A stretch of 64,000 nt of DNA from contig JAKIVC010000002.1 in assembly GCA_021647245.1 (NCBI GenBank), positions 64,184 through 128,183 on the forward strand, read 5' to 3'. Within the stretch, counting starts at the first letter, position 1, and each line of letters begins with the position of its first letter. A program made the translations under genes and the position numbers. The notes below the pieces were generated by a model. That model had not been told where the DNA came from. It searched no databases and worked only from the letters and a program-made list of their open reading frames with translations. Source of the stretch: Gammaproteobacteria bacterium (lineage in GTDB: Bacteria > Pseudomonadota > Gammaproteobacteria > RBG-16-57-12). Shown piece by piece: positions 1 to 64,000 of this stretch.

Positions 1-802
1 GGTTGATATGTTTTACCAGCTTATCGAGAATGGTGTGACGAAGGTTTTTGTCAAAATAGATCAAGACATTTTGGCAGAAGACAATATCCATCTTGTGGAT
101 AGTACTCTGATCCATCTCAAGCAGATTGAGCATATTGAAACAGACACGCTTGCGCACCGCCTCATCTACCTGGTACTTGCCGCCCTCTTTTTTTGTTAGA
201 TAGCGCGCTAAAAGTGGCTGTGGGAACTCTTTGACACGCAGCGCGTCGTACACACCTTTACGTGCTTTTGCCAGGGCTGGCAGGCTGATGTCGCTGCCGA
301 CGACGCCGTAGTAGATGTTGGGGTGAAACCTCTTCAGGTAGTCATCCAGTGCAATCGCTAGCGTGTAGCTCTCCTCTCCTGTGGCACAACCGACACTCCA
401 GGCTTGGAGGTGGTTTTCACCCAGGTGGCTCCTGATATAGTCGGGCAAGAAGGCTTCCGTTAGCAGTTTAATAGAGCTGGGGTGGCGAAAAAAACGTGTT
501 TCATGAATAGTCAGGCGATCAACCAGTGTGGTCCACTCAATCTTGCCATTACGCCCCGAGAGCAGGTACTGGTAGTAGTCGCTATAGCATGTAAAGTCCA
601 GCTCACGCATACGCAGCCGAACCCCGGTGGTAAGGAACGATTTGCGCGCATACCGGACATCCATGCCCGTACGCTGCTTGAGCAGACAGCTCCACCGCAG
701 GAACTCCTGGTCATCCATTTCATTGATGCTGTTCATCCAGTCGGGTGTCTCAGCCATAGTCTGTTGTTCAATCACGTTATAACCGATACCTGCCATCAAC
801 AT
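1..802 (-). CDS. pilK: Chemotaxis protein methyltransferase CheR family (PilK-like). Partial, because the 3' end lies beyond the window start. It is absent from the ORF track since it has no in-window stop.
   Basis: Reverse-complement translation from the ATG at 802 gives MLMAGIGYNVIEQ...LTIHETRFFRHPSS...AWSVGCATGEESYTLAIALDD...VDEAVRKRVCFNMLNLLE. These are the CheR N-terminal domain and SAM-methyltransferase motifs. It lies immediately downstream of the pilJ-like MCP, in Pseudomonas pilGHIJK-chpA order. Confidence 0.8.
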   Translation of the reverse strand, partial: MLMAGIGYNVIEQQTMAETPDWMNSINEMDDQEFLRWSCLLKQRTGMDVRYARKSFLTTGVRLRMRELDFTCYSDYYQYLLSGRNGKIEWTTLVDRLTIHETRFFRHPSSIKLLTEAFLPDYIRSHLGENHLQAWSVGCATGEESYTLAIALDDYLKRFHPNIYYGVVGSDISLPALAKARKGVYDALRVKEFPQPLLARYLTKKEGGKYQVDEAVRKRVCFNMLNLLEMDQSTIHKMDIVFCQNVLIYFDKNLRHTILDKLVKHIN

Positions 803-834
803 AGCTGTGAAGTCTATATTAGCGTTTTATGCTG

Positions 835-2868
835 CTAACTCGGCAGTTTGAAGCCGGCCACGGAGCCGCGAAGGTCGTGTGCCAGATCGGCCAAATTGCT
901 AATCGAGGCTGAGGTTTCATTCGTGCCCGCCGCCGTTTGGGTGGTGAGATCCTGAATGACATTCATGGTTTCGGAGATATTGTTTGCTGCATTACACTGC
1001 TGTGTTGCCGCTACCGAGATGTTGTGACTCAGGTCATTGAGTTCGTTAGAGACCTCCTCAATTTCAGTCAGAGTATCTCCGGCGGTTTTGGCTAGCTGGG
1101 TTCCCCTAACCACCTCAGTGGTGCTTCGCTCCATTGAAGCAATCGCTTCATTGGTGTCACTTTGAATGGTTTTAACCAGTGCTTCGATCTGTTTGGTAGC
1201 ATCGGTGGAGCGCTCGGCTAGGCGTTGAACTTCATCGGCGACAACCGCAAAGCCACGCCCCGCATCACCCGCCATGGCGGCTTGAATTGCGGCATTCAAT
1301 GCCAGAATATTGGTCTGGTCAGTCAAGTCATTGATTAATTCGACAATTTCACTAATCTCCAGCGAGCTCTCACCTAGGCGCTTGATGCGTTTCGAGGTCT
1401 CTTGAATCTGCTCGCGGATATGCTCCATGCCGTTAATAGAGTCGTGAACAGCGGTGACGCCATCATGGGCGGTTTTGACGGATGTCTTGGCAACGGTGGA
1501 GGAGTTGAGTGCATTAGTGGAGACATCCTCAATCGAGGTGGCCATCTCGTTAATTGCGGTAACAACCGTGGCAATCTGATGTGCTTGGTGGTCGGTGGCA
1601 TCGGCCAGATGTATCGCAGTGGTTTGCGTCTCTGTTGCAGCAGAGGAGACTTGTGACACGGTATCATTAATGGTGTTGACCAAGTTGCGCAGTGCGCTGA
1701 CCACGTAGTTGATATGTTCAGCAATAGCACCCGTAAAGTCATTTGATACGGTCGCTTCTACGGTGAGGTCGCCCTCAGCTAAGCCACTGATTTCGTACAA
1801 TAGACGTTGAATCGCCTCTTCATGCTCCTGGTTGGCTTGTGCACTCTCCTCGATACGCTGGCGTGCATCGCGTAGCAGTGAGTAGGCGAGCCAAATCAAC
1901 ACGATAAGTGCGAAAAAGGCAGCTGCATAGCCCAGGTTTTCGGCGAGAGAGCGTGAAGTGCTGTTGTTCAAATTGATATAGGCGCGCAGCAGGTTGCTGC
2001 TGGCGTGCAGCAGGGCATCTGACTCGCGGTACATATTATTGGCTGCAACCTGTGCCTTGAATAGCTCAGGGGTTCGCTCCAGAATACGCTCCGAGAGGTC
2101 ACTGACGGCCTGATACATCAGATCCAAAACCTCAAGTTTATCTCTTGCAAGCTCATTTCGTATGCGGCTGACATCTTGAGCGGTATCGCCTTCACGCATA
2201 CCGGCCAGCACTTCACCAAACTGGGCAATATCACGCTTAAATTCAGCTGCCGCATTAGCGGCACCCGTGTCGGCATTGATCATTCGGACAAGGTTATACT
2301 CTATGCGCTGTGCCAAGGTAACTTGGTTTGCTGCGTGCTGAATCTGTTTTGGGCGGTATCCGAGTTCCACCATGATATCGACCACTTCGGAAGAGCTCGC
2401 CTGTATCTGGGGCATTAACTCTGCCAGTGCGGAGATAAACTCACTGAGTATGCGGGTAGTCCCTTCAGACTCCAGCGTAATCTCTATATTATTGCTGAAC
2501 TTTTCCCACTCAGTGGTGAGGGCATCGAGTTCCGCCTGGACCTCTTTGGGCGATGGTGGCAGGCCACTCTCGGGGTTGCCATTTTGCAGCTTCATTAGTG
2601 ATGCATTGAAAAGGTCGTGGGTCTCTTTTAGCTTACCGAAGGCATCCACATCGGCTTGTGACGCGGCGATTGCGTATTTCAATACGCGTTGTGAAAGTAG
2701 CCGCTGCTCCCCTGCCGTATTAATGTACTCTCTATCGTGTTGCTCTTTGATAGAGGAGTAACCAAAGAGTAATCCCATTAATACCACCAGCACAATGAGC
2801 AGAGCGATGGCGTAGGTGATTGGCTTATTGTTAGTGCCGCTTTCTGTCTGAATTGCTGATGTTGTCAT
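835..2868 (-). CDS. pilJ: Methyl-accepting chemotaxis protein of the twitching-motility Chp system (PilJ-like), 677 aa.
   Basis: N-terminal TM, a large periplasmic region, and a C-terminal MCP signalling domain (LALNAAIQAAMAGDAGRGFAVVADEVQRLAERS). Length and position match P. aeruginosa PilJ. Confidence 0.85.
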   Translation of the reverse strand: MTTSAIQTESGTNNKPITYAIALLIVLVVLMGLLFGYSSIKEQHDREYINTAGEQRLLSQRVLKYAIAASQADVDAFGKLKETHDLFNASLMKLQNGNPESGLPPSPKEVQAELDALTTEWEKFSNNIEITLESEGTTRILSEFISALAELMPQIQASSSEVVDIMVELGYRPKQIQHAANQVTLAQRIEYNLVRMINADTGAANAAAEFKRDIAQFGEVLAGMREGDTAQDVSRIRNELARDKLEVLDLMYQAVSDLSERILERTPELFKAQVAANNMYRESDALLHASSNLLRAYINLNNSTSRSLAENLGYAAAFFALIVLIWLAYSLLRDARQRIEESAQANQEHEEAIQRLLYEISGLAEGDLTVEATVSNDFTGAIAEHINYVVSALRNLVNTINDTVSQVSSAATETQTTAIHLADATDHQAHQIATVVTAINEMATSIEDVSTNALNSSTVAKTSVKTAHDGVTAVHDSINGMEHIREQIQETSKRIKRLGESSLEISEIVELINDLTDQTNILALNAAIQAAMAGDAGRGFAVVADEVQRLAERSTDATKQIEALVKTIQSDTNEAIASMERSTTEVVRGTQLAKTAGDTLTEIEEVSNELNDLSHNISVAATQQCNAANNISETMNVIQDLTTQTAAGTNETSASISNLADLAHDLRGSVAGFKLPS

Positions 2869-2924
2869 TATCGGCTCCAGGCCTTATTTGTTGGTGGTAA
2901 TATCATTATTTATGGGATGCCGCA

Positions 2925-3452
2925 TTAAGCGGCTATGTTCATGAATGCCTGTGATTGCGCCAGCTTTGGCAGGCTTAGCACATGGTACTCTTGTGAGTCG
3001 TCCATAAAACCTGCTGTCAGGTAGGGTACTAATTTTGGGTCATTCGAGGCGTGATTTTCGACCTTTTTTGTCTGGTCGAGATGCCTGAGGCCGTGAACCT
3101 CGTCGACCAGCAACCCCGCCATCAGTCCCGACTGGTTAATGACCAGTATACGGCTGTTTTTTTGGGCGGTAGGTGCGCGTAAATCGAGAAATGCGGCGAG
3201 ATCAATGATGGTGATTAAGCTTCCTCGCACATTGGCTACACCTCTCACCCATGGCTTAACACCAGGCAGCAGAGAAATATGAGGGCAGGGTGCCACCTCC
3301 TGTATCTCGGAAAGAGCGGATATTAGGTTGATTTTGCCAAAGCGGTAGCTGATACCGTGCCAGATTTTCCGTGCCTTATCGGGCTGTGGTAATGGGGTGG
3401 CATTTTCGTGAGCTCGCGCTGCAATTTCTTGTAGTAATTGAAAAAAATTCAT
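2925..3452 (-). CDS. pilI: CheW-like coupling protein (PilI-like).
   Basis: CheW domain motifs (VKPWVRGVANVRGSLITIIDLAAFL), 175 aa. It is translationally coupled to the upstream response regulator by a 4-nt overlap. Confidence 0.85.
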   Translation of the reverse strand: MNFFQLLQEIAARAHENATPLPQPDKARKIWHGISYRFGKINLISALSEIQEVAPCPHISLLPGVKPWVRGVANVRGSLITIIDLAAFLDLRAPTAQKNSRILVINQSGLMAGLLVDEVHGLRHLDQTKKVENHASNDPKLVPYLTAGFMDDSQEYHVLSLPKLAQSQAFMNIAA

Positions 3453-3850
3453 TGCGTAACCGCCCTCGGTACATGGTGTTTTACGGCATCCAGTAGTTCA
3501 TCTTTGGTAAAAGGCTTGGTCAGGTACTGATCCGAACCTACAATCCGCCCACGGGCACGGTCAAACAGACCATCTTTACTGGTGAGCATAACCACCGGAG
3601 TTGTTTTGAAGGTGTGGTTGTGTTTAATCAGGGCGCAGGTTTGATAGCCATCGAGGCGCGGCATCATCACATCAACAAAAATCAGATCGGGCTTGTGATC
3701 GGTGATGATAGAGAGTGCAGCAAACCCGTCGATGGCTGTGACAACATCACAACCCGCTTTTTGGAGGAGTGTTTCCGCTGTGCGGCGGATTGTTTTACTG
3801 TCATCAATGACCATCACTTTTACATTTTGAAACTGGGTTGTATTCGCCAT
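3449..3850 (-). CDS. pilG: CheY-like single-domain response regulator, twitching motility PilG.
   Basis: MVIDDSKTIRRTAETLLQKAGCDVVTAIDGFAALS...VMMPRLDGYQTCALIK...GSDQYLTKPFTKDELL is a near-identical family match to Pseudomonas PilG. It is followed by only one CheY-like gene; no pilH is present. Confidence 0.85.
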   Translation of the reverse strand: MANTTQFQNVKVMVIDDSKTIRRTAETLLQKAGCDVVTAIDGFAALSIITDHKPDLIFVDVMMPRLDGYQTCALIKHNHTFKTTPVVMLTSKDGLFDRARGRIVGSDQYLTKPFTKDELLDAVKHHVPRAVTQ

Positions 3851-4166
3851 GCGTTCGTCCTGTTATTTTCTTCGCCTTGATCGACTCGTTTCGACTGGCA
3901 GTAAAAGCGCACTAAAGCGAAGAAATTAAACCAATATTGTCAAAGTTGCACCTATTTTATTTTGCTCAAGATAACACTATTTTTGATTTTTTGAGACAAA
4001 TTTATCTGCTTTTCGCAGGGCGTGAAAAGGTTACCGGCGTTTCATGTTAAACTGATGGGCACCTGAACTTCGTTAGTTATCTTCAAATTTATTGTTTTAA
4101 GGTTTAATTGATTATCCCGCAAAAAACAACCGGGATTAGTGCTTTTTCGACGATTGTGTCAGGCTA

Positions 4167-4190
4167 TTTCACTCTGAACATAGGGTGAAA
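4167..4190. promoter_or_regulatory. Inverted repeat TTTCAC-N12-GTGAAA in the divergent pilG/gshA promoter region.
   Basis: The repeat is seen directly in the sequence: tttcactctgaacatagggtgaaa. It sits in the 430-bp intergenic region between two divergently transcribed operons. Its function is unknown. Confidence 0.2.
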
Positions 4191-4279
4191 GTATAGGCCG
4201 AACCAAGCGCCTATCAGTCGGTCGTACTCGTTGTATTTACTCGGTTTTTAGTGGTGGCCACAGTGATGAAGGAAAATTA

Positions 4280-5569
4280 ATGACATTTCAACAGCATGTG
4301 AGCGTACCGCACTTGACAACCGCCCTCACAGGACCTCTGCAACACATTGAGAGCCACCTGCTTGGGCATCAAGTCGAAATTGAGACGTGGTTCCGCAGTC
4401 AGTGGCTAAAGACCCCTGCCCCTTTTTATACCTCGGTTGATCTGCGTAATGCGGGTTTCAAGCTGGCGCCGGTCGATACCAACCTCTTCCCGGCAGGCTT
4501 TAATAACCTCAATAGTGCTTTCATGCCGCTCTGTATCCATGCAGTACAATCGGCCGTGGAGCGGATTTGCCCCACTGGGCGGCGAGTTTTATTGGTGCCC
4601 GAAAATCATACCCGTAACCTCTTCTACCTGGAGAGTCTGGCAACACTGGTGCAAATTATTACTGCGGCGGGTTTTGAAGTGCGCATTGGCTCACTGCTGG
4701 CAACACTGGATGAGCCCATGTGTGTGGAGCTGCCCTCGGGGCGAAGTGTGACGCTGGAACGCCTGATTCGCCATAACTCCCGCGTTGGTGTGGCCGGTTT
4801 TGACCCCTGTGCGGTGCTATTAAATAATGACCTCTCCGAGGGGTACCCTGAAATATTAGTGGGTATAGAGCAGTCTATTATTCCACCGCTGGCATTGGGC
4901 TGGTCAAATCGACTGAAATCGGGTCACTTTGCACACTATCGTGATGTTGCCGAAGAGCTCTCCGACTTGGTTGAAATCGACTCCTGGCTGATCTCTCCCT
5001 TGTTTCGCAACTGTGGTGAGGTCAGCTTTAAAAAGCGTGAAGGTGAAGATTGTTTACTGAAAAATGCGACCGCGCTATTTACCGCGATAAAGCTTAAATA
5101 TGAAGAGTATGGTTTAACCGATAAACCTTTTATTGTCGCCAAAGCAGATGCGGGCACCTACGGAATGGGAATAATGACCGTGGAGAGTCCAGAGGAGCTG
5201 GTTGAGCTTAATCGCAAGCAGCGCAATAAAATGGCTTCCGCCAAAGGGGGGCAAGAGGTGAGCCAGGTTATTTTGCAGGAGGGTGTTTATACCTTCGAGA
5301 CGTGGGGTGATGCGGTCGCAGAGCCGGTAGTTTATATGTTGGATCACTTTGTGGTTGGCGGGTTTTACCGGGTGCATAAAGGACGAGGTGTAAAAGAGAA
5401 TCTGAATGCACCAGGAATGCACTTTGAGCCGCTGGCTTTTGCAGAGTCTTGCAGCACCCCTGATCGCAGCGAGGCGCCGGATGCGGGTATTAACCGCTTT
5501 TACGCCTATGGCGTGATTGCTCGCTTGGCGATGCTGGCGGCAGCTCGTGAAATTCATCAACACAGTTAG
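4280..5569 (+). CDS. gshA: Glutamate--cysteine ligase, proteobacterial ~430 aa type.
   Basis: 429 aa. The N-terminal sequence MTFQQHVS...GPLQHIE...TWFRSQW and overall length fit the non-E. coli-type bacterial gamma-glutamylcysteine synthetase. It is adjacent to gshB. Confidence 0.75.
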   Translation: MTFQQHVSVPHLTTALTGPLQHIESHLLGHQVEIETWFRSQWLKTPAPFYTSVDLRNAGFKLAPVDTNLFPAGFNNLNSAFMPLCIHAVQSAVERICPTGRRVLLVPENHTRNLFYLESLATLVQIITAAGFEVRIGSLLATLDEPMCVELPSGRSVTLERLIRHNSRVGVAGFDPCAVLLNNDLSEGYPEILVGIEQSIIPPLALGWSNRLKSGHFAHYRDVAEELSDLVEIDSWLISPLFRNCGEVSFKKREGEDCLLKNATALFTAIKLKYEEYGLTDKPFIVAKADAGTYGMGIMTVESPEELVELNRKQRNKMASAKGGQEVSQVILQEGVYTFETWGDAVAEPVVYMLDHFVVGGFYRVHKGRGVKENLNAPGMHFEPLAFAESCSTPDRSEAPDAGINRFYAYGVIARLAMLAAAREIHQHS

Positions 5570-5578
5570 GGTCAGGTT

Positions 5579-6535
5579 ATGGGGATAAAGCTCGGCATTG
5601 TAATGGATCCGATTGACGCTATCACAACCTACAAAGATAGCAGTTTTGCGATGTTGCTGGAGGCGCAAAAGCGAGGTTATCAGCTCTACTACATGGAGAT
5701 GAAAGACCTCTCTCTACGTGATGGCAAGGCGTTCGGTCGTCTCTCCCCTCTGACGGTAGATGACAACCAGGAAGCATGGTTTACCTTAGGTGATGCGGTT
5801 GAGCAGCCACTGACAGAACTTGATGTTATTTTGATGCGTAAAGACCCCCCTTTTGATACAGAGTATATCTATGCCACCTACTTGCTCGAACGCGCTGAAG
5901 TGGAGGGTGTGCTGGTTGTCAACAAGCCACAGAGTCTGCGTGATGCCAATGAAAAGCTTTATACCGCATGGTTTAATCAGTGTACGCCCCCGACACTGGT
6001 GAGCCGCCGAGATGATCAATTGCGCGCTTTTTTGGTGGAGCAGGGTGATATTATTCTTAAGCCATTAGACGGGATGGGCGGAGCTTCGGTATTTCGGCTA
6101 CGTCAGCAGGATGCCAATATTGGTGTGACTATTGAAGTGCTGACCCAGCATGGCCAGCGCTATATCATGGCGCAACGTTTTATTCCGGAGATCACCTCAG
6201 GAGATAAGCGCATCTTGATGGTGGATGGCGAACCGATACCCTACGCACTGGCGCGCTTACCCGCTAAGGGCGAGGTGCGGGCCAACCTGGCGGTGGGTGG
6301 CCGGGGGGTGGGTGTCGAGTTAAGTGAAAGAGACCACTGGATCTGCCAACAGGTGGGGCCGGCGTTGCGAGAGAAAGGGTTGCTATTTGTGGGGCTGGAT
6401 GTGATTGGTGACTACCTGACAGAGATCAATGTGACCAGCCCTACCTGTATTCGCGAGCTAGATAATCAATACGGGATCAATATCAGCGGCAAACTGATGG
6501 ATGCCATTGAGCAGCGTCTGGCGGCGCGCACCTGA
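5579..6535 (+). CDS. gshB: Glutathione synthetase.
   Basis: Prokaryotic GSH synthetase N-terminal domain (LGIVMDPIDAITTYKDSSFAMLLEAQKRGY) followed by an ATP-grasp domain. 318 aa. Confidence 0.9.
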   Translation: MGIKLGIVMDPIDAITTYKDSSFAMLLEAQKRGYQLYYMEMKDLSLRDGKAFGRLSPLTVDDNQEAWFTLGDAVEQPLTELDVILMRKDPPFDTEYIYATYLLERAEVEGVLVVNKPQSLRDANEKLYTAWFNQCTPPTLVSRRDDQLRAFLVEQGDIILKPLDGMGGASVFRLRQQDANIGVTIEVLTQHGQRYIMAQRFIPEITSGDKRILMVDGEPIPYALARLPAKGEVRANLAVGGRGVGVELSERDHWICQQVGPALREKGLLFVGLDVIGDYLTEINVTSPTCIRELDNQYGINISGKLMDAIEQRLAART

Positions 6536-7563
6536 TGCGTTGGCTACTACTGCTTATGGTGCTGCTACTGGCTGGATGTGATCATCCGGATACCCACAGC
6601 CATAAACAGCAGATGTATGTTTTTGGTACCTTGGTGGAGGTGTTGATCTGGACCGATGAGGAGGAGGCTGCCAGTGAGGCGATGACACGGCTGAACGCGC
6701 AGTTTCAACAGCAGCACCAACAGTGGCACCCATGGGAGCCCGGTCTACTGCGCGCATTTAATCAACAGCTTTCGAGTGGTGATTCGGTTCCCATCCCTGA
6801 TGTGATATCTCCACTTCTGGCGCGCTCTATTGAGCTATCAATAGCCAGTGATGGTCTGTTTGACCCCGCCCTGGGGCGATTGGTAGAGTTGTGGGGCTTT
6901 TCGGATAATCTGGTTAACGCTTCCCAGCCACCAGATGCCGCCGCGTTAGCTGATTTTACTGAACATGCTCCGCGTATCAAAGACCTGGAAATCAACAGTG
7001 GCGTGGCGCAGAGTCATAATGCTCTTCTCTATCTCGATTTTGGTGGTTTTGCCAAAGGGTATGCGGTGGATCGTGCGATTGAGGCATTGCGTGAAATGGG
7101 ATTCGAAAATGCGATTGTCAATGCAGGGGGTGATCTGCGGGCGATCGGTAGCAAAGGAGAGTGGCCGTGGCGGATCGGAATTCGTAATCCACGGGGTGAA
7201 GGGTTGATTGCATCACTCCAGATTAGCGGCGATGAGAGTGTTTTCACTTCAGGTGACTACGAGCGGTTTTATGAATACCGGGGTAAGCGGTACCACCATA
7301 TTATCGACCCACGTAGTGGCTACCCGACGGCTGGTTTTAGCTCGGTGACCATTTTACATGGCGATGCGGCCACGGCTGATGCTGCCGCCACGGCGCTGAT
7401 GGTGGCCGGGCCCAAGCAGTGGCGTGAGGTGGCAAAAAAAATGGGGTTAAATCATGTGATGGTGATTACTCCCCAGGGTGACATCAGCATGACACCCGCC
7501 ATGGTTGAGCGTATTCGATTTGAGGTTTCGCCCGCGCCCCTCGTCAAGGTGGTAGATTGGTAG
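6535..7563 (+). CDS. apbE: FAD:protein FMN transferase (ApbE family) lipoprotein.
   Basis: Lipobox LLLAGC. ApbE motifs GGFAKGYAVDRAIEALREMG and ...HHIIDPRSGYP. Confidence 0.85.
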   Translation: MRWLLLLMVLLLAGCDHPDTHSHKQQMYVFGTLVEVLIWTDEEEAASEAMTRLNAQFQQQHQQWHPWEPGLLRAFNQQLSSGDSVPIPDVISPLLARSIELSIASDGLFDPALGRLVELWGFSDNLVNASQPPDAAALADFTEHAPRIKDLEINSGVAQSHNALLYLDFGGFAKGYAVDRAIEALREMGFENAIVNAGGDLRAIGSKGEWPWRIGIRNPRGEGLIASLQISGDESVFTSGDYERFYEYRGKRYHHIIDPRSGYPTAGFSSVTILHGDAATADAAATALMVAGPKQWREVAKKMGLNHVMVITPQGDISMTPAMVERIRFEVSPAPLVKVVDW

Positions 7564-7925
7564 TGCTGCGTCGAGGTGATTATCTGGTACTGTTGGCCAC
7601 ACTACTGCTGTTGCCATGGCTCTATTTGACGCTCTGGGGTGATCAGCGTGCGGGTGAGTATGCACAAATTCTTGTGGGTGGTGAGCAGATGGCGTTGGTG
7701 AGCCTTCACCAACCGCGAACCCTTGAAGTGGAAGGATCTCTGGGGTTGAGTCTGCTCGAAGTGCTGGACGGTAAAATTCGTTTTGTAGCATCGGCCTGCC
7801 AAAATAAACAGTGTGTTCATCGCCGCTGGATCAGCTTGGGCGGCGAGGTGGTGAGCTGCTTGCCCAACCGGGTGAGTATCGCCATATTAGGTGGTGAGCA
7901 GCGTTTTGATGCGATTAACTTTTAA
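7557..7925 (+). CDS. NusG domain II-containing (DUF1312) membrane-anchored protein.
   Basis: N-terminal TM, a conserved Cys pair (ACQNKQC), and 122 aa. Its position between ApbE and a Gx transporter is the typical conserved trio. Confidence 0.6.
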   Translation: MVVLRRGDYLVLLATLLLLPWLYLTLWGDQRAGEYAQILVGGEQMALVSLHQPRTLEVEGSLGLSLLEVLDGKIRFVASACQNKQCVHRRWISLGGEVVSCLPNRVSIAILGGEQRFDAINF

Positions 7926-7931
7926 TCACCC

Positions 7932-8489
7932 ATGAATCAACTTGGCCACCGCAAGATTTTGACACAACCCAGTGACCATCGCATCGCTTGGTGGGCCGCG
8001 CTGGCGATCACCATTCATATTGTTGAGAGTGCGCTGCCCAGCCCGGTCCCGGGTCTTAAGCTGGGTTTGGCAAATGTGATTGTGGTGGCGGTGCTGGTGC
8101 TCTATGGCTGGCGAGATGCGGTTTGGGTGGCACTGTTACGGGTGTTGGTGGGGAGCCTGCTGGTGGGTACTTTCCTTACACCTACCTTTATGCTCAGTTT
8201 AAGTGGCGCGTGTGCCAGCCTGCTGGCGCTTGGCGCGGGATATTACTACAGTCGCCTGCTACCCAGTTGGGGGCTTGGGGCGCTGGGCTACAGTCTGTTG
8301 GCTGCCCAAGCGCATATGCTTGGGCAGTTTGCTATCGCCTATTTTGTATTGATTCCACACCCCGCGCTCTTTAAATTATTACCGGTATTGATGACGGCTG
8401 CATTGGTATTTGGCGTGATCAGTGGCATGATTGCAGTGGCAATGATTGATAAGGTACAGAAGCGAGTCAATGGTGGAACAAGTAGTTAA
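7932..8489 (+). CDS. Gx transporter family protein (heptaprenyl diphosphate synthase component I-like membrane protein).
   Basis: 185 aa polytopic membrane protein with Gx motifs. It is the partner of the ApbE/NusG-II genes. Confidence 0.6.
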   Translation: MNQLGHRKILTQPSDHRIAWWAALAITIHIVESALPSPVPGLKLGLANVIVVAVLVLYGWRDAVWVALLRVLVGSLLVGTFLTPTFMLSLSGACASLLALGAGYYYSRLLPSWGLGALGYSLLAAQAHMLGQFAIAYFVLIPHPALFKLLPVLMTAALVFGVISGMIAVAMIDKVQKRVNGGTSS

Positions 8490-9351
8490 AGCGACACCCA
8501 TTAAATCCTCAGATCGACTGAGTTTCACCATTTTTATCGCGGTGATTGTGCATTTGGTGCTGGTGTTGGGTGTTGTTTTTGAATATGAGCTGAATAAGCC
8601 GCCGGTACTCACTGAAATGGAGGTGATCTTCATTCAAAATAGCACGTCGAGTGAAGAGAGTGACGCGGACTACCTGGCACAGGTGACACAGCAGGGCGGT
8701 GGTAATACCGAAGACAAAGTACGTCCCACCAGCCCACCACCCTCCGAATTGCCCAGTGACAACCCTAATGAGGCACCTGCACCGCAAGTTGAAAGGGTGG
8801 CCAGCAACCCAGAGCCAACCCAGCAACAGTTGGCGGTGAGAGTAGCGCAACAGGCGGAGTTGATTGAGCAACAGGTGCGTGAGCTTGAATCCAAATTACA
8901 ACAAAACCTGACGGCACAGCAGCTGATTCAGCGTAGCCGGGAGATCGCCAGTCTTAATGCGGAAGTAAGCGAGGCGTGGGAGAGCTACTCGAAAATGCCG
9001 CGTAAGAAATATATATCAGCGGCAACCCAAGAGTATAGTGCGGCGGCTTACATGAGTGCCTGGCAGGATAAAGTAGAGCGCATCGGCAATATCAACTACC
9101 CGGAAGCGGCGCGGCACCAAAATATTTATGGCAGCTTGGTATTGGAAGTTAATATAAAGCCTGACGGCAGCGTACAAGAGATCAACGTGTTACGCTCATC
9201 AGGGGAGCGTTTACTGGATGATGCGGCGATTCGTATTGTGCGCCTAGCCTCACCCTTTGCACCACTTCCTGATGCATTGAGAGAGGGGGCTGATATTCTT
9301 GCTATTATACGTACTTGGCAGTTTCAGCAGGGCGGGCTGGCAACCAAGTAG
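8446..9351 (+). CDS. tonB: TonB family energy transducer, tonB3-like as judged by gene order with P. aeruginosa. The true start is probably the internal ATG near 8470.
   Basis: N-terminal TM, a Pro/Glu-rich linker (PTSPPPSELPSDNPNEAPAPQ), and the TonB C-terminal domain (YPEAARHQNIYGSLVLEVNIKPDGSV). Confidence 0.8.
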   Translation: MIRYRSESMVEQVVKATPIKSSDRLSFTIFIAVIVHLVLVLGVVFEYELNKPPVLTEMEVIFIQNSTSSEESDADYLAQVTQQGGGNTEDKVRPTSPPPSELPSDNPNEAPAPQVERVASNPEPTQQQLAVRVAQQAELIEQQVRELESKLQQNLTAQQLIQRSREIASLNAEVSEAWESYSKMPRKKYISAATQEYSAAAYMSAWQDKVERIGNINYPEAARHQNIYGSLVLEVNIKPDGSVQEINVLRSSGERLLDDAAIRIVRLASPFAPLPDALREGADILAIIRTWQFQQGGLATK

Positions 9352-9440
9352 TCATCACGCTATTCAACCGCGCCATAAGAGCTTGCAGCCGAGCGACTGA
9401 ATAGATTACTTAAAATAATCAAGTCAACGATATTGAATCA

Positions 9441-10016
9441 ATGAACACAACAGACTCCTTAAAAAACAACCTTTTGATTGCCATGCCCGGTATGGAGGAT
9501 GGCAATTTCTCCAAAACGGTTACCTATATTTGTGAACATACAGACGATGGCGCAATGGGCTTGATTCTCAGTATTCCCCTCGATATTACTTTCCGCCAAG
9601 TGGTAGGGCAGGTGGATAAAACCTTGTCACAGCGTGAAATGGACAAGTGCATCGATGATATCCCGGTCTATCTGGGTGGCCCGGTAGAGCCTGAACACGG
9701 CTTTGTTTTGCATACACCACAGGGGGAGTGGAGTGCTTCTCTGAAATTGACAGATGACCTCATGTTAACCACTTCCAGCGATATTATCAGTGCCATTGCC
9801 ACCGGTGAGGGGCCTGATCAATACTTGGTGATGCTAGGTTACGCGGGTTGGGGTGGTGAACAGCTGGAGCATGAAATGGCGCAAAATGCCTGGCTCAATG
9901 TGCCGGCAGATATGGCCCCGCTATGGGGCGAGCCAGCGGAGAAGCGTTGGCAGAAAGCGGCCGCTTTGCTGGGTGTGGATTTGAGCCGCCTCTCTCCGGA
10001 TGTCGGGCATGCCTGA
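9441..10016 (+). CDS. yqgE: YqgE/AlgH family protein.
   Basis: LLIAMPGMEDGNFSKTVTYICEHTDDGAMGLILSIPLD is the family signature. It is upstream of ruvX as in many gammaproteobacteria. Confidence 0.85.
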   Translation: MNTTDSLKNNLLIAMPGMEDGNFSKTVTYICEHTDDGAMGLILSIPLDITFRQVVGQVDKTLSQREMDKCIDDIPVYLGGPVEPEHGFVLHTPQGEWSASLKLTDDLMLTTSSDIISAIATGEGPDQYLVMLGYAGWGGEQLEHEMAQNAWLNVPADMAPLWGEPAEKRWQKAAALLGVDLSRLSPDVGHA

Positions 10017-10422
10017 GTCAACAGTGTTGGGGTTCGACTATGGCCGCCGCCGCATTGGCGTGGCTGTTGGCCAGACAATTACTCATACCAGCTCACCCCT
10101 GGCGACCATTCAGGCGGATCAGGGGAAGCCTGATTGGCACGCGGTACAGGCTCTGATCAATGAGTGGCAGCCGACAGTCTTTGTGGTAGGGATGCCGAAA
10201 AATATGGATGGCTCAGCACATCAGTTGACGGCGACGATTACCCGTTTTGGTAATCAGTTGCATGGGCGTTATGGCTTGCCGGTTCACTATATTGATGAGC
10301 GGTTGAGTTCCCGTGAGGCTGAGCGTAGCTTGATGCCGGGACAGGCCAAAAAGGATAAAGGCGTGATCGATCGGGTCGCCGCGCAACTCATATTACAAAC
10401 CTGGCTGGATCAAGAGAGATGA
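10000..10422 (+). CDS. ruvX: Holliday junction resolvase-like protein RuvX/YqgF.
   Basis: [17 protein letters not shown] RNase H-like motif. 140 aa. Confidence 0.9.
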
Positions 10423-10925
10423 GAGAAAATTTTGAGGTAACCACCCTGCTAGTGCAGATGGGCGAACAACTACAGGCACTCCTGAAGAAAAACGGGATTA
10501 GCGAAGCCAAGATGATTGGGATATACAGTGGTGGCGTCTGGGTAGCAGAACCACTGCACCGGCAGCTGGGTCTGGAGAGTCCGCTGGGTTGCCTCAACAT
10601 CTCCTTCTACCGGGATGACTTCACCCAGGTGGGCATGCACCCCGAGGTAAAGCCTTCGAACTTGCCTTTCGGCATCGATGGTGAAAACCTGATTTTGGTG
10701 GATGATGTTCTCTATACCGGACGAACGATTCGAGCCGCGTTGAACGAGATATTTGATTATGGCCGACCCGCATCGGTAACCTTAGTGGTGTTGGCGGATC
10801 GAAATGGCCGTGAGCTACCCATTCAGGCCGATGTGGTGGGCGTTAAGCTTGATCTGGACAGTCATGAACAGGTTAAGTTGAGTGGCCCCCAAAAACTCTC
10901 CCTGAATATTATCGAGTCCTTATGA
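10419..10925 (+). CDS. pyrR: Bifunctional pyr operon regulator / uracil phosphoribosyltransferase PyrR.
   Basis: PRTase motif [18 protein letters not shown]. 168 aa. Confidence 0.9.
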
Positions 10926-11902
10926 GTAGACGAAATATACAGCTGGATGAGCAACAGAAACTGCGCCACTTCATTGCCGTGGAGGGGTTGAAGCGACAGA
11001 TGCTGGTGGATATTCTTGATAGTGCAGAAAACTTTCTCGGACTCGGTGCACGCAAGGCAAAAAAAGTACCGCTGCTGCGGGGGAAAACCGTAGCCAATCT
11101 CTTTTTTGAAGCCAGTACCCGCACCCGCAGTACCTTTGAGCTGGCCGCACAGCGACTCTCTGCGGATCTACTGAGTATGGATATTAAAACCTCAGCTACC
11201 AGCAAAGGAGAGAGCCTGCTGGATATGTTGCAAAATCTGGAGGCGATGGGCGTGGATATGTTTATTGTGCGTCATGCTAGCAGTGGCGCGGCCCGCTTTA
11301 TTGCCGAACATGTGGCTCCCCATGTCAGCGTGATCAATGCTGGAGATGGTTGTCATGCCCATCCCACACAGGGAATGTTGGATATGTTTACTATTCGTCA
11401 GCAAAAGGGCGAGTTTGCGCCACTGACCGTGGCTATCGTGGGGGATATTTTGCACTCGCGGGTAGCGCGATCACAGATTCATGCACTGACCACCCTTGGG
11501 GTCACCGAAGTGCGGGTGGTCGCGCCGCGAACCCTGATCCCTGCGGATGTGGAGAGATTAGGGGTGCATGTTCATCATGAAATGGAGAGTGGCATTGAAA
11601 ATGCGGATGTAATCATTATGTTGCGCCTGCAAAAAGAGCGTATGCAGGGTGGGTTTCTACCCAGTGAAGCGGAATATTTCAAGCGCTATGGTTTGACCGA
11701 GGCACGTTTGAAGCTTGCAAAGCCTGACGTGACCGTGATGCACCCCGGGCCGATTAACCGTGGTGTCGAGATCGCCTCGGAGGTGGCTGATGGTCATCAT
11801 TCGGTTATCTTGCAGCAGGTTACCAATGGTATCGCCATTCGCATGGCGGTGATGTCGATGACTCTGGGGCGACCCACCTCTGCTGCGGGGGTAGCCAAAT
11901 GA
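10922..11902 (+). CDS. pyrB: Aspartate carbamoyltransferase catalytic subunit.
   Basis: STRTRSTFE carbamoyl-phosphate binding motif and HPTQ. 326 aa. Confidence 0.92.
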
Positions 11903-13173
11903 AAACCCATATTCAAGGGGGTCGCCTAGTCGATGCTTCACAGGGTATCGACAGCGTTTGTGATCTCTACCTTGCCAATGGCAAGGTGTTGGCGATAGGC
12001 GACCGCCCGGACGGCTTTGAACCGGAGCAGTGCATTGATGCCAGTGGAAAAATTGTCTGCCCAGGCCTGGTGGATATGCAGGTCTACCTGCGTGAACCGG
12101 GTAATAGCCACAAGGGAACCATCGCCAGCGAATCTGCCGCTGCGGTGGCTGGCGGTGTTACCTCGCTCTGCTGTCCACCCGATATCACCTCAGTCACCGA
12201 TACCACTGCGGTTGTAGAGTTGATTCGCTTGAAGGCCGAAAAGGCTGCCAAGGCACATGTCTATGTGATCGGTGCTTTGACAAAAGGGCTTAACGGCGAA
12301 GAGATCAGCGCCATGCAGAGCCTCAAGGAGGCTGGCTGCGTGGGTGTAAGCAATGGCCACTATCCGATTAAAAATAGCCAGGTCATGCGGCGGGCAATGG
12401 AGTATGCCCGCACCATGGATATGACGCTGTTTCTACATGCTGAAGATCCGTGGCTGAGCCAAGGTGGCTGTGCCCATGAAGGTGCGGTGAGTACCCGAAT
12501 GGGTTTGACGGGTATCCCCGCGTGTGCCGAGGAGGTGGAGGTGGCCAAGCTGCTGCAACTGGTTGAAATGACCGGTGCACGGGTTCATTTTAGTCAGCTA
12601 TCCACCACAAAAGCGGTGCGAATGATCAGCCGGGCACAGTTTGAAGGGCTACCTATCAGCGCCGATGTGGCCGCTCATCAACTCCATTTGAGTCATATTG
12701 ATATTGCTGAATTTAACAGCCTTTGCCATGTTCAGCCACCACTGCGTAGTGAGCGTGATCGTGACGGGCTACGTGAAGGTCTAAGAGAGGGGATAATCGG
12801 TGTGATCTGCTCCGATCATCAACCCCACGATAAAGACGCCAAACTTGCCCCCTTTGCTGAGGCAGAACCGGGCATTTCGGCACTGGAGAGCTTGCTCCCC
12901 CTAGCGCTGCGCCTATCTGACTCGGGCATGAGCCTGATGGATATTATTGGCTGCTTGACCACCACGCCAGCCAAAATTTTGGGTATTGCGGCAGGTAGCT
13001 TGGCAGAGGGTTGCTGTGCCGACGTCTGTATTTTTGACCCGCAAGAGTATTGGGTATTGAGTGAGCAAGCGATGGTCAGTCGGGGTAAGAATAATCCATT
13101 TGTTGGTCGGGAGTTAAAAGGGCGAGTGCACTACACCTTGCTGGCCGGTGCGATTGTCTACCACCTAGGCTGA
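11899..13173 (+). CDS. pyrC': Dihydroorotase-like protein, probably a non-catalytic PyrC' structural subunit of ATCase.
   Basis: Amidohydrolase fold ([11 protein letters not shown]...[17 protein letters not shown]), but the canonical HxH zinc ligands are replaced (DMQVYL). It follows pyrB as in Pseudomonas. Confidence 0.75.
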
Positions 13174-13185
13174 TCGGGCAGGCTG

Positions 13186-13770
13186 ATGATTGAGCATATT
13201 AAGAGAGTATCTGCGAGCAACTATCCTGGCGGGTTTACACATTTACGCCTCGTCGCTGAGGGTATTGCAGAGAAGGCTCGGCCGGGGCAGTGGATTATCT
13301 GGGGCAGCCGCACGCTCTACATTATGCGTAGCGACCCTCAAACAGGCTGTATTGAGCTGCTGTTTACCGGTAAAACACCCCACCAAGATAAGATTGAAGG
13401 GCCTGGCGGAGACGCGCCCGTTCTTCCTGAGGTGTGCTTTCGCTCACTGTTGGTGGGTGGCGTTGAGGCGCTAGCGCAGCTGATTTTTTTTGCTGATTCA
13501 CTGCGCAAGCGCCGGAGTCACACCACGCTGTTGCTGCTGCAAGCGACTCAGCCGCTGCCCTTCACGCCCACTCCTTGCCGCATCATGATTCCAGGAATGC
13601 CTGCGGGTGTTATCGCAACCCTGCCGTTACTGAGTGATTGGGGGGTTGCGCTGCGAATCGCCTCTAATGATGGGCTTCCAGGTTGCTATCATGGCAGTGT
13701 GGATGAGCTGGCAGAGCAGTGGTTGAGCGCGCAGCCTCGACCGAGTGAAATTGCGTGTAGTCGGCTATGA
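13186..13770 (+). CDS. Hypothetical protein. There is a weak resemblance to the PyrK-type FAD-binding domain of ferredoxin reductases, possibly degenerate.
   Basis: PGQWIIWGSRTLYIMRSDPQTGCIELLF resembles the RxxS FAD-binding beta-barrel motif of PyrK-like proteins. There is no clear NAD-binding or Fe-S region. 194 aa. Confidence 0.3.
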   Translation: MIEHIKRVSASNYPGGFTHLRLVAEGIAEKARPGQWIIWGSRTLYIMRSDPQTGCIELLFTGKTPHQDKIEGPGGDAPVLPEVCFRSLLVGGVEALAQLIFFADSLRKRRSHTTLLLLQATQPLPFTPTPCRIMIPGMPAGVIATLPLLSDWGVALRIASNDGLPGCYHGSVDELAEQWLSAQPRPSEIACSRL

Positions 13771-14988
13771 CTCATCAGGGTTGAGCAATACGTAATCTGT
13801 CTGCTGCTTTTTTTTGGGTTCTTTCTCTTTAGGCTCACTCTCTGTATCCTCTTGTTGCTGCTCCGTTATGTTCCAGTCGCGCTCGTTTTCATCCCTATCG
13901 CCATCATGGTCAAGCTTAATCATTAAACGTAACTGATTAGCGGAGTCCGCATGGCGCAGCGCATCTTCATAGGTGATATCACCCGCGTCGTAAAGATCAT
14001 AAAGTGCCTGGTCAAAGGTCTGCATACCCCTATTTTTGGATTTCCCCATCACCTCTTTTATTTTGGCAATCTCACCTTTTTGAATGAGATCCGAGACGAA
14101 GGGTGTGCCGATCAGAATCTCCAGAGCGGCGCACCGACTATTGCCATCAACGCGGGTAATCAGCTGCTGGGCGATGATTGCTTTTAGGTTGAGTGAAAGA
14201 TCCAGCAGTATCTGCTCACGCCGCTCAAAGGGGAAGAAGTTGATAATGCGCTCGAGTGACTGGTTGGCATTATTAGCATGTAGCGTAGCGAGGCAGAGGT
14301 GCCCAGTTTCAGCAAAGGTAAGCGCGTGCTCCATGGTTTCGCGGGTACGAATTTCACCAATCAAAATAACATCGGGTGCTTGTCGCAGGGTGTTTTTAAG
14401 TGCGATGCCATAGCTTTCAGTATCAACACCCACTTCGCGCTGGGTGATGATACAGCCATCGTGTTGGTGAATATATTCGATGGGATCCTCAATGGAGATG
14501 ATATGACCATGCGAGTTACGGTTGCGGTGGCCGATCATGGCAGCCAGTGAGGTGGATTTTCCTGAGCCGGTTCCACCCACCACTAAAATTAAGCCACGCT
14601 TCTCCATTACCATCTCATTGAGCTGAAGAGGAAGCTTGAGCGCTTCTATTGTTGGAATTACCGTCTCAATCTTGCGTAACACCATGCCGATTTTCTGTTT
14701 TTGACAGAAGACACTGACACGAAAGCGCCCGACATTAGGTCGGTGGATGGCAAAGTTAGCCTCCTGTGTCTCATCAAACTGGCGGCGTTGCTCTGCATTC
14801 ATTACGCTATAGACCACATCCGTGGCCTGCTGCTGGCTGAGTGGGTTGGGTGAGACTGGGACATTTCGACCATTGATTTTTAGCGTGGGTGGCAAGTCTG
14901 CGGATACAAACATATCCGAGGCTTGTCTGCGCATCATCAGCTTGAGCAGGTAGTCAAAATTTTCAATCGATTGGGTGTTTTTTGTCAC
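13765..14988 (-). CDS. pilU: Type IV pilus retraction ATPase PilU, with an unusual acidic/Lys-rich C-terminal tail. The GTG start overlaps the pilT stop.
   Basis: Walker A GGTGSGKSTSLAAM and PilT/PilU family motifs. The likely GTG start in TAGTG overlaps the pilT stop at 14986-14988. The C-terminal ~50 aa are KEKEPKKKQQ/E-rich. Confidence 0.85.
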   Translation of the reverse strand: MTKNTQSIENFDYLLKLMMRRQASDMFVSADLPPTLKINGRNVPVSPNPLSQQQATDVVYSVMNAEQRRQFDETQEANFAIHRPNVGRFRVSVFCQKQKIGMVLRKIETVIPTIEALKLPLQLNEMVMEKRGLILVVGGTGSGKSTSLAAMIGHRNRNSHGHIISIEDPIEYIHQHDGCIITQREVGVDTESYGIALKNTLRQAPDVILIGEIRTRETMEHALTFAETGHLCLATLHANNANQSLERIINFFPFERREQILLDLSLNLKAIIAQQLITRVDGNSRCAALEILIGTPFVSDLIQKGEIAKIKEVMGKSKNRGMQTFDQALYDLYDAGDITYEDALRHADSANQLRLMIKLDHDGDRDENERDWNITEQQQEDTESEPKEKEPKKKQQTDYVLLNPDES

Positions 14989-16025
14989 TAGCGGAATAGA
15001 TCCTTGTTGACGGCTTTTGTGGCAGCATCCTGCTTGCTGACCAAACCTTTTTGTACCAGGTTTTGTAGGCACTGATCCAGTGTTTGCATGCCAATCGCCT
15101 GGCTGGTTTGAAGTACCGAGTACATCTGCGGCACCTTCGCTTCGCGAATAAGATTACGAATTGCGGGCGTACCAATCATTATTTCGTGGGCCGCTATGCG
15201 CCCGCCACCCATCTTTTTCAGCAGTGATTGGGAGATAACCGCTTGCAGTGACTCAGAGAGCATCGCCCGCACCATCTCTTTTTCACCACCAGGAAAGACA
15301 TCGATAATCCGGTCGATGGTTTTCGCCGCTGAGCTGGTGTGGAGCGTGCCAAATACCAAGTGCCCGGTTTCAGCGGCTGAAAGCGCTAAACCGATGGTTT
15401 CAGGGTCACGCATTTCACCCACCAGAATAACATCAGGGTCTTCACGTAGCGCAGAGCGCAGTGACTCGGAAAAGCCAAGGGTGTCGCGATGAACTTCGCG
15501 TTGATTGATGAGGCATTTTTTTGATTCGTGCACAAATTCTATCGGGTCTTCAATGGTTAGAATATGGCCAAACTCATTCTCATTTTTGTCATTTACCATG
15601 GCGGCGAGGGTGGTGGATTTACCCGAGCCGGTAGGGCCCGTTACCAGCACCAGGCCGCGTGGATATTGTGCAATCCTCTTGAATATTTCGGGGGCACCCA
15701 GATCGTCCAGCGTGAGTATTTTTGAAGGGATGGTTCGGAATACCGCACCGGCTCCCCGGTTTTGATTGAAAGCATTGACACGAAAACGCGCTAAGTTGGG
15801 TATTTCGAAGGAGAAATCAGTCTCAAAGAACTCCTCGAAATCTTTGCGCTGTTTATCATTCATGATGTCATAAATCAGGCTCTGCACCGTTTTGTGGTCG
15901 AGTGCTGGCACATTAATTCGGCGAATATCACCGTCAACACGAATCATCGGCGGCTCACCCGCAGAGAGGTGTAGATCAGATGCGTTATTTTTCACACCAA
16001 AAGCGAGCAGTTCTGTAATGTCCAT
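14988..16025 (-). CDS. pilT: Type IV pilus twitching motility ATPase PilT.
   Basis: MDITELLAFGVKNNASDLHLSAGEPPMIRVDGDIRRI... plus GPTGSGKSTTLAAM. 345 aa. Confidence 0.95.
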   Translation of the reverse strand: MDITELLAFGVKNNASDLHLSAGEPPMIRVDGDIRRINVPALDHKTVQSLIYDIMNDKQRKDFEEFFETDFSFEIPNLARFRVNAFNQNRGAGAVFRTIPSKILTLDDLGAPEIFKRIAQYPRGLVLVTGPTGSGKSTTLAAMVNDKNENEFGHILTIEDPIEFVHESKKCLINQREVHRDTLGFSESLRSALREDPDVILVGEMRDPETIGLALSAAETGHLVFGTLHTSSAAKTIDRIIDVFPGGEKEMVRAMLSESLQAVISQSLLKKMGGGRIAAHEIMIGTPAIRNLIREAKVPQMYSVLQTSQAIGMQTLDQCLQNLVQKGLVSKQDAATKAVNKDLFR

Positions 16026-16175
16026 CTGTTATTCCCAATAATAAATTGTACCGAAGTCATCTTACCACCCTATGGTGTGGGTTGGTAAGCGGTTGATTAT
16101 TTGATGGTTGAGCATTGATTATAGCCGTGTATAGCGGCATTCTAGAAGAAAAACTTAGCCCCTGTAAGGCCTTTG

Positions 16176-16272
16176 TTCTCATTCCCAGATAGGGTCACGC
16201 ATACTGTACAAGCTCTTGATTCCACAGTGAAACCAAACGCTTACACACTAACCTGGGGATGAGGGCTTTACG
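16176..16272 (+). repeat. Short variant of intergenic repeat family R1.
   Basis: The core attcccagatagggtcacgcatactgtacaagctcttgattccacagtgaaac matches the copies at 37862, 41453 and 50554. The right end cctggggatgaggg is an inverted copy of the left end. Confidence 0.6.
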
Positions 16273-16309
16273 TGAAAGGTGGTTTCATCCTGCGGGGTGG
16301 TAGTATGAG

Positions 16310-17044
16310 GTGTCATATCCAACGGGAGAGGTGATGGTGAGTTCGCGACAAAATCCACTGGCGGAGCGTTATGCGCAGCTGATAATGCGTATTCGGCATG
16401 CCGAGCAACAGGCTGGCCGCTCTGTCGGTTCGGTGCAGCTATTGGCTGTTAGTAAAACGGTGGCCGCTGAGCGGCTGGGTTATGCTGCTCTGCTGGGGCA
16501 ACAGGCGTTTGGTGAGAATTACCTACAAGAGGCGTTGAATAAACAGGTTTTACTTGCCGAGCTTGATCTCCAGTGGCATTTTATTGGGCCGTTGCAATCC
16601 AATAAAAGCCGGGCAGTTGCAGAGAAGTTCAACTGGTTGCACACACTTGATCGGCTAAAATTGGCACGGCGGCTCTCAGCTCAGCGCCCCGAAAATATGC
16701 CACCCTTGAATATCTGCTTGCAAGTGAATATCAGTGGTGAGCCGAGCAAGTCCGGTGTATTACCTGACGAACTCTCACCGCTGGCGGCTGATATTGCCGA
16801 GTTGCCGGGGTTGCAATTGCGGGGTTTGATGGCACTGCCGGCCCCTTGTGATAAGTTTGATGAACAGCGTCGCGTATTTGCCTCAGTACGCAAGCTTTAT
16901 CAGCAGTTGATTGATGAGGGGCACCCGTTGGATACGTTGTCCATGGGAATGTCGGCAGACCTTGAGGCAGCGGTGGCGGAAGGTGCTACCATAGTACGCA
17001 TAGGCAGTGCACTGTTTGGTGCTCGTGATCATAAGATGCAGTAA
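16310..17044 (+). CDS. yggS: PLP homeostasis protein YggS.
   Basis: LLAVSKT...FGENYLQE motifs. 244 aa. It is upstream of proC-yggT as in Pseudomonas. Confidence 0.9.
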   Translation: MSYPTGEVMVSSRQNPLAERYAQLIMRIRHAEQQAGRSVGSVQLLAVSKTVAAERLGYAALLGQQAFGENYLQEALNKQVLLAELDLQWHFIGPLQSNKSRAVAEKFNWLHTLDRLKLARRLSAQRPENMPPLNICLQVNISGEPSKSGVLPDELSPLAADIAELPGLQLRGLMALPAPCDKFDEQRRVFASVRKLYQQLIDEGHPLDTLSMGMSADLEAAVAEGATIVRIGSALFGARDHKMQ

Positions 17045-17056
17045 AGGGCTGGGTTT

Positions 17057-17881
17057 ATGGAACAGTGTAAAATTGTTTTTATCGGTGGCGGCAATATGGC
17101 CGGCAGTATTATGGGTGGTTTACTACAGGGTGGCTGCCAGGCAGAAAATATCTATATTTGTGACCCTAACCAAGAGCGGCTGACGGTTCTCCAGCAGCGC
17201 TATGGGGTGAATGTTTCGACCCGTAACGATGACTTTGTGGCGCTGGCGGATCTGTTGGTATTGGCGGTGAAGCCACAAGTGATGCACTCAGTGGTGGAAG
17301 GGATGGCCTCTAAAATAAGAGATGACACGCTACTGGTATCAGTAGTAGCCGGTATTCGTGGAAAGGATATTGAGTCTTGGCTGAAGGGTAATCACGCGAT
17401 TGTTCGTTGTATGCCAAACACACCGGCATTGGTGCAGAGTGGTGCCAGTGGCTTGTACGCAAATAGTCAGGTGAGCGATGCACAGCGTAACCTAGCCGAA
17501 TCCTTAATGCGGTCGGTAGGAATAGTCGTCTGGTTAGACCATGAAGAGCAGATGGATGCGGTAACAGCAGTTTCAGGCAGTGGTCCAGCCTACTTTTTTC
17601 TGGTGATGGAGGCGATGCAAAAGTCGGCAGAAAAACTAGGGCTTACCCCTGAAATGTCACGCCTGCTAACGGTACAGACTGCGCTTGGAGCCGCCAAAAT
17701 GGCGATGGAGAGTGAAGAGGGCGTGGCGGCACTACGGCACCGTGTTACCTCGCCAGGCGGTACCACTGAACAAGCAGTCAATACGTTACAGGCGGGAGGG
17801 GTTGAGGCTGCCTTTGATGATGCACTGCAAGCGGCTTGTCGTCGTTCAAAAGAGCTGGCAGAAATGTTTGGGGGTCGGTAA
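17057..17881 (+). CDS. proC: Pyrroline-5-carboxylate reductase.
   Basis: FIGGGNMAGSI Rossmann motif and a ProC C-terminal domain. 274 aa. Confidence 0.92.
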   Translation: MEQCKIVFIGGGNMAGSIMGGLLQGGCQAENIYICDPNQERLTVLQQRYGVNVSTRNDDFVALADLLVLAVKPQVMHSVVEGMASKIRDDTLLVSVVAGIRGKDIESWLKGNHAIVRCMPNTPALVQSGASGLYANSQVSDAQRNLAESLMRSVGIVVWLDHEEQMDAVTAVSGSGPAYFFLVMEAMQKSAEKLGLTPEMSRLLTVQTALGAAKMAMESEEGVAALRHRVTSPGGTTEQAVNTLQAGGVEAAFDDALQAACRRSKELAEMFGGR

Positions 17882-18468
17882 TGAGTGGCGAATATTTTGG
17901 CGCAGCCTCTATTTTTTTGGTGCGAACCCTGTTTGGACTTTACATCTTAGCGGTACTGCTGCGTTTTTTGTTACAGATGGTGCGTGCTGATTTTTATAAC
18001 CCAATTTGTCAGATTTTAGTTAAAGTGACGGATCCCGCGCTGCGGCCACTACGTCGAGTTATTCCAGGTCTCCTGGGTATCGATATGGCCGCTGTGGTAT
18101 TGCTGCTGCTGTTAAAGACGGCGGAGCTGTTTATCATTCAGCAGCTGGCAGGTGTGGGTGGCAATGTGATGGGTCTGTTTGTGCTGGGTATTGCTCAAAT
18201 GGTTGAGTTGACGCTGAATATTTTTTTCTTCTCGGTATTAGCCCAGGTGATTTTAAGCTGGGTTAATCCAGCTACAAACTATAATCCTGTGGTGGCACTG
18301 CTCCATGCACTGAATGAGCCGTTGATGCGGCCAGCCCGGCGCCTGCTACCCGCCATGTCAGGGCTGGATCTTTCACCGTTGCTGGTGATCATTGTGATAC
18401 AGTTGATAACAATGTTATTGGTGGCGCCACTCAATGATGTTGCACTGCGATTATTATCCGCAGCTTAA
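17881..18468 (+). CDS. yggT: YggT family membrane protein. The start was moved to the ATG overlapping the proC stop (TAATG).
   Basis: Two YGGT repeats, hydrophobic. The internal Met fits the operon overlap better than the ORF-track start at 17836. Confidence 0.75.
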   Translation: MSGEYFGAASIFLVRTLFGLYILAVLLRFLLQMVRADFYNPICQILVKVTDPALRPLRRVIPGLLGIDMAAVVLLLLLKTAELFIIQQLAGVGGNVMGLFVLGIAQMVELTLNIFFFSVLAQVILSWVNPATNYNPVVALLHALNEPLMRPARRLLPAMSGLDLSPLLVIIVIQLITMLLVAPLNDVALRLLSAA

Positions 18469-18594
18469 TCGCTTGATAGGCCATTATCTGCACGGTAAAA
18501 ATAAATTCTGTTAATACCCAGTAAATACAGACCGATACACTGTGATGTAAATGTAAAAAGGCAACTGGCCTTCTTCCCCAGGCGGATATGGAAA

Positions 18595-20544
18595 GTGATG
18601 GAAACCAATACTTTATCAGAGAGATTACACTGCTATAACCAATGGAAAGATGACGTCGTCCATAAGCTTAAAGCTTATGAACAGGTTCTTAAGGATGCTG
18701 AACTTGACAGCGTAGAGCAGGAAATCCGCATCGACGATATGATTGCCAAGTTGCATGATGATCGTATTGTTGTGGCCTTTGTCGCAGAGTTTTCCCGGGG
18801 GAAAACCGAATTAATAAATGCTATTTTCTTTGCAGATTACAAACGCCGACTACTGCCATCTGAGGCAGGTCGTACCACGATGTGCCCAACCGAGCTATTT
18901 TACGACCATGAGAGTACGGATGCTTACATTCGGTTACTGCCAATAGAGACACGCCTAGACGACAGCAGCATCAATGAACATAAACAGGATCTGAGTTACT
19001 GGACAACGTTACACCTTGATATCTCTTCACCAGAAAAGATGGCAGAGAGCTTTAAAGAGGTTATAAAGGTTAAAAAGGTGAGCGTGAAGGAGGCGATTAA
19101 ACTCGGCCTCTACGACGAAACACTGGTGGATAATGAAGAGTCGGAGGTTGAGATCCCCATGTGGCGGCATGCCCTGATCAGCTTCCCCCACCCGCTGTTA
19201 AAAGAGGGACTAGTGATCCTGGATACACCCGGCTTGAACGCGCTGGGTACAGAGCCAGAATTGACCATGGATATGTTACCCAATGCACATGCAATCATGT
19301 TTGTTTTGGGTGCTGACACCGGTGTAACCCGCTCTGATATGGAAGTGTGGGATCAGCATGTGAGCAGTTTTAGCCGTGGCAGTAATCATTCAAACCTGAT
19401 GGTGGTGCTCAATAAAATTGACACATTATGGGATGAGTTGCTGGATGATGAGCAAGTGGCCGCCAATATCGACAGCCAGTGCCAAAATACCGCTAAAACA
19501 TTGAATGTCTCCCCCGACTCAATATTCCCTGTCTCGGCCCACAAGGGGTTGCTGGGGCGCGTGAAAAATAACCCAGAGCTGCTGGAAAAGAGTGGCATTG
19601 CATCGATTGAAAATATGCTTTCGGATACTGTTTTACCGGAAAAGCAGACCATTATTCGTGATCGGGTTATCGACGAAGTGGGCACTATGGTGGAGTCAAC
19701 GCTAAATATTATCCAGGCGCGACATAATTCAGTGCAAGAGCAGCTGGGCGAACTGCAAGGGATCGGCAACAAAAATGAGGCGATGATCAGCCACTTGATC
19801 AAGACCACCCATGCTGAAGCAATCGCCTATAAGGTGAGAGTCGACAACTACCACACCAGCCGTAATCTGCTTAACAGCAAAATCAAAGAGATCCTGGAAT
19901 ACGTTGACCTTAAAGTCCTCGATAGGGTGATTGATGAGGCTCGCAATGAGATGCAAGGCACCTGGACAACCGGCGGCTTGCGTAAATCAATGATGTTCTT
20001 CTTTGAAAATATGATGCAGATCATGTCGCAGGTGAACTACCTTGGCGAGCAAGCCAATGATTTGGTCAAGACATCTTACAAGCGCTTCCATGAAGAGTTT
20101 GGCTTGCCAAACATTCGCCCAACGCTGTTTTCCAACCAGGTTTATGTGCTGCGTATGGAGCGACTACTCAAGCGCTCCGAGGAGTACCGAACCAGCTCAA
20201 CCATGACCATGACCGAACAGAGCTTTGTTATTAAGCGTTTCTTTGTCTCGGTGGTGAGCCATGCCCGTGATGTTTTTTATAAAGCGAATGAAGAGTCTAG
20301 GCTGTGGTCAAAAAGTGCCTTGGCTCCTATCGCAACGGAGATAAAAGAGCGCAAGCGGGTAATGGATAAGCGGCTCAGTAACCTGAATCGAGTAAAAGAC
20401 TCCAAAGAGACATTAGAGAGCAAGCTGAACGAGCTGGCTGACGAACAGCGTGGCCTAGATAAACAGCTCAGCGAACTCAATGAGATCAATGAAATTATTT
20501 GCGCCCCCCTCGACAAAGAGAAGAGTGAGCCTAATAATCAATAA
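18595..20544 (+). CDS. Dynamin-family GTPase (bacterial dynamin-like protein), a single-gene form.
   Basis: G1 AEFSRGKTELINAIF, G3 LVILDTPGLNA, G4 VVLNKIDTLW. The C-terminal half is long and helical with a coiled-coil tail. 649 aa. Confidence 0.75.
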   Translation: MMETNTLSERLHCYNQWKDDVVHKLKAYEQVLKDAELDSVEQEIRIDDMIAKLHDDRIVVAFVAEFSRGKTELINAIFFADYKRRLLPSEAGRTTMCPTELFYDHESTDAYIRLLPIETRLDDSSINEHKQDLSYWTTLHLDISSPEKMAESFKEVIKVKKVSVKEAIKLGLYDETLVDNEESEVEIPMWRHALISFPHPLLKEGLVILDTPGLNALGTEPELTMDMLPNAHAIMFVLGADTGVTRSDMEVWDQHVSSFSRGSNHSNLMVVLNKIDTLWDELLDDEQVAANIDSQCQNTAKTLNVSPDSIFPVSAHKGLLGRVKNNPELLEKSGIASIENMLSDTVLPEKQTIIRDRVIDEVGTMVESTLNIIQARHNSVQEQLGELQGIGNKNEAMISHLIKTTHAEAIAYKVRVDNYHTSRNLLNSKIKEILEYVDLKVLDRVIDEARNEMQGTWTTGGLRKSMMFFFENMMQIMSQVNYLGEQANDLVKTSYKRFHEEFGLPNIRPTLFSNQVYVLRMERLLKRSEEYRTSSTMTMTEQSFVIKRFFVSVVSHARDVFYKANEESRLWSKSALAPIATEIKERKRVMDKRLSNLNRVKDSKETLESKLNELADEQRGLDKQLSELNEINEIICAPLDKEKSEPNNQ

Positions 20545-20554
20545 CCCCTCCCTT

Positions 20555-20588
20555 CCGCAGTAGACTCACCCTAAGTCCGACAGCCTCC
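20555..20588 (+). repeat. Partial copy (one arm) of repeat family R2.
   Basis: ccgcagtagactcaccctaagtccgacagcctcc matches the reverse complement of 33600-33633 at 32 of 34 positions. Confidence 0.5.
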
Positions 20589-20662
20589 TGGCGTGTGGAT
20601 AGCGCTCTCGCAATGAAGGGGGGCAATCGGTTATATTGTGCATAACTTAATCTATAAGTGAT

Positions 20663-21730
20663 GTGCACCCTATGCAAAATCGCGATACCTTGCCAGATAC
20701 CATTCGTATGACTGAATATAGCCATGGTGCCGGTTGTGGCTGTAAAATATCACCTAAGTTGCTGGATGATATTCTCAAAAGCACAACACCTAACCCCACC
20801 TTTCCAAAATTGTTGGTGGGCTACGACACCAAGGATGATGCGGCGGTATTCGATTTGGGTAATGGCAGTTCGGTCATATCAACCACTGACTTCTTCATGC
20901 CGATTGTGGATGACCCCTTCGAGTTTGGGCAAATTGCGGCGACCAATGCGATCAGTGATGTTTATGCCATGGGCGGCACGCCGTTGATGGCCATCTCTAT
21001 TTTTGGCTGGCCGATTGAGACATTAGGAGCTGATGTTGCCTCACAGGTTATTGAGGGTGGCCGTCGCGCCTGCGCACTGGCCGGTATACCACTGGCGGGA
21101 GGGCACTCCATTGACTCACCCGAACCCATTTTTGGGTTGGCAGTAACCGGGCAGGTGGAAAATCGCCACCTGAAGCGCAACAGCCAAGCAGAGGCGGGCT
21201 GCAAACTCTATCTGACCAAGCCACTTGGTATCGGTATTTTGACCACTGCACAGAAAAAAAAGTGCCTTAAGCCAGCACACCGCCGGATCGGCCCCGAAGC
21301 GATGTGCCAGCTTAACAGTGCCGGTACTCAGTTTGCTAAGCTCCCGGCGGTCAAGGCGATGACGGATGTGACGGGGTTTGGCCTGATGGGGCACCTCACA
21401 GAGTTGTGTCTGGGGAGTCATTTACAGGCGCAACTGATCTTTGATGCCGTGCCGACGCTACCGGAGGTTGAATACTATCTGGCGCTAGGGTGTACTCCAG
21501 GCGGCACGCTACGAAATTTTGAAAGCTATGGTCACCATATTGGTGGCATGAGTGAACAGCAACAGATGATTTTGTGTGACCCACAAACCTCAGGCGGCCT
21601 CTTGGTGGCTGTTGCAGCCGAGGGCGAAGCTGAATTTTTAGCATTAACCGAAGCGCTAGGAATGTCATTGAGTCCGATAGGCCAGTTGAGCACCCCCGTC
21701 GCGAATCATGCTCTGGTGGAGATTATATGA
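20663..21730 (+). CDS. selD: Selenide, water dikinase (Cys-type).
   Basis: [10 protein letters not shown] motif and an AIR synthase-related fold. 355 aa. Confidence 0.9.
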
Positions 21731-22842
21731 TGGAGCTTCCACAGGTTGACGACTATTCAGCGCTTTTTTTAGATGAAGTACCGATGATCGACCTGCGAGC
21801 CCCGCAGGAGTTTGAGCAGGGACGCTTTCAAAATGCGATAAACCTACCGTTAATGAACGATGAAGAGCGCAAGTTAGTGGGTATTTGCTATAAAGAACAA
21901 GGCCAGCAACAGGCGATTGCGCTGGGTCATGAGCTAGTAACCGGCGAGGTAAAACAGCAGCGCCTGGAGCGGTGGCTGCGGTTTGTAGAAGAGAATCCAC
22001 AGGGTGTTTTGTACTGCTTTCGTGGCGGACTACGCTCACAAATAACCCAGCGCTGGATCTATGAAGAGAGCGGCATCGTCTACCCACGAGTACACGGTGG
22101 CTACAAAACACTGCGCCGTTATTTGCTCGATGAGCTAGAGCGCTCCATTGCGCAGATACAGCCGACCATCCTCAGTGGACGCACTGGCACAGGCAAGACA
22201 CTGCTACTAAAGAAAATCAATAACAGCATCGACTTGGAAGGCGTCTATCATCATCGTGGTTCAGCATTTGGTCGTCACGCCACGCCACAACCGAGCCAGA
22301 TCGATGTGGAGAACCGGCTTTCAGTTGAGCTGCTGAAAAAAATCATATTAGCCGCTGAAGCAGCGCCCCAACTGCTGCTTGAAGATGAAGGGAGCAATAT
22401 CGGCTCACGCAACCTGCCCCACTCACTGATTGAGCGCATGGTGGCGGCACCCATCGTGGTACTGGAAATTCCACTAGCGCAACGGGTCGATATCGTATTC
22501 GATGAATATATTACGGCAGCGCTCTCTGAATATCAGCAGCTACTGGGCGACGAGCACGGCTTTACCACCTGGTCAGAAAACCTGCGCCAGGCACTTGGAC
22601 GGGTTAAACGTCGCTTAGGTGGAGAGCGTTACGGACTGCTTGATGCCGTGATGAGTGGTGCGATTTCTGACCAGCAACAACGGGGTGAAACATCGGCTCA
22701 CCGCGAGTGGATTCAGCGATTACTTAACGATTACTACGACCCAATGTATGACTATCAGTTACAGAAAAAAGCCGAGCGCATCACCTTTCGGGGCGATGAC
22801 AAAGCAGTAATTGAGTATCTTAATACTCAAAATATTACCTAA
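21727..22842 (+). CDS. selU: tRNA 2-selenouridine synthase (SelU/MnmH/YbbB).
   Basis: N-terminal rhodanese domain and a P-loop GRTGTGKT. It overlaps selD by 4 nt. Confidence 0.88.
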
Positions 22843-22849
22843 TTGCACA

Positions 22850-22887
22850 CTGGGGTCAGAGTAAACGTTACTTTACTCTGACCCCAG
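22850..22887 (+). terminator. Perfect 16-bp stem hairpin downstream of selU. It has no U-tract.
   Basis: ctggggtcagagtaaa cgttac tttactctgaccccag. Confidence 0.35.
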
Positions 22888-22998
22888 CGTCCACTCCCCT
22901 GCGACAACATGTCGCATTCTTTCTATGCCGGGATTCCAATACAATTTTGTCATTAACTGTTCCCTACCCGGTTTATTGACTAAATTATAGGAGTCTCC

Positions 22999-24663
22999 AT
23001 GGCTATTCATAATAAGCGTAATATTTTATGGTCGGCACTGCTGCTGAGTGGTGCTGTGGCATTGAGTGGCTGTAATAGCTCATCAGATGATAATACCGTT
23101 GAGGGTGCAGCAATCGAGGGCTCTATTTTTGCCGCCCCGGTGAGTGCTGCTTCGATATCTGTGTTTGACCTGAATGGTAATCGGGTGGCAGGTCCGGTGA
23201 CGAGTGGGGCAGATGGGCATTATCAAATCACAATTCCTGATGCACACCTTGCCAGTGACCTTAGCTTTATCAGCAGTGGCGGCACGTTTACAGATGAGGC
23301 GACGGGTGAGGCTAATGTCAGCGCAGGTCAAATGTCTGTTTATGTCGCGGCAGATAGCCTTGCGGCGGGTAGTGAAGTACACGCGACACCCTCTTCTACG
23401 ATTATGCACCAGTTGATTATGCAACATGGTCAAGGCTATGTAGAGGCGCAGGCGGCTTTTGAGAGTGCCTTTGGTTATCAGCCTGATTATACTGTGGCAC
23501 CAACGGATGCGACCGCACCGGCGGCCGATGCGACCGACCAGCAAATGTTGGCGGGACTGCGTGCCGCCAGTTTCAGCCAATTAGCCCAGGATTTGGGGAT
23601 GAGCGCCACTGATCAGTTTGCCTTGCTGGAGGCGTTGGCACTGGATTTGTCAGATGGTGAGCTTGACGGGCAGAGTACATCGGGTGCGGTTATTCTCCCG
23701 GCACCTGTCAACATACCATTGCAATTGCATATTCAGCATCAGTTTGCGATGGCACTGGAGGGGTTTCATCGGGGGGGGCGCAATGCAACCAGTTTAAATG
23801 CCAGTCAAATAGGCGTATTGCCCTTTGCTAAAGTGGCCAGCAGTGAAAGTTACCGCTTCGAATATCAGCCGGGCATGATGCCGGCAATGGAGGGGAAAAC
23901 CACATTCAAAATTGTGGTTACAGATGCGGCCACTGGGCAGCTGGCGCAGGGCGGATTGAACTTAATACTACAGGCAAAAATGTATATGGCGACAAAAATG
24001 CATGCCACACCAGTGGATGGTTGTAGTGAATCGGCAACAGCAGGTGTTTATGATTGTACTATTTTCTACCTGATGCCTTCGGTTATGAACGGTATGTCGA
24101 TGGGCTATTGGGAGTTGATGGTTACCACTGATAATAATGAAATGGTCAGCTTTTACCCGGGTGTTGGTATGGGCATGAACGGCAATGGTAAGCGCAGTTT
24201 GATGGCTCAATCAACGGGCACTGTGGTGGATGATGCCGGTTTGACTGTTCCTACCTACAGCGATTTTGTTATGAGTCCCACCTCGGCACGGAAGTACCTC
24301 CTGTTTAAAGACAGTATTGCAGCAGGCTCCATTTCAGGCCACAAAGTGCGCCTGTTTATTGCGGTAAAAGAGAGTATGGACTCATTTCCAGCGCTCTACA
24401 CAGGTGCTAGTTTTAATATGGCTAGTTTTACTGTCAGCTCAATTAACGCAGAATTTTCAGTGGATGGCGCTAGCTGGTCACCTATGACAGAAGAGGGCGC
24501 GGGTTATTGGTCTGTTGATAACGCACCGGGTTTAGTCGATGGTGTTGAAAACACGTTCTATATGCGCCTGCATGTCAATGGTGAACAGAAAACAGCCAAT
24601 GGTAGTGTGCCGGCACTGGATGGTAGTAACGATTACGCAATTTTTACAACTACCCTGAATTAA
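22999..24663 (+). CDS. Exported lipoprotein of unknown function with an N-terminal CarbopepD_reg-like domain and a Met-rich C-terminal region.
   Basis: Lipobox LSGC. VFDLNGNRVAGPVTSGADGHYQITIP motif. Met-rich segments MPSVMNGMSMGYWELMV and GVGMGMNGNG. 554 aa. Confidence 0.6.
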   Translation: MAIHNKRNILWSALLLSGAVALSGCNSSSDDNTVEGAAIEGSIFAAPVSAASISVFDLNGNRVAGPVTSGADGHYQITIPDAHLASDLSFISSGGTFTDEATGEANVSAGQMSVYVAADSLAAGSEVHATPSSTIMHQLIMQHGQGYVEAQAAFESAFGYQPDYTVAPTDATAPAADATDQQMLAGLRAASFSQLAQDLGMSATDQFALLEALALDLSDGELDGQSTSGAVILPAPVNIPLQLHIQHQFAMALEGFHRGGRNATSLNASQIGVLPFAKVASSESYRFEYQPGMMPAMEGKTTFKIVVTDAATGQLAQGGLNLILQAKMYMATKMHATPVDGCSESATAGVYDCTIFYLMPSVMNGMSMGYWELMVTTDNNEMVSFYPGVGMGMNGNGKRSLMAQSTGTVVDDAGLTVPTYSDFVMSPTSARKYLLFKDSIAAGSISGHKVRLFIAVKESMDSFPALYTGASFNMASFTVSSINAEFSVDGASWSPMTEEGAGYWSVDNAPGLVDGVENTFYMRLHVNGEQKTANGSVPALDGSNDYAIFTTTLN

Positions 24664-24679
24664 TGTTTTAAGGTTTTCC

Positions 24680-25651
24680 ATGGCTAATCTCTCAACAAAG
24701 GCCGCCCTCTTTGCAGTGGCGGCCCTTACCCTTTCTCAGCCTTTATCTGCGGCATCATGCTGTGGCGGTGGCTCCTCTTCTGCCTTGGTTATGCCCAAAT
24801 TTGCTACGGGGATGGTCGACCTTTCGTTTTCCATGGAAAACTACGATGGCTATTGGAATAGAGAGGGGGAGTATACCGAAGACCCTGTGGGCTCTCGCTT
24901 GAAACAGTATCGTTTTAATGTTGGCTATGCCCACCGCTTGGGTAAACGCTGGCAGGCGAGTGTTGTCACCCCTTATGTCTGGAATGATAACCAATACAGC
25001 GGTGTCTCATCCGAAACCCAAGGGATGGGGGATACCACCATTAACCTTTGGTATGAAGGATTTGAGAATATCACCTGTGTCTGGAAAATAAAAAAGCCGG
25101 AGGATTGGATACCCGCCAGTTACTACGGGTTATCCATGACACTCCCCACGGGTGTCTCTCCTTATGACAATGTGGAGAATAGCTTTGATATTACCGGTCG
25201 GGGTTTTTATCGTGTGGATGCCAATCTGCTGTTGGATAAGACCATCTACCCCTGGAATGCGACACTGGCACTCTCTTACGGAAAGTATATAGAGCGTCCG
25301 GTTAATCGTGAATATGGCCGCTATGTGGCGCCGTATGATAAGCAGTTGGGTGACCGCTTTTCAGGCTCGCTCTCTGGGGGGTATACCCAGTTTCTTGATA
25401 ATATGGATACCCTGAGCTACACCCTCTCTTATGCTTATTTACAAGAGAGCCAAGGTGAAATTGATGGCATTACAGATACTACCACCGGAATGGAGAAGCA
25501 GACGCTATCCGCAACAGCAGCTTATGCCAGTATGGATCGGGACTGGGTCTTTAAACTAACCTTGAGCCACAGCCCTAAGCGGGATGGTTATGGTGAGAGT
25601 TTTCCCGTTACCAATGTGGTGACACTGGGGGTGAGCCATGTTCTTCGTTAA
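24680..25651 (+). CDS. Outer-membrane beta-barrel protein, similar to the MetA/phenol-pathway OM channel family.
   Basis: Signal peptide and alternating amphipathic strands with a C-terminal aromatic-rich barrel. 323 aa. Confidence 0.5.
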   Translation: MANLSTKAALFAVAALTLSQPLSAASCCGGGSSSALVMPKFATGMVDLSFSMENYDGYWNREGEYTEDPVGSRLKQYRFNVGYAHRLGKRWQASVVTPYVWNDNQYSGVSSETQGMGDTTINLWYEGFENITCVWKIKKPEDWIPASYYGLSMTLPTGVSPYDNVENSFDITGRGFYRVDANLLLDKTIYPWNATLALSYGKYIERPVNREYGRYVAPYDKQLGDRFSGSLSGGYTQFLDNMDTLSYTLSYAYLQESQGEIDGITDTTTGMEKQTLSATAAYASMDRDWVFKLTLSHSPKRDGYGESFPVTNVVTLGVSHVLR

Positions 25652-26174
25652 ACTTGTTGGCCTACTCATGCTGTTGCTGTTAAGTGCCTGCCAAGATGAC
25701 CTGAATCCATCGGATAGCGATGAGCGGCCTGTGGTTCAGACCGGTATTATTGGCAATCAAGTAGGGCAAATTGCCCCTGACTTTACGGCAGGCTCAACAA
25801 CACTAAACACCGCCCACACACTCTCTTCTGATTTACAAACCTATGATGCAGTGGTGCTCTATTTCACCATGTGGTGTCCTATTTGTGATGAGCATATGAG
25901 CCATCTGCGTGCGACTTATGTGAGCAACTACCCCAATGTGCAATTTTTCCTGGTGGATTATGTGAGCGGCTCGCTGGAGGCTGCACGTAATACACAACTT
26001 GCCAGTGGTTATGGCGATATGAGAGTGCTGGTTGATGTAAACCGGGAGATTGAATTTCTTTATGAAGGCACCATGGGGAGTACGGTTGTGATTAATAACA
26101 GTGGTATTGTGCTTATGAACCAAGGCTATAGTGATGGTCGTCAACTGGGTCAGGTATTGGGGGAGCTGCCATGA
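25638..26174 (+). CDS. Thioredoxin-fold lipoprotein with an atypical CPIC active site.
   Basis: Lipobox LSAC and VVLYFTMWCPICDEHM. 178 aa. It overlaps both neighbours. Confidence 0.6.
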   Translation: MFFVKLVGLLMLLLLSACQDDLNPSDSDERPVVQTGIIGNQVGQIAPDFTAGSTTLNTAHTLSSDLQTYDAVVLYFTMWCPICDEHMSHLRATYVSNYPNVQFFLVDYVSGSLEAARNTQLASGYGDMRVLVDVNREIEFLYEGTMGSTVVINNSGIVLMNQGYSDGRQLGQVLGELP

Positions 26175-26434
26175 GAGTGTGGTTACTCATCGCGCTATTT
26201 TTGCTCACCAAGCTGGCTTATTCTGAATCGGTCGAATTAAATGGCCAGCAGCTTTTTGAGGCTCGATGCAGTATTTGTCACCAACTGCCTGCACCCGATA
26301 TGTTGAATCATCGGCAGTGGCACCGGGTAATCAACACCATGCAAATTCGTATGCAACAAGCGGATATTGAGCCGCTGGATGAGGACGAAATTACCGCAAT
26401 AAAAGAGTATTTGCAGTGGTATGTAGATGATTAA
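26171..26434 (+). CDS. Small monohaem c-type cytochrome.
   Basis: Signal peptide and a single CxxCH motif (CSICH). 87 aa. Confidence 0.6.
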   Translation: MRVWLLIALFLLTKLAYSESVELNGQQLFEARCSICHQLPAPDMLNHRQWHRVINTMQIRMQQADIEPLDEDEITAIKEYLQWYVDD

Positions 26435-26942
26435 ATATTTGGCTTCAGCTGGCCTGTTGCTGCTTCTGAGCTTTCCGTTGCAGGCTGACCCTCTGGCAAC
26501 ATTTGGTGCGGAACCGGTGTCGGGAGCAGCAACGGCCTTTATCTTGCCGGACCTTGAGGGTGAAATTCATGCCTTGGCGCAGTGGCAGGGCAAGGTGGTG
26601 ATGCTCAACTTCTGGGCAACCTGGTGTGCCCCTTGTCGGGACGAAATGCCGGGAATGGAACGGCTTTGGCAACGCTATGGTGAGGATGGCCTAGTGGTAG
26701 TGGCGATATCTGTTGATGAGGGAATGGAGCGCCGGGTTGCCAAATTTGTTGAGATATTGAGATTAACCTATCCGATTTTACTCGACCCAGACTATGCGGT
26801 AGGTGACCTTTATCAAGTGAGCGGGCTGCCACACAGTCTATTGATTGACCGTGAAGGGCAGTTGATTGCAAAGGTTGTGGGCCAGCGTGAGTGGGATAGT
26901 GCAGAGTCTTTTGCGTTAATTGAGTCACTACTCTCCCAGTGA
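26427..26942 (+). CDS. TlpA-like periplasmic thiol:disulfide oxidoreductase.
   Basis: WATWCAPCRDEMP motif. 171 aa with a signal peptide. Confidence 0.8.
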   Translation: MIKYLASAGLLLLLSFPLQADPLATFGAEPVSGAATAFILPDLEGEIHALAQWQGKVVMLNFWATWCAPCRDEMPGMERLWQRYGEDGLVVVAISVDEGMERRVAKFVEILRLTYPILLDPDYAVGDLYQVSGLPHSLLIDREGQLIAKVVGQREWDSAESFALIESLLSQ

Positions 26943-26972
26943 GTAGCTGGCAGTCCACGGTGTGTGATCAGA

Positions 26973-27608
26973 TCAGCGTGTACCGCGAATAACCATGGTT
27001 TTCCCGCGAGCGGTGATCAACCCCTGCTCCTCCAGATTTTTTAATACTTTGCCTACCATCTCCCGCGAACACCCTGCAATGCGTCCTAACTCCTGACGGG
27101 TTATTTTGATCTGCATGCCATCGGGGTGGGTCATGGCATCCGGCTGCTTACTCAGGTCGAGCAGGGTACGGGCAACCCGTCCGGTCACATCCATAAAGGC
27201 AAGATGGCCTACTTTAAGGCTGGTGTTGCGTAGCCTGAGCGCCATCTGGCTGGCGAGGGAAAACATGATCTCGGGGTGCTCCTGGATAAGTCGACGAAAT
27301 TTATCGTAGCCAATCTCTGCCAACTCACAACTTACCCGTGCACGAATGATGGCGCTGCGCCCTTGTGACTCTTTATCAAACAGCCCCATTTCACCAAAGA
27401 AATCACCCGCATTAAGATAGGCGAGCACAATCTCGCGCCCATCCTCATCTTCTATATACACCGCGACCGAGCCTTCAGTAATGTAGTAGAGGGTCTCAGG
27501 GGTGTCACCCGCGTGGATAATCGTGCTCTTAGCAGCGTGCTTGCGACGGTGGCAGTGACTGAGAAAAAGCTCAATAACAGCATCCGGCTGTGGCGGGGTA
27601 AATTTCAT
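26973..27608 (-). CDS. vfr: cAMP receptor protein family global regulator (Vfr/Crp).
   Basis: Near full-length match to the CRP/Vfr family: cNMP-binding domain plus [23 protein letters not shown]. 211 aa. Confidence 0.9.
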
Positions 27609-27914
27609 ATCAGCACCTTTTGATTATGGCCTATCTCTTGATTATAGAACGATTTAGATGACAGCTGGAATAATTAATCTATTTAATATAGAGCCTATAT
27701 AGGCGTTGTGTGCTGGGCCATATTTAACACATTAAACCCCGTTAGCTGCAATCGATGAATGAAAGGTCTCGATAAGATAAACAAAAGAGCCGTTACCGCG
27801 CAGATAGTTCATAATTTCTCTCTTTCCGTCGCTGGTCATCATCTCGATTAATATTAATTTTTTTAAGTGTTGTGGTAAGCTTCAGGTTTTCCAACGTATC
27901 AGGATTATCAGTGA

Positions 27915-28340
27915 ATGAAGGCGCGGATTAAATGGGTAGAAGATGCCACTTTTCTGGGCGAGTCAGGTAGCGGGCATGCGGTTGTAATGGATGGCCCACC
28001 CGAGAGTGGTGGCCGCAACCTGGGTGTACGCCCCATGGAGATGCTGCTGCTGGGAATGGGCGGCTGCGCCAGTTTTGACGTGGTGAGTATCTTGAAGAAA
28101 TCGCGCCAGCCGATAACTGACTGTATTGCCGAAATCACAGCGCAACGGGCTGATGATGAGCCCAAGGTATTCACTCAAATACACATACACTTTATTGTGT
28201 CGGGTGAAGGGCTTAAAGAGAAGCAGGTGGCGCGGGCGGTCTCGCTCTCGGCAGAAAAATATTGTTCGGCCTCCATCATGTTGGGAAAAACCGCTAAAAT
28301 AAGCCACGACTATCAAATACGAGGTGGTGTTGATGAGTGA
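27915..28340 (+). CDS. yhfA: OsmC/Ohr family protein (YhfA-like).
   Basis: OsmC fold with a conserved Cys (GMGGCASFD). It is divergent from crp/vfr as in E. coli crp-yhfA. Confidence 0.8.
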   Translation: MKARIKWVEDATFLGESGSGHAVVMDGPPESGGRNLGVRPMEMLLLGMGGCASFDVVSILKKSRQPITDCIAEITAQRADDEPKVFTQIHIHFIVSGEGLKEKQVARAVSLSAEKYCSASIMLGKTAKISHDYQIRGGVDE

Positions 28341-28734
28341 GTTACCCGTTCGTCCGAAGCCCACAGGGGGAATGCGCCATGTGGCACTTTTTCTGGAAAA
28401 CTTCGAAGCGTGTGAACAGTTTTACACTGAGTTAATGGGCATGAAGCTGGAGTGGCGGCCCGATCCGGATAACCTCTACCTGACCAGTGGCAACGATAAC
28501 CTGGCGTTACACCGCGCAAAAAATGTCGATATGAGTGGCTTTCAGCGGCTGGATCACATCGGCTTTATTATTGAATCTCCCGAGCAGGTACAGGTGTGGT
28601 ATGACTATCTGCTGGCACACGATGTCAAGATGAAAACCACCCCGCGCCAGCATCGGGATGGTGCCCATAGCTTTTACTGCTTCGACCCTGACGGTAATAC
28701 TGTGCAGATCATATATCACCCGCCTATTTCATAG
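28336..28734 (+). CDS. VOC family (glyoxalase/bleomycin resistance-like) protein.
   Basis: HVALFLENFEACEQFYTELMGMKL glyoxalase-fold motif. The start was set at the internal Met. Confidence 0.7.
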   Translation, partial: SELPVRPKPTGGMRHVALFLENFEACEQFYTELMGMKLEWRPDPDNLYLTSGNDNLALHRAKNVDMSGFQRLDHIGFIIESPEQVQVWYDYLLAHDVKMKTTPRQHRDGAHSFYCFDPDGNTVQIIYHPPIS

Positions 28735-28840
28735 AATCAAAGGGCGGTCATAGCCGTAGGTCTGGGCAGTCTTGACCCTGTTTAGCGGCTCTTATTGTGT
28801 TGTTGGCATTTATGAGGATAGACGATTGGCCGAGTCAATG

Positions 28841-29635
28841 AAGAAGTTGAAACTACATGGTTTTAACAACCTAACCAAAACCCTGAGCTTCAATATTTAT
28901 GATATCTGTTATGCCAAAACGTCGCAGGAACGCCGCGCTTACATTGAGTATATCGATGAAGAGTACAATGCTGAACGCTTGACTCATATTCTCACAGAGG
29001 TGACCCGTATCATTGGCGCTAATGTGCTGAACATTGCCCGCCAGGATTATGAACCGCAGGGTGCCAGCGTCACGCTGTTGGTCTCTGAGGAGTCAGACCT
29101 ATCGGACTTACAGAACAGCGAGGCCCCTGGCCCGCTGCCCAAGACGGTCGTTGCTCACTTGGATAAATCACACATTACCGTACACACCTACCCCGAGAGC
29201 CACCCTGATAATGGCATCTCAACCTTTCGAGCTGATATTGATGTCTCGACCTGTGGCCGCATCTCACCGCTGAAGGCGTTGAACTACCTGATTCACAGTT
29301 TTGACTCCGACATGGTGACTATGGATTATCGGGTGCGCGGCTTTACCCGTGATATTGATGGCCACAAACACTTTATCGATCACGGCATTAACTCCATCCA
29401 GAACTTCATTGCGGAAGATACCAAAGAGCTGTACGAAATGATTGATGTGAATGTCTATCAGGAAAATATTTTCCATACCAAGATGATGCTTAAAGAGATG
29501 CTGCTGCCCCGTTATCTGTTTGCTTCGGCGATAGAAGATTTCAGTAAGGAGGAGCTGACGATTATCCACCATAGCCTCAAGCGTGAAATGCTGGAGATCT
29601 TCTATGGTAGAAATATGAGTAACATGCCTGAATAA
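28841..29635 (+). CDS. speD: S-adenosylmethionine decarboxylase proenzyme (E. coli type).
   Basis: [28 protein letters not shown]...[21 protein letters not shown] is near-identical to the family N-terminus. The start was moved to MKKLKL. Confidence 0.9.
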
Positions 29636-29754
29636 ACCTTGTTATCCCCCCCCGCTTTCCGCGCTGACTCCTTGCCATGCGGCGGTCAGCAGCCTCCTCT
29701 AATTTCATGTAGAATACCCGACCTGCGTATATCTTAAAGACTCAAGGTGAATAA

Positions 29755-32319
29755 ATGATCGAAGCATATAATCAACACGTTGCTGAACGTGAAGCAGATG
29801 GCTTGCCCCCCTTGGCACTGAATGCGGAGCAAACAGCCGCACTCGTGGAATTGATTAAACAACCACCCGTGGGCAAAGAAGCATTTTTGGTGGAACTGCT
29901 GGTAGAGCGTGTGCCTGCCGGTGTAGATGATGCTGCTTACGTCAAAGCGGCCTTCCTTGCAGCCATTACAACGGGCGATGCCGTTTCACCGTTAATTGAT
30001 GCCGCCCGTGCCACTGAGTTGTTAGGCACTATGCTGGGTGGTTACAACATCGAGGCATTAATTGCAGCACTGGATAAGGATGCGATTGCACCGATTGCGG
30101 TCACCGCACTCTCAAAAACACTGCTGATGTTTGATGCTTTTAACGATGTGATCGCCAAGGCCAAGGCGGGTAACGGTTATGCCAAGCAGGTCGCGGATTC
30201 CTGGGCCAATGCTGAGTGGTTCACCAACAAACCTGAGATGCCAAAAGAGATTCAAGTCACCGTCTTCAAAGTGCCTGGTGAAACCAATACAGATGACCTC
30301 TCCCCCGCCTCAGAAGCGTGGAGTCGCCCGGATATTCCGCTCCATGCCAAGACCATGCTGGTGGCCAAAATGCCCGATGCAATGGAGAAGATTGCCGAAC
30401 TGAAAGCCAAGGGTAATCCACTCGCCTATGTGGGCGATGTGGTTGGAACCGGCTCTTCCCGTAAATCAGCCATCAACTCGGTGCTGTGGCATATGGGAAA
30501 TAATATCCCCTTCGTACCTAACAAGCGCCAGGGTGGAGTGATACTGGGTGGCAAGATAGCCCCCATTTTCTTTAATACGGCAGAAGACTCGGGCGCATTG
30601 CCGATTGAATGCGATGTCGCACAATTGAATATGGGTGATGTGATTACCATCAAACCCTATCAGGGCGTGATTGAAAATGAAGCAGGAGAGGTGATCTCCC
30701 GCTTTGATCTTAAGCCAGCCACGATGGCTGATGAAGTGCGAGCAGGGGGTCGTATCCCGCTGATTATTGGTCGATCGCTAACCGATAAAACCCGAGAAGC
30801 ACTGGACTTGTCGGCATCGACACTCTTCACCCGGCCAACACCCGCCGCAGAGACAGGGAAAGGTTATACTCTGGCGCAGAAGATAGTCGGCAAGGCGTGT
30901 AGTGTTGAGGGTATCCGCCCGGGCACCTATTGTGAGCCGCGTATAACAACGGTTGGCTCACAGGATACCACCGGCGCGATGACCCGAGATGAGCTGAAAG
31001 AGCTGGCATGTCTCGGTTTCTCTGCTGACTTGGTGATGCAATCGTTTTGCCACACAGCCGCCTACCCCAAGCCGGTTGATATTAGCCTGCAACACACCCT
31101 CCCCAGCTTCTTCAACAACCGTGGTGGTGTTGCGCTACGACCTGGGGATGGGGTGATCCACTCCTGGTTAAATCGGATGTTGTTACCCGACACGGTGGGG
31201 ACCGGGGGTGATTCCCACACCCGCTTTCCAATGGGTATCAGCTTTCCTGCAGGCTCTGGATTGGTGGCCTTTGCCGCTGCATTGGGCGTTATGCCGCTGG
31301 ATATGCCCGAGTCGGTTCTGGTGCGTTTTAAGGGCAAGATGCAACCAGGCATTACCCTGCGTGACCTGGTCAACGCGATTCCATTGGCAGCGATTCAGCA
31401 AGGTTTGCTGACGGTAGAGAAAACGGGCAAGAAAAATATTTTCTCGGGTCGCATTCTGGAGATTGAGGGTTTGGAGCAGATGAAGGTTGAACAAGCCTTT
31501 GAGCTATCCGATGCATCAGCCGAACGCTCTGCGGCCGGTTGTACAGTTAAACTGGATCAAGCACCGATCATCGAATACCTTAAATCCAACATCACACTGT
31601 TAAAGTGGATGATCGCCAATGACTATGCGGATGCCAAAACCCTCAGCCGCCGTGTTGAATCAATGGAGCAGTGGCTGGAAAACCCGGTATTGCTGGAGGG
31701 GGATGGTGATGCTGAATATGCAGAAATTATCGAGATTGATTTGGCCGAGATAAAAGAGCCGATTCTCTGCTGTCCCAATGATCCTGATGACGTTAAGTTG
31801 CTCTCAGAAGTGGCGGGCGAGAAAATTGATGAGGTCTTCATCGGTTCGTGTATGACTAATATTGGCCATTTCCGCGCAGCGGGTAAAGTGCTTGAAGCCT
31901 TTGGTGGCGCAGTTCCCACCCGCCTGTGGATCGCACCACCCACTAAAATGGACGAGCATCAACTAACGGAAGAGGGCTACTACAGCATCTACGGCAAAGC
32001 GGGAGCCCGCACTGAAATGCCTGGCTGCTCACTCTGCATGGGTAATCAGGCCCGCGTAGCAGACAGCGCAGTGGTGATGTCCACCTCAACCCGAAACTTT
32101 CCAAATCGCTTGGGTAAGGATGCCATGGTCTACCTGGGGTCGGCTGAGCTGGCGGCGGTTTGTGCGCAGATGGGCAAGATCCCCACGGTTGCTGAGTATC
32201 ATGAAGCGGTCAAAACTATAGAGCCACTGGCGGCTGATACCTATCGCTACCTCAATTTTCATGAAATTGAAGAGTACAAAAAGGTGGCCGATAAGGTGAT
32301 TCCAATTACCGCTGGGTAA
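29755..32319 (+). CDS. acnB: Aconitate hydratase B.
   Basis: 854 aa. N-terminal [32 protein letters not shown] is the AcnB HEAT-like domain, followed by aconitase domains. Confidence 0.95.
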
Positions 32320-32374
32320 TTGTCAGCACACCAATGTTGATAGCGGATCGATTATTGCAAAAGAAACACCTCTT

Positions 32375-33598
32375 ATGACGGTATGGGGAAATATGATGAG
32401 CTTTTTTGCTAAAAAAATGAAGTGGGGTGTTTGTGTCATTAGCGGCGCTACCCTAATGGTTGCAGGCTCGGCAGCATCGGCATCTGGAATCACTGAAGCG
32501 ATTAAAGGGGGTGAGGTCAGCGGTGATTTTCGTCTGCGAATGGAGACGGTGACTCAAGATAACGCCCTAAATGATGCAAATGCACTCACATTGCGCAGTC
32601 GGCTGGGTTATCGAACAGCGGACTACAAGGGATTGACTGGTTTTATGGAGTTTGAAAATGTTACCGCGCTGAATGATGATTATGAGCCGATGCCCAGTAA
32701 CCCGGCCAAAACAGAGTCAGTGGTGGCTGATCCGGAAGGCACCGAGGTTAATCAGCTCTATTTGAAGTATGTTTCGGGTGGTCACGCGATTACCGCAGGT
32801 CGCCAGCGGGTTATTCTGGATAATGCCCGTTTTGTGGGCAACGTTGGGTGGCGCCAAAATGAGCAGACATTTAATGCCATTGTCTTTACGGTAGATTCCG
32901 TTGCGGATACCTCACTTGTTTATGCTTACGTGGACGGGGTTAATACAATCCTCGGGGGTGAGTACGATACTTCCGCGTATATCTTTAACGCATCATATAC
33001 TGGCTTTAGTGCCGGAAAAATAACCGGTTACTCCTATGTTATTGAGCAGGATGATGTGCCTTCGGCCTCAAATTCAATCCTGGGTTTACGGTTTTCCGGG
33101 GCGACAGATGTAGCAGAAGCCAAGGTAAAATATACGCTTGAGTATGCGAAGCAGTCGGATTATGCCGAGGGCACTAATATTGATGCCCAATACCTGTTGG
33201 CTGAATTAGGCGCAGAATTCAGTGGTGTGGGTATCAAGCTGGGCTACGAAGTGTTGGGGGATGGTAAGGGTGCAAATGACGCTTCATTCAGCACGCCCTT
33301 AGCCACGAAACACGCCTTTAATGGCTGGGCAGATGCCTTTTTAACCACGCCTACCGATGGCCTGCAGGATATTTATCTCTCCGTTACCACCCAAATTGAA
33401 GGGGTAAAGCTGTTAGCCGTCTACCACGACTACTCCGCAGATACCGGCAGTGCCGACCATGGCTCGGAGATCAACCTGCTTGCCGCTAAAAAGTTTGCAG
33501 GCCACTACACTGCGCTACTAAAGTATGCAGATTACTCTGCGGGTGATAGTGGTACGGATACCAGAAAGCTGTGGTTGATGGGGCAGATGAAATTTTAG
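32375..33598 (+). CDS. Outer-membrane beta-barrel porin-like protein of unknown specificity.
   Basis: Signal peptide, C-terminal ...MGQMKF terminal Phe, and beta-strand periodicity. 407 aa. Confidence 0.55.
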   Translation: MTVWGNMMSFFAKKMKWGVCVISGATLMVAGSAASASGITEAIKGGEVSGDFRLRMETVTQDNALNDANALTLRSRLGYRTADYKGLTGFMEFENVTALNDDYEPMPSNPAKTESVVADPEGTEVNQLYLKYVSGGHAITAGRQRVILDNARFVGNVGWRQNEQTFNAIVFTVDSVADTSLVYAYVDGVNTILGGEYDTSAYIFNASYTGFSAGKITGYSYVIEQDDVPSASNSILGLRFSGATDVAEAKVKYTLEYAKQSDYAEGTNIDAQYLLAELGAEFSGVGIKLGYEVLGDGKGANDASFSTPLATKHAFNGWADAFLTTPTDGLQDIYLSVTTQIEGVKLLAVYHDYSADTGSADHGSEINLLAAKKFAGHYTALLKYADYSAGDSGTDTRKLWLMGQMKF

Positions 33599-33752
33599 GA
33601 GGAGGTCGGACTTAGGGTGAATCTACTGCGGAAAAGCCATTCTGGCCCATTTCTCTGATCCTTTTCGTTGAATATGCCCAATATTCGCCTCAAACGACCA
33701 AAAAAATGGACTCAAAATGGCTTTCCCTCGCTACGATTACCTAAGCCCGACA
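33598..33752. repeat. Repeat family R2. It is a MITE-like element with ~45-bp terminal inverted repeats.
   Basis: The left arm ggaggaggtcggacttagggtgaatctactgcggaaaagccatt and the right arm aaaatggctttccctcgctacgattacctaagcccgacagcctcctagcc are inverse complements with mismatches. A partial copy lies at 20555. Confidence 0.55.
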
Positions 33753-33875
33753 GCCTCCTAGCCGAGTTTTACCACGGACAAAAAACAGCAAAAATTGTCG
33801 ACCCCTTCTCTTTTCTGATAAAAGCGCATTGCGAGGCCTATGGGGGCAAGGTAAGTTAATTATCTTGCTCCTGAG

Positions 33876-34967
33876 GTGAATGAGATGTTCCGATATTTAG
33901 TAGTGGCTGCGCTGTTTCCTATGTTGTCCGGCTGTGGTGGAGATACCCCGGCATCATCCAGTGAACCAGAGCGTGTTGAAAAAATAGTCGCTCGAGAGAG
34001 TAACCGTAGCTGCCTTGCTCCGGCGGATGCTATCGATACCGCGACCCGGCTCTCCACCACAGGCTGTTTTACAGATGTTAGCAACCAGATAATGGCGGGT
34101 GGGGTGATCCCCTACACCGTCAATAGCGTGTTGTGGTCCGATGGTGAGAGCAAAGGGCGTTATTTTGCAGTGCCGGATGGCACGACCATCAGCTTAACGG
34201 TGGACGAATCTTCAATTGTTGCCAGTAATGGCACTAAAAATGGTGATTTCAACTTTCCGGTAGGCGCGGTGGTGATCAAACACTTCTATAGTGGCAGCCG
34301 TATCGTTGAGACCCGCTTGCTGATGAACCATGCCAATGATGGTTGGGGTGGCTACGCCTATCAGTGGGATGAGTCACAGAGTGACGGTACCCTGCTGGTT
34401 GGCTCAAATAGCATCACCACACCGGTCAGCCACTATTTCCCGAGCCGCGAAGAGTGTATGGAGTGCCATACGGATGCCGCTCGGGTGTTATTAGGGCCGG
34501 ATACTCTACAACTCAATTACCCCCTTTACTATACGGATGGCACAGAAGAGAACTATCTCGATGCTTTGGTTCGATTAAATTACCTCTCGGCACCGTTGCT
34601 GGCGGATTATAAGGTGGATCGGCTCTATGCAATTGACGATAGCGACGCACCATTAGAGCAGCGAGCCAGAAGCTATTTGCACAGTAACTGCTCGGGCTGT
34701 CACCGCACTGGCGCACCGCAAGGTGGCTTTGATCTTCGTTACACCTCATCGTTTGTAAACAATGTTTGTGGTATCGCTGCAGCAGAGCCGACCAGCCCCA
34801 CCGGAGGGTTGCTGATCGACCCCGGCAATGCTGATAACGCCACTATTCAGCAGCGACTCGCCTCTATGGGGAGCATTCAAATGCCACCTATCGGGCGAGA
34901 GCAAACCGACCCCGAAGCGGTTCAAGTGATGGCTGATTGGATCAATAGCCTGCAGGGCTGTGATTAA
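33876..34967 (+). CDS. Dihaem c-type cytochrome lipoprotein with a Planctomycete-type cytochrome c (PSCyt1-like) C-terminal domain.
   Basis: Lipobox LSGC. Two CxxCH motifs (CMECH, CSGCH). CHRTGAPQGGFDLRY...SIQMPP fits the PSCyt1 pattern. Confidence 0.6.
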   Translation: MNEMFRYLVVAALFPMLSGCGGDTPASSSEPERVEKIVARESNRSCLAPADAIDTATRLSTTGCFTDVSNQIMAGGVIPYTVNSVLWSDGESKGRYFAVPDGTTISLTVDESSIVASNGTKNGDFNFPVGAVVIKHFYSGSRIVETRLLMNHANDGWGGYAYQWDESQSDGTLLVGSNSITTPVSHYFPSREECMECHTDAARVLLGPDTLQLNYPLYYTDGTEENYLDALVRLNYLSAPLLADYKVDRLYAIDDSDAPLEQRARSYLHSNCSGCHRTGAPQGGFDLRYTSSFVNNVCGIAAAEPTSPTGGLLIDPGNADNATIQQRLASMGSIQMPPIGREQTDPEAVQVMADWINSLQGCD

Positions 34968-37612
34968 CCCAGCAACTTTTTTAACTCCGGCACACATGAG
35001 CCACAATTTGTGCCGGCATTCAGATAGCTACCAATCTCTTCCACACTTTTCAAGCCATGTTTTTGGATCGCCTCTCGAATACTGTTTTCACCTACCTTGA
35101 AACAGGCGCAGACCACACGCCCGGTATCAACCTGGCCGACCGGTGGCTTTCCAGTGAGCAGTGCACGGCGCTCATCATTATCCAGCACCTCTTTTTCAAA
35201 AAGTGAGGCGAGCCAACTGCGGGGTGGCAGCGCTTTGTCCGGGGCGATGAAAATACAGCTCTCCACTTGATCTCCTGTCATACGAATACCTCGATAGGTG
35301 TTTGCGCCGTTATCCAGCAGTTCGACCCAGTTGACATCATTATTTGAGGTGCAAAGATAACTTCTCGCCCATGCGGGGAGATCTTTGGAGCGTTGCTCAC
35401 CCGCCACTTCGTATCGATAGTGGTTATTGCCGGTTGCCCTTGCCCAGTAACAGACCCCTTCCAGTTTTAATGCGCGGCGCGAAAGGATAAAGCCGTGCCA
35501 TGCGGTTTGGTAAGGCTTAAGCTGCACCGGCGTATGTTTAAACTCAGGTTGGCCCGAAAGCGGGTCTACCGCAGGATTGACCACTGCGGAGGCTTTTCCC
35601 CTGCTGGAAAACTGCTCGCTCCAGTGCATCGGCGCAAACAATTCACCACGGCGCTGGCCGTTGTCCAAGCGTACTCGCCCGATCATCTCACCCCAGCGGC
35701 TGGTCACCGTGGCTAACGCATCCTCATTGATAGAGAGCGCCACGGCATCATCAGGATGAATGGCGATGTAGGGTTCGGGGCTATGCTCAGATAGCCGTGG
35801 CGCCTTTCCAGTGCGGGTCATGGTGTGCCACTGGTCGCGTACCCGCCCAGTATTCAGAATAAAGGGAAAGCTGTCACAGGGCATGTGTGCGGGTAGCCGT
35901 GGCTCAATGGCTTGAAACTGTGCCTTGCCTGATGGCGTGAAAAAATGGCCATCACTAAACATGCGAGCACTCCCCGCAGGCTGCTGTTGATTCACTGGCC
36001 ACTGGATGGGTGATAGCTGGTGGTAACTCTGTTGAGTTTGACTGCTCAGTGCCGAAAGGTCGAAGTCACGCTCTCCGTTGTTTCTATATCCGGAAAGAGC
36101 CGCGTGTTCGTTAAATATTTCGTAAGGGTGTTGATAATTAAAACCATCGCTATACCCCATACGCTTGGCCACCTCAGAGATTATCCACCAATCGGGTTTT
36201 GCTTCACCGGCAGCCGCCTGAAAAGCTCTCTGGCGTGAGATACGTCGTTCAGAATTGGTAACGGTGCCGCTCTTCTCCCCCCAGCCTTGGGCCGGTAATA
36301 AAATATTGGCACGGAGGGTGGTGTCGGTCTGCTTAACGCAATCGGAGACCACTACAAACTCGCACTGTTTGATCGCTTCTGCAACGTGGTCTGCATTGGG
36401 CATGCTGGCTGCGGGGTTGGTGGCCATGATCCATACAGCCTTGATCTTTCCCTTGGCAATATCATCAAACATATCTACCGCCTTGCGGCCGCTTTGTTTA
36501 GGAATGGCGGGTGAGCCCCAGAAGCTTTGTACTAAAGTACGGTGCGCGGGGTTTTTTATCTCCATATGAGCGGCCAACATATTGGCCAACCCGCCTACTT
36601 CGCGCCCTCCCATGGCGTTTGGTTGGCCAGTAAAAGAGAAGGGGCCCATGCCGGGGCGACCGATACGCCCGGTGGCCAGATGGCAGTTGATAATGGCATT
36701 GACCTTATCCGAACCACTGGTTGATTGATTAATGCCCTGAGAGTAGACAGTGACCACCCGCTCTGTGCGGGAGAAGAGTCGATAAAACGCTTGAACCACA
36801 GACACTTCGAGGCCACAGCGTAGTGCCACGGAGTCGACGCTAGGCGCGGTTTTTTCTGCCATGCGGAGTGCGGTCTCAAACCCCTCGGTATAAGCATTCA
36901 AATAACTGTGGTTTATTTCACCATCCCGCTGCAGATAACTTAGCAAGCCATTAAACAGTACGGTATCGGTACCAGAACGCAGGGGCAGGTGGAGGTCGGC
37001 AATGTCACAGCTGGGGGTCTCTCTGGGGTCGATTACTACCACCATCAGATCGGGGTTGACCCGCTTTGCCTGGTTGATTCGCTGAAACAGTACCGGATGA
37101 CACCAGGCTGCATTGGTGCCGGCCAGTACAATCAGCTTTGCTCGTTCCAGATCTTCATAACAGCAGGGCACGGTGTCTGACCCAAAAGCGCGTTTATGGC
37201 CTGTGACAGAAGAGGACATGCAGAGCCGCGAGTTGGTATCAATATTGGCTGTGCCGATATAACCTTTGATCAGCTTATTGGCGACATAGTAATCTTCAGT
37301 CAAGAGTTGCCCCGACACATAAAAAGCGACCGCGTCAGGGCCGTGCTGCTCAACGGTTGCTAAAAACCTCTCCGCGACCTCCCCAAGCGCCTGATCCCAG
37401 CTGGCGGGTATTCCCTCAATTTCGGGCTGGAGCAGCCGCCCCTCCAGTCCCAAGGTTTCGCCCAACGCCGACCCTTTGGAGCAGAGCTTGCCAAAATTAG
37501 CGGGGTGCAGCGGGTCACCTTGGACTGTGTAGCCGCCATCAGCATTCGCTGCTACCAGCACTCCGCAGCCAACACCACAATAGGGGCAGGTTGTTTTTGT
37601 CATCTTGGACAT
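34964..37612 (-). CDS. nasA: Assimilatory nitrate reductase catalytic subunit with a C-terminal BFD-like [2Fe-2S] domain.
   Basis: N-terminal CPYCGVGCG 4Fe-4S motif, molybdopterin oxidoreductase domains, and a C-terminal CACFKV...CGSC. 882 aa. Confidence 0.9.
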   Translation of the reverse strand: MSKMTKTTCPYCGVGCGVLVAANADGGYTVQGDPLHPANFGKLCSKGSALGETLGLEGRLLQPEIEGIPASWDQALGEVAERFLATVEQHGPDAVAFYVSGQLLTEDYYVANKLIKGYIGTANIDTNSRLCMSSSVTGHKRAFGSDTVPCCYEDLERAKLIVLAGTNAAWCHPVLFQRINQAKRVNPDLMVVVIDPRETPSCDIADLHLPLRSGTDTVLFNGLLSYLQRDGEINHSYLNAYTEGFETALRMAEKTAPSVDSVALRCGLEVSVVQAFYRLFSRTERVVTVYSQGINQSTSGSDKVNAIINCHLATGRIGRPGMGPFSFTGQPNAMGGREVGGLANMLAAHMEIKNPAHRTLVQSFWGSPAIPKQSGRKAVDMFDDIAKGKIKAVWIMATNPAASMPNADHVAEAIKQCEFVVVSDCVKQTDTTLRANILLPAQGWGEKSGTVTNSERRISRQRAFQAAAGEAKPDWWIISEVAKRMGYSDGFNYQHPYEIFNEHAALSGYRNNGERDFDLSALSSQTQQSYHQLSPIQWPVNQQQPAGSARMFSDGHFFTPSGKAQFQAIEPRLPAHMPCDSFPFILNTGRVRDQWHTMTRTGKAPRLSEHSPEPYIAIHPDDAVALSINEDALATVTSRWGEMIGRVRLDNGQRRGELFAPMHWSEQFSSRGKASAVVNPAVDPLSGQPEFKHTPVQLKPYQTAWHGFILSRRALKLEGVCYWARATGNNHYRYEVAGEQRSKDLPAWARSYLCTSNNDVNWVELLDNGANTYRGIRMTGDQVESCIFIAPDKALPPRSWLASLFEKEVLDNDERRALLTGKPPVGQVDTGRVVCACFKVGENSIREAIQKHGLKSVEEIGSYLNAGTNCGSCVPELKKLLG

Positions 37613-37861
37613 TATTATTGCCTTTTACATACAGATAAACATTGTTGAGCAAATTTTGCGCCATATTCACATTGTGGTGGTCAAGGGGGTAAATGACGAC
37701 ACAGCGTATCTGGTTTGTGGCTTGGCCACTTTTTCCACACCCTTTTGGTGCGACATTGCCACCATATGCCTATATTAGGTGCGGCTAATACTCTGTTTTC
37801 AGGAGAAAATTAGCCCCTCAAAATAAAATAATATGCCCTTGAGGTAATTGATATAGGGGTT

Positions 37862-38015
37862 GCAGGCTATAGAAGAGTCTGCTTATACTGCGATAGTGCG
37901 CTTTTAACTGTGGTGAGTACTTGGCTCCTACCCTATCTTCATGTAGGAGTGTAAAGCACTGTGGAATCAATCTCTTGCACAGTATACGCACTTCTATTTG
38001 AGGGTTAGGGTTTTA
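37862..38015 (-). repeat. Copy of intergenic repeat family R1.
   Basis: The reverse complement ccctaaccctcaaatagaagtgcgtatactgtgcaagagattgattccacag matches the other copies. Confidence 0.6.
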
Positions 38016-38056
38016 GTCAAAAGCAAGTGAAGCAGTTTGCCGTATACCGTTGTAAC

Positions 38057-38079
38057 TTGATAACGATCTGATAATCGTT
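38057..38079 (+). promoter_or_regulatory. FNR/DNR-like half-palindrome TTGATaacgATCtg plus the palindrome AACGAT-N6-ATCGTT, upstream of the truncated haemoglobin.
   Basis: Seen ~100 bp upstream of the 38163 start. It is 8 of 10 to the TTGAT-N4-ATCAA consensus. Confidence 0.25.
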
Positions 38080-38162
38080 AATAAAGTGTTATTTTTTTAG
38101 TGTATTTATGTTTAACTGCACAAGGTAAGAGACAAAACTATTTTCTTTATAGGAGAGAACAC

Positions 38163-38519
38163 GTGAGTTCATTATTTGATCGTTTGGGTGGTAATGCGGC
38201 TGTAGATGCAGCGGTAGATATTTTTTACGCTAAGGTATTGGCAGATGATCGTATCAACCAGTTTTTTACAACGGTTGATATGGAGACACAAGCGGCCAAG
38301 CAAAAAGCCTTTTTAACCATGGCTTTTGGTGGTCCGAATAGCTATACCGGGCTGGATATGCGTGAAGGGCATAAACATATGAACCTGAACGAAGGTCATT
38401 TTACTGCGGTGGTTGAAAATCTGGCCGCTACACTGAAAGAACTGGGTGTTTCTGATGCCGATATTGCCGAAGTTGCTGAAGTTGCCAATAGCGTAAAGGA
38501 TGATGTGCTAAACCGTTAA
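38163..38519 (+). CDS. glbN: Group I truncated haemoglobin (trHbN / cyanoglobin-like), with a GTG start.
   Basis: LFDRLGGNAAVDAAVDIFYAKVLADDRINQFF...AFGGPNSYTGLDMREGHKHM is highly similar to GlbN/HbN. An aggagag RBS precedes the GTG. The ORF-track N-terminal extension is unlikely. Confidence 0.85.
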   Translation: MSSLFDRLGGNAAVDAAVDIFYAKVLADDRINQFFTTVDMETQAAKQKAFLTMAFGGPNSYTGLDMREGHKHMNLNEGHFTAVVENLAATLKELGVSDADIAEVAEVANSVKDDVLNR

Positions 38520-38540
38520 GAACAGCTGCTACGGATAATA

Positions 38541-38575
38541 GCGCCTCAACACATGCTGTGTTGAGGCGTTTTTTA
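38541..38575 (+). terminator. Rho-independent terminator after the truncated haemoglobin gene.
   Basis: gcctcaacaca-tgc-tgtgttgaggc stem followed by TTTTTT. Confidence 0.8.
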
Positions 38576-38682
38576 TTGCAAAATATTACTCGTTTCTATA
38601 TTTATTAAAATGGGTTTGATTGAGGCCTCTTTACGAGATCTCTTTAAGATAAAAATACCTTTTACTGCCAAGGTGGGCGTAA

Positions 38683-39231
38683 GTGTCAAAATTACTCAAA
38701 ATATTTGAGAAGCTCGCGGGCGAGCGGCGGGGCCGAGTGCGTCACGTTGAGATTCTGATCGCAACGGTGGCGGCGTTAACTGCACTTTTGATGGTGGGGT
38801 GGATTAGTCGCTCGGTTGCGGGTGATCAGGCTGGCCTCTATTTAATGGCCTCAATGGGCGCATCAGCGGTATTGATTTTTGCTGTGCCTGCTACTCAAAT
38901 GGCAAGGCCGTGGGCCTTCTGTTGCGGGCACTTTGTCTCTGCCTTTGTGGGTGTGAGTTGTAGTTTGTTGATAGGGGATCTGGTTTTAGCGGCGGCACTC
39001 GCGGTCTCGATCTCTATCTTTTTGATGAGCTACCTGCGTTGCCTGCATCCGCCGGGTGGCGCTGCGGCAATGATTCCTATTGTTAGTGGCGAGTCAGTTA
39101 CTGCAATGGGCTACAGTTTTCTACTTATCCCTGTTGGCATTAATGTATTGGTGATGCTGCTGTTTTCACTGGCTTACTTTCGCTGGATGGCACAGCGGGA
39201 GAAGCGGTTTATGGCGCAGCGATCCAAGTAG
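38683..39231 (+). CDS. HPP family membrane protein (putative nitrite/anion transporter family).
   Basis: Four TM segments and the signature HPPGGAAA. 182 aa. Confidence 0.7.
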   Translation: MSKLLKIFEKLAGERRGRVRHVEILIATVAALTALLMVGWISRSVAGDQAGLYLMASMGASAVLIFAVPATQMARPWAFCCGHFVSAFVGVSCSLLIGDLVLAAALAVSISIFLMSYLRCLHPPGGAAAMIPIVSGESVTAMGYSFLLIPVGINVLVMLLFSLAYFRWMAQREKRFMAQRSK

Positions 39232-39241
39232 CGGCTCTTAG

Positions 39242-40189
39242 CTACTCCGCCAGTTGCAGTATAAACATCTCGACTACAAGCAAGGTACTTAAGAAGGTGG
39301 AAAATAGACTGATGTAGAGTGTTTTGTATTGGTTGTCATACTCTTTTTCGAGGGTATTGCTGAGTTGTTTCATGAGTGAGTTGAGCTGCTTGAAGCTAAG
39401 GCCGATGGCATCACTGGCAATAGCAAAATAGTGATCAGGTTTGATCATAATTTTTTTTGCGCTCAGGAATTCCCTGTCTAGAGTGCTCAAAAACAGCGCA
39501 ATACTTTTCTGGCATTGGGTGAAATCCAACATGTTTTTATCGATTTTTTGATGCCTTAAAATGGTAATTGTCTCATCACATACCAGTGAGGCCTTTTGAT
39601 GAAGATAGCCCAACTTACTCCGGCTTTGTGTATTTAGACGGGCTTGAGTTGCGGCTCCAGTGCCAATTCCCCTTGCCTGACCCAGCACTTCGGTAACAAA
39701 GGGGAGTATGTTGATACCGATCTCCAGCAGTCCATGCAGCTGCTTGTCATCACTGTTGTCCAGCTTGCTCAGGCTGCCGGTATCACTAATTAGATTAAGT
39801 AGTTTTGAGATAATGGCGGTGTGCAGGGAGAAGCTCTCCTCAGCACTGAGTGATGAGAAGTTTTCAGTTACTTTATGCCAGCCCTTCTTAACCTCAAGAT
39901 AACCGGGTGAGCTTGAAAATTCAGGGTAATCGTTACTTATTTTCTGTAGCTGCCGGCCTATTTTTTTTTGGTGCGCATAGCACTTCTCCTTGAAAGCTGA
40001 GTTGCCTTTCAGTAGCGCATTGCTCATGCCGCGATGCTGGGGAATGCTCTCTAGTAACTGGAAAAGCTGGCGGATAACCAATAATCCTGCCTGCCGCCGA
40101 GCTGAAAAACGCCGTTGAACCACCACAGAGCGTAACCACGCCACTGAGATAAAAAATAAAATGAGAGAGACCAGAGTAAGCGTCAGCAT
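39242..40189 (-). CDS. Stand-alone TM-NIT-TM protein: a nitrate/nitrite-sensing (NIT) domain flanked by two transmembrane helices.
   Basis: N-terminal TM, two NIT-type repeats with Q-x-RG motifs ([12 protein letters not shown]; [13 protein letters not shown]), and a C-terminal TM. It starts at an ATG that overlaps the upstream MCP stop (ATGCTGA). Confidence 0.6.
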
Positions 40190-41340
40190 GGTGACTTCTC
40201 TTGTGAACGGGATAACTTGACCAGATAGCCGGCTGTTTCGGATGCCTCTTGGATCACTTCGGTGGTCTGTTGAGCCATCTGATTTATTTTTTCGATATTG
40301 ATGGAGATTTCGCTACTGCTGCTATTCTGCTGGTGAATTGCCAGGCTGATATTTTCCATTGCCGCAACGGTGGATTTCGCCCCTTGTTTAATTGACTGAA
40401 GGGCGTTGTGGGTCGAATCAGAGAGCCCAACACTGTTATTGATGGCGTTGATGATCTGCTCCATACCGTTGCTGACATTCTGCACATCTTGTTGAATAGC
40501 GGATATTTGTTGATTAACTTTGGAGGCCGCCTGCTGGGAGCGTTGCGCCAACTGCCTTACTTCATCAGAAACCACAGAGAAGCCACGGCCATGTTCACCT
40601 GCACGAGCTGCTTCGATGGCTGCATTCAGTGCCAGCAGGTTAGTCTGGTTTGCTATATCATTGATGGTGTCGATGATTGAGCTGATCTCTTGCGAGCGTG
40701 ATAGCAGGCCGTTGATCTGTTCGGTTGATTGATTAATTGAATGAGAGGCCGTCTGGATTTCGGTCGCCATGGTTTTAACAATGTCATCACCTTCAGTCGC
40801 ATAGGTGTCCAACATTTTTGAGGTGCTGTCGGCTTCGTCAGCAAGCCCCGAGATGGTATCGATATTACCGCTTAACTGCTCCATCTCATTTAAAATGCTA
40901 GCCACCGAAGTCTGTTGAATGGTCATCATTTCAGTCGAGTGCCCATTCATTTTTGCTAAATCAAGTGCCGCACTGTGTAGCTCTTCGCTGGCGCTTTTAC
41001 TCTTTTCGTCCAAGCGTTCAACCGCAACCCGCTGCTGATGAAATGCGCTGAATATGGGGTTAAACTCATTCTCTTTATAGCAAGCGGTCTCCCCCTTTGT
41101 CAGGCGGCGTATAGTGTGTAGCTGATAGTGGTGATAAGCAAAAATCAGGTAGAGGGTGATGCTCAGCGTTATGATGACAAGGAGTGTCAGGTCAAATTGC
41201 AGTGCGGGTTCAAGCGTCGGGATAAGATAGAGCAGCGCAGAGGCTAAGGGCAGTACGGTAAGTGATACGATAAAAATCAGTTTTTGGCGTAGTGAGAGTC
41301 GTTCAAAAAGAGCGGTGACGGGTTTGAATAATTGATCCAT
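40183..41340 (-). CDS. Methyl-accepting chemotaxis protein lacking a periplasmic ligand-binding domain (two TMs, a ~10-aa loop, then the signalling domain).
   Basis: TM1 and TM2 are separated by [13 protein letters not shown] signalling domain [34 protein letters not shown]. Confidence 0.8.
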
Positions 41341-41452
41341 TCTGCTATTCCTCGTTTTCCTCGTCTATCAGGTAGCCCAGAATAACATTATGATGCGGGT
41401 TTCGAGTTACTCCGTACTACTACCTATAAGGGGTTTGGAACAAGTGAGGGTA

Positions 41453-41602
41453 ATTCCCCTAATCCCTAGGTAGCAACACGTATGCAGGCCCTTGATTCCA
41501 CAGCAAAGCAAAAAATCGTCACCGAACCTACGGGTGCTACTCCTATTTTTTATTTCACTGTGAAACCGATATCTTACATATCATTACGTATTTTTATCTG
41601 GA
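41453..41602 (+). repeat. Full-length copy of intergenic repeat family R1 (~150 bp).
   Basis: cccctaatccctaggtagcaacacgtatgcaggcccttgattccacagcaaagcaaaaaatcgtcaccgaacctacgggtgctactcctattttttatttcactgtgaaaccgatatcttacat...atctggag is ~85% identical to the reverse complement of 50554-50706. Confidence 0.65.
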
Positions 41603-41751
41603 GTTTATGCTGAGCCTAAACCTACCCAAACTTGTTTAAAATCTCCTTAACGGATAGCGTTCTATGCTTGCAGATCTTTAACATTTTTTTCATGAATGGT
41701 CTTGGGCTGGCCGGCTGGTTTTTGGTGGTTGGCCCCCAAAAATCACTCTGG

Positions 41752-43164
41752 CTACCCCTCTACAAGTTCGCGGGCATACTCTTTTAATGTATCCAGTATG
41801 GCTTTTTCGCTGTCACCGTATTCAGGGGTGGCGCGCAGTTCATTTAGCTCAGCCAGATAGCTGGCTAGATCAAGGCGACTCAGGCGGAATGTTTGCCAGC
41901 GTGCCTGCTCCTCTTCGGTCAAGGTGTCGAGGTAGTTGCGAGCACGCATGCGAAACAGCATTTCGGGCAGGCGGCTATCATCAAAAGGTGGCTCATAGCC
42001 TACCAGCTCTTGCGGGGTCATGGTATGGATCTGTGCCATGCGGGACTTATCGTCCGGGCTAAAAAAACCGCCCCCATAGAGCATCTGGTCGGGGTCGGTT
42101 CGTTTTTCGAACTGGCTCTCCGAGAGCACCTGCTGCACTTTCTTGGCGAGTCCTTTTGCCTCTTGCAGAACGGCCAGGTTTTGGCGGCAGAGGTTAAGGT
42201 CGATGCCATACTTTTTGGCCGCCTTGCCATCGAGGGACATAAATGGGGCAATCACCGGGCATTTGTTTATATGTACCGTTTTTAGTGGGATGCGCTCAAC
42301 CCCCTCGGGTAACTCATCACTGCGAGTAAAGAGGCGCTGGTGGATCTTCTTCGCACTGAGGTTGATTAAATCAGCCGGGTCAACGCTTAGATCGTACACC
42401 ACCACGCCATTTTTGTTGGTGGGGTGCTCGGCAATCGGCACCACTATGGCCATATTTCCTTTCTCTACCGGGTACATGCCCGAAACATGAATTACCGGCT
42501 TCTGCTCACGTAAATCAAGCAGCTTGCTCAATTTGCGCTTGTTACGGTTGTTGTATACGTATTCGAACAGCTTGGGCTGTTTCTCTTTAATGAGCTTGGC
42601 CATGGCGATGGTGGCGTAGACATCAGAGAGCGCATCGTGAGCCGATTCATGTGCGATACCATTTGCTGCGGTAAGGTCTTCTAGTCGGACCGAGGGCCGG
42701 CCCTCTTCGGTGGTGGGCCACTCAATGCCTTCAGGGCGCAATGCGCGGGTCATGCGTACCACATCTAAAAGGTCCCAGCGGCTACAGCCATTTTGCCACT
42801 CCCGTGCGTAGGGGTCCATTAGGTTGCGGTAGAGCGTATAACGGGTAAACTCATCATCAAAGCGCAGGTTGTTATAACCCAGCACGCAGGTATTAGGCTC
42901 GCTAAACTGCTCATTGATCAGGCGGATAAACTCAACCTCAGGCAACCCGGCTTCAAGTGCCATGGGTGGTGTGATACCAGTGATTAAGCAGGAGCTGGGG
43001 CTGGGGAAAAAATCATTGGCAGGCTTACAATAGATCATTAATGGATCGCCAATAATATTGAGATCCTCATCGGTACGCACCCCGCCAAATTGTGCAAGGC
43101 GGTCATTCATTGGGCTGAGGCCAAAGGATTCGTAGTCGTACCAATAGAATGTTTTTTTGCTCAT
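41752..43164 (-). CDS. sbcB: Exodeoxyribonuclease I. The start was set at the internal MSKKTF; the ORF-track N-terminal extension would overlap the upstream gene.
   Basis: FYWYDYESFGLSP...DEDLNIIGDPLMIYCKPANDFFPSP is the Exo I N-terminal DEDD exonuclease domain. Confidence 0.9.
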   Translation of the reverse strand: MSKKTFYWYDYESFGLSPMNDRLAQFGGVRTDEDLNIIGDPLMIYCKPANDFFPSPSSCLITGITPPMALEAGLPEVEFIRLINEQFSEPNTCVLGYNNLRFDDEFTRYTLYRNLMDPYAREWQNGCSRWDLLDVVRMTRALRPEGIEWPTTEEGRPSVRLEDLTAANGIAHESAHDALSDVYATIAMAKLIKEKQPKLFEYVYNNRNKRKLSKLLDLREQKPVIHVSGMYPVEKGNMAIVVPIAEHPTNKNGVVVYDLSVDPADLINLSAKKIHQRLFTRSDELPEGVERIPLKTVHINKCPVIAPFMSLDGKAAKKYGIDLNLCRQNLAVLQEAKGLAKKVQQVLSESQFEKRTDPDQMLYGGGFFSPDDKSRMAQIHTMTPQELVGYEPPFDDSRLPEMLFRMRARNYLDTLTEEEQARWQTFRLSRLDLASYLAELNELRATPEYGDSEKAILDTLKEYARELVEG

Positions 43165-43204
43165 GATCGTCTGCTCTTTAGAATAATTATAACGTGCTGC
43201 AAGG

Positions 43205-43684
43205 TTATCTAGACTCTCTGTTTCTGAAGCCAAGGCGCTGGCTGCTGGGGTCGGCTGGGCGGATCGCGACTTCACAGCTAATCTGACAGCAATGGGTGCC
43301 ATCTGTTCGATAAAAGCCGTAACCAAAGTGTGGGGTATGACTGCCCTTTTCGGCCAGTGCGGCTGCTATCTGTTGCCGTAGCGGTTCGGGAAAATCGAAT
43401 TGTAAAACTAGATCCTCACTGCCTGGGCGTAAAAAATCCAGCTGCAAACGCTTTGTCCACACCGTGTAATCTGGGAAGCCGTTGGCACAAGCCAGTGCCG
43501 CAATCGGATCCGCCAGGGAGGCCATGGCACCGCCAAACAGGGTGCCACCGGGATTAAGGTTTTGTGGCTCCCGCGGCAGCAAAATACGTACCCGCTGCCA
43601 CTGTTCGCTCAGTTCCAACACTTTTATATTCATCGATTTAAACGGTGGATAGCTTTCCAGGCGTTGTGCGGCGTGTTGTGACAC
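43205..43684 (-). CDS. Hotdog-fold thioesterase-like protein (PaaI/YiiD-C-terminal-like).
   Basis: GGTLFGGAMASLADPIAALAC hotdog motif. 159 aa. Specificity is unknown. Confidence 0.55.
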   Translation of the reverse strand: MSQHAAQRLESYPPFKSMNIKVLELSEQWQRVRILLPREPQNLNPGGTLFGGAMASLADPIAALACANGFPDYTVWTKRLQLDFLRPGSEDLVLQFDFPEPLRQQIAAALAEKGSHTPHFGYGFYRTDGTHCCQISCEVAIRPADPSSQRLGFRNRESR

Positions 43685-43750
43685 GATGAGTTCCCGATGA
43701 CTGATGGATCAGGTTATGATAGCAGCTCCTGATAAGTCATGTAATCTACG

Positions 43751-44512
43751 ATGTCTCACACTACTGTTGCTATTATCGCTACTCATCCAGCACGTCAGCC
43801 AGAGGCGGATATGCTTGCCCATCATTTGGCGCTGCCTTGTGGCGAGTCGCCACAATTTAATTTGGAGTTTACGGGTGACCGGTTGCAGCTGTGCCTTAAT
43901 GCGGTGGCGGCTCCCGGCCCCATCTATGTCGACTTTGTGGGGGGTAAAGCGGCTCATCGCCGCCACTTTGGTGGTGGACGTAACCAGCCCATGGTGAGGG
44001 CTGTGGGGTTAAAGCCGGGTATAAACCCACACATTTTCGATGCGACGGCGGGGCTGGGGCGGGATAGCTTTGTCTTCGCCAGTCTGGGTTGCCAAGTGAC
44101 GATGGTAGAGCAAAATCCGCTCATCGCCGCACTGCTTGAAGATGGTTTACAGCGAGGTCAGGGCACCCTGCCCGAAATCTGCCAGCGGATGACGCTGGTT
44201 AATATGGATAGCGTAGAGTACCTACAGCACTGCAGTGAAACCCCTGATGTGATCTATCTTGACCCGATGTACCCGCATCGGGATAAATCGGCTTTGGTAA
44301 AAAAAGAGATGCGCCTGTTTCAGCTGCTGCTCGGGGAGCCAGTAGATAGTCGTGATCTAATGGTGGCAGCGCTAAATTGTGCCAGAAAACGCGTGGTGGT
44401 AAAGCGCCCCAAGGGGGCCGAACGGATATCAAAGCATTTACCGACCATGAGCATTAACAGTAAAAATACCCGCTATGATGTTTATGTTATTGCGGCAATG
44501 CACACAAAATAG
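43751..44512 (+). CDS. rsmJ: 16S rRNA (guanine1516-N2)-methyltransferase RsmJ.
   Basis: FVGGKAAHRRHFGGGRNQPMVRAVG...DATAGLGRDSFVFASLGCQVTMVEQNP...YLDPMYPHRDKSALVKKEMRLFQ is a close match to YhiQ/RsmJ. Confidence 0.9.
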   Translation: MSHTTVAIIATHPARQPEADMLAHHLALPCGESPQFNLEFTGDRLQLCLNAVAAPGPIYVDFVGGKAAHRRHFGGGRNQPMVRAVGLKPGINPHIFDATAGLGRDSFVFASLGCQVTMVEQNPLIAALLEDGLQRGQGTLPEICQRMTLVNMDSVEYLQHCSETPDVIYLDPMYPHRDKSALVKKEMRLFQLLLGEPVDSRDLMVAALNCARKRVVVKRPKGAERISKHLPTMSINSKNTRYDVYVIAAMHTK

Positions 44513-44687
44513 TGAGCGCATTCGCATAGTGCTGGACATTCGTTAAAACCCAGTGCTATGCTGAGGTTTGGCCGTTGGTGAGTTAACGGTCAACTGTATG
44601 TCCTCATTATATGCGCTGGATGCTTTTGGTGTACGGTGAAATTTAGAGTTCAAAATTAGCGTAATCAACGAAGAGAAGGATAATCCC

Positions 44688-45167
44688 ATGAAAAAGACAA
44701 TTCTGGCGGGCGTAATGGCCTTGGCAATGGCTCCAATGGCATCTCAAGCTGAAACAGGTGCAGGTTGTGGTCTGGGTTCAATGTTATTGGAAGGTCAGCA
44801 GGGGCTGGTTTTTAATGTACTGGCAGCAACTGTCAACGGTACATCGGGCAATCAAACCTTCGGTATGACTTCTGGCACCTTGGGTTGTGATGGCGAAGGT
44901 ACGGTCACTTTCGCAGCGGCGGGTGAATATCTGGATGCCAATATGGAGCAGGTTGCTCGCGGTATGGCAACGGGTGAAGGTGAAGCGATGGATACGTTGG
45001 CAAGTCTGATGGGTGTTTCAGCAGCAGATAAAGCTGCTTTTGTTCAAGTTTCTAAAGCTAATTTCTCAGTTATTTTTAGCAAAGAGAATGTAACCAGTGC
45101 TGATGTGATGTCATCACTGACTCAAGCTATGGCAGCTGATCAGTCGCTATCAAAGTATATCTCTTAA
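44688..45167 (+). CDS. DUF3015 family secreted protein.
   Basis: Signal peptide, AGCGLGS and GTLGCDGEG motifs. 159 aa. Confidence 0.6.
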   Translation: MKKTILAGVMALAMAPMASQAETGAGCGLGSMLLEGQQGLVFNVLAATVNGTSGNQTFGMTSGTLGCDGEGTVTFAAAGEYLDANMEQVARGMATGEGEAMDTLASLMGVSAADKAAFVQVSKANFSVIFSKENVTSADVMSSLTQAMAADQSLSKYIS

Positions 45168-45260
45168 TTGAGAGCTTGCTTTGAGTGGTCGCCTTTCGGC
45201 GGCCGCTCTTCCCCTCGTTTTTTCTTTATTCCAACACCCCCTATCCAAAAAGTGTCCAAT

Positions 45261-47159
45261 GTGACAAGACTCCTGTTTACCTTGTTAATAGCGCTGTTTT
45301 CTCTCAATAGCAATGCCACAGAAAATAGCTACCTGAACCAATTAATTGCAGCGAGCCACGAGCAGCAATTGGCGCAGAATGCTGGCTGGTGGTCACTACT
45401 CCACTACCGAAAAGAAGTGCTGGGAGGCTATCCGCTAAGTGAGGCTGATGATGAGCGTTTTTTCTTCTCTGCGGAGGGTAGCCGCGATGCCGAACTTGAG
45501 TTGGCAGCGACGCTAAGTGCCTTTTTTACGCCACTGATAGGCGATTTGAGTGAACACCCTCAGTGCCGCTTTCCGGCACGTTATTATTGGCTGTCACAAC
45601 AGCTGGATATCGCTACAGAGCGGTTGCCACAGCCCCCTTGTGATGAGTTTAACCAGTGGATGGAGACCATTAATCCTGGCAGTGCCACACTGGTCTTTCC
45701 GGCCGCCTACCTCAATAGCCCCTCCTCGATGTTCGGTCATACATTGCTACGGATTGACCCCGCTGATAAGCGCAGTGAGACGCCGCTGATCTCTTATGCC
45801 CTCAATTATGCGGCCGCAATCACTGGAGAGGAAAATGGGTTTGTTTTTGCTTATAAAGGCATCTTTGGTGGCTACCCCGGTAGCTTTGCGCTGGTGCCCT
45901 ATTATGAAAAGATAAAAGAGTACAGCGATATGGAGAATCGCAATATTTGGGAGTACCAGCTTAATTTAAGTGGTGATGAGGTACGCCAGCTGATGCGCCA
46001 TACATGGGAAGTAAGTAAGATTCGCTTTGACTACTATTTTTTCGATGAAAACTGCTCCTATCGTCTGCTTACATTGCTGGATGTCGCTCGCCCGGGACTT
46101 GGTTTGGCTGAGCCGTTCTCCGCCACGGCGATCCCCGCAGATACGGTACGTGCGGTTGAGCAAAAAAATCTATTCAGTGGTATTAATTACCGCCCCTCAA
46201 CGACTACCACGCTCAACCATCGCTTGAATCTGTTGGATGAGTCGCAGCAGCGGCAACTGCTCATGTTAATTACCGATGACACGGCACACCAACAGAGTGA
46301 ATTTTTATCTTTAAATGAATCATTGCGGGCCAAGCTTTTGGAGTTAGCTTATGATCTGCAACTTTATCGCATCCGCGCAAGCGGCTTACAGCGTGATCCA
46401 CGGGCATCTCATGCTTATCAGCTGTTATCACAACGCAGCAAGCTGGCATCATCAGCAGAGTGGCCGGAAGTGCCGATTCCCGGGGTACGCGCAGAGCAGG
46501 GGCACCTCAGCTCGCGCATCGCACTCTCTCTGGGTAGCCGTGAAAAGCAGTTGTTTACAGCACTGCGCTACCGCCCCGCTTATCACGATATTCTTGACCC
46601 GGCACAGGGCTATGGTGTGGGCATGCAGATCAACTTTTCCGATCTTAATCTACGTTACTATCCAGAAGAGCAGCGCGTAGAAATTGAAGAGTGGAAAATC
46701 ATCAATATACTGTCGCTCTCACCCCGCAATGATTTTTTTCAGCCTATCTCCTGGGGTATCGATTTGGGTTTTCAGCGGCAGCGGTTTAATGGGCAGAGCG
46801 TTTTACCACTACAGGTGACGGGAGAGGCGGGTGTCAGTTACCGGCTGGGCAAGCAGTGGCTTGCCAGCACCCTGGCTCAACTACAGTTTGCTGCGCACCA
46901 CGATTTTGACGAAAAAATTAAAGCGGGAGTGGGGCCGAACTTGAAACTGCTCTATCATTCAAATCAGGTGCACAGCCTGCTTTTAGTACAAATGATGCAC
47001 TTCCCTCAAGGGGATGAATATCAAACATGGCAGCTGAACTGGCAGTTAAACCTCCCCTTGCCAAGCGAGCAACAGGGGCTACGTTTCAGTGCTAAACGTG
47101 AGTGGCAGGAGGGTAATGCCTTTAATGAGTTTGAGATTGCCTGGCAGTGGTATTTTTAA
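45261..47159 (+). CDS. DUF4105 domain-containing (Lnb-like) exported protein. The probable GTG start is at 45261; the upstream in-frame extension is not coding.
   Basis: Signal peptide MTRLLFTLLIALFSLNSNA. SSMFGHTLLRIDP...YYFFDENCSYRLL is the DUF4105 core. Confidence 0.55.
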   Translation: MTRLLFTLLIALFSLNSNATENSYLNQLIAASHEQQLAQNAGWWSLLHYRKEVLGGYPLSEADDERFFFSAEGSRDAELELAATLSAFFTPLIGDLSEHPQCRFPARYYWLSQQLDIATERLPQPPCDEFNQWMETINPGSATLVFPAAYLNSPSSMFGHTLLRIDPADKRSETPLISYALNYAAAITGEENGFVFAYKGIFGGYPGSFALVPYYEKIKEYSDMENRNIWEYQLNLSGDEVRQLMRHTWEVSKIRFDYYFFDENCSYRLLTLLDVARPGLGLAEPFSATAIPADTVRAVEQKNLFSGINYRPSTTTTLNHRLNLLDESQQRQLLMLITDDTAHQQSEFLSLNESLRAKLLELAYDLQLYRIRASGLQRDPRASHAYQLLSQRSKLASSAEWPEVPIPGVRAEQGHLSSRIALSLGSREKQLFTALRYRPAYHDILDPAQGYGVGMQINFSDLNLRYYPEEQRVEIEEWKIINILSLSPRNDFFQPISWGIDLGFQRQRFNGQSVLPLQVTGEAGVSYRLGKQWLASTLAQLQFAAHHDFDEKIKAGVGPNLKLLYHSNQVHSLLLVQMMHFPQGDEYQTWQLNWQLNLPLPSEQQGLRFSAKREWQEGNAFNEFEIAWQWYF

Positions 47160-48004
47160 TGCTACGCCGGCTTACACTAATAATAATTTTGCTGCTTACC
47201 CTTAGCGGCTGCACACAGCTTTTTTTCCAGCCCTCACAGGGGTACCTCATAACACCAGATCAGCTTGGTCTCAGTTATCAAGAGATCATATTCAATAGCC
47301 CTGATGGTCTTGAACTTCACGGCTGGTGGCTTCCGTCGGTAGGCGAGGCGCATGCCACGGTGCTTTTTTTGCACGGCAATGCTCAAAATATCAGCAACCA
47401 CCTTGGTAGCGTCTATTGGCTGCCTAAAGAGGGGGTCAATCTATTTATTGTGGACTATCGTGGCTATGGACAGTCGGAAGGCGTGCCTTCCCTGCCTGGG
47501 GCGATGCTGGATATCGAAGCCGCACTACAACAGGCACTCACCTTGACGGATAATACCCCGCTGGTTGTGGTCAGCCATAGTCTGGGTGCCAGTATGGCAA
47601 TTCATGCCTTGGCTGAAAGCCCAAATAAAAGCAGCCTCTCTGGTGCGATTTTCGCAGCCCCTTTTAGTGATTATCGTCAGGTGGTGCGGGAGGTTGTGGC
47701 AAAGGTGTGGTTTCTGTGGCCGTTTCAGTATCCACTCTCCTGGAGTATCAATAATGACTTTGCGCCTATTGAGAGTGTTGCTAGGCTCGCACCACTTCCT
47801 CTGCTCTTTTTACATAGCTCTGCTGATACGATTATCATACCCCGGCACAGCGAACAGTTATTTGCGGTGGCGAGAGAGCCGAAACAGCTGCAGCTGCTGA
47901 AGGGGGGGCACAATGAGCTGTTTACCCCGCAAGAGAATCGGCAACTCATACTCGACACCATCTATCGCTGGAGTAATAGAATCCTAATCACCACAAACCA
48001 TTAG
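47159..48004 (+). CDS. Alpha/beta hydrolase lipoprotein.
   Basis: Lipobox LSGC. HGNAQN ...VVSHSLGASMA nucleophile elbow (GxSxG). The start overlaps the previous stop (TAATG). Confidence 0.75.
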   Translation: MLRRLTLIIILLLTLSGCTQLFFQPSQGYLITPDQLGLSYQEIIFNSPDGLELHGWWLPSVGEAHATVLFLHGNAQNISNHLGSVYWLPKEGVNLFIVDYRGYGQSEGVPSLPGAMLDIEAALQQALTLTDNTPLVVVSHSLGASMAIHALAESPNKSSLSGAIFAAPFSDYRQVVREVVAKVWFLWPFQYPLSWSINNDFAPIESVARLAPLPLLFLHSSADTIIIPRHSEQLFAVAREPKQLQLLKGGHNELFTPQENRQLILDTIYRWSNRILITTNH

Positions 48005-48025
48005 TTCTATGCTTCAATACCGCTT

Positions 48026-50527
48026 ATGACACTTCCTATCGATGCGGTACTGCCACAGCTACTTGAGCACCTCTCACAGCAGCCCAATGTGGTATTGCAG
48101 GCGGCACCGGGGGCAGGAAAAACCACCCGTGTGCCGCTGGCGCTGATCGGTGAGCCTTGGCTCCGCCAACAGAAAATAATTATGCTGGAACCCCGTCGTC
48201 TAGCGGCGCGCAATGCGGCCATCTATATGGCCTCTCTGCTGGGCGAAAAGGTGGGAGAGACCATTGGTTATCGTACCCGCCTGGATAGCAAAATAGGCGC
48301 AACGACTCGCATTGAGGTGGTTACTGAGGGCATTTTGACGCGGTTGATTCAGCAAGACCCTGAGCTCACTGCTTATGGGTTAGTTATTTTTGATGAGTTT
48401 CATGAGCGTAGCCTGCATGCCGATCTGGGTCTGGCGCTTACTCTGGAGACACAAGCGGCGCTGCGGGATAACCTGAAAATAGTAGTTATGTCGGCCACTC
48501 TGGATGCTGAGCCGGTTGCAAAACTATTGGGCGATGCACCGATTATAACCAGTGAAGGGCGCTGTTACCCGGTAACGATCATCTATGGGCAGCGCCCTGA
48601 GTGGCGACACCTGATTGAGGTGGTGAGTCGAGCCATCCTTAATGCACTCACTGATGAGTCAGGTGACCTGCTGGTATTTCTGCCCGGTGCGGGAGAGATA
48701 CAGCGCGTCAAACAACAGCTCGAAGCGGCTGATCTGGCCACTCATATCACCATATGTCCGCTCTATGGTGATCTCCCCCGTGATGCTCAGGAGAGGGCGA
48801 TCTATCCCAGCACTGAGGGCGAGCGTAAGATTGTGCTCGCGACCTCCATCGCCGAAACTTCGCTCACTATTGAAGGGGTTCGCGTGGTGATTGATGCGGG
48901 TCTACAGCGCCAGCCAAAATTTAACCCGCAAAGTGGTTTGAGCCGCCTAGAGACCACGGCGGTAACGCGGGCCTCTGCAACGCAGCGTAGCGGTCGAGCG
49001 GGTCGTCTGGAGGCGGGTGTCTGCTACCGGCTCTGGAGTAAAGAGCAGCATGCGCGGCTGTTGGCGCATGGTCAGGCGGAGATTATGGAGGCTGACCTGG
49101 CTGGGCTAATGCTGGAGTTGGCACGCTGGGGCGTCAGTTGTCCTAAGCAGTTAAGCTGGCTGGAGGAGCCACCAGCTGCCGCGTGTGACCAAGCCCGGGA
49201 GCTGCTGCAACAGCTGGCCGCATTGGATGAAAAAGGACGTATTAGCCGACACGGCAGCGCAATGGCGCGTCTCGGTATGCACCCGCGCTTGGCACATATG
49301 GTGTTGATGGGTGAGCAGATAGGGCTCGGTAGCCTCGCTTGCGAGGTGGCGGCTCTGCTGGGTGAGCGGGATATTATCAAAGGTAGCTATCGTGATGCTG
49401 ATCTGCGCCAGCGTATTGAATTGCTACACAATAACCCGCGCTCATCGCAACTTAACCGGGGTGCGGTGCAGCGAGTGCAATTGACTGCCCGGCGCTGGCA
49501 GTGGCAACTAAAAACCGGCGAAGTGCAACAGCCCGCTAGCCATTGCGGGTTACTGCTGGCCTTCGCCTATCCCGATCGCATTGCGCAACGTCGAGGGGGC
49601 GTGGAGCCTCGTTATCGGCTGAGTAGCGGCAAAGGGGCTTGCTTTCAGGATCATCAAAGTATGAGTGACGCGCCTTATTTGGTGGTGGCAGAGCTGGGGA
49701 GCGCCGGACGGGAGTCGCATATCTACCTTGCAGCCCCTGTGGCACTCGCTGAGTTGGAGCAGCACCTGCCAGCCAGAATAGAGCCGCACACCTTTGTCGG
49801 TTGGGATAGTCGCAGTGAAAGTGTAGATGCCCGGCAGCAGCGAAAGCTGGGTGCGCTGATCATAGAGGAGCACCGGCTAAAAGAGGTGCCCGCCGCACAG
49901 CTGAGCCAGGGCTTGATCGATGCTGTTCGCCAAAAAGGGTTGCAAATATTGCCTTGGAATAGTGAGGTAGAAAACCTGCGTGCGCGGCTGATGTTGTTAC
50001 ACAACCATCAAACCCGCATGGCAGGTGACGAGGTGTGGCCGGATATGAGCAAACAGGCGCTGCTCGATAATATGGAGAGCTGGCTATCTCCCTATCTACC
50101 GGGGCTAAGCCGGCTTGCCCAGTTACAGAAGCTAAAGCTTAAAGAGATACTGATCAATCAACTCAGCTGGCAACAGCAACAACAGCTCGAGCGCGAAGCC
50201 CCTAGCCATATACAGATACCCAGCGGTTCACGGATTAAAATTGATTACAGCCAGTCGTCGCCAGTACTGGCCGCCCGCCTGCAAGAGCTGTTTGGTATGC
50301 TGGAAACGCCGCAGATTATGGGTGGAAAAATCAGACTCACCATCCACCTGCTCTCGCCAGCACAGCGTCCCATTCAAGTTACCCAGGATCTTGCCAGCTT
50401 CTGGGCCAATACCTACCAAGAGGTTAAAAAGGAGCTTAAGGGGCGCTACCCCAAACACTACTGGCCAGATGACCCCTACCAGGCAGAGGCGACTCGTCGG
50501 GTTCGTCCCCACCGCCCTGCGCGCTGA
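48026..50527 (+). CDS. hrpB: ATP-dependent RNA helicase HrpB.
   Basis: DEAH-box motifs AAPGAGKTT, DEFHER, SATL. 833 aa with an HrpB C-terminal domain. Confidence 0.92.
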   Translation: MTLPIDAVLPQLLEHLSQQPNVVLQAAPGAGKTTRVPLALIGEPWLRQQKIIMLEPRRLAARNAAIYMASLLGEKVGETIGYRTRLDSKIGATTRIEVVTEGILTRLIQQDPELTAYGLVIFDEFHERSLHADLGLALTLETQAALRDNLKIVVMSATLDAEPVAKLLGDAPIITSEGRCYPVTIIYGQRPEWRHLIEVVSRAILNALTDESGDLLVFLPGAGEIQRVKQQLEAADLATHITICPLYGDLPRDAQERAIYPSTEGERKIVLATSIAETSLTIEGVRVVIDAGLQRQPKFNPQSGLSRLETTAVTRASATQRSGRAGRLEAGVCYRLWSKEQHARLLAHGQAEIMEADLAGLMLELARWGVSCPKQLSWLEEPPAAACDQARELLQQLAALDEKGRISRHGSAMARLGMHPRLAHMVLMGEQIGLGSLACEVAALLGERDIIKGSYRDADLRQRIELLHNNPRSSQLNRGAVQRVQLTARRWQWQLKTGEVQQPASHCGLLLAFAYPDRIAQRRGGVEPRYRLSSGKGACFQDHQSMSDAPYLVVAELGSAGRESHIYLAAPVALAELEQHLPARIEPHTFVGWDSRSESVDARQQRKLGALIIEEHRLKEVPAAQLSQGLIDAVRQKGLQILPWNSEVENLRARLMLLHNHQTRMAGDEVWPDMSKQALLDNMESWLSPYLPGLSRLAQLQKLKLKEILINQLSWQQQQQLEREAPSHIQIPSGSRIKIDYSQSSPVLAARLQELFGMLETPQIMGGKIRLTIHLLSPAQRPIQVTQDLASFWANTYQEVKKELKGRYPKHYWPDDPYQAEATRRVRPHRPAR

Positions 50528-50553
50528 AGAGATTTTTTCAATAAACGGTTAAC

Positions 50554-50706
50554 TCTAGATAGAAGCGCGAGATGATGTGTAAGATACGGGTTTCACAGTG
50601 AAACTAAAAATATTAGTCGCACCCGCAGGTTCGGCGGCTATTTTTTGTTTTACTGTGAAATCAATGACTTGTACAGAATACGTGCTTCTATCTGGGGATT
50701 AGGGGT
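50554..50706 (-). repeat. Full-length copy of intergenic repeat family R1.
   Basis: See the 41453 copy. The ends are agatagaagcGcg and cgTgcttctatct, which are inverted. Confidence 0.65.
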
Positions 50707-50772
50707 TAACTCCAAACTGGCACTTAACAGATGTCTGTGTTAAAAAAAGCAACTAACTTTTTAGAGGATAAA

Positions 50773-51141
50773 ATGATGCGTAAATCAATTATTGCAATGG
50801 GTGCCCTGATCGCACTGACACTGGCCAGTGGCTCGGTGTTGGCAGCAGAGAAAAAGAGCGTTGAACAGGTTAATAAAAACAGCCAGGCGTTAAGTGGTCA
50901 GCAGGTTGAGCTGCGCGGTGAAGTAACCAAGGTCAATAACGGTATTATGCGCCGCAACTTCATACACATCAAAGATGGCACGGGTGCGGGTAACAGCGGT
51001 AGCCTGATCGTGACCAGCAAAGATACCGCGCAAGTGGGTCAGACAATAACAGTGGTGGGTACCGTTAAACTGGGTACCGACTTCGGCATGGGCTATACCT
51101 ATCCGCTACTGGTTGAGAATGCCACCATCACTGTCGAGTAA
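50773..51141 (+). CDS. Small secreted protein, possibly an OB-fold BOF/YgiW-like periplasmic protein.
   Basis: Signal peptide MMRKSIIAMGALIALTLASGSVLA. QQVELRGEVTKV...ITVVGTVKL resembles a BOF OB-fold. 123 aa from the internal start. Confidence 0.4.
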   Translation: MMRKSIIAMGALIALTLASGSVLAAEKKSVEQVNKNSQALSGQQVELRGEVTKVNNGIMRRNFIHIKDGTGAGNSGSLIVTSKDTAQVGQTITVVGTVKLGTDFGMGYTYPLLVENATITVE

Positions 51142-51155
51142 ACCGCCCTTCCACA

Positions 51156-53240
51156 TTAAACTTCGGCAAATTTAAGCCCCTTTCCAATCCAACGCTGAAT
51201 GAGTGGTTGGATGAGTTGGGGGTAGCGCCGTTGAATCAACTCACTGGCTGCTTCAACCTGTGGTAATAGCTGTTCATCACGTAGTAGGTCGGCGATTTGC
51301 AGGGTTATATCTCCAGTTTGGCGTGTGCCAAGCACGTCACCGGGGCCGCGTATCTCAAGGTCTCGGCGAGCGATGAGGAATCCATCGTTGGTTTCACGCA
51401 TTATGGAGAGGCGGGACTTTGCAAGCCGTGAGAGGGGGCTGTGGTACATCAGTAGGCAGCTGCTGCGGGTGGTACCACGACCTACCCGGCCTCGCAGCTG
51501 GTGTAGCTGCGCGAGACCTAGCCGCTCGGCGTTTTCAATGACCATCAGAGATGCATTGGGCACATCGACCCCCACTTCGATTACAGTGGTGGCCACTAAA
51601 AGGTCGATTTCAGCGCGTTTGAAAGCATCCATTACCTGTTTTTTCTCACTGGGTTTCATGCGCCCATGTACTAGCCCGATCCGCACCCCTGACAATAGGT
51701 TACGCAACTCAATCTCGGCATCCTCGGCCGCTTGACACTGCAATACTTCGGACTCTTCAATGAGCGTGCAGACCCAATAAACCTGTCGTCCGCTCTGGCA
51801 GGCAGAGTAGATGCGTTGAATGACCTCAGGGCGACGACTGTTGGGTACCACTACGGTCTCCACAGGGCTACGCCCGGGGGGTAGTTCATCGATGGTGGAA
51901 CAGTCGAGGTCGGCGAATACCGACATGGCGAGGGTGCGAGGAATTGGTGTGGCAGTCATGATCAGCTGGTGAGGTACCCGATTATCAGCGGCTCCTTTCT
52001 CCTTGAGCGCCAACCGTTGATGGACACCAAAACGGTGCTGTTCATCAATAATAACTAACCCTAAGCGTGCAAACTCAACGCCCTGTTGAAAAAGTGCGTG
52101 AGTACCCACGATCATTTGTGCCTCACCAGATTCTAAGTCTGATAGCACCCCCTGACGCTGTTTTCCCTTTAATTTTCCCGCCAGTAAGGTGACTTGCAGG
52201 TCGAGGGGCGTTAGCCACTCACTAAAGTTGCGGTAGTGCTGCTCTGCCAGTAGCTCGGTGGGTGCCATTAAAACGGCTTGGTGGCCGGCTTCAATTGCGC
52301 TAAGGGCGGCCATCGCTGCGACCACTGTTTTACCCGAGCCGACATCACCCTGCACCAGTCGCTGCATCGGATAGGGTTGGCTTAGATCCTGGTTAATCTC
52401 ACCGATGACACGTTGTTGCGCACCCGTCAGCTGGTAAGGGAGGCGCTGTGTGAATGTTTTTCGGAGTGCACCGTTGCCGTTAAGAGGAGGCCCCCCTTGT
52501 TGTCTGACGTGGCGGTGAAGTTCGCGCAGTGAGAGCTGGTGGGCCAGTAGCTCCTCAAATGCGAGGCGTTGCTGAGCGGGATGAGTCCCCGCTTCTAATT
52601 CGGCTTGTGAAACCTCGGGTGGCGGGTAGTGGATAAACTGTATCGCCTCAGCTGTTGTGGGGTAGTGATGCGCTGATCGCGTCTCGGCGGGGAGCAGTTC
52701 GCTGAGACTCTCCGCACTGTTTTCCAGCAACACCAGTGCCTGTGTAACCAGTTTTCGCAGGGTCGGTTGTTGCAGCCCTTCTGTGGCTGGGTAGATAGGC
52801 GTGAGGGCGTCGTCGAGGGTCTCAGTGAGGCGGTTGCTGTTGATTAATTTTATTTCGGGGTGGATGATTTCAAGCGTTGCTCCGCCCCCACGAATTTCAC
52901 CAAAACAACGCACGCGCTGTCCCTGACTAAGGCGGTTTTGCTGTCCACTATTGAAGTAGAAAAAACGTAGCGTTAACAAGCCGCTGCCATCACTGATGCG
53001 TGATAGAAGCATGCGTCGCCTGCCCATTTTGATCTCGGTGTGTTGAACATCGCCCTCAACCATCACATTGTCGCCAGGGCGTAGCGTGCCGATGGGGGTG
53101 ATGCGGGTACGGTCTTGGTAGCGGGCGGGGAGGTGAAACAGCAGATCACGAACGGAGTGAATACCGAGTTTGGCCAGCTTCGCTTCCATGCGAGGGCCGA
53201 CCCCTTTTAAGAGGGTGGTTGGCTGGCTATCCAGTGCCAT
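51156..53240 (-). CDS. recG: ATP-dependent DNA helicase RecG.
   Basis: Wedge domain, helicase motifs GDVGSGKT and DEQHRFG. 694 aa. Confidence 0.95.
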   Translation of the reverse strand: MALDSQPTTLLKGVGPRMEAKLAKLGIHSVRDLLFHLPARYQDRTRITPIGTLRPGDNVMVEGDVQHTEIKMGRRRMLLSRISDGSGLLTLRFFYFNSGQQNRLSQGQRVRCFGEIRGGGATLEIIHPEIKLINSNRLTETLDDALTPIYPATEGLQQPTLRKLVTQALVLLENSAESLSELLPAETRSAHHYPTTAEAIQFIHYPPPEVSQAELEAGTHPAQQRLAFEELLAHQLSLRELHRHVRQQGGPPLNGNGALRKTFTQRLPYQLTGAQQRVIGEINQDLSQPYPMQRLVQGDVGSGKTVVAAMAALSAIEAGHQAVLMAPTELLAEQHYRNFSEWLTPLDLQVTLLAGKLKGKQRQGVLSDLESGEAQMIVGTHALFQQGVEFARLGLVIIDEQHRFGVHQRLALKEKGAADNRVPHQLIMTATPIPRTLAMSVFADLDCSTIDELPPGRSPVETVVVPNSRRPEVIQRIYSACQSGRQVYWVCTLIEESEVLQCQAAEDAEIELRNLLSGVRIGLVHGRMKPSEKKQVMDAFKRAEIDLLVATTVIEVGVDVPNASLMVIENAERLGLAQLHQLRGRVGRGTTRSSCLLMYHSPLSRLAKSRLSIMRETNDGFLIARRDLEIRGPGDVLGTRQTGDITLQIADLLRDEQLLPQVEAASELIQRRYPQLIQPLIQRWIGKGLKFAEV

Positions 53241-53254
53241 GCTGTCTCCTGAAA

Positions 53255-53638
53255 TTAGTTTTGCAGTATGAGTATGCCATCCATTTCCACCTCGGCATCA
53301 CGGGGTAGTTGAGCAACACCAACCGCAGCACGAGCCGGGTAGGGCTGTGTGAAGTACTCTTCCATCACTTCATTAACCGCAGCAAAATTAGCGAGGTCGG
53401 TCAGGAAAATATTGAGTTTGACTACATCGGAAAAGCGCCCGCCCGAGGCTTCGATAACCGCTTGCAGGTTTTTAAATACTTGGTGGATCTGCGCTTTGAT
53501 GTCACCTTCAATCATCTGCATGCTGTCAGGCAGCAGCGGTATCTGGCCTGACAAATAGACCGTATTGCCAACTTTTACCGCTTGAGAATAGGTACCAATT
53601 GCTTTGGGTGCATTGTCGGTGTGGATGATCTGTTTCAT
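53255..53638 (-). CDS. ridA: RidA family reactive enamine/imine deaminase.
   Basis: [21 protein letters not shown]... YjgF/RidA signature. The start was set at the internal Met. Confidence 0.85.
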
Positions 53639-53664
53639 TCTGTTTCTCAGTGTCGTTAATAGGT

Positions 53665-55773
53665 TCACCCACGGGTGCGGGTGATTTTTGCCACATTGGG
53701 TAGTGCGCGCAACTTGCGGATAATCGCGGCCAAGTGGATTCGGCTGCGCACGGTAATGGTGTAGAGGGTGGAGTGATGGGTACCATCATGTTCGGCGGTA
53801 TAGACCTTTTCGATGTTGGACTCCTGCGAGGCAATGGCCGACGCAACCGTCGCCATTACGCCACGGCGATTGAGCGCATCGACGCGAATGCTTACGGCAA
53901 ACTCCCCCTCTACGCTGCTATCCCACTGAACATCCAGGCTCTGTTCCGGGCGGTTGCGGAACTCAGCAGTATTGTTGCAAGATTCGGTGTGAATGACGAT
54001 ACCCCGCCCAATACTGATATGACCACAAATGGGGTCTCCAGGAATGGGGTGACAGCACTTTGCAAAGGTTACCACCATCCCTTCGGTGCCACGGATCGCG
54101 AGTGGCCGGGTGAGTCCATTGGTGTCACCTTCAGGCTGCTGATCCGCAATCAGCTGACGTGCGGTGATAAGGGCAACACGCTGACCCAAGCCAATGTCAA
54201 CCAGTAGGTCGTCAAGCGACTGACACGCTTGCTCCTCCAGGTAACGCTGCACGGATTGTTCGGAAACTTGCTCAATCGAGCTGGAAAAAGCGCCAAGCGT
54301 TTTATTGAGCAGGCGCTTGCCCAGCGCCAGTGCCTCATCATATTGCAGGTTTTTAAGTGCGGAACGAATGCTGGTACGCGCCTTTCCGGTAACGGCAAAA
54401 TCGAGCCACACAGGGTTGGGGTGTGAGTTTTTGGTGGTGATAATCTCTACGGTTTGACCATTTTGTAACCGGGTGCTGAGCGGCACCAGTTTGCGGTCTA
54501 TTTTGGCGGCAACGCAGCGATCACCAACAGCGGTATGTACGGCATAGGCAAAGTCAACGGTGGTGGCACGCCGTGGCAGCTCCATGATCTCCCCTTTGGG
54601 GGTGAAGACATAGACCTCATCCGGAAAGAGGTCGATTTTGACATTTTCAAGGAACTCTAATGAGTCACCCACGCTATTTTGAATATCCAGCAGCTCCCGC
54701 AGCCACTCCTGTGCCCGCACCTGGCTACCCGACTCACTGGCATCCGATTTATAGAGCCAATGGGCGGCAATGCCCGCCTCAGCCACTTCATCCATGCTGG
54801 TGGTTCTGATCTGAATTTCGATGGGCACACCGAACGGGCCAAAAAGAATGGTATGCAGGGATTGGTAGCCATTGGTTTTGGAGATGGCGATATAGTCTTT
54901 GAACTTTCCGGGCACCGGCTTATAAAGATTGTGCATGGTACCGAGAATGCGGTAGCAGCTATCCACACTATCCACCACAATACGAAAAGCATAGACATCC
55001 ATCACTTCAGAGAAGTTGAGATGGTTGCGTTTCATTTTCTGGTAGAGGCTGTAGATGTGTTTTTCGCGGCCAAAAACCTGGCATGGGATGCCCTCCTGAT
55101 CAAGACGCTCCTTAATTGCCGTTTCAATTCTCTGGAGTATCTCCTTGCGGTTTCCCCGTGCGTTGAGTACCGCTTTTTTAAGCACCTTATAGCGGTTTGG
55201 GTAGTAGGCTAAAAAGCCAAGGTCTTCCAGGTTAAGTCGCAACTGGTTCATACCCAGTCGGCTGGCGATAGGTACATAGATTTCGAGGGTTTCACGGGCG
55301 ATACGGCGGCACTTGTCTGGTCGCATGACACCCAGGGTGCTCATGTTGTGTAGGCGATCTGCCAGCTTGATCAGGATAACGCGAATATCCTTGACCATGG
55401 CCAAAATCATTTTACGAAAATTGGCCGCCTGGGCCTCCACTTTGCTTTCAAAGTGGATGTGGGTCAGCTTGGAGACACCATCCACTAGCTCGGCAACTTC
55501 GTTGCCAAACTCAGTTTCTAGTTGTGCCTTATCAACACCGGTATCTTCGATAACATCGTGCAGAATGGCCGCCATGAGCGAGCGATAATCCATGCGCATT
55601 TCGGCAAGAATAGTGGCCACTGCAAGCGGATGGGTAATGTAGGGCTCGCCGCTTTTACGGTATTGCCCTTCATGGGATTCGGCGCTAAACACATAGGCGC
55701 GATAAACCTCGGTGATCTGGTACGGCTCAAGATACTCTTCGAGCTGCTGGCATAATGTGCTGATGCTGGACAT
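53665..55773 (-). CDS. spoT: Bifunctional (p)ppGpp synthetase/hydrolase SpoT/Rel.
   Basis: HD domain ([12 protein letters not shown]), RelA/SpoT synthetase domain, TGS and ACT domains. 702 aa. Confidence 0.95.
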
Positions 55774-55797
55774 TGGAGGTAAATATCGAGGCTAAGC

Positions 55798-56061
55798 TTA
55801 AAGTTCTTGCTGTAGCTCTTCGTCACTTACTTTTGACTCGAGGGCATGCTCTTTGGCAATAACCCCTTCGAGCATTTCACGCTGGTCGATTTTACCCGCA
55901 GCAATCTCACGCAGTGCAACCACGGTGGGTTTGTCATTTTCCCACTCAACCAATGGTTCTTTGCCATTGCTGATTTGGCGCGCACGCTTTGCGGCCACTA
56001 ATACTAAATTGAAGCGGTTGTCCACGTGGTCAAGACAATCTTCTACTGTGATGCGAGCCAT
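55798..56061 (-). CDS. rpoZ: DNA-directed RNA polymerase subunit omega. The start was set at the internal MARITVED.
   Basis: [30 protein letters not shown] is the RpoZ signature. The ORF-track upstream extension is not conserved. Confidence 0.88.
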
Positions 56062-56122
56062 TTGCGTTACCTTGTGTTGTTCGATTGACGAAAAGGAGTC
56101 GATTCTACTTAATTTGTATGTA

Positions 56123-56758
56123 CTATGACAATAAATTGTCCAATAATTGTTCATTGCGCTGTTGTTGGGGCAGCATGCGTAGCCGCTGGCTGAGGATTAC
56201 AGTGCGTAGCTCTGCAAGCGCGGTATTGAAATCATCATTGATAATGAGATAGTCAAACTCACTATAGTGCGTAATCTCGTTAATAGCGTCACGCATACGA
56301 CGTGCAATGATCTCATCGCTATCTTGTCCGCGCCCCTTGAGTCGCTTCTCCAGCGCTTGCCGAGAGGGGGGTAGAATGAAAATTGAGAGGCACTCCGGCA
56401 TCATCTTGCGAACCTGTTGCGCCCCTTGCCAATCTATCTCAAGAATGACATCAACACCCTTATTCTGCTGTTTTGTCACCCAGTCACCACAGGTTCCGTA
56501 GTGGTTATCAAAAACCTGGGCATGTTCCAAAAAGGTGGCTCGGCCAACCATCTCTTGGAAGGTATTGCTGTCGACAAAGTTATAGTGCACCCCGTTGATT
56601 TCACCAGGTCGAGCATCCCGGGTGGTGTGTGAGACGGAGACCTTAATATCATCACAGGACTCAATTAGCGCCTTCACAAGTGAGGTTTTACCCGCACCAG
56701 AGGGTGCTGAAATAACAAAAAGAGTGCCTCGGGCGGTGTTTGGAGTGATATCTGCCAT
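56123..56758 (-). CDS. gmk: Guanylate kinase.
   Basis: [22 protein letters not shown]-loop. 211 aa. It is upstream of rpoZ-spoT as in E. coli. Confidence 0.93.
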
Positions 56759-56836
56759 AGTGATGTTGTTCTCAATGGTTGCTTGTGTTTGACGCAGCCC
56801 CCGGCTGCTCAGTGCGTGTCCTGCTTCAATGAATAG

Positions 56837-57910
56837 CTAAAACAGCTCAATTTCAGACTCGACAACTTCTGGTGTGGAGACCTTTAAGAGGCCTTGCGCG
56901 ACCAGCTCGGTATGAAAGCAGACGCGGTTTCGGCCATTATCTTTGGCGTAGTAGAGCGCATCATCCGCATGCCCCAAAACAATCGCTGAAATGCCTTGGT
57001 CTGCTATCTCCACGTAGCCAATACTGACGGTGACAGAGCCAATTTGCGGGAAGTCATAGTTTTCCATGGTTGCGCGAAAACGCTCGAGTGCGGCGGCGGC
57101 TCCTTTTTGGCTGGTAGCACGAAGTAGCACCACGAACTCTTCACCACCAAACCGAAATAGTTTGTCGTAGCTGCGAAAAGTGCTTCGCATAATATTGGCC
57201 AGTAGCAGTAATACCTCATCACCGTAGAGGTGGCCATACTGGTCATTTATTTTCTTGAAAAAATCGATATCAATGACCGCTAGCCAGTTACCCACACTCT
57301 CTTCATTGCAATGGCGTCGCTGCGGATGTTGGCTCTCCTCTCTGTCCTGGTCATTGGGGTGCTTCCATTCACCCAGGATGCGTTCAAGGTCGCGGTCAAA
57401 GGTGCGACGATTGAGTAATCCGGTCAAGGTGTCATGTTCACTATCATCGAGCAGGCAGGCGTAGTTACGATAAATCTGGAAATAACCTGTTAGCAGTTTT
57501 TTATGGGTACTTTTTGAGAGACCTTCCCCACAGATAACAAATGAACTAATGATCACGCCCGCACGATTGGTGAGGGGATAAACATAGGTATCCGGCTGCT
57601 CTTTAGTGCTCTCAACAAACACCGGCTCTCTGCTCTCAATACACTGGCTGAGGCCGGTGATTTGGTGTATGAGGAATTGTGAGGAGGGTGTGCAAGGGTC
57701 GTGGAAGGTTAAATTGCCATCTGTTATATCGGTTGTGATAAGACAGCGTTGCTCACCATATTCTGAAATGATTTTATAGAGTGAAATTCTTTTTAATTTT
57801 AATAGCTCAAAGAGTGTGCTCATCAAGCTTGCTTCAAGCAGCTCGCGATCTGCCTGAGTCGTGACATGAGCAATGGACTCTATTATTTTGTCTGCGGTAT
57901 ATTCCGACAT
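56837..57910 (-). CDS. GGDEF-domain diguanylate cyclase with an uncharacterised N-terminal sensor region. The start is uncertain (57943 or 57910).
   Basis: GLLNRRTFDRDLE...RFGGEEFVVLL GGDEF motif in the C-terminal half. The N-terminal ~170 aa have no obvious motif. Confidence 0.8.
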   Translation of the reverse strand: MSEYTADKIIESIAHVTTQADRELLEASLMSTLFELLKLKRISLYKIISEYGEQRCLITTDITDGNLTFHDPCTPSSQFLIHQITGLSQCIESREPVFVESTKEQPDTYVYPLTNRAGVIISSFVICGEGLSKSTHKKLLTGYFQIYRNYACLLDDSEHDTLTGLLNRRTFDRDLERILGEWKHPNDQDREESQHPQRRHCNEESVGNWLAVIDIDFFKKINDQYGHLYGDEVLLLLANIMRSTFRSYDKLFRFGGEEFVVLLRATSQKGAAAALERFRATMENYDFPQIGSVTVSIGYVEIADQGISAIVLGHADDALYYAKDNGRNRVCFHTELVAQGLLKVSTPEVVESEIELF

Positions 57911-57927
57911 GTGACCCTCATCTCTGT

Positions 57928-58740
57928 TCAGCATGGTGTACAAGGCAGGCTAAAGAGTGCCCGATCTTCAATACGCAGTGCTGTCAGGCTTCCGCCCCAT
58001 AAGCAGCCGCTATCCAATGAAATAACATTACTACCCTGATGTATGCCCAGCGTTGACCAGTGCCCAAATAGGATCGTGAACTCGCGGCTGTTTCGTGCCG
58101 GGTGCTCAAACCAGGGTAGGGCTCCGGTGGGTTGTGTGCCGGGGGCTCCTTTGGGTTTCATGAGGTAGTGCCCCTCGTTATCACAATAACGCAGCCGGGT
58201 GAATGTGTTAGCGATAAAGCGCAATCGATCCCATCCCGTCAGCTTTTCAGACCACTTATCGGGCCGGTTGCCATACATGTTATCAAAAAAAAGCTTATAC
58301 CGGTCACTCTTTATCATGTTGCTCAGTTCATCCGCGCAGCTTAGAGTGGTGGCCAAGTCCCATTGCGGGCAAACACCCGCATGTACCATAAGGGTATTAT
58401 ATTTTTGATTGTAGTGCGCGACGGGTTTTTTTCTGAGCCACTTCATCAATTTTTTACAATCATCTGCTTGAAAAATGGGGTAGAGAGAATTATCTGGATC
58501 AGGGGTTGTACCCTGATAATAGCGCGCCAGCAGATGAAGGTCGTGGTTGCCCAACACGGTGATGGCACGCTTCCCTAAGGCACGTACGTAACGCAGCACT
58601 TCAAGGGATTTCGGTCCTCGGTTAACAAGGTCTCCACAGAACCATAGGGTGTCCTGGCTCTGATCAAACTTGATTAGCGCCAACAGCGCCTGAAGCTCAT
58701 CAAAACAGCCTTGTATGTCGCCGATTGCGTAGGTTGCCAT
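57928..58740 (-). CDS. apaH: Bis(5'-nucleosyl)-tetraphosphatase, symmetrical.
   Basis: MATYAIGDIQGC...CGDLVNRGP...GNHDLHLL metallophosphatase motifs. 270 aa. Confidence 0.92.
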   Translation of the reverse strand: MATYAIGDIQGCFDELQALLALIKFDQSQDTLWFCGDLVNRGPKSLEVLRYVRALGKRAITVLGNHDLHLLARYYQGTTPDPDNSLYPIFQADDCKKLMKWLRKKPVAHYNQKYNTLMVHAGVCPQWDLATTLSCADELSNMIKSDRYKLFFDNMYGNRPDKWSEKLTGWDRLRFIANTFTRLRYCDNEGHYLMKPKGAPGTQPTGALPWFEHPARNSREFTILFGHWSTLGIHQGSNVISLDSGCLWGGSLTALRIEDRALFSLPCTPC

Positions 58741-58789
58741 AATTTAATTCAAAACTATCCGAAAATGTAGTATCTCGACTAGTTTAACG

Positions 58790-59230
58790 CTATTTTGCCT
58801 GTAACCAAAAGGTAACCGGGCCATTGTTGGTCAGTGAGACCTGCATATCCGCCGCAAATTCTCCTGCTGCAACGTCTGGGTGTTGTTGCTGAGCTTGCTG
58901 TACAAAGTAGTGGTAGAGGCGTGCCCCTTGATCGGCTGCGGCTGCGGGCGTGAGGCTGGGTCGAGTTCCCTTGCGGGTATCTGCGGGCAGGGTGAATTGC
59001 GGCACCAGCAATAGACCGCCATTGACCTGTTGCAGGCTAAGGTTCATTTTCTTTTCGTCATCCTCAAATACTCGGTAACTGAGCAGGCGTTGCAGTAGTC
59101 GGTCTGCGCTACTTTCATGATCGCCTCTCTCAATGCCGAGTAGCACCAGCAGGCCGTGCTCTATTTGCCCAACCACCTCACTATTAACCTCTACTTTTGC
59201 GTAGCTAACACGCTGTAATAGCCCAATCAT
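58790..59230 (-). CDS. dtd: D-aminoacyl-tRNA deacylase.
   Basis: MIGLLQRVSYAKVEV...SQFTL...FAADMQVSLTNNGPVTFWL is a near-complete family match. 146 aa. Confidence 0.92.
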   Translation of the reverse strand: MIGLLQRVSYAKVEVNSEVVGQIEHGLLVLLGIERGDHESSADRLLQRLLSYRVFEDDEKKMNLSLQQVNGGLLLVPQFTLPADTRKGTRPSLTPAAAADQGARLYHYFVQQAQQQHPDVAAGEFAADMQVSLTNNGPVTFWLQAK

Positions 59231-59269
59231 GGTTATTTATCCTTGGATTATTGGCGATGTGCAGGCATA

Positions 59270-59312
59270 AAAAAACACCCGCCACCCAGATGATAACATC
59301 GGGTGGCGGGTG
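59270..59312 (-). terminator. Rho-independent terminator downstream of typA (minus strand).
   Basis: On the minus strand: cacccgccaccc-gatgttatcatct-gggtggcgggtg followed by TTTTTTT. Confidence 0.8.
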
Positions 59313-59328
59313 CTTTCAGGTGAGCAGC

Positions 59329-61146
59329 TTATTTGCCGGAACGACCAGCACGTTTGCGCTCATTTTCGGTGAGTAGCTTCTTGCGTGGGCGAATATGGTT
59401 GGGTGTTACTTCAACCAGTTCATCATCATCAATAAACTCCAGCGCCTGCTCTAGGGTATGGGTAATAGGGGTGACCAGTGATTGCGCCTCATCCGTACCC
59501 GATGCGCGCACATTGGTCAGCTGTTTGCCTTTTAGTGCATTAACGACCAAATCGTTAGTACGGCTGTGAATACCGATGATCATCCCTTCATAAACCTCAG
59601 CCCCGTGACCAATTAACAAGCTGCCACGAGCTTGTAAGAAGAACAGTGCGTTGGTCAGTGCTTTACCCGCGGCATTGGCAATCAATACGCCATTCATGCG
59701 GGTGCCATATTCGCCTTTCTTTAATGGGCCATAATGATCGAAGATGCTGAACATTAAGCCGGTGCCCTGGGTTGCTGTTAGAAACTCGGTACGAAAGCCG
59801 ATCAAACCACGTGAGGGGATGATAAAGTCGATACGAACACGACCCTTACCGTCCAGCTCCATGTTGCTCATCTCTCCACCACGGCTACCCAGCTTCTCCA
59901 TGATGGTGCCCTGGTGTTGCTCCTCAATATCGATGGTTAACTGCTCGTAAGGCTCCTGTTTTTTGCCGTCAATTTCGCGAAAGATAACTTCAGGACGGGA
60001 GACACCCATCTCAAAACCTTCACGGCGCATGGTTTCGATCAACACAGAGAGGTGAAGCTCGCCACGTCCTGAAACCCGGAATTGATTGGCATTTCCAGTC
60101 TCTTCAACCCGCAGTGCCACATTGTGAATTAACTCTTGATCCAGGCGCTCTTTAATTTGACGTGAGGTGACAAACTTACCGTCAAGGCCTGCAAAGGGAG
60201 AGTTATTAACCTGGAATGTCATGCTGACGGTTGGCTCATCAATGCTCAATGGCGCCAGGGCTTCAACAGCAGCAGGGTCACACAGCGTATCAGAGATGCT
60301 TAACCCATCAATACCAGTGAAGCAGATGATGTCACCCGCCTGCGCCTCTTCAACCTCGATGCGCTCTAACCCCATAAAGCCCATGAGTTTGAGTATGCGT
60401 GCGTTGCGACGCTCGCCGTCGGGACCTACCACGGTCACTTGGGTGTTGGTTTTGATACGGCCACGGGCGATACGACCGATACCGATAACACCGACATAGC
60501 TGTTGTAATCAAGCTGTGAAACCTGCAACTGGAAAGGATCCTCAATCTCAACTTGTGGTGGGTGAACCTTGTCGACGATGGTTTGCAGCATTGGCGTCAA
60601 ATCACCGTCGCGGACACTGTCTTCAAGGCCAGCAAAACCATTTAGACCAGAGGCGTAGACCACCGGAAAGTCGAGCTGCTCGTCGGTAGCACCCAGGTGG
60701 TCAAATAGATCGAAAGTTTGATCCAGCACCCACTGTGGGCGCGCACCTGGACGATCAATTTTATTGATTACCACGATGGGCTTAAGACCGCGATTCAGTG
60801 CTTTTTGCGTTACAAAGCGTGTCTGGGGCATTGGTCCTTCGACGGAGTCAACCAGTAGTAGTACGGAGTCAACCATAGAGAGTACACGTTCTACCTCGCC
60901 GCCAAAATCAGCATGTCCCGGAGTATCCACGATATTGATGTGGTACTTACCCCATTTAATTGCGGTTGGCTTTGCCAAGATGGTAATACCACGCTCACGC
61001 TCTTGATCGTTGGAGTCCATAGCGCGCTCTTCCAGCTGAGTGCGTTCGTCCAATGTATCCGATTGCTTGAGTAGTTGGTCGACCAGGGTGGTTTTGCCAT
61101 GGTCAACGTGGGCAATAATGGCGATATTACGTAAATTCTCGATCAC
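59329..61146 (-). CDS. typA: Translational GTPase TypA/BipA, with a GTG start at 61144-61146.
   Basis: [23 protein letters not shown] matches the BipA N-terminus. The ORF-track upstream extension is unlikely. 605 aa. Confidence 0.93.
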
Positions 61147-61296
61147 AGTAGTAAGCTCGATGATTAATTGAATTGAATTGAATGGCGCGGATTGTACAGT
61201 AAGTGGACAGATTGTTCCTAGTCCCATAGGTGATTATTTGACGATTTAACTATGAAAAGGCATGATCCCAGCAATATTCTGTGAAATATCGATAAG

Positions 61297-62178
61297 ATGA
61301 GCCAAAAAGACGCCCCCTTTAAAGTTTTTGTAATTAAATGGCTACTGCACCTTTTCGCCTTGCTGCCACTACGTGCGGCGCATGCTGTTGGCCATCTATT
61401 GGGGCTGTTTTTATGGCGCTTTTCAGCAACCACTCGTCGGGTGGTGTTAAAAAATATCGCACTCTGTTTTCCTGATATGAGTAAGTCATCACAAATGAAA
61501 CTGGCTAAAGCGAATCTGCTTGAAACCGGTAAAAACATCACTGAGTTGGGGGCGATTTGGCTCTGGCCAGCAGAAAAAACACGACAACTGGTAAAGCAGG
61601 TGAGTGGCGCTGAGCTAATTGAGCAAGCGAATAAACAGCAGCAGGGGATTATATTTGTCGCACCTCACCTCGGGTGCTGGGAGTTAATTGGCCTATACCA
61701 GCCGATGCTCTGCCTCTATCGGCCACCGCGAATGAAACAGCTAGACCCCGTCATCAGAAAAGCACGCACTCGAAATGGCACTCGCTTGGCACCCACCGAT
61801 GCCAGAGGTGTGCGTGCGATACTGCAAGCGCTGCGCAAAGGTGAGGCAACCGGAATTTTACCTGATCAGGACCCGGGGCGTGGCCATGGCCTGTTTGCCC
61901 CCTTTTTTGGTGTAGAGGCAAACACCATGACTCTGGTATCCAAATTGGCAATTAAGAGCAAGGCAAAAGTGATCTTTACCTATGCAGAGCGGTTACCAAA
62001 AGGTGAGGGTTACCACTTACACTTTATACCGGCGAGCGATGAAATTTACGGTGATCATTCCGCCGGTTATATGAATCAGCAAGTCGAGCAGTTGATACGT
62101 CAAACACCGAACCAATACATGTGGAGCTACAAGCGCTTCAAGAGCCGGCCAGAGGGTGAAAGGGGTGTATATGATTAA
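61297..62178 (+). CDS. lpxL: Lipid A biosynthesis lauroyl/myristoyl acyltransferase (LpxL/LpxM family).
   Basis: N-terminal TM and HX4D-type motif FVAPHLGCWE. 293 aa. Confidence 0.8.
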   Translation: MSQKDAPFKVFVIKWLLHLFALLPLRAAHAVGHLLGLFLWRFSATTRRVVLKNIALCFPDMSKSSQMKLAKANLLETGKNITELGAIWLWPAEKTRQLVKQVSGAELIEQANKQQQGIIFVAPHLGCWELIGLYQPMLCLYRPPRMKQLDPVIRKARTRNGTRLAPTDARGVRAILQALRKGEATGILPDQDPGRGHGLFAPFFGVEANTMTLVSKLAIKSKAKVIFTYAERLPKGEGYHLHFIPASDEIYGDHSAGYMNQQVEQLIRQTPNQYMWSYKRFKSRPEGERGVYD

Positions 62179-62789
62179 GCTCGAACAGTTAAAAAATATG
62201 GCTCTATGTGAAATAGAGCGGGTAATTGAACTTTAGTTTTCCACAAAGAAAGTAAACCATATTGATGAAATTATCGATATTACGATAGCCTCTTGCTCGA
62301 CGTTTGGCGAGCTGAACCTTGCTCCCAAATCCCCAGATAGGACTCCCTCCGACCTCTAAGAACCATTAACGAGGCTGTAGAAAAACCCACCCAGAGCCCC
62401 TTCCTACCTGCCCAGTGTCTATTCCACATCACTTTCAATGATAATCATCTTGTAGTCCGACATTGACCTGCCAATAGCGGTATTGGCGGCTATTGAGGGC
62501 TTTATTTGGCCTTTTCTTTACACTCAGTGGATTAGTTGTCCATAGTTGGCCAGCTTCTCTATATAGTGCACTATAAGCAGTAGCCTTGTACTTTGCTTTT
62601 TCCTCTCAGGCTAAAACGATTGAGTCCTTTATTGCTGCACATATTGGCGAATACGGGCTGACCGCCATGGACGCAAATGTGCCTTAGATTCTTAAAGATC
62701 AAGCCATATAGAAAACAATAGACCTCTAAATACATTATGTACAGACTTGACCCCTTTACTTTATCTGACCCCTTTATAAAATAAAAAGA

Positions 62790-63080
62790 ATGGTCAGCCA
62801 AAAAGTTGCCGTTGAAGAAGTGTCACCAACAAAAACAGAGGCTTATAATGAGGCCTCTGCACGTTTTATCCTTCACATTGATGGTTATGCTCACAACACA
62901 TCAATGACGCGATGCTTTGGTGGGTACATGTTTGAATACATTAATGTTGAGTTAATTGATGTAAGAACAAATGAAACAGCTTTACACTATTCAAATTCTG
63001 GCTATTCTGAAAACTGTCCGCCTTTATCAGGTACAATTTTTACTGATGTAGTTGAATTGGTCTCCGAAGTATGGGAATAG
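62790..63080 (+). CDS. Hypothetical protein (orphan ORF in an AT-rich segment).
   Basis: 96 aa with no recognisable motif. It lies in the lower-GC region and its coding status is uncertain. Confidence 0.3.
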   Translation: MVSQKVAVEEVSPTKTEAYNEASARFILHIDGYAHNTSMTRCFGGYMFEYINVELIDVRTNETALHYSNSGYSENCPPLSGTIFTDVVELVSEVWE

Positions 63081-63172
63081 CACATAACACGGCGCTACAC
63101 CTGACTGCCCAAAGCGGCGCCGCTCGTGCCTCGCTCTGCCACTTTGGGCAGCAGGTGAGCTAAACGTTATGT
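63081..63172. terminator. Nested hairpin between convergent genes. The perfect 10-bp stem ctgcccaaag/ctttgggcag is flanked by cacataac/gttatgtg.
   Basis: Seen directly in the sequence. It may be a bidirectional terminator or a REP-like palindrome. Confidence 0.4.
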
Positions 63173-63844
63173 GTTTTTACATGGTCGGGGCCATGAAGAA
63201 ACAAGCCCATCAATGTGCTCGTGAAGATCTGGATTTATATTGTTCCACATGGGGTCAAGCACAAAGTCAATACCTTCTCTACGTGCGAGTTTTGCGGCAG
63301 GAACAAAATCACTATCTCCAGCTATGAGAATTATTTGGTCAACCGATTTTTTGTATGCCAGTGAAGAAATATCTAGGCCAATTTTCATATCAACACCTTT
63401 TTGCCTAGCCTCGTATTTAACATCGCCTTCGGAAAGTTCATCGATTGAAATTTTGCTATTTAGCAGTTCTTTAGTTTTCTTCGCATTTATTACCCAATGA
63501 CCATCATCGGCTATTCTCCCGAATCGTAGGGCTACTTTCCTGAATCGCTTTAATTCTTGGTGAAATTCATTGCGAAATTTCGCTTCAGGAGTATCCCCAA
63601 AGCTAAATCCTTTTTTGGTAACAGGATTCTGCGCCCGCTTCGCAAGAGGAGGGCAGTCATAGAAGAAAATCCGATATAGCTCCTTCTTTTTGACTCCCTT
63701 GCTATTTACTTGTCGTAAATTACGCAGAAGACCGCTATAGAGGTCTCTTGCAACTTGGTTTGGAGATTTATCGCGCCAACCTGGATAGAGTGCTCGATAT
63801 CGTTTAATGAAGTAACTGCCGTCCACAAGTATCGCTGATTTCAT
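63167..63844 (-). CDS. NYN domain-containing protein (LabA/limkain-b1-like predicted RNase).
   Basis: ILVDGSYF...QIILIAGDSDFVPAAKLARREG are NYN/PIN-like acidic motifs. 225 aa in a lower-GC context. Confidence 0.6.
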   Translation of the reverse strand: MKSAILVDGSYFIKRYRALYPGWRDKSPNQVARDLYSGLLRNLRQVNSKGVKKKELYRIFFYDCPPLAKRAQNPVTKKGFSFGDTPEAKFRNEFHQELKRFRKVALRFGRIADDGHWVINAKKTKELLNSKISIDELSEGDVKYEARQKGVDMKIGLDISSLAYKKSVDQIILIAGDSDFVPAAKLARREGIDFVLDPMWNNINPDLHEHIDGLVSSWPRPCKNT

Positions 63845-64000
63845 ATAAGCCTCTGTTTTTAGGCATAAAAAAGCCCCGGATTTCGTGAGCCTCGCTATTG
63901 TTGGAGGCCCGTACTTTCCAGGGCGCTATTCAACTTTGATTATGGTATATACACTATTCATAGTCAATGAACAAACATAATCGGGTAGCCAAGGGTCTCT

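Follow-up and report, generated by a model that had tools for sequence, protein, structure and literature searches.

Copper passage across the outer membrane is a poorly understood step. In the PcoB/CopB systems with PcoA and PcoC, a 12-stranded outer-membrane barrel is combined with periplasmic Met-rich copper proteins, and PcoA is a member of the multicopper oxidase family. CrdA of Helicobacter pylori carries a single MMxEMPGMxxMxEM loop with no His, and its partners are the CrdB/CzcBA efflux proteins. In CuA assembly, a lipoprotein copper chaperone is found with thioredoxin-fold proteins in the Bacillus subtilis YtkA/CtaK-Sco and Bradyrhizobium PcuC-ScoI-TlpA sets, where the lipoprotein YtkA/CtaK is implicated together with the thioredoxin-like Sco (PMC13344008). 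These sets are placed at the cytoplasmic membrane and include no outer-membrane channel. Outer-membrane channels of the COG4313/PF13557 group, such as Pput2725, and FapF have been linked to hydrophobic compounds or amyloid secretion, and in Pput2725 an N-terminal segment of about 14 residues is inserted in the barrel lumen, plugging the barrel (PMC4493636).

The locus described here was read from the ORFs of a 64-kb stretch of DNA, referred to as the window. Five co-oriented, tightly packed ORFs, designated P1 to P5, span positions 22999-26942 of its + strand:

22999..24663, +, P1, lipoprotein of 554 aa (lipobox Cys25)
23980..24177, +, Met/His cluster of P1, candidate Cu(I) site (M328, M330, H335, M359, M363, M368, M391, M393)
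24680..25651, +, P2, predicted outer-membrane 12-stranded beta-barrel of the FapF/COG4313 type, 323 aa
24755..24772, +, S26-C27-C28-G29-G30-G31 of P2, vicinal Cys pair on a Gly linker at the start of the mature protein
25638..26174, +, P3, thioredoxin-fold lipoprotein (Cys18) of 178 aa, with M78-W-C80-P-I-C83-D-E-H86-M87
26171..26434, +, P4, exported monohaem c-type cytochrome of 87 aa, with C33-S-I-C-H37; accessory
26427..26942, +, P5, exported TlpA/ResA-like thiol:disulfide oxidoreductase of 171 aa, with W66-C67-A-P-C70; accessory

A 16-nt gap lies between P1 and P2, and the P2/P3, P3/P4 and P4/P5 pairs overlap by 14, 4 and 8 nt, respectively. Lipoboxes in P1 (LSGC) and P3 (LSAC) and signal peptides on P2, P4 and P5 were read directly from the sequences. 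The preliminary description of five exported, mostly overlapping genes was therefore correct for every ORF, and the motifs that it quoted were all found (MPSVMNGMSMGY and GVGMGMNGNG in P1, WCPIC in P3, CSICH in P4 and WCAPC in P5). The five genes are a real operon.

Across genomes, P1, P2 and P3 occur together in 60 of the 62 related loci with enough DNA to judge, and the carriers belong to Gammaproteobacteria, Desulfuromonadota, Nitrospirota, Anaeromyxobacter, Deferrisomatales and SAR324. Geomonas silvestris Red330 and Oleiphilaceae bacterium J1-3 are carriers that can be cultured. The triad is still kept where P1 is a short variant (~300 aa) consisting of the Met/His and C-terminal domains only. 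P4 is present in 22 of 33 gammaproteobacterial loci and in none of 18 Desulfuromonadota loci, and P5 in 25 of the 33 gammaproteobacterial loci; in Nitrospirota, P5 is also found upstream of P1. The conserved unit is thus P1-P2-P3 and not all five genes. Co-conservation holds across phyla for these three, and P4 and P5 are lineage-specific add-ons, mainly of Gammaproteobacteria.

P1 is made up of an Ig-like domain (residues 36-130), a helical domain (131-271), a Met/His beta-domain (279-402) and a C-terminal beta-domain (430-554). The two Met-rich motifs, MPSVMNGMSMGY (residues 359-370) and GVGMGMNGNG (residues 388-397), are followed by an insertion at residues 408-427, the sole disordered and variable part there. 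Among homologues from all lineages, M328, M330 and M359 never vary (71/71), H335 is kept in 69/71, and M368, M391 and M393 are kept in 62-64/71. Given this conservation and the confident modelling of the surrounding beta-domain (pLDDT above 90), the Met-rich region is more than filler.

A model-based fold comparison assigned to P1 a Greek-key beta-sandwich fold of ~100 residues, as in CopC/PcoC/CrdA proteins. CrdA was aligned over 98 residues, the search giving no P1 domain for the alignment. The N-terminal domain, at 94 residues, cannot hold an alignment of 98, so the CrdA-like part would be either the Met/His domain or the C-terminal domain. At the sequence level, similarity to CopC/PcoC is undetectable: P1 has no match to the CopC Pfam family at E ≤ 1, 29 domain sequences have none at E ≤ 10, and a profile of the Met/His domain compared by hhalign with a validated PcoC sequence gave a probability of 0.2%, i.e. 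no significant similarity. The Met/His domain also has no significant sequence match to any solved structure in the PDB. Matches to the YtkA-like family PF13115 cover the Met/His region in 6/29 family members, all of them sub-threshold, with a top score of 23.7 bits that falls short of the 25.9-bit cutoff (E 7.8e-5; profile positions 19-76 of 85); P1 of the window itself has no PF13115 match. Unlike CrdA, the P1 domain is embedded in a four-domain lipoprotein of 554 aa, combines a near-invariant His with three separate Met clusters, and is partnered by a 12-stranded barrel and a thioredoxin-like lipoprotein. As a further likeness to the PcoA system, the N-terminal module of P1 is fused to multicopper oxidase domains in two loci, L076 and L079.

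The predicted structure of P2 is a 12-stranded barrel with a size within the COG4313/PF13557 range of about 270-320 residues, and on this model P2 belongs structurally with the FapF/COG4313 channels. P2 of the window has no match to PF13557 (Phenol_MetA_deg) at E ≤ 1; a PF13557 match is precomputed for many close homologues (~60% identical), one of which is marked weak. S-C-C-G-G is carried without change by 64/64 sequences, drawn from all lineages. For the Pput2725-type channels and FapF, neither an invariant Cys-Cys-Gly-Gly-Gly at the N-terminus nor this set of partner genes has been described. Residues 26-43 (~18) precede the first strand and are modelled at pLDDT below 50. The position of SCCGGG in the barrel is an analogy and not a result because the segment is modelled with such low confidence; by comparison with Pput2725, it might serve as a barrel plug.

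P3 is related to AhpC-TSA (27.5 bits, cutoff 26) and Redoxin (24.6 bits), the only Pfam matches, with no match to SCO1-SenC at E ≤ 1. Assignment to the Sco/SenC copper chaperone family, which has CxxxC and a distal His, was rejected on this ground and because the P3 motif is CxxC. M78, W79, C80, C83 and D107 are kept in 62/62 sequences and H86 in 58/62, and the N-terminal tether DDLxPSxxDxR is also conserved. The WCPIC active site had been regarded as unusual, but it is not especially so for this superfamily, WCPTC being found in CcmG; P3 stands out instead by the conserved surroundings of the site, M-W-C-P-x-C-D-x-H-M. P4 has one CxxCH motif and a cytochrome c family match, as expected of class I c-type cytochromes, with marginal matches to Cytochrom_C (22.5 bits, cutoff 21.3) and DHC (22.8 bits, cutoff 22.2) and a match to the TorC C-terminal domain (E 3.7e-6). 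P5 matches AhpC-TSA (91.3 bits, E 5.8e-26), Redoxin (71.3 bits, E 1e-19) and Thioredoxin_8 (47.3 bits), and its thioredoxin fold, WCAPC at residues 66-70 and export signal fit the TlpA/ResA/DsbE group. It was rejected as an equivalog of ResA (121.9 bits, cutoff 170), TlpA (104.8, cutoff 230) or DsbE/CcmG (46.9, cutoff 123).

The operon resembles the YtkA/Sco/TlpA sets in the sub-threshold YtkA matches of the Met/His domain, in the TlpA-like P5, and in the Cys, His and Met residues around CxxC of P3, which would suit a metal site. It differs from them in having an outer-membrane barrel, in the AhpC-TSA/Redoxin rather than SCO1/SenC assignment of P3, and in the lack of adjacent oxidase genes.

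The neighbourhood of the core was surveyed using 300 proteins (150 downstream and 150 upstream), from two top-25 lists of families with at least two members. NosL (PF05573) was the only specifically enriched family among those listed, with 23/300 neighbour proteins (18/150 downstream, 5/150 upstream). NosL is an accessory copper chaperone of N2O reductase. A Csp1 copper-storage gene (TIGR04401, E 1.2e-35, above cutoff) was found in three loci, in L023 directly upstream of P1, and NnrS in three loci. Neither NosL nor Csp1 is encoded in the 64-kb window. ABC transporter genes near some loci add to the likeness to NosL/NosDFY; however, nosZ, nosD and nosR are not among the neighbour families listed, and the nearby permeases are FtsX-type, whereas NosY is ABC-2 type. 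Ccm and ResB families are likewise missing among the families listed for the 300 neighbours and from ORFs near the operon, which argues against placing the set in a known cytochrome c maturation (Ccm/Res) pathway.

Three elements lie between selU and P1:

22844..22893, +, strong hairpin directly 3' of the selU stop codon
22900..22916, strand not assigned, palindrome TGCGACA-ACA-TGTCGCA, operator candidate with core GCGAC-N5-GTCGC, 83-99 nt upstream of the P1 start codon
22940..22957, +, second upstream block, ATACAATTTTGTCATTAA, identical in the window and in the close relative L002

The RNA fold of 22840-22930 has an energy of -40.2 kcal/mol (z = -9.5 versus shuffles). No T-run was found at the hairpin, hence intrinsic termination is unsupported by the sequence; the selD-selU transcription unit probably ends at this hairpin. 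The palindrome, which a simple scan had earlier tagged as terminator-like, is present in a single copy in the 64-kb window and is identical in L002 despite diverged flanking DNA. With up to two mismatches, it occurs in 24/64 anchored upstream regions, mostly of gammaproteobacterial loci, compared with about 0.1% of shuffled regions, and 27 of 39 matches across 1.26 Mb of loci adjoin the P1 start. RegB/RegA-family regulators adjoin the operon in eight palindrome-bearing loci (E 3.9e-77 and 2e-59 for the RegB- and RegA-family matches, both below curated cutoffs); the 64-kb window contains no RegBA genes. PrrA/RegA has been proposed to bind a GCG inverted repeat, the published motif being degenerate (PMC4263372). 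The second block may belong to the promoter or form another binding site. It matches a CusR-type box with 2 mismatches; beyond the window and L002, no such match above chance was found in other loci.

On the gene content, co-conservation, motifs, predicted folds, neighbourhood enrichment and conserved palindrome, we infer a metal, a transport direction, a mechanism, partners and a regulator as follows. The operon would encode an undescribed outer-membrane trafficking module for Cu(I), or a closely similar thiophilic metal, that probably supplies rather than removes copper, a reading given about an even chance. A literature search found no description of this gene set, and the original suggestion of an unnamed envelope module for metal handling is strengthened by the co-conservation of P1-P2-P3 and by the conserved, structured Met/His region. 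Three findings had been named beforehand as grounds for rejecting it (members not co-conserved, a poorly conserved or disordered Met-rich region, and a clear place in a known cytochrome c maturation or ResA-type pathway), and none of them was obtained. Copper is pointed to by the CrdA fold evidence, NosL, Csp1 and the multicopper oxidase fusion. P2 would form a narrow 12-stranded channel, with the flexible N-terminal Ser-Cys-Cys-Gly-Gly-Gly in or near the lumen binding the metal through its two adjacent thiols. P1, anchored in the outer membrane, would swap Cu(I) with the channel through the Met/His site of its CrdA/YtkA-like beta-domain. The C-P-x-C-D-x-H-M motif of P3 may keep the P2 Cys pair reduced, or accept the metal by ligand exchange (cf. 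Sco, ScsC). In Gammaproteobacteria, periplasmic P5 would supply reducing power to P3, and periplasmic P4 could reduce Cu(II) to Cu(I). NosL-family chaperones, sometimes with Csp1, beside the core in other lineages would carry copper onward. A RegA/PrrA-type redox regulator acting at the palindrome (22900-22916) probably controls expression. Such control would couple the module to the respiratory chain, and a role in providing periplasmic or respiratory copper enzymes with their metal is therefore favoured over detoxification.

Detoxification of copper or silver carries a small but appreciable probability. P1 would then sequester periplasmic Cu(I) like CrdA, CopC and CusF, P2 would be an exit like PcoB/CopB, and the thioredoxin-like proteins would mend copper-damaged thiols like Scs. 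However, P-type ATPase, RND pump, CopB, CopD, CueR, CusRS and CopRS are all missing among the families listed for the 300 neighbour proteins. The associated families are instead NosL, Csp1 and TlpA, the latter two having roles in copper storage and enzyme assembly. In addition, the candidate for the regulator is of the RegA redox type and not a copper-stress regulator, and the CusR-like box is confined to the window and L002. Two points count against copper itself, namely that pairs of vicinal cysteines are more familiar from proteins of mercury transfer and that NosL is structurally related to MerB. Another thiophilic substrate, such as Hg(II), Ag(I), Cd(II), iron via a P19-like Cu/Fe site, or reactive sulfur/selenium species on the Cys-Cys pair, is nevertheless considered unlikely. 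Sites rich in Met and His typify Cu(I)/Ag(I) rather than carriers of Hg, Fe or sulfur, the links to Csp1 and multicopper oxidase are specific to copper, and mer genes and an Ftr1/EfeU permease are missing among the neighbour families listed. The link to selenium raised by the adjacent selD-selU genes was not upheld, as this adjacency recurs in only one close relative, L002, among 80 loci, and in the window selU is divided from P1 by the strong hairpin and by a separate promoter region.

In about nine relatives, the operon is located beside multihaem cytochrome genes instead, and the set might assist in extracellular electron transfer or in respiration, acting as a redox or maturation device for outer-membrane cytochrome systems rather than as a metal transporter. 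This is judged improbable, since P1 and P2 lack haem and iron-sulfur motifs, the cytochrome block is missing from the 64-kb window and most loci, no Desulfuromonadota locus has P4, the L067 tail is not recognised as a cytochrome by Pfam, and NosL and Csp1 are left unexplained. The chance is slimmer still that P2 is a FapF-like secretion pore that sends P1 or a part of it to the cell surface, with the thioredoxin-like proteins keeping cargo or pore cysteines reduced. FapF occurs in a Fap operon context and has a long N-terminal coiled-coil extension and a plug helix, whereas P2 has neither, with only about 18 residues ahead of its first strand and no Fap-type partners. The invariant SCCGG has no counterpart in FapF, and P1 is predicted to be compact, well folded and multi-domain, and thus hard to thread through a 12-stranded barrel. 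Secretion of this kind could be compatible with a copper-binding role for P1.

The five genes lie consecutively on the forward strand, and the N-termini of all five products, read directly, carry a lipobox or a cleavable signal peptide, in agreement with the preliminary description of an operon of exported proteins.

22999-24663, + strand: P1, 554 aa, lipobox …ALSGC
24680-25651, + strand: P2, 323 aa, cleavable signal peptide
25638-26174, + strand: P3, 178 aa, lipobox …LLSAC
26171-26434, + strand: P4, 87 aa, cleavable signal peptide
26427-26942, + strand: P5, 171 aa, cleavable signal peptide
22844-22893: very stable hairpin after the selU stop codon (-40 kcal/mol, z = -9.5)
22940-22957: conserved block of sequence ATACAATTTTGTCATTAA, identical in the window and in L002, the locus of a close relative

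A 16-nt gap separates P1 from P2, and the following genes overlap by 14, 4 and 8 nt. The neighbours in the window are selD, selU (mnmH) and the convergently transcribed crp/vfr. The hairpin is followed by a 17-nt palindrome (22900-22916), the conserved block at 22940-22957 and an AGGAG ribosome-binding site. As these elements separate selU from P1, the five genes look like an operon of their own and not an extension of selD-selU. An Rfam scan of the whole window matched no RNA family. A link to selenium, suggested previously, was rejected, since no locus among the 80 compared other than the window and L002 has selD-selU beside the operon, and selU is set apart from P1 by the strong hairpin and a promoter region of its own for P1. 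The selenium context is incidental.

At least 221 homologues of P1 were found, with scoring limited to the top 8000 candidates of the search. None of them is annotated, and nearly all come from metagenome-assembled genomes. When one genome per species was scanned, P1 relatives were present in 176 of 185,579 species. Eighty loci were fetched and all their reading frames searched with the five window proteins. P2 and then P3 follow P1 in the same order in 60 of the 62 loci with enough downstream DNA, and this triad occurs in Gammaproteobacteria (Chromatiales, Thiotrichales, Oleiphilaceae and others), Geobacteraceae/Desulfuromonadaceae, Nitrospirota, Anaeromyxobacter, Deferrisomatales and SAR324. 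Distribution of the remaining genes is patchy: P4 was detected in 22/33 gammaproteobacterial and 0/18 Desulfuromonadota loci, P5 in 25/33 and 1/18, respectively, and in the Nitrospirota loci P5 lies upstream of P1. Hence, the conserved unit is P1-P2-P3, whereas P4 and P5 are lineage-specific additions; of the five-gene module first described, the first three genes are co-conserved but not the last two. The module is rare yet strongly conserved among its carriers, which include sulfur-oxidising Gammaproteobacteria, Geobacter relatives, Nitrospirota and other bacteria from anoxic or sulfidic sediments and hydrothermal vents. In such sediments and vents, copper is locked up in sulfides.

Profile searches with P1 matched no curated family, and comparison with solved structures by sequence gave nothing significant. 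The AlphaFold model, built with 94 homologues, is confident (pLDDT 89.9, pTM 0.85) and divides the protein into the following residue ranges.

36-130: Ig-like domain
131-271: helical domain
279-402: beta-domain bearing the Met-rich motifs (Met/His domain)
408-427: disordered, variable insert
430-554: second, C-terminal beta-domain

Among 71 homologues from all lineages, M328, M330, M359, W371 and P387 are invariant, H335 is retained in 69, and M368, M391 and M393 are each found in 62-64. The Met-rich motifs, previously likened to those of Cu(I)/Ag(I)-binding proteins, are thus invariant in part and lie within a confidently modelled beta-domain, and are not poorly conserved or disordered filler. 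Membership of the CopC/PcoC family at the sequence level was rejected, as hhalign against PcoC (sequence validated against 1ix2) gave a probability of 0.2% and the profile of the Met/His domain had no match in the PDB. Sub-threshold matches to YtkA-like domains cover the Met/His-bearing region in 6 of 29 family members, the best scoring 23.7 bits against a cutoff of 25.9. A part in the assembly of CuA has been ascribed to the YtkA/CtaK lipoprotein and to Sco, a copper protein of the thioredoxin-like type (PMC13344008). For CrdA, a periplasmic protein resembling CopC/PcoC, a Met-rich loop has been proposed as the Cu(I) site (PMC9182242). The N-terminal domain of P1, at 94 residues, is too short to account for the fold-level match to CrdA, which would fall on either the Met/His or the C-terminal domain; hints at the sequence level favour the former.

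A profile search of 1.84 billion representative proteins recovered 380 relatives of the Met/His domain, which revealed a second architecture: lipoproteins of ~300 aa consisting of the Met/His and C-terminal domains only. The gene for one of these, P0250, is followed by a P2-like (…AASCCGGGS…) and a P3-like (…MWCPTCDSHM…) gene, so that the C-terminal module is the part of P1 tied to the triad. In another relative, the 526-aa lipoprotein P0241, the module of Met/His and C-terminal domains is duplicated in tandem. Other proteins as well carry the N-terminal module, made up of the lipobox, the Ig domain and the helical domain with DLxDGTLDG, which in two cases (L076:9845-12595 and L079:3888-5888) is fused to a multicopper oxidase with Cu-oxidase_3 and Cu-oxidase_2 domains (E about 1e-28) and a Met-rich tail. 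This N-terminal module would seem to be a lipoprotein unit that different copper proteins reuse. A Geobacter homologue of P1 (L067:9842-11965), in which His335 is replaced and downstream of which P2 and P3 are missing, has an additional C-terminal He_PIG domain and a tail with a CxxCH motif (CTVCH). This tail was not recognised as a cytochrome by Pfam; the protein may represent P1 fused to a P4-like cytochrome.

P2 likewise matched no curated family in profile searches and has no solved relative by sequence. Several of its homologues carry PF13557, a family that the window protein itself does not reach. The segment directly after the signal peptide starts with S26-C27-C28-G29-G30, and this SCCGG motif is invariant in 64/64 P2 sequences from every lineage, with G31 present in 62. 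The COG4313 channels are 12-stranded barrels with a pore constricted by their own N-terminus, of which ~14 residues are tucked into the lumen (PMC4493636). By analogy, the SCCGG segment of P2, which is modelled without confidence, may be placed in the pore. C133 was considered as a third metal ligand and rejected, since it is dispensable, being replaced by Ser in 17 of the 64 sequences.

P3 is a marginal member of the AhpC-TSA/Redoxin family as judged by profile search. Its homologues keep the lipobox cysteine, a conserved tether (DDLxPSxxDxR) and the motif M78-W-C80-P-x-C83-D-x-H86-M, in which the Met, the Trp and both Cys are present in 62/62 sequences and the His in 58/62. With Met, His and Cys so close together at the CxxC, either metal binding or redox activity would be plausible. 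P4 scored as a marginal class I cytochrome c with the conserved pattern CxxCHQLPxPxML…QW…TMQxRMQQA. P5 belongs firmly to the TlpA/ResA/AhpC-TSA thioredoxin-like superfamily, has the standard TlpA-type active site WCAPCRDEMP, and scores below the equivalog cutoffs of TlpA, ResA and DsbE. The mostly gammaproteobacterial occurrence of P4 and P5 would agree with some exposure to oxygen, under which Cu(II) and oxidised thiols may have to be reduced.

Flanking genes were clustered, and 300 immediate neighbours (three genes on each side) were scanned against Pfam. Specific enrichment was seen for a single family, NosL (PF05573), which accounts for 18/150 downstream and 5/150 upstream neighbours; by clustering, 22 loci contain NosL-like genes, and the CxxCGM motif is present in 28 of the 33 copies. 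The families that come next in frequency are of general kinds, namely two-component signalling domains, ABC ATPases, proteins of the cytochrome c7 type, additional PF13557 barrels and NnrS. A Tat-exported copper-storage protein of the Csp1 family (TIGR04401, E 1.2e-35, above the cutoff) is encoded in three loci, in one of them (L023) directly upstream of P1. No P-type ATPase, RND pump, CopD or copper-sensing regulator was found among the best 25 neighbour families on each side, lists that reach down to families with two members. Nor do any Ccm or Res families appear among those listed for the 300 neighbours, and an assignment to a cytochrome c maturation or ResA pathway was rejected on this ground.

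Two other contexts recur, and neither their genes nor those for NosL were found within the 64-kb window. Eight or nine gammaproteobacterial loci have a block of multihaem cytochromes upstream of P1. This seven-gene block (directly upstream of P1 in L011, L028, L032, L055/L081 (89-9692), L039, L034, L071 and L027) encodes a protein that may form a barrel, multihaem cytochromes, of which there are several and which have MtrC-like domains, a membrane protein joining Fer4 to a cytochrome, and a cytochrome with NHL repeats; it looks like an extracellular electron transfer cluster. Loci of the Geobacter type (L045, L054, L052, L062, L046, L029, L036 and L044) share a set comprising NosL-family proteins, often in two or three copies, a ~100-aa protein, an FtsX-type permease, an ABC ATPase, a 331-aa polytopic Cys-rich membrane protein in which CC and HHCPFC occur, and a Cys-rich protein of 204 aa that is encoded directly upstream of P1 in 14 loci. 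Beyond NosL and the two ABC transporter components, no member of this set matched a Pfam or NCBIfam family. In five gammaproteobacterial loci (L039, L051, L053, L058 and L065), a di-haem cytochrome c peroxidase/MauG-family gene lies downstream of P5, a few genes beyond the operon; it recalls CorB and MbnH, which are partners of copper-binding proteins in methanotrophs.

The DNA upstream of P1 was aligned between the window and L002, the P1 proteins of which share 67% identity. Although the two regions have otherwise diverged, they agree perfectly in two blocks, the first of which is the palindrome TGCGACA-ACA-TGTCGCA at 22900-22916, initially flagged as terminator-like. When the upstream regions of 64 loci were anchored on the lipobox codon and searched for TGCGACA-N3-TGTCGCA, the palindrome was found in 24 (5 exact, 13 with one mismatch and 6 with two), compared with about 0.1% of shuffled controls at up to two mismatches, usually 45-130 nt upstream of the P1 ORF start. 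The 1.26 Mb of loci contain 39 matches, of which 27 adjoin the P1 start and several others precede accessory genes (NosL, c30 and sensor kinase genes); the window contains exactly one copy. As the sequence, and not just the pairing, is conserved in 24/64 loci, an operator is preferred over a simple terminator.

For PrrA/RegA, a "GCG inverted repeat" has been proposed as the binding site, although the motif is described as degenerate (PMC4263372); the palindrome core, GCGAC-N5-GTCGC, would fit it. In eight palindrome-bearing loci, two regulatory genes adjoin the operon, encoding a histidine kinase of the ActS/PrrB/RegB family (E 3.9e-77) and a response regulator of 186 aa from the ActR/PrrA/RegA family (E 2e-59), for example at L081:15836-16396. 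As their scores fall short of the curated NCBIfam cutoffs, the two are divergent members of these families. The operon is thus probably under RegBA-type redox two-component control, predicted from sequence, with the regulator of the window's own operon encoded outside the 64 kb. The second block, ATACAATTTTGTCATTAA, resembles a CusR-type box with two mismatches. A CusR/CopR-type copper box (22938-22953) was rejected as a general feature, being restricted to the window and L002; matches in other loci were no better than in shuffled sequence. Three loci (L007:874-1377, L011:9208-9711 and L032:9043-9546) encode, just upstream of P1, a 168-aa exported protein with its own copy of the palindrome before the gene. 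It matched no family. Cleavage appears to leave a His as the first residue or beside it, and a copper site like the histidine brace could result.

The evidence converges on an outer-membrane module handling copper or a closely similar thiophilic metal, given the candidate Met/His site on a CrdA/YtkA-like domain, the predicted channel with an invariant thiol pair, the thioredoxin-fold partners, the NosL and Csp1 neighbours and the domain shared with multicopper oxidases. The metal may instead be Hg or Ag, or Fe bound via a P19-like site. P1 may face either the periplasm or the cell surface, and the cytochrome clusters beside some loci may reflect a role in electron transfer. For copper, a role in supply is favoured over detoxification. 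N2O reductase receives copper with the help of NosL as an accessory chaperone, copper is stored by Csp1, and TlpA aids the assembly of enzymes; the best 25 neighbour families on each side include no classical resistance genes, and the candidate regulator is of a respiratory and not a copper-stress-responsive type.

A more specific mechanism, which we consider unlikely as a whole, is a new outer-membrane metal translocon. The glycine-tethered Cys-Cys pair at the N-terminus of the 12-stranded barrel would be a mobile thiolate arm carrying Cu(I) through the pore, loaded or unloaded by the Met/His lipoprotein and reset by the dedicated thioredoxin-like lipoprotein. The system would be turned on by a redox sensor of the RegBA type, so as to supply respiratory copper enzymes in sulfidic, low-oxygen habitats in which little copper dissolves. 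If true, this would fill a largely unknown outer-membrane step in bacterial copper acquisition.

The passage of copper across the Gram-negative outer membrane to periplasmic and respiratory enzymes is one of the less understood steps of metal homeostasis, and few routes are known (OprC/NosA, PcoB/CopB and porins). The module would be classed with envelope copper trafficking, and no described system with this gene set was found in the literature searched. Each single fold is known; the combination, the N-terminal Cys-Cys motif of the channel and the operator are not known. Its parts, namely the invariant Cys-Cys on the channel, the invariant Met/His site, the thioredoxin-like partner and the defined operator sequence, are testable, and two culturable carriers exist for experiments, Geomonas silvestris Red330 (L066) and Oleiphilaceae bacterium J1-3 (L043). 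Confirmation would establish a new mechanism in copper trafficking and give names to several large unannotated protein families.

Further genes were noted elsewhere in the window. Directly upstream of selD, a 649-aa protein (18595-20544, + strand) with a P-loop region (FSRGKTELINAIF) and long coiled-coil-like stretches resembles a dynamin-like GTPase. A lipoprotein-like protein with two CxxCH motifs (33876-34964, + strand) adjoins a large protein on the opposite strand (34967-37612, - strand), which has an N-terminal CPYCGVGC motif and resembles molybdopterin oxidoreductases; it may be related to nitrate reductase or formate dehydrogenase.

Follow-up and report, generated by a model that had tools for sequence, protein, structure and literature searches.

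How an MCP that has a signaling domain and no sensor domain might receive its input is the question raised by two overlapping genes in a 64,000-nucleotide stretch of gammaproteobacterial DNA, here called the window. The first gene encodes an MCP reduced to a transmembrane (TM) hairpin and a signaling region; the second encodes a TM-NIT-TM protein. We ask whether the two constitute one receptor, on which side of the membrane the NIT domain lies, and what it may read. Both genes appear in the ORF list as the initial annotation gave them, and their features are collected with those of the neighboring genes in Table 1.

Table 1. The MCP–NIT gene pair and neighboring genes, with positions in the window
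Feature	Position	Strand	Basis
NasA, assimilatory-type nitrate reductase with C-terminal BFD-like 2Fe-2S domain	34964-37612	-	Pfam; context only
Group-1 truncated hemoglobin (trHbN)	38100-38519	+	Pfam Bac_globin 4.1e-19
HPP-family membrane protein, putative nitrite transporter	38683-39231	+	Pfam TM_HPP 2.5e-43
NIT sensor protein, 315 aa, stand-alone TM-NIT-TM	39242-40189	-	ORF, family, AF2 + Foldseek
NIT protein TM2, aa 293-312; predicted second anchor, C terminus outside	39254-39313	-
NIT domain, aa ~35-290	39320-40087	-	Conserved columns, NasR fold match, Cys count
Basic stretch of NIT protein, aa 20-34, after TM1; predicted cytoplasmic face	40088-40132	-
NIT protein TM1, aa 2-19, only Met before; predicted N-out anchor	40133-40186	-
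ATGCTGA overlap, NIT start/MCP stop	40183-40189	-	Sequence tcaccATGCTGAcg
MCP transducer, 385 aa, without ligand-binding domain	40183-41340	-	ORF, Pfam, AF2
MCP signaling domain, aa 190-355	40276-40773	-	Pfam, invariant columns
MCP aa 70-117, degenerate HAMP-like helix-connector-helix	40990-41133	-	AF2, family consensus
MCP aa 42-69, periplasmic turn of ~5-10 residues, then TM2	41134-41217	-	Sequence, hydropathy, AF2
MCP aa 1-41, cytoplasmic N-terminal motif + TM1, module typical of canonical NIT receptors	41218-41340	-	HMM

A Pfam scan of the 385-aa MCP recognized MCPsignal (PF00015; 3.7e-42) and no other domain. In its AF2 model, helices span residues 6–14, 17–39, 45–82, and 94–381 with disorder at 84–91, and the second and third form a TM hairpin around a 5-residue turn (40–44); hydropathy windows place nine residues between TM1 and TM2. 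Sequence, hydropathy, and model alike show no sensor domain between the two TMs, which bears out the earlier description of an MCP without a ligand-binding domain. Beyond TM2, the helix continues to residue 82 and is followed by a low-confidence connector (84–91) and a new helix from 94. Pfam does not match HAMP in the window MCP, and does so in 4 of 20 partner MCPs (best 1e-5); across partner MCPs this HAMP-like region has the consensus GDxxxxxxxxxxDExxxL with E92 and R109 invariant. The signaling hairpin tip, Q232 to F254, is invariant in partner MCPs save for position 250. All 16 best MCP homologs are 385–414 aa long and none contains NIT; a hairpin-MCP–NIT fusion, sought among them as a Rosetta-stone protein, was absent.

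Little else in the window relates to chemotaxis. A PilJ-type MCP at 835–2868 is the sole other chemosensory gene seen, and neither cheA nor cheW is visible in the 64 kb. Upstream of the MCP gene no sigma-70 promoter is convincing, inspection by eye gave no convincing sigma-28, sigma-54, or NsrR-like site, and Rfam has no match between 30000 and 46000.

The two reading frames are joined by a short overlap: The NIT ATG (40189–40187) and the MCP TGA (40185–40183) lie within seven nucleotides and in different frames, reading ...tcaccATGCTGAcg, as the initial annotation had noted, and 40189 is the earliest possible start of the NIT ORF. This ATGCTGA arrangement suggests translational coupling of the two proteins. 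Thirteen MCP/NIT junctions in the locus scan overlap by 1, 4, or 7 nt. L005 and L006 have the 7-nt form as well; ATGA overlaps of 4 nt are seen in L001, L007, L009, L011–13, L017, L018, L024, and L060, and by coordinates in L061, where the NIT gene was left out of the annotation and runs off the end of its contig; and L008 has a 1-nt overlap. In L011 the NIT gene is broken into two ORFs, and L026 has a split MCP.

A survey of other genomes recovered the pair from both sides. For each of the 31 stand-alone NIT genes whose upstream DNA is available, the gene directly 5′ on the same strand encodes an MCP (28 of these MCPs are short or truncated at the end of a contig, and 3 are full NIT-MCPs); from the MCP side, all three homologs at 34–36% identity have a NIT gene 3′. 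MCP-then-NIT order, two-gene structure, and a short overlap or gap are kept down to ~25–35% identity in Gamma- and Betaproteobacteria. Because the pair occurs in more than 30 independent genomes or assemblies, drawn from different studies, it is not a chance arrangement, and gene order and homology support a conserved unit and a genuine split receptor. Carriers are mostly uncultured Gamma- and Betaproteobacteria that oxidize sulfur, iron, or methane and come from sediments and vents. An artifact, whether one canonical NIT-MCP gene disrupted by frameshift or misassembly or a pair of pseudogenes in decay, is so improbable as to be negligible and is rejected on conservation; against a simple frameshift, the initial annotation had already argued from domain order. 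The window does come from a metagenome-assembled genome and occasional copies are broken elsewhere (the L011 NIT gene, the L026 MCP), but canonical NIT-MCPs have the opposite domain order, the two ORFs are intact and remain separate genes in >30 assemblies with several junction types, and each of the two families forms its own clade.

Whether the second protein is a NIT protein could be answered only in part by a direct search. Against Pfam NIT (PF08376), the window protein scores 18.5 bits (E = 0.0027) over aa 111–201 only, below the gathering score of 24.9 bits, and NCBIfam gives no match to it. Held strictly to the refuting condition named in the initial annotation, the absence of a significant NIT hit, the outcome is a borderline one. 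Since the direct match is sub-threshold and partial, we argue the identity from family, profile, and fold. PF08376 is matched by 21 of 23 homologs at E ≤ 0.01 (best 8.9e-9) and is listed for 17 of the 23 in the precomputed Pfam column of the collection. A profile of the stand-alone family aligns end-to-end with the canonical TM1-NIT-TM2 module of ~675-aa NIT-MCPs (E ~1e-57 to 1e-78); against PDB sequences it finds no match at E ≤ 1. The AF2 model is all-helical (pLDDT 91.2, pTM 0.84) and adopts the double four-helix-bundle fold of NasR, which is its one clear structural match in the PDB (Foldseek, 4akk_A; E = 4.8e-5, probability 1.00, TM 0.63), no other falling below 0.08. The direct Pfam test thus fell short for the window protein itself, whereas homologs, profile, and modeled fold together secure its assignment as a NIT protein.

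Conservation within this family is concentrated in the NIT domain. All 23 sequences share Q51-H52-R53-G54, R173, and G176, and the remainder of the GQARGIG motif (G170, Q171, A172, and G174) is kept in at least 90%. The best-conserved segments are helix 1 (0.66) and helix 5 (0.62), and the least conserved are TM1 (0.38) and TM2 (0.27), the latter missing throughout a betaproteobacterial clade (Gallionella/Sulfuricella). The family comprises at least 86 clusters at 50% identity. Its ~300-aa members are mostly unnamed or "hypothetical" in annotation, and their partner MCPs would be scored as MCPs without a ligand-binding domain.

The end-to-end alignment with the canonical periplasmic module, which takes in both TMs, would suit a periplasmic TM1-NIT-TM2 sensor of external nitrate or nitrite, and with two TM helices in each protein able to form a bundle, such a sensor could signal to the MCP by TM–TM packing, like SRII/HtrII. 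This was the picture in the initial annotation, and we now consider it unlikely, given the residues that flank the helices and the composition of the domain. We counted K+R in the 15 aa on either side of each TM in 83 stand-alone NITs and 77 fused receptors. Before and after TM1, the window protein has 0 and 5, and the stand-alone set averages 0.06 and 4.01, with more after TM1 in 82 of 83; fused receptors show the opposite bias (2.92 and 1.90; Mann–Whitney P = 5e-27 versus stand-alone). Stand-alone proteins thus have no positively charged n-region that could serve a signal anchor, and the stretch after their TM1 is basic, whereas that of fused receptors is acidic (D+E 2.78).

The tails beyond the TMs in stand-alone NITs are 0–8 residues long and uncharged; the window protein ends three residues after TM2. 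Counts around TM2 are 3.19 before and 0.15 after in stand-alone NITs (median tail 2.5 aa), but fused receptors reach much the same count before TM2 (3.14), and since both classes have a basic last NIT helix, this flank does not tell them apart. We therefore read topology from the TM1 flanks, tail length, cysteine content, and net charge only. Stand-alone NIT domains average 2.95 cysteines (n = 107) against 0.13 in canonical ones (n = 101; P = 1.5e-33), and 94% against 12% carry at least one; the window domain has three (C70, C204, and C226). Net charge averages +1.4 in stand-alone and −7.9 in canonical domains. In the three genomes where a stand-alone and a canonical domain occur next to each other, the former has 3–4 cysteines and the latter 0.

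Charge bias, cysteine content, and net charge together point to a stand-alone NIT domain that is cytoplasmic, unlike that of canonical receptors, a sequence-based prediction from the positive-inside rule and domain statistics. There is precedent for such a placement: P0024 and P0049 are TM1-NIT-TM2-HAMP-MCP-NIT proteins with no TM before the second NIT, which would put a cytoplasmic NIT beside an MCP. Low conservation of the TM helices, one of them absent from a whole clade, likewise argues against four-helix bundle signaling of the sensory-rhodopsin/Htr kind and fits a role as anchors.

Sequence profiles and trees bear on the origin of the pair. An HMM trained only on the N-terminal ~43 aa of 71 fused NIT receptors matches aa 1–40 of the MCP (E = 2.1e-8), which thus carries the canonical NIT-receptor N-terminal motif and TM1 (consensus MKKLFAPAIALMNRLKYPQKF...); the same HMM matches 13 further partner-MCP loci at E < 1e-2 and, among 2478 ORFs, no unrelated one below 0.1. 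In an NJ tree of signaling domains, all 26 partner MCPs fall in one split, whose only other members are the Methylocaldum and Methyloversatilis NIT-MCPs, themselves followed by a downstream stand-alone NIT. An NJ tree of NIT domains (capped distances, bootstrap) groups 89 of 90 stand-alone NITs in a pure split (bootstrap mean F1 0.98). The retained N-terminal motif indicates that the sensor-less MCP is descended from a NIT-MCP whose periplasmic NIT was lost, and Methylocaldum, with NIT-MCP plus stand-alone NIT, keeps an intermediate. P0024 and P0049 are full NIT-MCPs in which a second NIT has been added by duplication at the C terminus; they come from other MCP lineages and serve as precedent only, not as ancestors.

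Extant genomes thus present a series from canonical NIT-MCP, through NIT-MCP plus inward NIT, to hairpin MCP plus inward NIT, in which the receptor's input moves from outside to inside, apparently by inverted topology of the sensor module. We tentatively extend this to a fuller scenario, which we rate as quite possible and somewhat short of probable: The TM1-NIT-TM2 module was duplicated and flipped by charge redistribution, the inward NITs always came with a dedicated MCP, in most lineages the MCP then dropped the outer NIT, and the resulting receptor, no longer reading nitrate/nitrite outside, reads a cytoplasmic pool governed by HPP uptake, NO dioxygenation by trHbN, and consumption by NasA.

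Neighboring genes offer context for what that pool might be. Pfam and PDB matches confirm nasA, a truncated hemoglobin, and an HPP gene beside the pair, as first described. NasA carries Molybdopterin, Molydop_binding, Molybdop_Fe4S4, and Fer2_BFD domains. The hemoglobin matches group-1 trHb in the PDB at 3.6e-35 and M. tuberculosis HbN at 1.4e-20; its true start probably lies ~20 codons further in, and a strong terminator-like hairpin stands 3′ of the gene (38540–38570). The HPP and NIT genes meet tail to tail across a 10-nt gap. Nitrite transport by an HPP protein is credited to Maeda 2014 as cited in PMC7438415.

This linkage recurs in several lineages with differing gene orders. HPP or trHb also adjoins the pair in L001, L005, L006, L010, L011, L020, L026, L027, L040, and L058; nasA does so in L005 too, and L010 adds a Fer2/FAD/NAD reductase and NnrS. 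One or the other of trHb and HPP is present in 10 of 29 split loci and in 0 of 24 fused loci (Fisher P = 0.001), and about two-thirds of split loci have no nitrogen-related neighbor.

Taken as a whole, we favor the reading that the two genes encode one bipartite chemoreceptor, an inward-facing NIT sensor and a hairpin MCP, and hold it to be probable with some reserve. The MCP would act as transducer through its N-in TM hairpin, degenerate HAMP, and signaling hairpin, and the downstream protein would be a paralogous NIT module in inverted membrane orientation, its end helices serving as anchors with tiny outward tails. The NIT domain would then hang on the cytoplasmic face, level with the HAMP and membrane-proximal region of the MCP, and the overlapping stop and start codons would let both proteins be made together. 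The domain would bind a cytoplasmic ligand, most plausibly nitrate and/or nitrite, from an intracellular pool that may be set by the HPP putative nitrite transporter, by trHbN and reductase (NO to nitrate), and by NasA. Ligand state would be relayed sideways to the MCP at its HAMP-like region, like the PAS domain in Aer or CetB on CetA, and altered kinase control would reach motility. Physical interaction, contact site, ligand, and behavioral output are the steps that we infer.

A different role for the NIT protein is also conceivable. It might be an accessory modulator (an inhibitor, a clustering or localization factor, or a second input) of an MCP whose hairpin or HAMP senses otherwise, or it might regulate HPP or NasA. 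In Methylocaldum and Methyloversatilis it accompanies an MCP that still has a periplasmic NIT, and NIT-MCP-NIT proteins carry two NITs, so that the cytoplasmic NIT may well have begun as an additional input; HPP, moreover, is genetically linked in several lineages. Against this, the window-type MCP has no other recognizable input domain, the NIT gene always follows the MCP gene whereas HPP/trHb are found in only about a third of loci, and the predicted ligand-pocket helices are the best-conserved parts of the protein. We judge an accessory role improbable relative to that of the receptor's own sensor.

The identity of the ligand is where the bipartite-receptor reading leaves most room for another answer. 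By analogy only, nitrate and nitrite are nominated because the cytoplasmic NIT domain of NasR responds to both (PMC7496416, PMC8199190) and because R53 (QHRG) and R173 (GQARG) are invariant in the 23 sequences; helix-5 residues E175/R176 form the predicted nitrate pocket of NasR (PMC7496416), to which the two arginines are putatively equivalent. The same architecture could instead answer to a different anion, to a metabolite, or to a species derived from NO. Among NIT chemoreceptors, PA4520 of P. aeruginosa showed no binding of nitrate or nitrite by its NIT ligand-binding domain, and the receptors of this kind in P. putida and P. fluorescens were not responsible for taxis toward nitrate (PMC6381276). 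Nitrogen-cycle neighbors are also missing from most split loci, and the first motif of the stand-alone family is QHRG. NIT domains more commonly have ERG at this place. Weighed against the NasR response, the two invariant arginines, and an enriched, rearrangement-resistant linkage to HPP, trHbN plus reductase, NnrS, and NasA, a different ligand seems to us a serious though less likely option. The conserved two-protein receptor likely guides movement according to the nitrate/nitrite state inside the cell.

Such a receptor would matter for how nitrate taxis is explained. In many bacteria this behavior has been put down to unspecific energy taxis (PMC6381276). A NIT sensor inside the cell that feeds an MCP offers a concrete, testable candidate; if borne out, it would be a direct sensor for "metabolism-dependent" nitrate/nitrite/NO taxis, so far attributed to generic energy taxis, and Methylocaldum-type and NIT-MCP-NIT receptors would compare outside with inside. 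Gradients of nitrate, nitrite, and NO matter in the sediments and vents that carriers inhabit. In the searchable literature, which leaves most subscription papers outside, we found nothing relevant on stand-alone NIT proteins or NIT-based split receptors; the two-protein chemoreceptors found there are PAS/FAD aerotaxis pairs of the CetAB type only.

Among known systems, canonical NIT chemoreceptors such as PA4520 of P. aeruginosa (TM1-NIT-TM2-HAMP-MCPsignal, ~675 aa) share with the window MCP the N-terminal motif, TM1, and a related signaling domain, and with its partner the same NIT module bearing the QHRG and GQARG motifs. Here, however, these parts are divided between two polypeptides in reverse order: The MCP has a 5–10-residue loop where NIT would be, and the stand-alone NIT has an inverted charge bias, many cysteines, a basic net charge, and a clade of its own. 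NasR (PDB 4AKK), a NIT-ANTAR antiterminator, is the only significant structural match to the NIT protein, at 16–17% sequence identity; the arginine-bearing helices 1 and 5 are conserved, and its NIT domain is cytoplasmic and responsive to nitrate and nitrite. NasR is a soluble one-component RNA-binding regulator, whereas the NIT protein here is membrane-anchored, lacks an output domain, and is paired with an MCP.

Sensory rhodopsin II and HtrII likewise combine a separate sensor with a hairpin-type transducer, encoded together. The rhodopsin, however, is a 7-TM photoreceptor that signals through TM–TM contacts and has no homology to the NIT pair, whose TM helices show little conservation, one of them being dispensable in an entire clade. 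McpN of P. aeruginosa, a PilJ-domain receptor, is devoted to a nitrogen oxyanion (PMC6381276), as is putatively the case here, but it is a single polypeptide whose periplasmic PilJ-type four-helix bundle binds external nitrate directly.

The pair compares most closely with CetA/CetB or Aer rather than with sensory rhodopsin/Htr. In Campylobacter jejuni, CetA (TM hairpin, HAMP, and signaling domain, without a periplasmic domain) and its separate sensor CetB are encoded side by side, transducer then sensor, across a 17-bp gap; the two genes share a transcript, and their products associate in a complex (PMC2628428). Another pair of this type, CetA2/CetB2, is found in Magnetospirillum (PMC12442639), and Aer is the single-chain equivalent. 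The Cet sensor lies at the cytoplasmic face, with HAMP as its presumed target (PMC2628428, PMC12442639), where the NIT domain is predicted to lie here. The differences are those of sensor class, attachment, signal, and descent: a ~260-aa all-helical NIT in place of an FAD-binding PAS, an integral protein with one or two TM anchors in place of the peripheral CetB, a presumed anion pool in place of a redox signal, and a transducer descended from a NIT-MCP in place of an Aer-like one. With NIT instead of a PAS/FAD sensor, the pair is a Cet analogue and not a member of the Cet family, and it would extend the two-protein principle to a different class of sensor and a different signal.

The window carries a short MCP gene and, directly after it, a gene for a stand-alone TM-NIT-TM protein, which starts inside the last MCP codons in another frame (junction tcaccATGCTGAcg, a 7-nt overlap); both ORFs are present as the initial annotation had described them. 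The MCP has a single Pfam domain, MCPsignal (3.7e-42, residues 190-355), and two hydrophobic helices at its N-terminus. Its AF2 model (16 homologues, mean pLDDT 79) comprises a short helix at 6-14, a helix at 17-39, a five-residue turn, a helix at 45-82, a low-confidence connector at 84-91, and a long helical region at 94-381. Given this predicted layout and the Pfam result, we read the protein as a TM hairpin followed by a HAMP-like helix-connector-helix, with no ligand-binding domain. Pfam called no HAMP domain in the window MCP and called one in 4 of 20 orthologous partner MCPs; the partner-MCP family alignment contains the usual HAMP pattern GD...DE..L. From NCBIfam alignments, in which the window MCP has zero length difference from P. 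aeruginosa CtpM and is 28 residues longer in the same region than E. coli MCP IV, we infer that it probably belongs to the 40-heptad class.

Features of the window and of comparison loci (L-numbers, loci from other genomes)
Feature	Coordinates	Strand	Description
PilJ-type MCP	835-2868	-	677 aa, PilJ N-terminal domain
ORF alongside PilJ-type MCP	2925-3452	-	175 aa
Bacterial dynamin-like protein	18595-20544	+	649 aa, Pfam Dynamin_N 1.1e-14
ORF	22999-24663		554 aa, no Pfam match
ORF	33876-34967	+	363 aa, weak cytochrome-c matches only
nasA	34964-37612	-	882 aa, C-terminal BFD-like 2Fe-2S domain
Truncated haemoglobin (trHb)	38100-38519	+	
Terminator-like hairpin	38540-38570	+	14-bp stem and T-run
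HPP protein	38683-39231	+	
NIT protein gene	39242-40189	-	ORF, 315 aa
MCP gene	40183-41340	-	ORF, 385 aa
23-codon ORF	41622-41693	-	MKKMLKICKHRTLSVKEILNKFG
MshE-like ATPase (MshEN + T2SSE)	L001:5227-7662, L058:6346-8778	+	
NnrS	L010:6903-8102	-	
Partner MCP, long inter-TM loop	L010:3627-4979, L020:3594-4964		
Broken stand-alone NIT	L011:4908-5876		two ORFs
Broken partner MCP	L026:3656-4899		N-terminal ORF and 239-aa ORF
NIT-MCP plus stand-alone NIT	L021:2860-5882, L025:2858-5882, L030:2702-5882		

The protein search returned no identical copy of the window MCP (best match 95% identity), although NCBI contains an identical NIT protein (P0001); in the source record the MCP may have a different start or be marked as a pseudogene. 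Searches around the operon gave no Rfam element and no clear promoter. In the 410 nt upstream of the MCP gene, a 23-codon ORF sits in the best conserved block common to another locus, L005, where by eye it reads MKKSLKLCKFGSLSVREPLIKSG; it does not occur in a further locus, L006. It may encode a leader peptide or a small protein, or mark a regulatory site.

The downstream protein is a NIT protein, although a search with it against Pfam NIT (PF08376) scored 18.5 bits against a threshold of 24.9 (E=0.0027, residues 111-201 only) and an NCBIfam search returned no match. Three lines of evidence settle the assignment: 21 of 23 members of its family, whose proteins span ~290-330 aa, match PF08376 at E<=0.01; a family profile run against 1.8 billion representatives aligns along the full length of the TM1-NIT-TM2 module in NIT-MCPs of ~675 aa (~1e-57 to 1e-78); and the all-helical AF2 model (pLDDT 91.2, pTM 0.84) has the NIT-ANTAR regulator NasR (4akk) as its sole significant PDB match (E=4.8e-5, probability 1.00, TM 0.63). 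The initial identification as NIT thus stands on homologues, profile, and fold, and not on the protein's own HMM score. Q51-H52-R53-G54, R173, and G176 are invariant in the family, and the rest of the GQARGIG motif is kept in at least 90% of sequences; conservation peaks around QHRG in helix 1 and around GQARG in helix 5. Helix 5 of NasR (E175/R176) forms part of its proposed nitrate pocket (PMC7496416). The stand-alone family is not small, accounting for 86 of the best 170 NIT matches.

The two-gene arrangement recurs in other genomes. A survey of the kind suggested with the initial annotation, with a single genome scanned for each species, gave 53 loci, which were classed by HMMs in a script; ~32 held stand-alone NIT genes, and all 31 of these with upstream DNA were directly preceded by a same-strand MCP gene. 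Junctions took the form of an ATGA overlap in nine loci, ATGCTGA in three, and a 1-nt overlap in one, and the remaining examined junctions had gaps of 2-56 nt, most after a purine-rich, Shine-Dalgarno-like stretch. The other loci were canonical single-chain receptors: ~675-aa NIT-MCPs, longer PAS-NIT-MCPs, and NIT domains with other outputs. Approached from the MCP side, the best 16 homologues of the window MCP were all 385-414 aa with NIT in none (0/16), and three of three more distant homologues (34-36% identity) had a NIT gene next, two with a 4-nt overlap. Recurrence from both sides excludes a frameshift, as the original reading of the pair had maintained, and also an assembly artefact, and shows that the two-gene arrangement is under selection. 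Carriers are mostly uncultured and include Gammaproteobacteria (Chromatiales, Woeseiaceae, Ca. Tenderia, Ectothiorhodospiraceae) and Betaproteobacteria (Gallionella, Sulfuricella, Sterolibacterium). At L061 the NIT ORF downstream of the MCP is truncated where the contig stops and lacks a Pfam record; the broken copies at L011 and L026 reflect either sequencing errors or decay.

The NIT domain of canonical fused receptors is periplasmic, since the signalling domain after TM2 is cytoplasmic, and the initial annotation had implied the same location for the window NIT domain. Charge and cysteine content point the other way. Stand-alone proteins average 0.06 K+R in the 15 residues before TM1 and 4.01 after it (n=83; more after in 82/83), compared with 2.92 and 1.90 in fused receptors (n=77; p=5e-27), which also carry 2.78 D+E after TM1 (n=77). 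On average 3.3 residues precede TM1 in stand-alone proteins and 24.6 in fused ones; in betaproteobacterial stand-alone NITs these few residues are acidic. The window NIT protein conceals no basic N-terminus, since 40189 is its first possible start. The TM2 flank does not discriminate (K+R before/after, 3.19/0.15 with a median tail of 2.5 aa in stand-alone proteins versus 3.14/1.45 in fused receptors), as both classes have a basic final NIT helix. Cysteines average 2.95 per stand-alone NIT domain (at least one in 94%, n=107) against 0.13 in fused domains (12%, n=101; p=1.5e-33), and net charge is +1.4 against -7.9. Three genomes with both types side by side show 3-4 cysteines versus 0, a comparison that removes lineage effects. 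The positive-inside rule is well established, and exported domains of Gram-negative bacteria tend to avoid cysteine. Because of the TM1 charge bias under that rule, we consider it likely that stand-alone NIT proteins insert N-out, with the NIT domain in the cytoplasm, contrary to the periplasmic placement.

Two single-chain MCPs, P0024 (950 aa) and P0049 (918 aa), have the order TM1-NIT-TM2-HAMP-MCPsignal-NIT. No TM precedes the second NIT, which must therefore lie in the cytoplasm; it shares 54-59% identity with the first NIT domain in its own chain. The signalling domains of these two MCPs fall outside the lineages of the partner MCPs. They are a precedent for a cytoplasmic NIT domain beside an MCP. 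Since MCP cytoplasmic domains fold as an antiparallel hairpin that brings the C-terminus back to the membrane-proximal end, geometric reasoning would put a NIT at the C-terminus where a NIT tethered to the membrane would also sit, beside HAMP.

The sensor-less transducer derives from a NIT receptor. Canonical NIT receptors begin with a characteristic N-terminus (consensus MKKLFAPAIALMNRLKYPQKF) followed by TM1. An HMM made solely from this segment of 71 fused receptors matches residues 1-40 of the window MCP (E=2.1e-8) and 13 further partner-MCP loci below 1e-2; among 2478 ORFs, no unrelated ORF, other MCPs of the same loci included, fell below 0.1. The transducer therefore retains the N-terminal module of a NIT receptor without the NIT domain itself. 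An intermediate architecture occurs in three genomes, two of Methylocaldum (L021 and L025, the latter from the cultured Methylocaldum sp. GT1BB) and one of Methyloversatilis (L030), in which a full-length NIT-MCP (674-726 aa) is followed after 23-25 nt by a 324-aa stand-alone NIT. The neighbour-joining tree built from signalling domains places 26 of 26 partner MCPs in one split, whose only other members are these intermediate NIT-MCPs; in the NIT tree, 89 of 90 stand-alone NITs form a pure split (bootstrap mean F1 0.98). Because both are crude distance trees, we infer rather than establish the order of events: in the simplest history, a NIT-MCP gained a downstream paralogous NIT protein and then lost its own periplasmic NIT. 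The inter-TM loop is ~50 residues in the L010 and L020 partner MCPs versus 5-25 elsewhere and may represent a vestige of the periplasmic domain that was lost. At L021, the stand-alone NIT gene is followed by an extra AmoC/PmoC copy and then a PAS-SpoIIE phosphatase.

On the strength of the name NIT and the NasR precedent we tentatively propose nitrate and/or nitrite as the putative ligand. The window pair adjoins HPP, trHb, and NasA genes, as first described, and the globin is of group 1 (E=3.6e-35 to a PDB group-1 trHb, 1.4e-20 to M. tuberculosis HbN). Of 29 split loci, 10 have a trHb and/or HPP gene beside the pair, against 0 of 24 fused loci (Fisher p=0.001). Gene order varies among about five lineages: HPP is transcribed towards the pair in the window, away from it in L001, L010, and L058, and in the same direction in L040. 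A Fer2/FAD/NAD reductase follows the globin in L001, L010, and L058, and L010 also has, downstream of the pair, a gene for NnrS, a membrane protein linked to NO stress. HbN and other group-1 trHbs turn NO into nitrate. An HPP protein of cyanobacteria transports nitrite (Maeda 2014, as cited in PMC7438415). This neighbourhood supports a nitrogen-oxide theme, and an inward-facing NIT domain could thus monitor a cytoplasmic nitrate/nitrite pool that depends on uptake, NO detoxification, and assimilation. Unrelated neighbours in two thirds of split loci count against the theme. The PA4520 NIT domain failed to bind nitrate or nitrite, and in two other pseudomonads the NIT chemoreceptors mediated no nitrate taxis (PMC6381276).

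Because the terminator-like hairpin directly follows the trHb gene, trHb and HPP are probably separate transcription units. The nasA gene overlaps the 363-aa ORF tail to tail by 4 nt, and no nirBD or nitrate transporter was seen beside it. In another lineage (L001, L058), the MshE-like ATPase gene directly follows the NIT gene. No che genes lie near the window pair; apart from the pair, the one chemosensory gene seen in the window encodes the PilJ-type MCP, probably the Pil-Chp twitching-motility receptor.

The initial annotation likened the pair to sensory rhodopsin/Htr, signalling through TM-TM contacts. Within the NIT protein, conservation is lowest in the TM helices (majority fraction 0.38 and 0.27 versus 0.62-0.66 in the predicted pocket helices), and TM2 is missing in the whole Gallionella/Sulfuricella clade; for these reasons the TM helices look like anchors rather than a signalling interface, which argues against that likeness. 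Aer and especially CetA/CetB offer a better analogy. CetA is a TM hairpin-HAMP-signalling transducer and CetB a separately encoded sensor at the inner membrane face; the two genes are transcribed together with the transducer gene first, and their products form a complex (PMC2628428). CetB levels depend on CetA. Another pair of this type has been characterised in Magnetospirillum (PMC12442639). By this analogy, the MCP and NIT protein would be made together, and the NIT domain would bind a cytoplasmic ligand and pass its ligand state laterally to the HAMP-like region of the MCP, and this would alter kinase control.

The pair is unrelated to sensory rhodopsin/Htr, and it differs from canonical NIT-MCPs in carrying NIT on a separate chain. 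Nor is it a member of the Cet family, whose sensor is PAS rather than NIT. Literature searches, with few subscription papers in their scope, found no described NIT-based split receptor, and an earlier mention may exist. Within that scope, a NIT sensor with a bipartite hairpin transducer combines two known elements anew, and the apparent inversion of sensor-module topology is the most unusual element of the pair.

Follow-up and report, generated by a model that had tools for sequence, protein, structure and literature searches.

The window, that is, the whole stretch of 64,000 nucleotides of gammaproteobacterial DNA analyzed here, contains four related intergenic segments, found in both orientations and denoted copies A to D. 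Their relationship, proposed in the initial annotation, was borne out by blastn, by a core pattern and by nhmmer: a 24-nt degenerate core (CTGTRCAAGNNNTTGATTYCACAG), searched with up to 3 mismatches, matched the window at exactly the four copy positions (chance expectation, 0.02), and the nhmmer profile search yielded no fifth copy in the window. The set consists of two long forms (A and B) and two short forms (C and D). Throughout, "sense" denotes the better-folding strand of each copy, and the limits given for A, B, C, and D exclude the target duplications.

Copy A (145 nt, positions 41457-41601, sense on the minus strand; detected by blastn and by nhmmer with E 2e-44) lies between sbcB, encoding exonuclease I (41752-43326, minus strand), and an MCP gene (40183-41340, minus strand). 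The initial annotation described this copy by its location ahead of the MCP gene; the assignment needed correction, exonuclease I being the gene upstream of the copy and the MCP gene the downstream one. Copy B (152 nt, 50553-50704, sense on the plus strand; detected by blastn and nhmmer) comprises a 5' arm (50553-50604), a central module (50605-50647), and a 3' arm (50648-50704); it starts 25 nt past the stop codon of hrpB (50527) and ends 68 nt short of the next start codon (50773). Both short forms occupy spacers between divergent genes, copy C (80 nt, 37931-38010, sense on the plus strand; nhmmer 3'-arm profile, E 6e-15) between nasA (34964-37612, minus strand) and a globin gene (start at about 38165, plus strand), and copy D (90 nt, 16176-16265, sense on the minus strand; nhmmer, E 2e-15) between pilT (14988-16025, minus strand) and yggS (plus strand).

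Copy C had been delimited previously as 37862-38015, which is about 70 nt too wide. Comparison with relatives identified positions 37862-37930 as native spacer that is conserved where the element is absent, and accordingly, we rejected the interpretation of C as a full-length, diverged family member spanning 37862-38015. The native spacer contains CTATAGAAGAG, which is similar to the AGATAGAAGC motif of the element, and this likeness explains the misplaced limits.

The best match among the window copies, between A (41453-41605) and B (50551-50705, opposite strand), shows 77.4% identity over 155 nt (blastn, E 1.5e-30), that is, less than the approximately 85% initially estimated; the identity rises to 80% once the 5' tip is excluded. 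Copy B resembles C and D over their first 53-60 nt (81% identity over 53 nt, E 2e-9, for C; 78% over 60 nt, E 8e-9, for D). The similarity among the copies extends along the entire element, beyond the TTTCAC palindrome to which it might have been limited.

Two unrelated features of the window deserve mention. A second repeat, TTCCGCAGTAGACTCACCCTAAGTCCGACAGCCTCCT, of 37 nt is present at 20553-20589 and 33597-33633, in opposite orientation and with 92% identity; its copies lie within about 10 nt of the 3' ends of a dynamin-like ORF and an Alginate_exp-like ORF, and the similarity stops by about 45 nt. Next to the MCP gene, a NIT-like ORF (39242-40189) is intact (315 aa) in the window and split into two fragments (90 and 76 aa) in L002, a contig of another assembly in which the aligned stretch downstream of hrpB is identical to the window; the difference is either a frameshift or an assembly error.

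Anatomy of the repeat

Each copy is a single long imperfect palindrome with the tips 5'-CCCT(A/C/G)ATCCCCAGATAG...CTATCTGGGGATTAGGG-3'. A full copy is about 160 bp long, and its halves pair over about 65 base pairs. In their extended form, the tips read 5'-CCCT(A/C/G)ATCCCCAG(A/G)TAG...CTA(T/C)CTGGGGAT(T/C)AGGG-3'; in the alignment of all copies in the sense strand, a full copy starts with CCCT(A/G/C)ATCCCC-AG(A/G)TAG and ends with CTA(T/C)CT-GGGGAT(T/C)AGGG, and in abbreviated notation the tips are CCCTNATCCCC...GGGGATNAGGG. Terminal inverted repeats of the MITE type are present (CCCTNATCCCCAGRTAG / CTAYCTGGGGATNAGGG). Across the 65 pairs in the six long copies, standard pairs occupy 91.5% of the pair cells, a share that drops to 38-49% if the partners are shifted by 1-3 columns, and 7 pairs have changed on both sides.

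The short forms C and D (80-90 nt) lack the central ~65 nt, which contain an A-tract, a small G+C hairpin, and a T-tract; the arms are joined at GGTTTCA|CTGTGG. The features recognized at the outset, namely, the inverted ends of the short D form, the inverted AGATAGAAGC(G/A)CG motifs of B, and a TTTCAC-N-GTGAAA palindrome, are all present. Overall, the copies span 80-160 nt (259 nt with a nested insert), and no ORF or called gene was found inside any of them.

The two tips differ in their state of preservation. Copies A, B, and G (the latter from a related assembly; see below) each lack 6-9 nt of the sense 5' tip, with CCCTAATCCCC cut to CC, CTCT, or CCCTC; the loss amounts to about 9 nt in A and 7 nt in B, and the deletions map to 41587-41601 (A) and 50553-50556 (B) of the window and to 16821-16828 of contig L010 (G). 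Of the 3' tips, only that of D deviates from GGGGATNAGGG, which all long copies and C retain unchanged. The three deletions differ in length, and A, B, and G are not mutually closest relatives; from the alignment, we read the losses as probable independent small deletions between CCC(T) repeats, with the proviso that three such cases could have arisen by chance.

Copies in other genomes

The family as collected here consists of only eight copies, in four assemblies, every one at a different site. Beyond the window, copies E, F, G, and H occupy non-orthologous sites in three more distantly related assemblies, so that the repeat is not confined to the four loci originally listed: E, with a nested tandem insert of about 2 x 50 nt, resides in a vent-metagenome contig (L005), F and G are in L010 (HrpB 77% identical), and H lies between yggS and proC in L026-L029 (YggS 76% identical). 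The insert in E (L005, about 3300-3400) is a nested ~50-nt tandem duplication (GACGTGCAAGGATGCACTAATACAGCGGTGACAGGATGTCATGGAGCT x2) within one arm and may be part of another small repeat family. In the two closest relatives, a profile search covering about 70 kb detected no copies. Copy B is 85-89% identical to E, F, and H, compared to 80% identity to A in its own genome, indicating that the window insertions came from already diverged source copies; as far as sequence comparison goes, this is better explained by an active family of considerable size than by local duplication.

Scans of broader collections with the 24-nt core returned one true copy overall along with 3-4 chance matches: in the genome collection, a single chance match in a Lewinellaceae coding region, and in the metagenome collection, the true copy in L005 and two chance matches in a coding sequence. 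Two scans of viral contigs gave chance matches only, and BLAST searches of plasmid, phage, and E. coli collections detected no similarity. No Rfam family matched the window at the gathering threshold, and a permissive Rfam search retrieved only generic miRNA-precursor hairpin models, far below the threshold. In the literature searched, the terminal and core sequence strings and the assembly accessions led only to unrelated papers.

Empty sites in close relatives

The HrpB protein of the window is 100% identical to that of an uncultured "Gammaproteobacteria bacterium" MAG, and its further relatives show 93, 88, 79, and 77% identity, one of them coming from a hydrothermal-vent metagenome. For the surroundings of hrpB, the MCP gene, and yggS, we compared the window to the orthologous regions of the relatives. 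None of the four insertions of the window is present at the corresponding position in close relatives (90-95% protein identity). The site of copy B is empty in four relatives (L003, L007, L009, and L010); the 93% and 88% relatives (L003 and L007) have a single GTTAA at this position, reading ...AAACTGTTAAYCCTAAACTGG..., compared to ...AAACGGTTAA (152 nt) GTTAACTCCAAACTGG... in the window, and the other two, which are more distant, likewise lack copy B. The site of copy A is empty in L011 and L012; in L011, where the MCP is 95% identical, it reads GCATAAACT|ACCCTCAC, with AAACT present once and no insert. Copy C is absent from L011, L012, and L013, which retain the window sequence up to about 37930 and again from about 38011. 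Finally, the copy D site is empty in L021, L023, and L026; L023 reads ...CCCTTTG|CGTGAAAG..., with a single CTTTG and without the 90-nt insert. Conserved promoter sequence, an alternative named in the initial annotation, is ruled out by these empty orthologous sites, and, with four of the four window copies missing from relatives that keep the same genes, none of these copies is needed by the host.

Other palindromic sequences were encountered at the same spacers. In the sbcB-MCP spacer of L012 (a 91% relative), some 20 nt away from where copy A is inserted in the window, a different 67-nt palindromic element is present (2007-2073); it has the same tips as copy D (TTCTCATT...ATGAGGG), and judging from this identity, a single enzyme may mobilize both it and the family described here. 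The yggS-proC spacer is 12-21 nt long in the window and in L021; it is the site of copy H in L026 and is filled in L023 by a third palindromic insert of about 150 nt (10719-10869; 38-nt arms, 79% complementary). Small mobile elements seem to favor this spacer.

Target-site duplication

With the copy ends fixed by the tip motifs, the last k bases before each copy were compared to the first k bases after it, for lengths of 2-11. The scan peaks only at k = 5, where 28 of the 40 positions match (70%), against 30% in the null obtained with flanks taken from different copies (P about 2e-6); there is no duplication signal at lengths 2-4 or 6-11. The eight copies contribute 3, 5, 3, 4, 2, 2, 4, and 5 matches out of 5; the weakest cases are E and F, in which the flanking 5-mers share only two of the five positions. 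In A, B, and G, the limits were placed with the 6-9-nt 5'-tip deletions already known; for the five copies with unambiguous ends, 16 of 25 positions match (P 0.0015).

The 5-mers are AT-rich (GTTAA, ATAAT, ATTAA/ATCAA, TAAAG/CAAAG, AAACT/GAATT, TCCTA/TTTTA), and the empty sites carry the 5-mer once. Copy B is flanked by two identical GTTAA sequences (50548-50552 and 50705-50709). In copy A, the 5-mer on the sense-5' side (41602-41606; AGTTT on the plus strand, AAACT in sense) matches the one on the sense-3' side (41452-41456; AATTC on the plus strand, GAATT in sense) at three of five positions. The flanks of C are TCCTA (37926-37930) and TTTTA (38011-38015), and those of D are CTTTG (16171-16175) and CTTTA (16266-16270). 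A longer duplication of 9-11 bp at copy B (GGTTAACTCY) looked convincing because the native CTCC that follows the 5-bp duplication resembles the trimmed 5' tip CTCT; it was rejected given that the eight-copy length scan favors 5 bp only. Site-specific recombination with a TAAY core and target mimicry of the element's end were also considered and became superfluous once the 5-bp model fitted.

Strand asymmetry and gene context

In seven of the eight copies, one strand folds better than the other by 11-27 kcal/mol, the exception being G. For copy B, the predicted folding energies are -70.6 kcal/mol for the sense and -43.5 kcal/mol for the antisense strand (-70.2, z -10, vs -43.5 for a 150-nt stretch), and for copy F, -88 vs -63 kcal/mol. 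All 8 arm mismatches common to at least three of the six long copies are G·U on the sense strand and none is on the antisense strand (p 0.008), compared to 12 G·U-type and 12 A·C-type among the mismatches private to one copy. The bias of the shared mismatches, combined with the lack of bias in the private ones, implies that the hairpin of the founder was one-stranded and that the inserted copies drift regardless of pairing; by this measure, once inserted, a given copy seems to undergo neutral decay.

Five copies (A, B, E, G, and H) are located between tandem genes, and in every one, the sense strand runs the same way as the two flanking genes (one-sided p 0.03); the three sites between divergent genes carry no information in this respect. 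Because A and B are opposite in orientation and only 9 kb apart, orientation tracks transcription, not replication. Four copies (B, E, G, and H) begin 0-25 nt downstream of the stop codon that precedes them, with G directly adjoining it. In the case of H, the element takes the place of the final yggS codons and provides the TAA stop, so that the C-terminus of YggS has been rewritten by the insertion (in L026, the last codons and the stop, at 10698-10702, fall within the CCCTAATCC tip of H).

The central G+C hairpin of copy B (GTCGCACCCGCAGGTTCGGCGGC; 50616-50638, plus strand) is preceded by the A-tract and followed by TATTTTTTGTTTT, with a local folding energy of -7.5 kcal/mol; its counterpart in copy A (41518-41540, minus strand) is degraded (-3.7 kcal/mol), and the hairpin is weak in A and E alike (-3.7 to -3.9 kcal/mol). 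With its U-tract, the central module resembles a terminator, but the stem is only -7.5 kcal/mol, a terminator consensus scan did not flag the module, and the short forms do without it; it was not accepted as a clear terminator. According to the initial annotation, the copies could influence expression or give rise to a small RNA. A consensus scan found no sigma-70-like promoter site inside the window copies.

Arguably, the one-sided folding, the uniformly G·U shared mismatches, the orientation at tandem sites, the proximity of four copies to stop codons, and the succession of A-tract, hairpin, and U-tract might all be taken to mean that the repeat is mainly a host RNA module, that is, a REP-like, strand-specific hairpin that terminates, stabilizes, or processes transcripts at gene ends and is merely spread by transposition. 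We consider this quite unlikely. The four window copies are missing from close relatives with the same genes, copy-specific mutations break and keep pairing in equal numbers (12:12), the central hairpin is weak and escapes the terminator scan, and the short forms dispense with the central module altogether; moreover, the five-of-five orientation amounts to a one-sided p of only 0.03, and there is no matching Rfam family in the window.

Probable mode of transposition and possible parent

No transposase domain was detected in the 30 window ORFs scanned (1-29.6 kb), and no transposase appears in the gene lists of the loci collinear with the window (about 29.8-60.5 kb) or of the other loci of the relatives (362 kb in total, including the window). 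Within the same 362 kb, there is no autonomous element with the same termini, and no Y1 (RAYT/TnpA) domain is present among the window ORFs scanned or in the locus gene lists. We infer that the copies move in trans, by means of a transposase encoded elsewhere in the genome.

IS200/IS605 and RAYT systems insert without target duplication. The 5-bp duplication hence speaks against the repeat being transposed as a single strand, either as an IS200/IS605-derived palindromic element or as a REPIN moved by a RAYT-type Y1 transposase, which we regard as very improbable even though the founder hairpin was strand-specific, no DDE transposase is seen nearby, and a GTAG/ATAG motif is found in the arms close to the tip. 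Furthermore, the flanks vary, without a constant tetra- or pentanucleotide on one side, the opposite orientation of A and B 9 kb apart makes orientation independent of replication direction, and the ~55-nt arms far exceed REP units. Weakest of all, with practically no chance of being correct, is the explanation by conserved palindromic operator or promoter sequences, or by chance similarity confined to the TTTCAC palindrome, as the intergenic, palindrome-containing copies upstream of genes might have suggested: the orthologous spacers of relatives cleanly lack the element, the similarity extends over 80-160 nt, at E values as low as 1e-30, and the sigma-70 consensus scan revealed no promoter-like site inside the copies.

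With regard to the source of the transposase, ISEcp1-type elements of the IS1380 family produce short, 4-5-bp AT-rich duplications. The CCCT...AGGG tips and the 5-bp duplication of the present repeat are IS1380-type features, albeit weak ones that other IS families may share. Members of this family (ISEcp1, ISEnca1, and ISPme1) have inverted repeats that likewise start with CC, and the resemblance is loose, being limited to CCTAA-T-CC over about 14 nt; those of ISEnca1 are CCTAGATTCTACGT / ACGTGGAATTTAGG (PMC9535334). IS1380-family transposases accept imperfect ends (PMC9330008). A transposase gene of the IS1380 type with these tips was not detected in the window or the loci of the relatives, and we put forward this family as a possible parent, a lead only.

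Discussion

The combination of terminal inverted repeats with a 5-bp target duplication points to a MITE specifically, and the repeats combine the small size, lack of coding capacity, inverted tips, fixed-length duplication, and presence/absence polymorphism that characterize MITEs. We conclude that, in all likelihood, they comprise a family of MITEs, that is, non-coding, non-autonomous DNA transposons. The initial annotation spoke of a MITE/REP-type element; the first half of this assignment holds, given the terminal inverted repeats, the 5-bp duplication, the dispersed copies, and the empty sites, and the REP half is not supported.

The anatomy of the copies suggests how such a family would spread. 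A transposase encoded elsewhere would recognize both tips and make 5-bp staggered cuts in AT-rich targets (GTTAA, ATAAT, ATTAA), giving rise to the 5-bp duplication. The four window copies lie between housekeeping genes and are recent: the window lineage gained them after the split from the relatives with 90-95% protein identity, from source copies that had diverged by then. Because gene ends are rich in TAA-containing targets, copies often come to lie 0-25 nt from a stop codon; those near stops are probably co-transcribed, folding into a long RNA hairpin that could plausibly serve as an RNase III site or as a 3'-end barrier. Following insertion, the copies appear to decay neutrally, and nothing points to a requirement for the element on the part of the host.

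One feature of the family is not demanded by plain DDE cut-and-paste, namely, the strand-specific G·U pattern of the founder (8 of 8). The shared G·U pairs on the co-directional strand, together with the three independent 5'-tip losses, raise the prospect of a hairpin that is strand-specific by design, such that spread or retention of the element depends on a single-stranded form. We view this as unlikely; in its possible variants, the RNA hairpin would cap gene 3' ends and be selected at insertion, or a transposition intermediate would fold on one strand. If true, dependence on a single-stranded form would be unusual for an element with a 5-bp target duplication.

As MITEs, these repeats show that transposons have recently been active in an uncultured lineage of gammaproteobacteria with relatives in a hydrothermal-vent metagenome and provide exact insertion markers that tell close strains apart. 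They also flag altered gene 3' ends or upstream regions, such as the yggS stop codon supplied by copy H, and in genome annotation, their hairpins should not be mistaken for regulatory RNAs or promoters.

Among known systems, the closest parallels are the bacterial MITEs, including Correia/NEMIS of Neisseria, RUP of Streptococcus, and IS-derived elements, which are likewise small, non-coding, and multi-copy, possess terminal inverted repeats, generate a target duplication of fixed length, reside in intergenic regions in both orientations, vary in their insertions between close relatives, and can form RNA hairpins when co-transcribed. ERIC/IRU elements (127 bp) are imperfect palindromes of similar size that also occur in transcribed intergenic regions and come in size variants, and the 9-mer AATCCCCAG is common to both; however, it is central in ERIC and located at the tips here, and the host clade differs. 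Membership in ERIC was rejected, given this different layout and the lack of a blastn match for copy B in 5,426 ERIC-carrying E. coli genomes. REP sequences and REPINs with their RAYT are alike in being extragenic hairpin repeats at gene ends with a strand-specific structure, but their units are 20-40 nt long and there is no target duplication, in contrast to the arms of about 55 nt and the 5-bp duplication observed here. Compared to the known MITEs, the present repeats are unrelated in sequence to any entry of the plasmid, phage, E. coli, and Rfam collections and the literature searched, duplicate 5 bp of AT-rich target rather than TA, and consist in their entirety of one 65-bp palindrome. 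The repeats are a new family within a well-known, ordinary class, the only unusual feature being the one-strand G·U bias of the hairpin.
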